Below are positions 1-17,285 of a DNA stretch of 17,285 nucleotides, in pieces (positions within the stretch are counted from its first letter, which is position 1; the number at the start of each line of letters is the position of its first letter). A program made the position numbers and the translations under genes. The DNA is taken from positions 1 to 17,285 of the forward strand of contig CAZYIM010000036.1 in assembly GCA_964647565.1 (NCBI GenBank), written 5' to 3'. The notes beneath the pieces were generated by a model. That model made no database searches and was not told the origin of the DNA. It saw only the letters and a program-made list of their open reading frames with translations. Origin of the DNA: an uncultured Methanosarcinales archaeon. GTDB lineage: Archaea; Nanobdellota; Nanobdellia; Woesearchaeales; CAZYIM01.

Positions 1-2
1 AA

Positions 3-596
3 CATCTAGCTTTTGAGCGCAAATACAAGGCAGCGGATATAAGCCCTCGCAGCCCAATGGGTTTTTTTTACCACTATCTTGACAGGGATGATTCTTTCTT
101 TCCTCTAGATATCATCGTATGCAAGCTCTTTGAGGGGGCAAAGTGTTATGTCTATTCAACTAAAAAATATTCATACAATATTATAACCAAGATTCCGAAA
201 TATCCGCAAATAGACAGAGCAATACTTACCCATCCAGTATATAAACTGCCGAATGACAATCTGTTGGGGAAACTGAGAGGTAATCTAGATGATTATTTCA
301 AAGTCGGCATAAATCCTGCCAAAATAAACCTCAATATTATCTTCAAGAACACTAGCAAGAGAAATATCTTTAGTCTGTACATACCTATGACATCCAAAGA
401 TCCGAGGCTACAATACTGGAAAAAATCAGTCAGTAAGAAGATCAAGTCACTGATGGATTGTGCAATCGGGCATGTTTTTGTTATTCACAACAAAAAAGAG
501 TCATTCAATATGTATTATAGGGATGGTTATATGTCAGAGCGGACATTTGAATCTGGTCTGAAGACTGCAATTACTTTATTTGGTGCAATACCATGA
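3..596 (+). CDS. Hypothetical protein, paralog 1 of a tandem triplet; probably 5'-truncated by the window edge
   Basis: The frame is open from base 3 (HLAFERKYKAADISPRSP-MGFF...), so the ATG at 57 is probably internal. It shares blocks with 1354..2166: FFYHYLDRDDSFFPLDIIVCKLFEGA vs FFRHVHRNEIAPIDVIVDQLFPGA, KIPKYPQI vs KIPNYPSI, AIGHVF vs ATGHIY, YRDGYMSERT vs YQDSYFSEKT. The stop overlaps the next ATG (ATGA at 593-596). Confidence 0.8.
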   Translation, partial: HLAFERKYKAADISPRSPMGFFYHYLDRDDSFFPLDIIVCKLFEGAKCYVYSTKKYSYNIITKIPKYPQIDRAILTHPVYKLPNDNLLGKLRGNLDDYFKVGINPAKINLNIIFKNTSKRNIFSLYIPMTSKDPRLQYWKKSVSKKIKSLMDCAIGHVFVIHNKKESFNMYYRDGYMSERTFESGLKTAITLFGAIP

Positions 597-1354
597 ACAA
601 ACCCATCGAAGCAGGAAGTGGAAAGAGAAAAAAACAAAAGAAAGTGTTAGGTTATACCAAAAACAGTACATTTTATTCGCTGAAAGATTATATAACCTCG
701 GATATTGCCAGTGGTTATAATGCATATGATACTCAGGAAGTACGACTTAGCCAGATACGTAAGTTATTATATAACCACGGACTTTCAAAGAATAAAAACT
801 TTCAGGGAATGAAGCCTGGCCTTGAACGCAGATATCCTGGGCTTGTTAGGATAGATGAATTGGCTAAAAACCTTTTTTGGGAAGGATTTTCATATTCTAC
901 CTATGATGCTAAGTGTGAAATGAATCGTTTTTGTATAGATGATATCCCTGAATTTAAGGAAGTATATGCTGTGGAACTTTCTTATCCTGTAAACTCACCT
1001 ACTAAGAATAAACTAGTAGACTTTGGTAATACGCCCAATAATCCCTTATCAACCTACAATACTTACGATAATATGCAGATGGAGATCTTCTTTAAACAGG
1101 CAAAACTGTTTAAAGGTAAAAAAAGATACAGTCTCTTAATCCCTGCTACTAACAAGCATTTCCTGATTCCAAAAGAACTAAGAAAACATACTGGTCATGT
1201 TTTTAAGATGACATACAGAAATGAAGATAGCGATATGATGGGTGGAATAACAGTCAATACAATCAACTCCAAATATTTAGGCATCTACAGGTTCATGTCG
1301 AATATGGAATCTGCCTTGAAAAATACGATGCTAAATTTCAGGGGCGGCTGGTGA
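593..1354 (+). CDS. Hypothetical protein, paralog 2 (N-terminal MNKPIEAGSGK motif)
   Basis: 253-aa ORF overlapping its neighbours at both ends. It shares the IDELAKNLF, IPEF, SLLIP, TGHVF and ESALK blocks with the flanking paralogs. Confidence 0.85.
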   Translation: MNKPIEAGSGKRKKQKKVLGYTKNSTFYSLKDYITSDIASGYNAYDTQEVRLSQIRKLLYNHGLSKNKNFQGMKPGLERRYPGLVRIDELAKNLFWEGFSYSTYDAKCEMNRFCIDDIPEFKEVYAVELSYPVNSPTKNKLVDFGNTPNNPLSTYNTYDNMQMEIFFKQAKLFKGKKRYSLLIPATNKHFLIPKELRKHTGHVFKMTYRNEDSDMMGGITVNTINSKYLGIYRFMSNMESALKNTMLNFRGGW

Positions 1355-2166
1355 TGAATCAACCAATCGAAGCAGGAAGCGGAAAGATAAAGAAACATAT
1401 CAAATCACTCTCTGTTAAATTGGATGAGAAGAGTCTGAATGTTTTAAAAAGAAAATTCAGATATCATGATCTTAGGGCTCCCCAAGCACCGCAATATGCA
1501 ATTGATTTTAAAGAAGCAAAAAAATCAAAATTAATACATGACTTAGAAAAACTTAGAGTAAATAGATGTGTTTTTTTTAGACATGTGCATAGAAATGAGA
1601 TAGCGCCGATTGATGTTATTGTTGATCAATTATTTCCAGGTGCAAGACATACCAGATATTTTGATGATCCTATTGAGCATTGGAATTTTATAAAAATCCC
1701 TAATTACCCTTCCATTGAGATGGCAAGATTGAATTTTCCGCATTTTCCTCCGAAAGGTGAAGGTGTGAAAAAAGAATACCCGATTTATTCTGAAAGAGAT
1801 TATCTAAATGGAGGTTCTCCTAGCTTGAAAATGGGACTTCATATTGTGTTTAAGGATGTTAAGCAAGATAAACTTACAAAACTTGTCCGAAAACCCTTTA
1901 GGCTTGGTATTTTCATACCTCTTTGGAGTTACCCAATATTTTCATACCATTTTTCTTTTGTGATGAAAGATTTTCCTCGAGAAAATGCAGAATTGTCAAA
2001 AAAAGCAACAGGCCATATTTATCAAACCAAGCACTATGAAGCTTTTAAAACATCTATTTTCTATCAAGATAGCTATTTCTCTGAAAAAACTCTGACCAGG
2101 TCTTTAACAAACTTAATAAATCGGTTTGAAAAATTCAAAAAGCTGTATTTTCCAATAGATTATTAA
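1354..2166 (+). CDS. Hypothetical protein, paralog 3 (N-terminal MNQPIEAGSGK motif)
   Basis: ATG 1354 is preferred over GTG 1351 because it gives an N-terminus matching paralog 2. It overlaps the upstream stop as TGATG. Confidence 0.85.
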   Translation: MNQPIEAGSGKIKKHIKSLSVKLDEKSLNVLKRKFRYHDLRAPQAPQYAIDFKEAKKSKLIHDLEKLRVNRCVFFRHVHRNEIAPIDVIVDQLFPGARHTRYFDDPIEHWNFIKIPNYPSIEMARLNFPHFPPKGEGVKKEYPIYSERDYLNGGSPSLKMGLHIVFKDVKQDKLTKLVRKPFRLGIFIPLWSYPIFSYHFSFVMKDFPRENAELSKKATGHIYQTKHYEAFKTSIFYQDSYFSEKTLTRSLTNLINRFEKFKKLYFPIDY

Positions 2167-2168
2167 AA
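2157..2168 (+). promoter_or_regulatory. Putative archaeal TATA box for a leaderless purM transcript
   Basis: TTATTAAA at 2160-2167 lies about 21 nt before ATG 2189, and there is no SD sequence before that ATG. Confidence 0.45.
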
Positions 2169-2188
2169 TATTATCTCTTTCTACTACC

Positions 2189-3265
2189 ATGGGTAGTTTA
2201 GATTATAGCTCTTCTGGTGTTGATGTTGATCTTGAAAGAGAAGCCTCTAAGATATTGTATGAAGCTGCCAAGAAGACATGGAAAAACAGGAAAGGTACAT
2301 TAGGAGAGATAGTAGAGTTGTTTCCAGACTTCTCAGGGGTCAGAGCTATCAATGTAGGTAACCTAGCTGACGATGCTTATATGAACCTGGGATTTGATGG
2401 TGTCGGCACTAAGGTTGAGATTGCAGAGAGGCTTTCTAAACACTACTCAGTAGCCTTTGACCTGTTTGCAATGGTCTGTGATGATGCAGTAATCCGTGGA
2501 GCGGAACCAGTTCTGATAGGATCCATCCTAGATGTGAAAACATTAGGAAAAAAAGATCAGGATTACCTTGGATTCATCAGGCAGCTAGCCAGCGGTTACA
2601 TACCTGCTGCAAAAGCAGCCAATGTCGCTGTAATAAATGGTGAGTTGGCAGAACTGGGTGCAAGGATAAACGGCTATGGCTCTTTTAACTATAATTGGGG
2701 CGCTTCAGTGGTCTGGTTTGCAAGAAAGTCCAGAATGATAACAGGCAAGGACATCAAGCCAGGAGACTACATCGTAGCCCTAAGGGAAGAAGGCTTTAGG
2801 TCTAACGGTCTTTCACTTGTAAGAAAGATTCTAGAAAAGGAATATGGCAATAACTGGCATGAAAAAGACAAGCTTGCTGATAAAGTGTTGAGGCCCTCTA
2901 TTATATATACTAAAATCCTGACAAGCATGTTTGGTGGCTTTGACAAACAACCTCAACTCAAGATTAACGGAGCAGCACACATAACAGGCGGCGGCATCCC
3001 TGAGAAGCTGGGCAGAGCACTAGAACCCTCTGGCTATGGTGCCATCATAAGCGAACCCTTTGAACCGCCTGGGATAATGACCTATCTCCAAGATTTGGGC
3101 AAGGTCTCAAATCAAGAGGCTTACAGGACATGGAACATGGGCCATGGCATGTTAATCATCACAGAAGACTACCAAAAAGCCATAGACATCTCATCTTCTT
3201 TTGGAATAGAAGCTAAAGTGGTTGGTGAAATAAAAAAAGAAAAAGGAATAAAAATTAATTTCTAA
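2189..3265 (+). CDS. purM: Phosphoribosylformylglycinamidine cyclo-ligase (AIR synthase)
   Basis: PurM motifs: N-terminal Y-x-x-SGVD, DGVGTK, DLFAMVCDD, GAEP, NGELAE (canonical GGETAE), SNGLSLVRKI, HITGGG and TWNMGHG. Length is 358 aa. Confidence 0.93.
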   Translation: MGSLDYSSSGVDVDLEREASKILYEAAKKTWKNRKGTLGEIVELFPDFSGVRAINVGNLADDAYMNLGFDGVGTKVEIAERLSKHYSVAFDLFAMVCDDAVIRGAEPVLIGSILDVKTLGKKDQDYLGFIRQLASGYIPAAKAANVAVINGELAELGARINGYGSFNYNWGASVVWFARKSRMITGKDIKPGDYIVALREEGFRSNGLSLVRKILEKEYGNNWHEKDKLADKVLRPSIIYTKILTSMFGGFDKQPQLKINGAAHITGGGIPEKLGRALEPSGYGAIISEPFEPPGIMTYLQDLGKVSNQEAYRTWNMGHGMLIITEDYQKAIDISSSFGIEAKVVGEIKKEKGIKINF

Positions 3266-3540
3266 AGCAATCTACAATATCCCCTTCGCCAGGCTTCGCC
3301 TTGCTTAGACATTTTAGAGTTGCTCCTGACATACTCTTTGGCCTGTGATCTGTTGCAATGGCCGCTATTATTAGTACAGCCTGTCTGCATATAATCTGGT
3401 GCAAGAGCATACCTGATGTCTTGGTTGGTCATAGTAGGATCTAATAATGGAAAAAGATCCCTTCTTGGCGTATCCCTACTAACCATCAGTGTTCCTACGA
3501 CAAACATGTTGTCAATCGCCTTTCCTATAAGTTCTTTCAT
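3262..3540 (-). CDS. Small hypothetical protein (92 aa, three Cys)
   Basis: SD-like GAGGT lies 6 nt upstream of the ATG on the minus strand. The gene starts 19 nt after the CoA-transferase stop and overlaps the purM stop convergently by 4 nt. Confidence 0.7.
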   Translation of the reverse strand: MKELIGKAIDNMFVVGTLMVSRDTPRRDLFPLLDPTMTNQDIRYALAPDYMQTGCTNNSGHCNRSQAKEYVRSNSKMSKQGEAWRRGYCRLL

Positions 3541-3559
3541 TGTATTACCTCTAAGAAAA

Positions 3560-4921
3560 TCATATCATCTCATATGGAGTGAATCCCTTGCAGCAGCCAT
3601 CCCCTCTCAATGCCTCTCTTGGCCTGTGGAACTCTGGGCTGTCATAGATCTGTTTCAATAGTTTCCCCCGCGTTTCTGGTTCAGCAAGCTGCGCAATTGC
3701 AACAGCTTTTTCACCCATACTTAATCCTTCTGGATCAACAGCTCCAAATTCAGTCACTAAAATTACAGGATCAGCTGCAATGCCTGTAGCTGTTATACCT
3801 GCAGGTGACATATTATATATCTTGGATACATCTTTGGCAGTTACTGAATTCAATGCTATTATTGCTACCCCGTTACCATCCTCTGACAATACTGCACCGC
3901 GGATATAATCGCACTGGCCTCCAACACCACTATATATATCCCTTGCTTTTAATGAATCTGCCCAGATATTGCCATGAAGATCTACTCCTAAAGCAGCATT
4001 AACTGAAACCAGGTTGGGCTGCGTCGCAATCCTGAGCACATTGTTGACATGGTCAGTTGACCTGCTCTGTATAGAGCTGTTCTGGTCAAGGAATTTATAG
4101 CCTTCCCAACTGTCTGCTAAGAATATTCCTGAAACAGAAAAATTAGTGTTCCTATATTTGTTGGTCACAATACCTTCTTCAACCATTGCTCTCATAGCAT
4201 CTGCAAAGAGTTCTGTATATATTCCAAGATCCTTAACGCCTTTCTCAATAACAGCGTTCTTAAGGGCTTCAGTCACCTTTCCGATGCCTAACTGAAGGGT
4301 AGAACCGTCCTTTATATATAGCTGTGTGATTATCTCTCCTATCCTTCTTTCCCTTGCACTGGGGGGTTTTCGTTTGATCGTCGGCAAATCGTAATTTGTA
4401 TCGACAAGAAAATCAATATACCTTGGCGGTATAGTTGTTCCCTGGACAAAGGGCATCTCAGAATTCCTTTCAGCGATGACTATACCACCTCTCTCCTTGA
4501 CATCAAGAAGTGTGGGTAAGACAGCCTCAACAGTGGTTCCCAGGCTATAGTTGCCTCCACGGTCAGGACCGCTGACAGTGAGCATGACCACATCAGGTTT
4601 TATTTTCTTTTTCAATTGCCTGGCGACCTGTGAAAGGTGCATTAGTTGGTACTTGGCAAGTCCGTGGTTGACAGCTTCCCTTGTGTATTCGCTGTTAAAT
4701 ATGATCCTATAGGTGACTCTATTGCATACATCAGGTTTGAACGCATCCTCAATATCTCCTAATGGAAGCACACTCAAGATCTCAATATCCTGTATTGACT
4801 CATCGCGTGCTATCTGATTAAGAAAATCTTGCGGAGTGGCAGCATTACCTGCCATATAAATCACACTTCCTCTCTTCAAAACCTTTGAATTTATTGCCTC
4901 TTCCAGAGTAGCAACCTTCAT
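3560..4921 (-). CDS. Acetyl-CoA hydrolase/transferase family protein (4-hydroxybutyrate/butyrate CoA-transferase-like)
   Basis: Family motifs: GNAATP, DGSTLQLGIG, DLGIYTE (catalytic Glu position), SVNAALGVDLHG, YSGVGGQCDY and VTEFG. Start placed at ATG 4921 rather than TTG 4927 on TATA spacing. Confidence 0.92.
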   Translation of the reverse strand: MKVATLEEAINSKVLKRGSVIYMAGNAATPQDFLNQIARDESIQDIEILSVLPLGDIEDAFKPDVCNRVTYRIIFNSEYTREAVNHGLAKYQLMHLSQVARQLKKKIKPDVVMLTVSGPDRGGNYSLGTTVEAVLPTLLDVKERGGIVIAERNSEMPFVQGTTIPPRYIDFLVDTNYDLPTIKRKPPSARERRIGEIITQLYIKDGSTLQLGIGKVTEALKNAVIEKGVKDLGIYTELFADAMRAMVEEGIVTNKYRNTNFSVSGIFLADSWEGYKFLDQNSSIQSRSTDHVNNVLRIATQPNLVSVNAALGVDLHGNIWADSLKARDIYSGVGGQCDYIRGAVLSEDGNGVAIIALNSVTAKDVSKIYNMSPAGITATGIAADPVILVTEFGAVDPEGLSMGEKAVAIAQLAEPETRGKLLKQIYDSPEFHRPREALRGDGCCKGFTPYEMI

Positions 4922-4942
4922 AATCAAAGAAATTAAATTAGC

Positions 4943-4956
4943 TATAAAAAGCTTTT
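4943..4956 (-). promoter_or_regulatory. Putative BRE/TATA promoter for the CoA-transferase gene
   Basis: The minus strand reads AAAAGCTTTTTATA followed by 21 nt to ATG 4921, which is typical of an archaeal leaderless promoter. Confidence 0.6.
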
Positions 4957-4984
4957 GTTTAAATCAATAAATTTGTTAGTAGAA

Positions 4985-5875
4985 TTAGATCATATCAGTG
5001 ATATGGTGGATCTCTCTTAATATGGTCATGATGTAATGAATTATCAACACTTCAGCGCCCTTGACCCTTCTGATCAATGACCTGCAATGCTTCATGGTCC
5101 AGAGCTCTTTTTGGTTCATGGCCACAAGCTGTTCATTATCGAACTTATAATATAGTTTATAGAATGCATTGAAAACAATCTCTGTATCTTCCAACTGGGT
5201 TATAACATCCTTAGAAAGAGGTTGTTTGTTCTCAACTAAAACCTTGCATAGATCCCTCATAGCATCTGCTAACTGTTCGAGCTGGCATACGACATAGAAT
5301 GTGGCTGTGGTCTGCCAGTTCTCTGGAAATCCGCGTTTATTTACTGTTCGCTGGCAGAAATTAACCAATTTGTTGTTGATCTTCTCCATCTCAATAACGC
5401 TTTCGAGCTCATTAAACTTGCCTGTCTTTACAGATTCCAGCATCTCACTGAAGTTGGTTTTTAACATTAGGAATATCCTTTTGATGATAGTATCAAATTC
5501 AGACTCCATTGCTACAGCAACATTCTTCAGGATACAATAGGTCCTTCCTTGCTCGACAATCTCGAAGCCCAATAGATTCTCAGTTTCTTTTTGGATCATG
5601 GGCAGTACAGCAGAATCCTTGAAATTTATCTTGATCTCATCATGTCCGTGCCTGTATCTTACATCTATGAATCTTCGAAGAAACTTTTCCGGGCTCTCTA
5701 TCTCAAATTCAATGGCATCTGGTGTGACATCTTTAGAAGTTGAAAGCACCAAGTTCCTGCCCTTGACTTCTGCTTCCACCTCGTCACCGCCACTAATCTG
5801 AAACTTGCTGGTCCACTTCCTTGGCAGTGTAATCGTAAGAGTATTATTACCTTGTTTTATAACTTTCCTACCCAT
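4985..5875 (-). CDS. Archaeal phosphate-uptake-regulator-like protein: N-terminal AbrB/MazE DNA-binding domain plus PhoU-like helical domain
   Basis: N-terminal RKVIKQGNNTLTITLPRKW...GDEV is an AbrB fold. It is followed by YRHGHDEI and LLGFEIVEQ, then a helical PhoU-like region (INKLVNFCQR, LEQLAD). Confidence 0.85.
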   Translation of the reverse strand: MGRKVIKQGNNTLTITLPRKWTSKFQISGGDEVEAEVKGRNLVLSTSKDVTPDAIEFEIESPEKFLRRFIDVRYRHGHDEIKINFKDSAVLPMIQKETENLLGFEIVEQGRTYCILKNVAVAMESEFDTIIKRIFLMLKTNFSEMLESVKTGKFNELESVIEMEKINNKLVNFCQRTVNKRGFPENWQTTATFYVVCQLEQLADAMRDLCKVLVENKQPLSKDVITQLEDTEIVFNAFYKLYYKFDNEQLVAMNQKELWTMKHCRSLIRRVKGAEVLIIHYIMTILREIHHITDMI

Positions 5876-5897
5876 ATTAACTAGTAATATATTGATA

Positions 5898-5911
5898 TTT
5901 ATAAATTTTTT
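5898..5911 (-). promoter_or_regulatory. Putative BRE/TATA promoter for the AbrB-PhoU gene
   Basis: The minus strand has an A-run followed by TTTATAAA (5898-5905), then 22 nt to ATG 5875. Confidence 0.6.
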
Positions 5912-6048
5912 GGAATACTATTGTTTCTATAATAAATATATTGTTGTTTTTATTAGAAAATGGTTAAACTTTGCAATTTGAACAGGATTTTCAAAAATTT
6001 TATTAACAATAGACAGTTACTACTATGAGATGTATTCGGGGGTATCCT

Positions 6049-6930
6049 ATGCAAGACCATGAAGGTAAAGATATTGTATATATTGAAAATCCTCTTAAGA
6101 AAAAGAAAAAATCTAACTTCTGGAGAAACTTCGCGATAGCATTTGTAGGAACCGCCATATCTGTTGTTGCGTTTATAGATAACCTTGATTACAGTAACAG
6201 AAACAAATCTATACGTGAAAGCTACCAAATAGGCAACTATCAAAAAGCAAGCCAAGAGTGCCTAAAACAGTCTGAAAATAACTTACCCATAAACCTTTTC
6301 AATGATCGAAAAGATGCAGATGAACTAAAGCAGGCTTCAAAATTCCTAACTGCACTTGAAGATACGACATTTACAAATAATGAGAAAAGAAAACTCAAAC
6401 AGAATATAGAGACATTAATAGCTTCAGGCACCCAAACAGATGTTTTAAACCTTGTAAAATATGTCGGATCGTACTCAAAAGATATAGATTCTCTTGCGAC
6501 TTTACCTGAATCCAAGCAATATCTTGATAGAGTAAATTCAGCAGCATTTAGCATGGGAAAGATAGTAACCAATGAGGAGAAGGCTTTTCTTGTTAAAGTG
6601 CTTTTACAATATAAAGATAATATACCTGAAGAAAACAATAATGACGTTGATTATGTAGATTATTATGAAAAAACAGGCGAAAGCATGTTGTACAGGGCTG
6701 CAATTGCAGATTCTACAGAAGACCAGAACACCTATTTTAGGAACTCAAAAGGAGCCTATATACAGGCAGTAAACTACCTGATCAATGAGATGGCACAGAT
6801 GGTTGATTATGAACAGGACCAAGCAGAGATTGGCAGTGATGATATAATCAATCTCAGGATACAAGAGTTGAGCACAAAACTAAATAGTCTAGGAGATTAT
6901 GTACTAATACTTAAAAAATGTCAAGATTAA
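6049..6930 (+). CDS. Hypothetical protein with an N-terminal membrane anchor and helical body
   Basis: GGGGGT SD at 6038-6043 favours ATG 6049 over 6025. A basic KKKKK stretch is followed by hydrophobic FAIAFVGTAISVVAFI. The 3' end overlaps the next gene by 13 nt. Confidence 0.8.
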   Translation: MQDHEGKDIVYIENPLKKKKKSNFWRNFAIAFVGTAISVVAFIDNLDYSNRNKSIRESYQIGNYQKASQECLKQSENNLPINLFNDRKDADELKQASKFLTALEDTTFTNNEKRKLKQNIETLIASGTQTDVLNLVKYVGSYSKDIDSLATLPESKQYLDRVNSAAFSMGKIVTNEEKAFLVKVLLQYKDNIPEENNNDVDYVDYYEKTGESMLYRAAIADSTEDQNTYFRNSKGAYIQAVNYLINEMAQMVDYEQDQAEIGSDDIINLRIQELSTKLNSLGDYVLILKKCQD

Positions 6931-9035
6931 ATGTACTGCTTCAACAAGCAGAAACACAATGGGATCTGAATAATATAGATTCAGCCATATCTACCTATCA
7001 ACAGGTCTTAGACTTAGAGCCAAAAAACCATATGCAGGATAAGATCCATTACTGCCTAGGTATGCTTCACTATCAGAATGGCAATATGGATGAGGCAGAA
7101 TCCAGTTTCCTTAAATGCAAAGATACAATTGACAAAAAACAGGCGTCTGAAATATATAACTATCTTGGCACTATTCAGAAAGCTAAAGGCAATATGGGCC
7201 AGGCAGAAAGCTATTATTGGGATGCCCTATCCAAACAAGGCAATAATGTAAGAGTATTGAATAATTTAGCTAACCTGATAATCCAAGGTAGAGATATAGA
7301 AAAGTTAAGCCAGGCTGAAGAATTATTAAATGAGGCGATGGAAATAGAAAAAAACAATCCAGTCCCTGTTTTCAATCTTTTGACTTTATATGCTTCGCTA
7401 GGCAAGCATGAAATGAGACGGGCAGAGCTAGAAAAACAATACCTAAATACTTCACTTGATATGATACATGATCTTGAAAATGGGAAGGAGTTGAAATATA
7501 GGGTTACCACTCCTCATGGCGAGACTGTTGTAGAGAAATATGCGAAAGTCATAAAGGCAGAAGATGATGCTGCGAGATTAGAGCTATTGAATGAAGTGCT
7601 TGATGAATGTAGGGGTATAGAAGATCCTCGCGGGGATAAAAGAAAAGCCCTGGGCTCTATATATATGAGACTGGGCAATACACTCAACAGCATAGGGCAA
7701 TATGAATCTGCCATTAAAAATTTCAATTTAGCTATCAATCTTCTCGGGGAGAGGAAAAGTCTGATAAACAACAGGGCAGTAGCATATAATAAAATAGGTG
7801 AGCCAGGAAAAGCAATCAGAGAGTTCCTGAGTATAAATACAAAAAAAGGTTTTTCTGCAATGGCTGCTAACTGCAATCTGGCCAAAAAAGCCATGGATGA
7901 ACAGACTCGATCCTTGTTTTCTCTAAAAGAGCCAAAGTTCTACTTAAGAAAGGTCATGAAAAACCTGAAAAGATCGAATTTCCAGAAGATAGATGAGAGC
8001 TCCTATGAGGTTTCAGAAGCAGTCATAGCAGGTATGAGCATCCACGAGGCCTATGTATTCAGGAGGGCGCCTCATAACAAGGAGACTACTCAAGTATTTA
8101 GGAACGAGGCAGAGATGATACGTAATTTCCATAGCCAAAACGCCTATGAGTGGGACCTTAATGTTGTCCGATGCCTTGACTGTGTCGAGAACATACACGG
8201 ATATAATAATATCGTATTCTTGAGAAGCACAGGAGAGACCCTATTTGATACGCTATTGAAGCTTAAAGAAGAAGGTGATCAGGACACTATTGATATGATA
8301 TATGACAAACTGGCAGTTGATATGGTCAAGATACGGTTGATCGGCAATCTGGCGCCAAAAGCGCTTTTAGAAAATATGCATAGCAGCATAAAAGAGAACA
8401 ATGTCCAGACATATATCAACAAACCCTTAAGCAAGTTCATAGGCGAGCCAAGCTACCCTGGAAGCCTATATAATGCAAGTTCCAGGGCAGATGATGTCAA
8501 GAGGGCAATTGAGAATAATTATGAACCTATTGCAAGGATACTGGCATATCTCAATCCTGATCTCTATAAGGACCTGTCAACAAAAAACATACTCAACCTG
8601 GGTGATTTTGAATTCCAGCATATAGACTGGGAAAGACTGAGAAACTTACCATTTGTCTTTGATATGTGTACAGTATTTAACATGGGCAACTATATCAGGG
8701 AAAAGGACAAACTCTTCAAGAAAATATTTGATCTGAACAACGAGCTGATACAAACCAAGCCAGAATTCCAGGCTATAAACAACGAGGATTTTTTGAATCT
8801 TGAGAAATTCATGATTGCTGGCCATGCTGCAGGAGTTGAGAGAAGCATGGCTCACCACGCCAGCTGCACAGACTGGCATAACAGGCTTCATAAAGAGGGC
8901 TATGACGAACTTGCAAAGGAATGTATCCGAAACGGACTTACAGACCTTGCATGGCTTAAGGATAATGGTCCATTCGCTCAGGATGGAAAAGATAAAATAA
9001 AACGATTGGAGGATGCTTTTACTTTAATTAGCTAA
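6918..9035 (+). CDS. TPR-repeat protein fused to a C-terminal APH/choline-kinase-like phosphotransferase domain
   Basis: TPR consensus units include AISTYQQVLDLEP, HYCLGMLHYQNGNMDEAESSF, YNYLGTIQKAKGNMGQAESYY, LNNLANL, YMRLGNTLNSIGQYESAIKNF and INNRAVAYNKIG. The C-terminal part has NEAEM (alphaC-like), YKDLSTKNI (HxDxxxxN-like catalytic loop) and IDWE (DFG equivalent). Confidence 0.8.
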   Translation: MSRLNVLLQQAETQWDLNNIDSAISTYQQVLDLEPKNHMQDKIHYCLGMLHYQNGNMDEAESSFLKCKDTIDKKQASEIYNYLGTIQKAKGNMGQAESYYWDALSKQGNNVRVLNNLANLIIQGRDIEKLSQAEELLNEAMEIEKNNPVPVFNLLTLYASLGKHEMRRAELEKQYLNTSLDMIHDLENGKELKYRVTTPHGETVVEKYAKVIKAEDDAARLELLNEVLDECRGIEDPRGDKRKALGSIYMRLGNTLNSIGQYESAIKNFNLAINLLGERKSLINNRAVAYNKIGEPGKAIREFLSINTKKGFSAMAANCNLAKKAMDEQTRSLFSLKEPKFYLRKVMKNLKRSNFQKIDESSYEVSEAVIAGMSIHEAYVFRRAPHNKETTQVFRNEAEMIRNFHSQNAYEWDLNVVRCLDCVENIHGYNNIVFLRSTGETLFDTLLKLKEEGDQDTIDMIYDKLAVDMVKIRLIGNLAPKALLENMHSSIKENNVQTYINKPLSKFIGEPSYPGSLYNASSRADDVKRAIENNYEPIARILAYLNPDLYKDLSTKNILNLGDFEFQHIDWERLRNLPFVFDMCTVFNMGNYIREKDKLFKKIFDLNNELIQTKPEFQAINNEDFLNLEKFMIAGHAAGVERSMAHHASCTDWHNRLHKEGYDELAKECIRNGLTDLAWLKDNGPFAQDGKDKIKRLEDAFTLIS

Positions 9036-9042
9036 GGATAAA

Positions 9043-9792
9043 ATGAGATTCAAAAAAACAATAGGATACTTGTGCATGTTCACTTGCTTGACAGTTGGTG
9101 CTGACTATGCTTTAGGTCAGGCAAGAGAGCAGCAGAAAACCCGAAAAAAACTAACCAAGGAGCAGATAGAGCACAGAAAAGAACACAGGAGAGCCAAAAG
9201 AGAATATTTTCGTAAGCTTCTGCAAGAAAAAAGTAGGCTAAGCGATAAAATCATATCTGAAGTGGTTGAAGAAGCTGAAGAGAAGGATACGAAATTATCT
9301 GATCAGTACGGGAAACTCGAAAAGAAATTAGAGCGTGTACCTCCAGTTATTCACGGGGTAGATTATAGCAAGAAAAGAAAGGGTCTTGAATACCTTACCT
9401 TTGAAGAAGATATTGGTAATGGAAGAGAAATCTATATCCAGTCAAGACCAAGGAGACGAGGCAAGACCAGGAATGGCACTATTATGATATATAATAAAGA
9501 TAAAGAAACCTATGAGTATATACTTGAATTCTGTGTAAAAAATAACTATTTTGAGATATATAATTCTGTCATAGACACAACTGGCCAGGAACCTATTGCA
9601 CAGATAAAAATGATGCGAGATGACTTAAAGGATCTTGAAACAGCTGCCGAACTGCTAGAGACCTGGGCAACAAAAGGCTCCAAAGGAACATCCAAGATGA
9701 TATATGCACTATTTGAAGCCCTAAGAGGTTGGGATAAGTTACAGGAACAACACAAACGCGGGCTTCCTCATATATATCAAAGAAAAAAATAA
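9043..9792 (+). CDS. Hypothetical exported protein
   Basis: 249-aa ORF starting 7 nt after the kinase stop. Signal-peptide-like MRFKKTIGYLCMFTCLTVGADYALG|Q is followed by a basic coiled-coil. Confidence 0.8.
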   Translation: MRFKKTIGYLCMFTCLTVGADYALGQAREQQKTRKKLTKEQIEHRKEHRRAKREYFRKLLQEKSRLSDKIISEVVEEAEEKDTKLSDQYGKLEKKLERVPPVIHGVDYSKKRKGLEYLTFEEDIGNGREIYIQSRPRRRGKTRNGTIMIYNKDKETYEYILEFCVKNNYFEIYNSVIDTTGQEPIAQIKMMRDDLKDLETAAELLETWATKGSKGTSKMIYALFEALRGWDKLQEQHKRGLPHIYQRKK

Positions 9793-9816
9793 TTTTTCAC
9801 TTTAGTTATTTTTTAA
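9793..9816 (+). terminator. T-rich archaeal terminator candidate, possibly overlapping a TATA element for the next gene
   Basis: TTTTTCACTTTAGTTATTTTTTAAATA follows the stop directly. Confidence 0.4.
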
Positions 9817-9958
9817 ATAAAGACACTATTAATACAATACCGCCTTATTCTAGACATGGTAAAACCTTAACTTGTTTTCTGCAAATTACTAGTATTGATG
9901 GTTCAAAGGCTGATGGGACAATATTGTTCTAAGCCTCAAAGACTTGGAGGTAATACAA

Positions 9959-10726
9959 ATGAGTAAATTGGTTGAGAAACTAAAGAACAGCAGACTCGCA
10001 AGAGCTGGTCTGACAACATTATTGGTTGGGACATTGGTTGCTACTCCTTTATTGGCAGATAGTGCAATAGCCCAGGATAAAAAGCAAAAAGCCAAGACTG
10101 AATGCAAAGAATGCATTGAAGAGAAAGTCGAACAGGAAGAACATATGCATAAGAGAGACAGAAGAGGCCAAAGGGGTAAAAGAAATTCGAGAATAACATA
10201 TGATGGTGTCGAGAAACGGGTGAAGATCGCTGTTAAGGCAGGTAAGATTACAGAAGAACAAGCAAAGGAAAGGCTTGAAGCTTTTAAGGAGCTTTCTGAA
10301 AAAGGCGAAAAAGGCCGAAGAGGTCGAGGCATGAGAGGCAGGATGCATATGCGAGGGCATAAGCATTATGGTTTGAAAGATCATGATGGCCATAAAAAAC
10401 CTGGTATGAGATATCGTGGACATCGAGGTCATGGAATAAGAGGTCATTATGGACCTGGATTAAGAATGTATAGCTTCAGAGGCTACAAGCCAGGACGGTT
10501 TGGTCCAAGATTCAATCAGCAATGGCTGAAGATCTACAACAGTCCAGAGTTCAAGGAAGGTATAAAAGAGCTCAAAGAGAACATGGGGCAGCTCCGAAAG
10601 GATCTTCACAAGCATGGATATGAGACTCAAAAAGAGATGCAAAAAAAAGGTCGTGAAATTCGAGAAAGATTGCATGAGAAAATGAAAAAACTCGAGGAAG
10701 TACAAAAGGACCTTTACCATAAATAA
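9959..10726 (+). CDS. Hypothetical exported protein with a His/Gly/Arg-rich low-complexity region
   Basis: Perfect GGAGGT SD at 9946-9951 fixes ATG 9959 (the track start is 9944). The leader is nearly identical to that of the next gene. It contains an AVKAGKITEEQAKERL motif and a RGRGMRGRMHMRGHKH...GHRGHG stretch. Confidence 0.85.
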   Translation: MSKLVEKLKNSRLARAGLTTLLVGTLVATPLLADSAIAQDKKQKAKTECKECIEEKVEQEEHMHKRDRRGQRGKRNSRITYDGVEKRVKIAVKAGKITEEQAKERLEAFKELSEKGEKGRRGRGMRGRMHMRGHKHYGLKDHDGHKKPGMRYRGHRGHGIRGHYGPGLRMYSFRGYKPGRFGPRFNQQWLKIYNSPEFKEGIKELKENMGQLRKDLHKHGYETQKEMQKKGREIRERLHEKMKKLEEVQKDLYHK

Positions 10727-10864
10727 ACGGAGGCAAAGAAAATGAGTAAGTTGGTAGAGAAATTGAAAAATAGCAGGCTTGCAAGAGCTGGTCTGACAAC
10801 GTTATTTGTTGGGACCTTGGTTGCTACTCCGATAGTTGTAGATAGTCTATATGCGCAGGACAAG
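9959..10864 (+). repeat. Duplicated leader-coding segment (about 9959-10081 and 10742-10864)
   Basis: The first 30 codons encode MSKLVEKLKNSRLARAGLTTL[L/F]VGTLVATP in both genes. Confidence 0.92.
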
Positions 10865-11713
10865 CATCAGAAAAAAGAATGCATAGAGCAGAAATGCGAA
10901 AAGGATGGAGAGAAAGACATTCACATAATAGGAAGGGCCGGTGCCCGTAATAAAGCCCGGGCCGCATACATGTTTAAGATGCAGGAAAAGAAACAGAAGA
11001 TCGGCTATGTCGAAAAGAAGACTGACAAGTTTGTGATGGGCAGGGCAGTCACTCCAGATGGTGTGATTTCATATCATTTCCCTATACCTGAGTCTGGCGA
11101 ACTTTCTCAGACTGCAAAGCAAGAGATGGCACGATTCCAGGAGACAGTCGCAAAATACGAACTTAAGAAGTTTGAAGAAAGGAAAGGGCATAAAAGTGTC
11201 TCCACAATGTATGGAAAGAAACCTGGTGATTTCAGGCGAAGATTTGGCGGAGACATGAGAAAGCTTAGAGAAGGGATCCTAAAAGAGTATCGTGGAGGCT
11301 TAAAAGATCTTCAAGAGCTGAAGAATATAAAAGTAGAGGGTTTAAACGGCCTTGATGTACATATTGACTTTGAGGGTTTCTTAGAAGGCCTGGAATACCA
11401 GATAGGAAACATCTTAACAGATGTCGAAGAGGTTACTTCAGATTGGGAGAGCTATTCCCCAGAATACTTCGAAGGTCCTGAATTCAAGAAATGGGAAGGA
11501 AGCATGGAAGCTTGGGAAGAGGAAGTTGACCAATGGGCAGATGGAATCGGTGATTATGCAGAGAAAAATATCAAGTTCCAGCATAAGACATCTCCTGAAG
11601 GTGGAGTGAGCATATACATCAAGCTGGACAAGGATTTGTTAGAGAACTACAAGCCATTTCCAGTGATGCCTAAGATGCCAGCACCACCCCTACCACCCCC
11701 GATAAAGGAATAA
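10742..11713 (+). CDS. Hypothetical exported protein with a Pro-rich C-terminus
   Basis: GGAGG SD upstream; 323 aa; leader shared with 9959..10726; ends in PVMPKMPAPPLPPPIKE. Confidence 0.88.
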   Translation: MSKLVEKLKNSRLARAGLTTLFVGTLVATPIVVDSLYAQDKHQKKECIEQKCEKDGEKDIHIIGRAGARNKARAAYMFKMQEKKQKIGYVEKKTDKFVMGRAVTPDGVISYHFPIPESGELSQTAKQEMARFQETVAKYELKKFEERKGHKSVSTMYGKKPGDFRRRFGGDMRKLREGILKEYRGGLKDLQELKNIKVEGLNGLDVHIDFEGFLEGLEYQIGNILTDVEEVTSDWESYSPEYFEGPEFKKWEGSMEAWEEEVDQWADGIGDYAEKNIKFQHKTSPEGGVSIYIKLDKDLLENYKPFPVMPKMPAPPLPPPIKE

Positions 11714-11741
11714 TTTTTTTATTGTTTTTTTTATTTTTTTT
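11714..11741 (+). terminator. Oligo-T terminator
   Basis: TTTTTTTATTGTTTTTTTTATTTTTTTT immediately follows the stop of 10742..11713. Confidence 0.7.
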
Positions 11742-11750
11742 ATAATCAAG

Positions 11751-11838
11751 GAGGTCTTGAGCAGCAAGCTGCTGAGACCTCGCTCGTACACTCGGAAATG
11801 TCAAATTTCTGGTGTGCTAACGCTTAGCGTTTCTAAGC
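11751..11838 (+). other. Three consecutive inverted repeats (structured leader or small palindromic element)
   Basis: GAGGTCT-TG-AGCAGC-AA-GCTGCT-G-AGACCTC (11751-11781); GTACAC-T-CGGAAAT-GTCAA-ATTTCTG-GTGTGC (11786-11817, with G-U pairs); GCTTAG-CGTTT-CTAAGC (11822-11838). The GGAGG SD is at 11846-11850. Confidence 0.65.
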
Positions 11839-11859
11839 ATAACTCGGAGGCGAATAAAA

Positions 11860-12141
11860 ATGAATATCAAACTGGAGGAAAGATTACCACACAACAGTCC
11901 GCCCTATAGTCCGAATATCGAAGCAGCACTAAAGAACAAGCCAAAAGAGCTAGTTATTGATATGAAAGACAAGAGGCTTTTATACGTGAGCGAGCTTAGA
12001 TATTTTCAGAACCTATATCATAAAGTCAAAGAATATGGTGGCAAGATCAAATTGACTAATCCATCAAAGACAGTAAGACATGAATTTGAGATTCTGCATT
12101 GGGACAAGCCTTTTGGCATGGAACCTGAGCGTGCCTATTAA
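11860..12141 (+). CDS. STAS-domain protein (anti-sigma-factor-antagonist-like, degenerate)
   Basis: ELVIDMKDKRLLYVSELRYF...KEYGGKIKLTNPSKTVRHEFEILHWDKPF matches the SpoIIAA/RsbV pattern. A GGAGG SD is present. Confidence 0.75.
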   Translation: MNIKLEERLPHNSPPYSPNIEAALKNKPKELVIDMKDKRLLYVSELRYFQNLYHKVKEYGGKIKLTNPSKTVRHEFEILHWDKPFGMEPERAY

Positions 12142-12866
12142 AAGATTGTTTTAATTTCCATAGTCAACAGGTTCAACAGGCCTGTTGATATATTTTCTGC
12201 CCTGTCAATGACATTGACATGATAATCGTGCTTTTGGGCATGGATCCAAGGGATCTTATGGAAGTATTCTGCTCTTTGCACGTCATTAAACTTCTTATCT
12301 GGCAGAGGCTTGCCATCCTCAAAAAGCTGCATGTTCGTAATTCCCTTGTTATCGCCATAATCTCTTGACCAGACAACAATACCGCCTTTATTATAATCAT
12401 AATAGCAGCCTCCTCTGGGAGCCAACACTGGTTTGTAATCCAATAGTTGGCCTGTAAATTCTGCCTTTGCATCCCATGATTGAAGAGCGTTGCCTTTATT
12501 ATCATATGCAATGGCATGATAGGTGTAATCCCCTGGTATATGGTTCTTGACATTAAAGACGTGGCCAAACCGACTTGGTGGAATATTAAGTTTTGTCGCT
12601 ATCTTCTTCTTATTTTGGTAAAGTTCTACCTTATGCACTAGCCCACTAACATAGACCGGCACGTCAGCTGATATACCTGCTTTTGGAGGTAGAACACGAA
12701 CAGCATCTCCAGGAAAATAAAGCTCGTTGCTTTCTAGCTTTGCCTTCAATATACGATACTCGAGTGGTTTTGCCTGTTTCTTTACATCCTGTGCACCAAG
12801 AGAATCGCATGTAACGACAGTAGCTAGAAATATAATTCCCATCTTTAACCGGTTTTTGAATTTCAT
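12138..12866 (-). CDS. Exported protein with two bacterial Ig-like (Big-type) modules
   Basis: Signal peptide ending DSLGA|QD. Module 1 is VHKVELYQNKKKI...PGDYTYHAIAYDNKGN and module 2 is GITNMQLFEDGK...KHDYHVNVIDRAEN. Confidence 0.75.
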   Translation of the reverse strand: MKFKNRLKMGIIFLATVVTCDSLGAQDVKKQAKPLEYRILKAKLESNELYFPGDAVRVLPPKAGISADVPVYVSGLVHKVELYQNKKKIATKLNIPPSRFGHVFNVKNHIPGDYTYHAIAYDNKGNALQSWDAKAEFTGQLLDYKPVLAPRGGCYYDYNKGGIVVWSRDYGDNKGITNMQLFEDGKPLPDKKFNDVQRAEYFHKIPWIHAQKHDYHVNVIDRAENISTGLLNLLTMEIKTIF

Positions 12867-12889
12867 TTTATGAATTAAAGATAAACTGG

Positions 12890-12902
12890 TATTTAATCTT
12901 TA
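12890..12902 (-). promoter_or_regulatory. Putative BRE/TATA promoter for the Ig-like gene
   Basis: The minus strand reads AAAGATTAAATA followed by 23 nt to ATG 12866. Confidence 0.55.
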
Positions 12903-13005
12903 CTATTTTTGGCTTTATTAATGTTATAATCAAAAACTTTGAAAAGTTACAATATTTACAATATTGCACATATCATGAAAATTTGTAGAAATAGTAACAA
13001 ATTTT

Positions 13006-13089
13006 TAGGACATTACAGAAACAAAGTTTCTGGGGTCCTAGAAATGCAATGCATTTCTATGATGCCAAAAAACTCCTAAGGAGGTTTTT
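13006..13089 (+). other. Three consecutive inverted repeats upstream of the TA operon
   Basis: TAGGAC-ATTA-CAGAAAC-AAA-GTTTCTG-GG-GTCCTA (13006-13040); perfect TAGAAATGCA-A-TGCATTTCTA (13039-13059); AAAAACTCCT-A-AGGAGGTTTTT (13068-13089), which contains the SD. Confidence 0.7.
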
Positions 13090-13093
13090 AAGC

Positions 13094-13291
13094 ATGGCAC
13101 AACTAATGACAAAAAGGATACCCTTATCTGAAGATAGATGGAAACAACTTGGAAGAATAAAGGAAGCAGGACAGACCTATGACGCGCTCATCGGTGAATT
13201 GATACAAGCACACAACAGACGGGAACTCGCGCAGTTCGCTAGGTCTGCAAAGTCAGGGAAAGGCAATTGGCATAAGCTTGAGGAAGCATGA
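13094..13291 (+). CDS. Putative type II antitoxin (ribbon-helix-helix-like)
   Basis: AGGAGGT SD at 13079-13085 supports ATG 13094 (65 aa). TKRIPLSEDRWKQLGRIKEAGQTYDALIGELI fits archaeal RHH antitoxins. It overlaps the toxin gene as ATGA. Confidence 0.8.
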   Translation: MAQLMTKRIPLSEDRWKQLGRIKEAGQTYDALIGELIQAHNRRELAQFARSAKSGKGNWHKLEEA

Positions 13292-13578
13292 AATTGTCTA
13301 ATGATATCCTTCTATCTGAAAAATCTATAGATTTCTTACAGTCTCTAGATGATAAAAGCAAGATCATTTGCAAAAAGAATCTTCAGAAACTTTCACAACC
13401 CTATCCTGGACGAGGAATAGGGGATAAAGAACAACTGGTTGTTGTAGGAGAAGAAGTATATCGGCTTCATATAAGAAGAACATACACAGCATTTTACATT
13501 ATTGATGAACAAGCTAAAATTGTTCGAATACTGGAAATACTGACTATTAAAGCAGCTCATAAAAAATATGGTTTCTGA
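13288..13578 (+). CDS. RelE/ParE-family type II toxin
   Basis: 96 aa with the RelE pattern ILLSEKSIDFLQSLD...LQKLSQPYP...YRLHIRRTYTAFYIIDEQAKIVRILEI. It lies directly downstream of a small RHH gene. Confidence 0.85.
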   Translation: MKLSNDILLSEKSIDFLQSLDDKSKIICKKNLQKLSQPYPGRGIGDKEQLVVVGEEVYRLHIRRTYTAFYIIDEQAKIVRILEILTIKAAHKKYGF

Positions 13579-13588
13579 ATAACAATCT

Positions 13589-15130
13589 TTAATATTTATC
13601 TTTCAACTCTGCCTTTTTCACCACTAACCTTGCTGTGTTCTCATTCTCTTCAACAACCTCAGAATCAGTTATTGCCAGCTTCTTCTTGAACATGGGCGCG
13701 TCAAGCACAAGTGATTCAAATTCTCCTCCTTCGCCAGCAATATTAACACCCAGCTTCTTATTCAACAGTCTCAGAGAATCTACATGTTTTTGGGTTATTT
13801 TTGCGCCTAACCAGCTTTCATCTAATCCCTCAGCAGCTATACTGCTAAATATAAGCTCATAACCCGCATCAAGAATTGCACGCATCTCCTTTTCCTGGTC
13901 CATGTGCCATAAAGGGGAATAAACTTTCAAACCAAGTGAATCTCCAATGATCTCAATCCGCTCTCTTTGATAGTTAGAGAATAAGGCGCCTGTAGCAACA
14001 CCCTCTATCTTGTATTTTTCTTTGGCAATGAAAAGGGCTTCTTTAAGATCATCAAGCTCCTTTTCCTTTTTACCTGCTGTTTCAGCCATTATTAGAGGTA
14101 TTTCCATGGCCTTGGCCTGCAGCTCGGCCATATGGATGTTTGGTGTGTGGAACATATATGAATCCGGATTTTTACTTCTCAATGTTATAAGGCAGTTTAC
14201 TTTAAAACCTCTATTGATCATTGTTTGGAGTGCAAAGCAGCTGTCCTTGCCAGAACTGAAAAGTACAGCAATATTAGGCATCTGGCTCTTTATGAAATCA
14301 AACTTGTACTTAAAGCCGTTTCTTTTTGCAAGCCTTGCAATGGCCCTGTCAAAGTTGCTGCCATACTGGGCTGCTCTTTTCTTCCTGTAGGCAAATTCTT
14401 TTGGTAAGCCCATATCCTCTGCAACCATTCTCAGGATCAGCTTACAATTCGTATCATTGATCTTGTATTTGGCAGGGATGCTCAGAGCATATTTAACCAA
14501 GCTGATATCTAAGAATGGCAGCTTTATCTCCTGACCAAGATCTTTAGCAAGCGCAAGATCTCTTGAAAGGTCCCGTTCATAGATGGCTTTCAAACCCTTG
14601 ACACACTCCTGGTTGATATCCTTGCTGTTCCTATGCCTTTCATAGCCCGCAAATATCTCTTCAGAGCCAAGACCTGAGAAAACAGTCTTTATCTTATCAT
14701 CTTTAGCCTGCTTCATTGCAAAATATAGAGGCAGGGCAACGCCCACTTTAACTACATTTGCTGTCTCTATTATATTGGTGACTTGCTTAACTGCAGCTTT
14801 CACACCATCCATATTAAGGTTTGACTTCCTTAGTTCAAATCCAAGCTCTTTTGATACTTTTTCTGCCCAGACAAGATCCTCAGGCTCCTTTAATGAGGCT
14901 GCAACAAAATTGGCAGTATAACATGTGAATTCATAGCCAAGCTTCTTACAGATGAAAGCAATTAGTGTAGAATCAATGCCTCCTGAGAACAGAATGCCGA
15001 ATTTCTTGTTTTTTGGCACTGTTTTCTTTATGGCTTCGACTAACAATCTTTCCAATTCCCTCTTAATTTCAGGAAGCGTCTCTTTGATTTCATTTGGAAG
15101 CTCTATGTTTTCATATCTTTCTGGATCCAT
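13589..15130 (-). CDS. Fusion of an asparagine-synthetase (synthetase, PP-loop) domain and diphthine--ammonia ligase (Dph6)
   Basis: The N-half has LFSGGIDS, FSGLGSEEIFAGY, LPFLD and RKKRAAQYGS. The C-half has LFSSGKDS, SYMFH, GALFSNYQRERI, SPLWH and GEGGEFES. Start placed at ATG 15130 because AACTTTTTAAAT lies 21 nt upstream. Confidence 0.9.
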   Translation of the reverse strand: MDPERYENIELPNEIKETLPEIKRELERLLVEAIKKTVPKNKKFGILFSGGIDSTLIAFICKKLGYEFTCYTANFVAASLKEPEDLVWAEKVSKELGFELRKSNLNMDGVKAAVKQVTNIIETANVVKVGVALPLYFAMKQAKDDKIKTVFSGLGSEEIFAGYERHRNSKDINQECVKGLKAIYERDLSRDLALAKDLGQEIKLPFLDISLVKYALSIPAKYKINDTNCKLILRMVAEDMGLPKEFAYRKKRAAQYGSNFDRAIARLAKRNGFKYKFDFIKSQMPNIAVLFSSGKDSCFALQTMINRGFKVNCLITLRSKNPDSYMFHTPNIHMAELQAKAMEIPLIMAETAGKKEKELDDLKEALFIAKEKYKIEGVATGALFSNYQRERIEIIGDSLGLKVYSPLWHMDQEKEMRAILDAGYELIFSSIAAEGLDESWLGAKITQKHVDSLRLLNKKLGVNIAGEGGEFESLVLDAPMFKKKLAITDSEVVEENENTARLVVKKAELKDKY

Positions 15131-15151
15131 ATCAAATAAGAACCTTAATTC

Positions 15152-15163
15152 ATTTAAAAAGTT
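15152..15163 (-). promoter_or_regulatory. Putative TATA promoter for the AsnB-domain/Dph6 fusion
   Basis: The minus strand reads AACTTTTTAAAT followed by 21 nt to ATG 15130. Confidence 0.55.
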
Positions 15164-15253
15164 AGTCAGAAACCCACATTCACTCAAAGAAAGCAACACA
15201 AAATATAAATAGGATATATTGAAATAGAGATAGATAGTAATAAATAGGGGTGT

Positions 15254-17285
15254 ATGCTGGTGAAAAATAAACTAATATTTCTGATAACATGTACATTGAT
15301 TTTCTTCATCTTTATGAATTTTGGTTATGCATTCTGCGCTTGTATAAACGCAGATGATCTGGCACCGGGATTATCTTGTGTTGAACTAAACGGGAGCTGT
15401 GATTATAGCATTGACAGCAGTTCAATCTTGTATAAAAACATCAAGCAGTTATGGCATGGTAATGTGCTCGCAGCCAGGAGTTCAGGATCCTGCAATATCC
15501 CTGATGTAACAGTCACACCTATTGAATCCACATGCTGCAGTGCATTGGGTGGCCCTGATATTGATGCTAATAACCAATGTGACTACGATCCAAATATCTA
15601 TGTCAATGCAGGCTGGAATAGATTGGGATTCAGGGTTGCAGTAGAACAACCGTTTGTATATCAGATAGCGGGTGATGCTATATTCGTGATTGCAGATGAT
15701 GATTGCGACGGTTGGCAGGAACGTTTGATCATTAATTTAAGCGATTATCGCAATCTAAACAATTGCACATGGACAACTCCCCAAAATATATCTTTTAATT
15801 ATGAATGGGCCCTAAATGTCACTGTCGCCTTGAATTCCAGCCAGCAGCAGGAATTTGATATGGGATGTTCAGTCGATGCAGACTGCCTTGATATTGTAAC
15901 TGACAATACATCCTGGTCTCTTCCAAACGGTGTCAGCACTGCTTGTTCAGCAGATAATATCTGTAGCTATGCCCTGAACACGACTCATGAGATCTATGGC
16001 AACCTTAAACATCTTTGGCAGGGTAATATTTTGGCAGCCAGGAGTTCAGGGACCTGTGAGATTCCAGATATAACAATAAATCCGATCGAAGCCACTTGCT
16101 GTCCTGCTTTGGGTGGACCTGATACTGATTATAATGAACTTTGCGATGCAGATCCTTTAATCTGGCTTACTCCAAGCTGGCTGCGCTTAGGATTTGCAAT
16201 ACCTGGCGAGCATGAATATGTATACATGGTTGCTAATGACGAGATACAGGCAATTAGTGACCGCTATTGTGATGCAACAAAAGAAATCCTGGCAATTAAC
16301 CTTAGTGATTATTTGATCCAGGAGTCTTGCGGCTGGCAATCACTAGATGCGATTGAGTATAAATATGGCAATACCAATCTGTTCAACATCAGCCTGACTC
16401 TAGCTCAAGAACCTGATTTTTCAGTTGCTTGTTCCCAGGATTCAGATTGTTTTGATATAATTGACAATGCCTCCTGGTTCCTTTCACCTGGTATTAGCGC
16501 TGCCTGCGGGGCAAACAATGTCTGTAGTTATGCATTGAATGACAGCTCTGAGATCTACAAGAATCTTAAGCATCTGTGGCAGGCTAATGTGATGGCTGCC
16601 AAAAGTTCAGGCTCGTGTGATATTCCAGATGCTTCTTTTAGACCAGTTGAATATACCTGCTGCAATGCTCTTGGAGGGCCAGATATAAACGGCAACAACC
16701 TCTGTGATCATGATCCTGCAATTTGGACTGACTGGTGGTGGATGCGTTTGGGATTCATATTGGAAGGCGAACATGCATATGTTTATGGAGTCCAAAATGA
16801 TGGAATTTCTGCATTTAATGACGTCTATTGTGACGGGACCTTAGATGGTTTTGTAATAAACCTGACTGAATATGTAAATCAAGGCAGTTGTAATTGGACT
16901 AATTTGGATCATGTTGAATACTTTAGTGGCTCAAACAAACTCTTCAATATCAGCTTAACATCTGGCCAGCAGTCAGAGTTCTCTGTTGCCTGCGCCCAGG
17001 ATTCAGATTGTGACGGCATTGTTGGCCAAGGCTGGTTCATGCCGCCTGGAGTGAATGCCAGCTGTGAAGAAGCTGATTCGATATGCAGCTATGAGCTTCA
17101 GACAGGTACTGAGGTAAAGGCCAATCTTGAGGACCTCTATTTAGGTTTTATGGAGTCGACTCAAAGCTCAGGCAACTGCAGCCCGCCATCCAACCAGGTC
17201 ACGCCTGTTGAAGCTACTTGTTGTGCTGCGCTTGGAGGTCCGGATATAGATCTAAACAATATGTGTGATGTAGATGTATCTGTTT
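15254..17285 (+). CDS. Large secreted Cys-rich repeat (surface) protein, 3'-truncated by the window and not in the ORF track
   Basis: Manual translation from ATG 15254 (GGGGTG SD-like at 15247-15252, TATA-like AAAATATAAATA near 15200-15211) is open for 677 codons to the window end. It begins with the signal peptide MLVKNKLIFLITCTLIFFIFMNFGYA and continues into tandem repeats. Confidence 0.92.
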   Translation, partial: MLVKNKLIFLITCTLIFFIFMNFGYAFCACINADDLAPGLSCVELNGSCDYSIDSSSILYKNIKQLWHGNVLAARSSGSCNIPDVTVTPIESTCCSALGGPDIDANNQCDYDPNIYVNAGWNRLGFRVAVEQPFVYQIAGDAIFVIADDDCDGWQERLIINLSDYRNLNNCTWTTPQNISFNYEWALNVTVALNSSQQQEFDMGCSVDADCLDIVTDNTSWSLPNGVSTACSADNICSYALNTTHEIYGNLKHLWQGNILAARSSGTCEIPDITINPIEATCCPALGGPDTDYNELCDADPLIWLTPSWLRLGFAIPGEHEYVYMVANDEIQAISDRYCDATKEILAINLSDYLIQESCGWQSLDAIEYKYGNTNLFNISLTLAQEPDFSVACSQDSDCFDIIDNASWFLSPGISAACGANNVCSYALNDSSEIYKNLKHLWQANVMAAKSSGSCDIPDASFRPVEYTCCNALGGPDINGNNLCDHDPAIWTDWWWMRLGFILEGEHAYVYGVQNDGISAFNDVYCDGTLDGFVINLTEYVNQGSCNWTNLDHVEYFSGSNKLFNISLTSGQQSEFSVACAQDSDCDGIVGQGWFMPPGVNASCEEADSICSYELQTGTEVKANLEDLYLGFMESTQSSGNCSPPSNQVTPVEATCCAALGGPDIDLNNMCDVDVSV
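15398..17285 (+). repeat. Intragenic tandem repeat with a 561-564 nt period (187-188 aa); three full units plus a partial fourth
   Basis: The CC of the TCCxALGGPD motif starts at 15533, 16097, 16658 and 17219, all in the same frame. GCAGCCAGGAGTTCAGG and CCCAGGATTCAGATTGT each occur twice as exact DNA copies. Confidence 0.95.

Follow-up and report, generated by a model that had tools for sequence, protein, structure and literature searches.

The window analysed here, 17,285 nucleotides of a contig from an uncultured archaeon, ends in a gene for a protein of tandem repeats that were initially likened to the heads of bacterial type IV pilins. The locus therefore raises the question of whether these repeats really are pilin heads, whether they really belong to the archaeon and, if so, how they arrived there and what they might do. 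The answer that we favour, and think fairly probable, is that the gene encodes an exported glycoprotein in which a Sec-type signal is followed by four transferred Myxococcota-type pilin-head modules, with an adhesin-like role.

Structure of the gene and its product

As the initial annotation had described, an open frame with a Sec-type signal, cysteine-rich repeats of about 187 aa and their conserved motifs runs to the end of the window (Table 1). A scaffold gap of 100 N (contig C36, 17286-17385) follows directly on the window and interrupts the gene. Just past the gap the contig encodes AGYY and a stop in its first codons. This is the C-terminus of P0002, a 742-aa protein from another assembly that is 100% identical and begins at Met21, so the complete product is 762 aa long, with 81 residues falling in the gap. 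The record of the gene thus comprises one MAG plus fragments, the final 81 residues being taken from the other assembly. The number of repeats, given earlier as at least four, is exactly four, as seen from P0002 and the codons after the gap; since the contig resumes there with the gene's own last codons and stop, further repeats or an anchor beyond the gap are ruled out. Recovering the rest of the gene therefore gave the repeat count and the gene end, but not an anchor. No C-terminal anchor or sorting signal is recognisable in the complete 762-aa protein, for which reason its surface location stays putative.

The signal peptide consists of MLVKNK, approximately 20 hydrophobic residues and then GYA/F, where cleavage is predicted. 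It is the only hydrophobic stretch of the protein, the five top 19-aa windows all starting at aa 2-13, and the same start codon is used in fragment P0036, which comes from another source.

The repeat period is 187-188 aa, as measured from LGGPD (aa 98, 286, 473 and 660), CxxDxDC (aa 205, 393 and 580) and E[IV]xxNL (aa 246, 433 and 620). Each complete repeat has 10 Cys by position, and pairwise identities among repeats are 43-58%. A nucleotide-level tandem-repeat finder detects no repeat within the ORF, which argues that the copies are old and diverged. Specifically, module 2 is ordered as a Cys-knot hairpin, an alpha1-C-like helix, an acidic CC/GGPD loop and beta strands. Its helix (residues 42-61 of the model described below) is aligned to 'KTAEAVDMLDKIYKGG' of the prepilin P0065. 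The columns of the acidic loop are almost invariant in alignment A2 and can also be aligned to pilins; the loop, present as DxDxN in every module, is a candidate Ca2+ site. The mature protein as a whole is strongly acidic (D+E 13%, K+R 3.1%) and holds 40 Cys, which may be paired in disulfides.

Table 1. Features of the locus. Positions are those of the window unless the contig is named.
Feature	Position	Strand	Remarks
Fused asparagine-synthase-like + diphthamide-synthase gene, divergent neighbour	13589..15199	(-)	Pfam PF01902, PF00733
Upstream region	15200..15253	(+)	Read from sequence; possible promoter and ribosome-binding site
TATA-like A/T-rich stretch AAAATATAAATA	15200-15211	(+)	Candidate promoter
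GGGGTG	15247-15252	(+)	Immediately 5' of ATG; candidate ribosome-binding site
Open frame	15254-17284	(+)	677 codons, no stop before the 3' end of the window
Start codon and Sec-type signal peptide	15254..15334	(+)	aa 1-27; cleavage site predicted
Module 1, shortened Cys linker	15335..15865	(+)	aa 28-204; alignment A1, HMM coordinates
Module 2	15866..16429	(+)	aa 205-392; alignment, HMM, AlphaFold2 model
Module 2 helix (EIYGNLKHLWQGNILAA...)	15989..16048	(+)	aa 246-265; aligns with pilin alpha1-C
Module 2 acidic loop LGGPDTDYNELCDADP	16109..16156	(+)	Family signature
Module 3	16430..16990	(+)	aa 393-579; alignment A1, HMM
Module 4, first 98 residues	16991..17285	(+)	Remainder in 100-N gap
Gene end, AGYY-TAA	Contig C36 17386-17400		Beyond the window

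The modules correspond to type IV pilin heads

A profile of the repeats was run with hmmsearch against 1,835,955,588 cluster representatives and gave 128 matches at E≤1e-3; for 54 of these, E was 1e-10 or lower. Prepilins are among these: two of the 124 matches scanned with Pfam, P0065 (E 2.2e-9) and P0130 (E 9.4e-4), combine N_methyl with GFTL[IL]ELM, and other matches bear myxo_disulf_rpt/DUF4215, Lcl_C, Dicty_CTDC or IPTL-CTERM. Some matches are doubtful, namely the weak P0075, P0081, P0087, P0100 and P0119 (Ig, cadherin or beta-helix repeats) together with P0058 and P0129. When the repeats were aligned with ten pilin-type proteins by hhalign, the probability was 99.3% at E 8e-21 over 106 columns from alpha1-C on, with an identity of only about 25-30%. 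The profile search and the hhalign result together led us to dismiss a compositional chance match arising from Cys richness, and they support homology of each repeat to the alpha1-C helix and globular head of a type IV pilin family; the likening to a head of the Myxococcota type was thus borne out. For the protein and for a 56-row profile, sequence searches of the PDB returned chance matches only (E 0.18 or worse), i.e., no solved sequence relative, and a search of the ESM Atlas gave nothing usable.

The AlphaFold2 model of module 2 (pLDDT 90.7, pTM 0.87) contains a 20-residue helix at residues 42-61, followed by strands at 119-176. In a comparison with 48,161 solved chains, pilin or pilus entries fill ranks 1-10 and 12-14, among them 4noa at the top (Z 4.8, rmsd 3.5, 90 aligned) and M. 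xanthus 8tj2_C (Z 4.1, 95 aligned, 18% identity), all with Z below 5, values that can reflect a common arrangement according to the tool's own warning. The model of prepilin P0065 (pLDDT 91.0) has the same top match, with Z 7.5, and only pilins or pseudopilins occupy its ranks 1-17. The structural check proposed earlier thus yields a predicted helix followed by strands, with pilins as the best solved matches, but these reach no more than Z 4.8, and Foldseek found no PDB entry for the module model at E≤0.001 (best E 0.41, unrelated proteins). On the model, we take the module to have the predicted pilin head fold, alpha1-C on an antiparallel beta-sheet. The best matches are truncated soluble pilins (PDB 4noa, 'Truncated minor pilin PilE', and 1qve, 'truncated K122-4 pilin'), which by their entry titles are heads without the N-terminal helix; that truncation is engineered, whereas the archaeal one is natural and in tandem.

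The part of a pilin that polymerises is missing, as the initial annotation had stated. The class III motif of prepilins, G|FxxxE, is absent by regex, P0001 and P0002 have no match to N_methyl, PF07963 or TIGR02532, and the hydrophobicity profile lacks an alpha1-N of ~25 residues before alpha1-C, its place in each module being taken by the Cys-rich hairpin. The module would thus be a type IV pilin minus its polymerising part: it would retain the amphipathic alpha1-C, the variable loop with its signature TCC...GGPDxDxNxxCDxDP and the beta strands, and would lack the class III signal and the hydrophobic alpha1-N that anchors pilins in the membrane and the fibre core. With a four-Cys hairpin ahead of each, the modules would be disulfide-rich stand-alone domains of 10 Cys that cannot be assembled into a pilus.

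Type IV filaments exist in archaea, and one could imagine that the protein is a working subunit of such a filament. The archaeal members of this broad superfamily, type IV pilins and archaellins, have class III signal peptides and hydrophobic N-terminal helices and undergo processing by prepilin peptidase. The module protein has neither the signal nor the helix, and the searches made show no sequence relation to those proteins. Because the class III motif and alpha1-N are both absent, the latter from every module, filament assembly by the type IV machinery appears unlikely, and four heads in one chain cannot pack as single pilins do. We consider the subunit reading refuted by the lack of these defining features, barring an unrecognised assembly route, and give it practically no credence.

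Bacterial relatives

All 19 genome loci recovered lie in Myxococcota-like MAGs (17 Myxococcota/Myxococcales, one 'Deltaproteobacteria ...MYXO' and one 'uncultured proteobacterium'), a count biased towards such genomes by scan patterns built from Myxococcota-like pilins (the 10-row alignment A4). Full prepilins account for 13 of the 19 and multidomain proteins with two or three modules for 4, two of which start with a lipoprotein-type signal. A profile scan of genome contigs with the archaeal repeat alignment A1 produced 251 pattern matches, none confirmed; metagenome contig scans with alignment A5 and with P0039 likewise confirmed none, and a search for a longer version of P0031 gave none. Within 5 kb of the two Myxococcota pilin loci inspected (L010 and L017) there are no pilus-machinery genes.

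The Myxococcota prepilins (P0065, P0130, L010-L018 and L020-L023) have in common with the archaeal modules the alpha1-C helix, the rear beta strands and the signature C.FP..Q..TP.E.TCC..GGPD.D.DD.CD.DP..W...W..L.F...H.F.Y...DLDCD, and the models of P0065 and of the archaeal module match the same solved pilins. Each is a single-domain protein of ~190 aa whose class III signal reads GFTLIELM and whose alpha1 is 50 residues long, whereas the archaeal protein carries a Sec-type signal, lacks alpha1-N and has four copies, with the Cys hairpin, C-terminal strands and many sequons as extras. The nearest curated model is NCBIfam NF041775 (typeIV_PilA_Myxo), and among solved structures the nearest relative by fold is M. 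xanthus PilA (PDB 8tj2). The heads of these prepilins differ from that of M. xanthus PilA, since NF041775 matches only alpha1, at 56.7 bits against a cut-off of 400.

The likeness is closer for the multidomain proteins of Myxococcota-like bacteria (P0003, P0004, P0006, P0007=L026, P0010=L028 and P0012=L027), which are the best profile matches (E 2e-80 to 5e-43) and have the entire 187-aa unit in common with the archaeal protein, including the C..D.DC...PPG...C...C linker and the '...LT..QQ.GF' tail; in P0006 and P0007 the repeat profile spans positions 1-186. The archaeal protein contains the complete Myxococcota-type module in the order four-Cys linker, helix, TP.E.TCC..GGPD.D.D..CD.DP, W..L.F, H.YVY, D.DCD and C-terminal strands. 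In the bacterial proteins modules of two or three types take turns, whereas the archaeal protein is one type times four. Their N-termini vary, many having a lipoprotein-type signal in place of the archaeal Sec-type signal, and some bear IPTL-CTERM, Lcl_C, DUF4215 or Ig-like domains; the archaeal protein lacks targeting of the lipoprotein or exosortase type as well as the alternation of module types. The bacterial proteins look high-GC by amino-acid composition (four mapped loci have a GC of 0.59-0.70) and have almost no sequons.

An archaeal gene with a foreign domain

The host belongs to an archaeal order with small genomes; genome comparison here agrees with the DPANN-like host first proposed. 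The domain occurs in 0/40 genomes of the same order and 0/400 archaeal genomes of the same phylum (the two sets overlap). The divergent neighbour, taken as a lineage control, is matched in 40/40 of the same-order genomes, many matches being full-length at 48-58% identity. The sequence is found in seven DNA sequencing runs, all marine or seawater metagenomes from two studies, compared with no RNA runs listed.

N-x-S/T sequons number 20 in 735 aa, against 9.0 ± 2.6 in shuffled sequences, only 1 of 5000 shuffles reaching 20, and against 0.22 per 100 aa in the bacterial homologues. Conserved sites of the forms N-L-S/T and N-I-S are among them. An STT3/AglB gene is found in the archaeal genome. From these sequence features we infer N-glycosylation of the archaeal protein and count the sequon load as a probable adaptation to the archaeal host.

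Every detectable relative appears bacterial and the gene adjoins a scaffold gap, as would also be expected if a bacterial gene had been wrongly joined to archaeal DNA during binning or assembly. However, the ORF start is linked without differences to the neighbour gene, with its relatives in all same-order genomes, by single-run contigs (in run X3 over 14353-15425), and past the gap the contig resumes with the gene's own final codons. Furthermore, the GC of the ORF (0.43) is near that of the contig (0.39) and far from that of the bacterial loci (0.49-0.73), and the sequon load is archaeal in style. The gene truly sits in the archaeal contig, and an artefact is very improbable.

To place the archaeal repeats among their relatives, trees were built, as had been suggested, from 194 domains (FastTree) and a 45-sequence subset (IQ-TREE), excluding the seven doubtful matches named above (P0075, P0081, P0087, P0100, P0119, P0058 and P0129) and P0001 and P0036, which are duplicates of P0002. 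The archaeal repeats are monophyletic (FastTree support 1.0) and in both trees fall outside the pilin clade, among the lipoprotein modules. FastTree puts them with the second ('B') modules (support 0.78-0.85) and IQ-TREE with the first ('A') modules (UFBoot 95 and 98 at the two nearest nodes), so that the trees conflict on the closest bacterial module type, deeper nodes of the IQ-TREE subset being weak. Their nearest relatives in the IQ-TREE tree are the low-GC tandem fragments P0031, P0039 and P0056.

Bacterial multidomain lipoproteins contain pairs and triplets of modules that comprise the head alone, together with the Cys-knot linker and the C-terminal beta extension also seen in the archaeal protein. 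Since modules without alpha1-N thus pre-exist in bacteria and the archaeal repeats group with them, what was acquired was probably a module, and probably not a pilin that the archaeon then pared down. The initial proposal, that a bacterial pilin head was captured and concatenated, thus stands as regards a homologous head and a domain foreign to related archaea, but probably not as regards its source. Interdomain gene transfer into the archaeon is the most likely event on the sequence comparisons, and the recipient that later amplified the module was probably either the archaeal lineage or a low-GC intermediate. The module would have originated in Myxococcota-type bacteria, where the same head is part of true prepilins and, minus alpha1-N, also of multidomain lipoproteins; horizontal transfer of one module to the archaeal lineage would have been followed by amplification to four and by the gain of N-glycosylation sequons.

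Possible roles

By analogy with pilin heads, the protein may have an adhesin role, i.e., multivalent extracellular binding, and would be either released or held non-covalently at the envelope. The acidic composition, the 20 sequons, the 40 Cys and the DxDxN loops would suit a glycosylated, Ca2+- and disulfide-stabilised structural part of the envelope or matrix, with no specific ligand. However, the protein has no anchor, and a core envelope part would not be expected to be absent from all of the same-order and same-phylum genomes compared. Pfam and NCBIfam returned only sub-threshold chance matches (BatD at 12.9 bits and GGGWT at 12.2 bits) and no S-layer family. This taxonomic distribution and the lack of a curated-family match also argue against ordinary archaeal S-layer or Ca-binding repeats, the reading against which the pilin-head proposal had been set, and we regard the structural role as unlikely.

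The initial annotation had further suggested a pilus mimic or decoy, in which the arrayed heads would copy the outer face of a myxobacterial type IV pilus and mediate specific contact between archaeon and bacterium, binding the ligands of the pilus or distracting whatever recognises it (a predator, phage or partner). The modules are homologous to the part of the pilin that decorates the fibre surface, as described in PMC11046646, and the relatives recovered come from Myxococcota-like MAGs. However, the repeats share little sequence identity with pilins and group with non-pilin modules, so any mimicry would be of those lipoproteins and not of a pilus; we see scant prospect of the mimic being right. 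A broader possibility, speculative and with only a small chance of being correct, is that the array engages Myxococcota-type bacteria, either by binding the receptors or ligands of their pili or by acting as a decoy against predation that depends on pili or phages that are specific to them, or else that it forms a single-chain 'pilus without a core', in which four covalently linked heads would pack like adjacent subunits of a pilus surface. If this engagement is real, cells of two domains would interact by means of a surface module that one took from the other, the bacterial side.

Few prokaryotic surface proteins have been studied as much as type IV pilins, whose heads are usually known only as the outer, variable portion of the subunit of a fibre. 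In the present case the head, together with alpha1-C, is seen as a domain in its own right that can be reused; a word search of the open-access literature found no description of tandem pilin heads without alpha1-N. Uncultured Myxococcota deploy it in many multidomain surface proteins that lack a curated family model, and a new family of domains can be defined from it. A single archaeon, from a lineage that has small genomes and probably depends on hosts, appears to have acquired the head, multiplied its copies and added archaeal glycosylation sites, which would be a clear-cut example of the passage of such a module from the bacterial surface to archaea. The protein is also a concrete candidate for the means by which an archaeon of this kind makes contact with other cells, a problem that offers very few molecular handles.

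The repeat protein and its full-length product

The ORF that runs to the 3' end of the window opens with MLVKNK and then some 20 hydrophobic residues, the sole hydrophobic stretch of the protein in a hydrophobicity scan. Three motifs recur along it: LGGPD at aa 98, 286, 473 and 660, CxxDxDC at aa 205, 393 and 580, and E[IV]xxNL at aa 246, 433 and 620. Their spacing defines a repeat unit of 187-188 aa, with 10 Cys per unit and 43-58% identity between repeats, confirming the exported-type, Cys-rich repeat protein proposed in the initial annotation. The copies are old, because a DNA-level tandem-repeat finder detected no repeat within the ORF.

The window is the initial 17,285 bases of contig C36 (24,605 bases, in a 2.68-Mb assembly of 86 contigs) and is directly followed by a run of 100 N (C36 17286-17385). 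P0002, from another assembly, is a protein of 742 aa that starts at Met21 of the ORF, is 100% identical to its product across the common part, and extends 85 residues beyond the window end to a terminus of ...FANAGYY; the C36 codons just past the gap read AGYY-stop. The complete protein thus has 762 aa, made up of a signal and four modules, and its reading frame is unbroken across 762 codons. The "at least four repeats" of the initial annotation are thus all present, but four is also the final number: no further repeat-like sequence occurs past the gap or elsewhere in the genome. Module 4 is somewhat shorter than the others (profile positions 1-177 of 189). Completing the gene did not yield the anchor that had been sought, as the full 762-aa product has no C-terminal transmembrane or sorting segment. 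A slightly differing variant fragment, P0036, was found elsewhere.

Location of the ORF, its divergent neighbour and the predicted structural elements of module 2
Feature	Position	Strand	Remark
Repeat-bearing ORF	window 15254-17284	+	677 codons, frame open at the window's 3' end
Fused asparagine-synthase-like and diphthamide-synthase gene	window 13589-15199	-	divergent neighbour of the ORF
Beta-hairpin, the four-Cys linker	module 2 model residues 23-37		AlphaFold2
20-residue helix	module 2 model residues 42-61		AlphaFold2
Long loop and two short helices bearing the CC/GGPD/CD signature	module 2 model, after the helix		AlphaFold2
Beta strands	module 2 model residues 119-176		AlphaFold2

Genomic setting

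The ORF belongs to the archaeal chromosome. The neighbouring fused gene is matched in 40/40 same-order genomes, full-length in about half of them at 48-58% identity and as two separate genes in many others. The genome carries an STT3/AglB gene, a family that among the control genomes matched only the four archaeal ones. Single-run contigs from marine and seawater metagenomes of two studies show no difference from the window sequence; among them, a 1073-base contig from run X3 covers 14353-15425 and so bridges the interior of the neighbour gene and the ORF. The GC content of the ORF (0.43) is close to that of the contig (0.39) and the genome (0.38). A binning artefact is ruled out by the archaeal neighbour, the bridging contig and the contig-like GC.

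The genome (2.68 Mb, 86.9% complete, 1.85% contamination) alone represents its family in the collection searched and exceeds all 40 listed same-order genomes, which span 0.6-2.1 Mb. Elsewhere in the window, two adjoining ORFs (9944-10726 and 10742-11713, +; 260 and 323 aa) have a near-identical N-terminus (MSKLVEKLKNSRLARAGLTTL.VGTLVATP) and diverge beyond it; the former is extremely basic, with a high content of His, Arg, Gly and Lys. The purine skew of this region is the strongest in the window (GC skew 0.30, AT skew 0.33), and a Pfam scan assigned neither ORF to a family. Three ORFs (3-596, 593-1354 and 1351-2166, +) follow one another head to tail, each stop codon overlapping the next start; the last two have the common N-terminus M(M)N(K/Q)PIEAGSGK, and the set gave no Pfam match and looks like a lineage-specific paralogue array. 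Immediately upstream of the neighbour gene, two small overlapping ORFs (13049-13291 and 13288-13578, +) give a weak DUF7557 and a weak ParE-toxin match in turn (E ~6e-4 each, below cut-offs) and are possibly a toxin-antitoxin pair. Outside the window, at C36 20815-22329 (locus L030 3430-4944), a pair of TrmB-family regulator genes converges tail to tail between two genes that encode PEP-utiliser mobile domains.

Homology to type IV pilin heads

Pfam, NCBIfam and PDB sequence searches with the ORF protein gave chance-level matches only: the first two hold no curated model for the head, and the PDB search found no solved structure related by sequence to the module. An exhaustive hmmsearch of 1,835,955,588 cluster representatives with a four-repeat profile returned 128 matches at E<=1e-3 (54 at <=1e-10, 19 at <=1e-30), and the family is rare on this count; 124 of the 128 were covered by a Pfam scan. 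Among them are two textbook prepilins that have an N_methyl motif and either GFTLIELMIVVAII or GFTLLELMVAVVII: P0065, of 193 aa (E 2.2e-9), and P0130, of 192 aa (E 9.4e-4). Their top NCBIfam model is the Myxococcus PilA equivalog, matched within alpha1 only. The archaeal helix HEIYGNLKHLWQGNILAA aligns to pilin alpha1-C, the amphipathic half of the pilin helix (TAEAVDMLDKIYKGGSSYY), and the signature C.(F/I)P...TP.E.TCC..GGPD.D.(D/N)..CD.DP..W...W..L.F...H.(Y/F).Y...D.(D/Y)CD is common to archaeal repeats and pilins throughout the alignment. When the repeat profile was compared with a profile of ten pilin-type proteins, the probability was 99.3% and E 8e-21 across 106 columns, from residue 40 of P0065 onward.

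The AlphaFold2 model of module 2, built on a 56-row alignment, is a confident one (pLDDT 90.7, pTM 0.87). Foldseek found no PDB match for it and an exhaustive VIA-align search no chain at Z>=5, with ranks 1-10 and 12-14 taken exclusively by type IV pilin or pilus entries, all at Z<5: P. aeruginosa PilE 4noa (Z 4.8, rmsd 3.5, 90 aligned), the M. xanthus pilus 8tj2_C (Z 4.1, 95 aligned, 18% identity), and ComP, T. thermophilus PilA4, PilX and gonococcal pilin. By themselves such Z values count as weak, also by the tool's own guidance, and the homologous prepilin P0065 was therefore modelled too (pLDDT 91.0; helix 13-62, then strands). For this model 4noa again ranks first, now at Z 7.5, with 88 residues of the head region alone aligned at rmsd 2.5, and ranks 1-17 are pilins or pseudopilins without exception. 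Since the structural matches of module and prepilin combine with the sequence link, the predicted pilin-head fold of the archaeal module is a sound assignment. The pilin-head identity proposed in the initial annotation is thus borne out by the prepilins among the hmmsearch matches, the profile comparison and the structural ranks: the predicted fold has a helix and strands, pilins top the list, and the outcome that the initial annotation named as contradicting its proposal did not arise.

Distribution and origin of the head modules

When one genome per species was scanned for peptides conserved among the pilin-type members, 19 loci came up, a count biased because the patterns derive from these same sequences: 17 in Myxococcota/Myxococcales MAGs, one in 'Deltaproteobacteria ... 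MYXO-49' and one in an 'uncultured proteobacterium'. Full prepilins of ~190 aa account for 13; four, in the same MAGs as pilins, encode multidomain proteins in which the head module occurs two or three times, and two of these four have a lipoprotein-type signal; one encodes a 749-aa protein with the head at its C-terminus, and one is cut by the contig end. The GC content of the bacterial loci is 0.49-0.73. Domain markers independent of the scan point the same way, to a Myxococcota-like source: P0006 bears the myxobacterial cysteine-rich acidic repeat, and other members bear DUF4215, Lcl_C, Dicty_CTDC or IPTL-CTERM. Among archaeal relatives the head was found in 0/40 same-order and 0/400 same-phylum genomes (overlapping sets, the latter each >=90% complete).

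Several Myxococcota-like proteins (P0047, P0098, P0105, P0086, P0041, P0068, the P0048-P0063 type and locus L019) look intermediate between pilin and module. Some retain a pilin alpha1-like membrane helix after an N-terminal extension, without the G|F site ('...AVAIPAFIKYxRRAKTxEA...' in P0047, P0098, P0105 and P0086); others, of 450-760 aa, have a single C-terminal pilin head and in many cases a lipoprotein-type signal. Nearly all have an ...E-T-E or similar acidic tail.

The top matches of the archaeal repeat are not pilins but bacterial multidomain proteins, P0003 (E 2e-80), P0006 (5.5e-67), P0004 and P0007, in which the entire 187-aa unit recurs, with the C..D.DC...PPG...C...C linker and the '...LT..QQ.GF' tail, and alternates with a second, shorter module type. 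In a FastTree of 194 domain instances (nine stored proteins, P0075, P0081, P0087, P0100, P0119, P0058, P0129, P0001 and P0036, omitted) the four archaeal repeats form a single clade (support 1.0) and join second-type modules (0.78-0.85), with pilins and C-terminal single-head proteins in a separate clade. In an IQ-TREE analysis (LG+G4, 1000 ultrafast bootstraps) of a hand-picked 45-sequence subset, the archaeal clade groups with P0031, P0039 and P0056 (UFBoot 95), and this group adjoins the first module of P0004 (98) within first-type modules; deeper nodes are weak. The archaeal repeats fall outside the pilins in both trees, but the nearest bacterial module type differs between them; protein architecture fits the first-type placement. 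P0031, P0039 and P0056, all low-GC-looking fragments, come from another tandem array of the same module, and the CC and GGPD motifs have been lost from part of its copies (SCYD...ID); metagenome contig scans and a longer-protein search recovered no genomic locus for them.

In our reading, the loss of alpha1-N, the hydrophobic half of the pilin helix, and modular reuse of the head probably arose in bacteria, and the archaeal lineage, or a low-GC intermediate, would then have gained one module type and amplified it. The trees are unrooted, and the probable direction from pilin to module is suggested by the universal pilin fold and the narrow distribution of head-only forms. Of the proposal that a bacterial pilin head was captured and concatenated, the homology stands; capture from a pilin probably gives way to the bacterial head-only modules, which are the top matches. 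We hold this identity and origin of the modules, taken together, with high confidence.

Predicted glycosylation and possible role

In the mature protein there are 20 N-x-S/T sequons, whereas shuffles of matched composition gave 9.0 +/- 2.6 and reached 20 in 1/5000; several of the sequons recur at equivalent places in successive modules (N-L-S/T at 161, 349 and 536; N-I-S at 378 and 565). Their density is 2.7 per 100 aa, against a mean of 0.22 in the bacterial homologues. Given this excess and the AglB gene, N-glycosylation is a reasonable inference.

The archaeal protein is homologous to the heads of type IV pilins, but the class III signal and alpha1-N, two defining features that were both tested, are absent; it is therefore not a pilin, and would not polymerise into a pilus. 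Its relatives are the alpha1-N-less head modules of Myxococcota-like bacteria, a family not yet described, and it departs from those proteins in signal, module composition and glycosylation sites. Literal word matching in open-access full text found no account of natural pilin heads in tandem or on their own, which is weak evidence of absence.

Judging by its N-terminal signal, the product would be exported by the Sec route, probably heavily glycosylated, as four rigid modules each with up to five disulfides (from the 10 conserved Cys) and a candidate Ca2+ site, one without a family match, in the acidic GGPDxDxNxxCDxDP loop. As there is no anchor, it may be released or non-covalently held. That the array acts as a pilus mimic or decoy is a candidate we consider improbable. 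Pilin heads are described in PMC11046646 as the exposed, ligand-contacting surface of the fibre, and by analogy the four modules may serve as an adhesin, a tentative assignment under which they would provide multivalent binding outside the cell.
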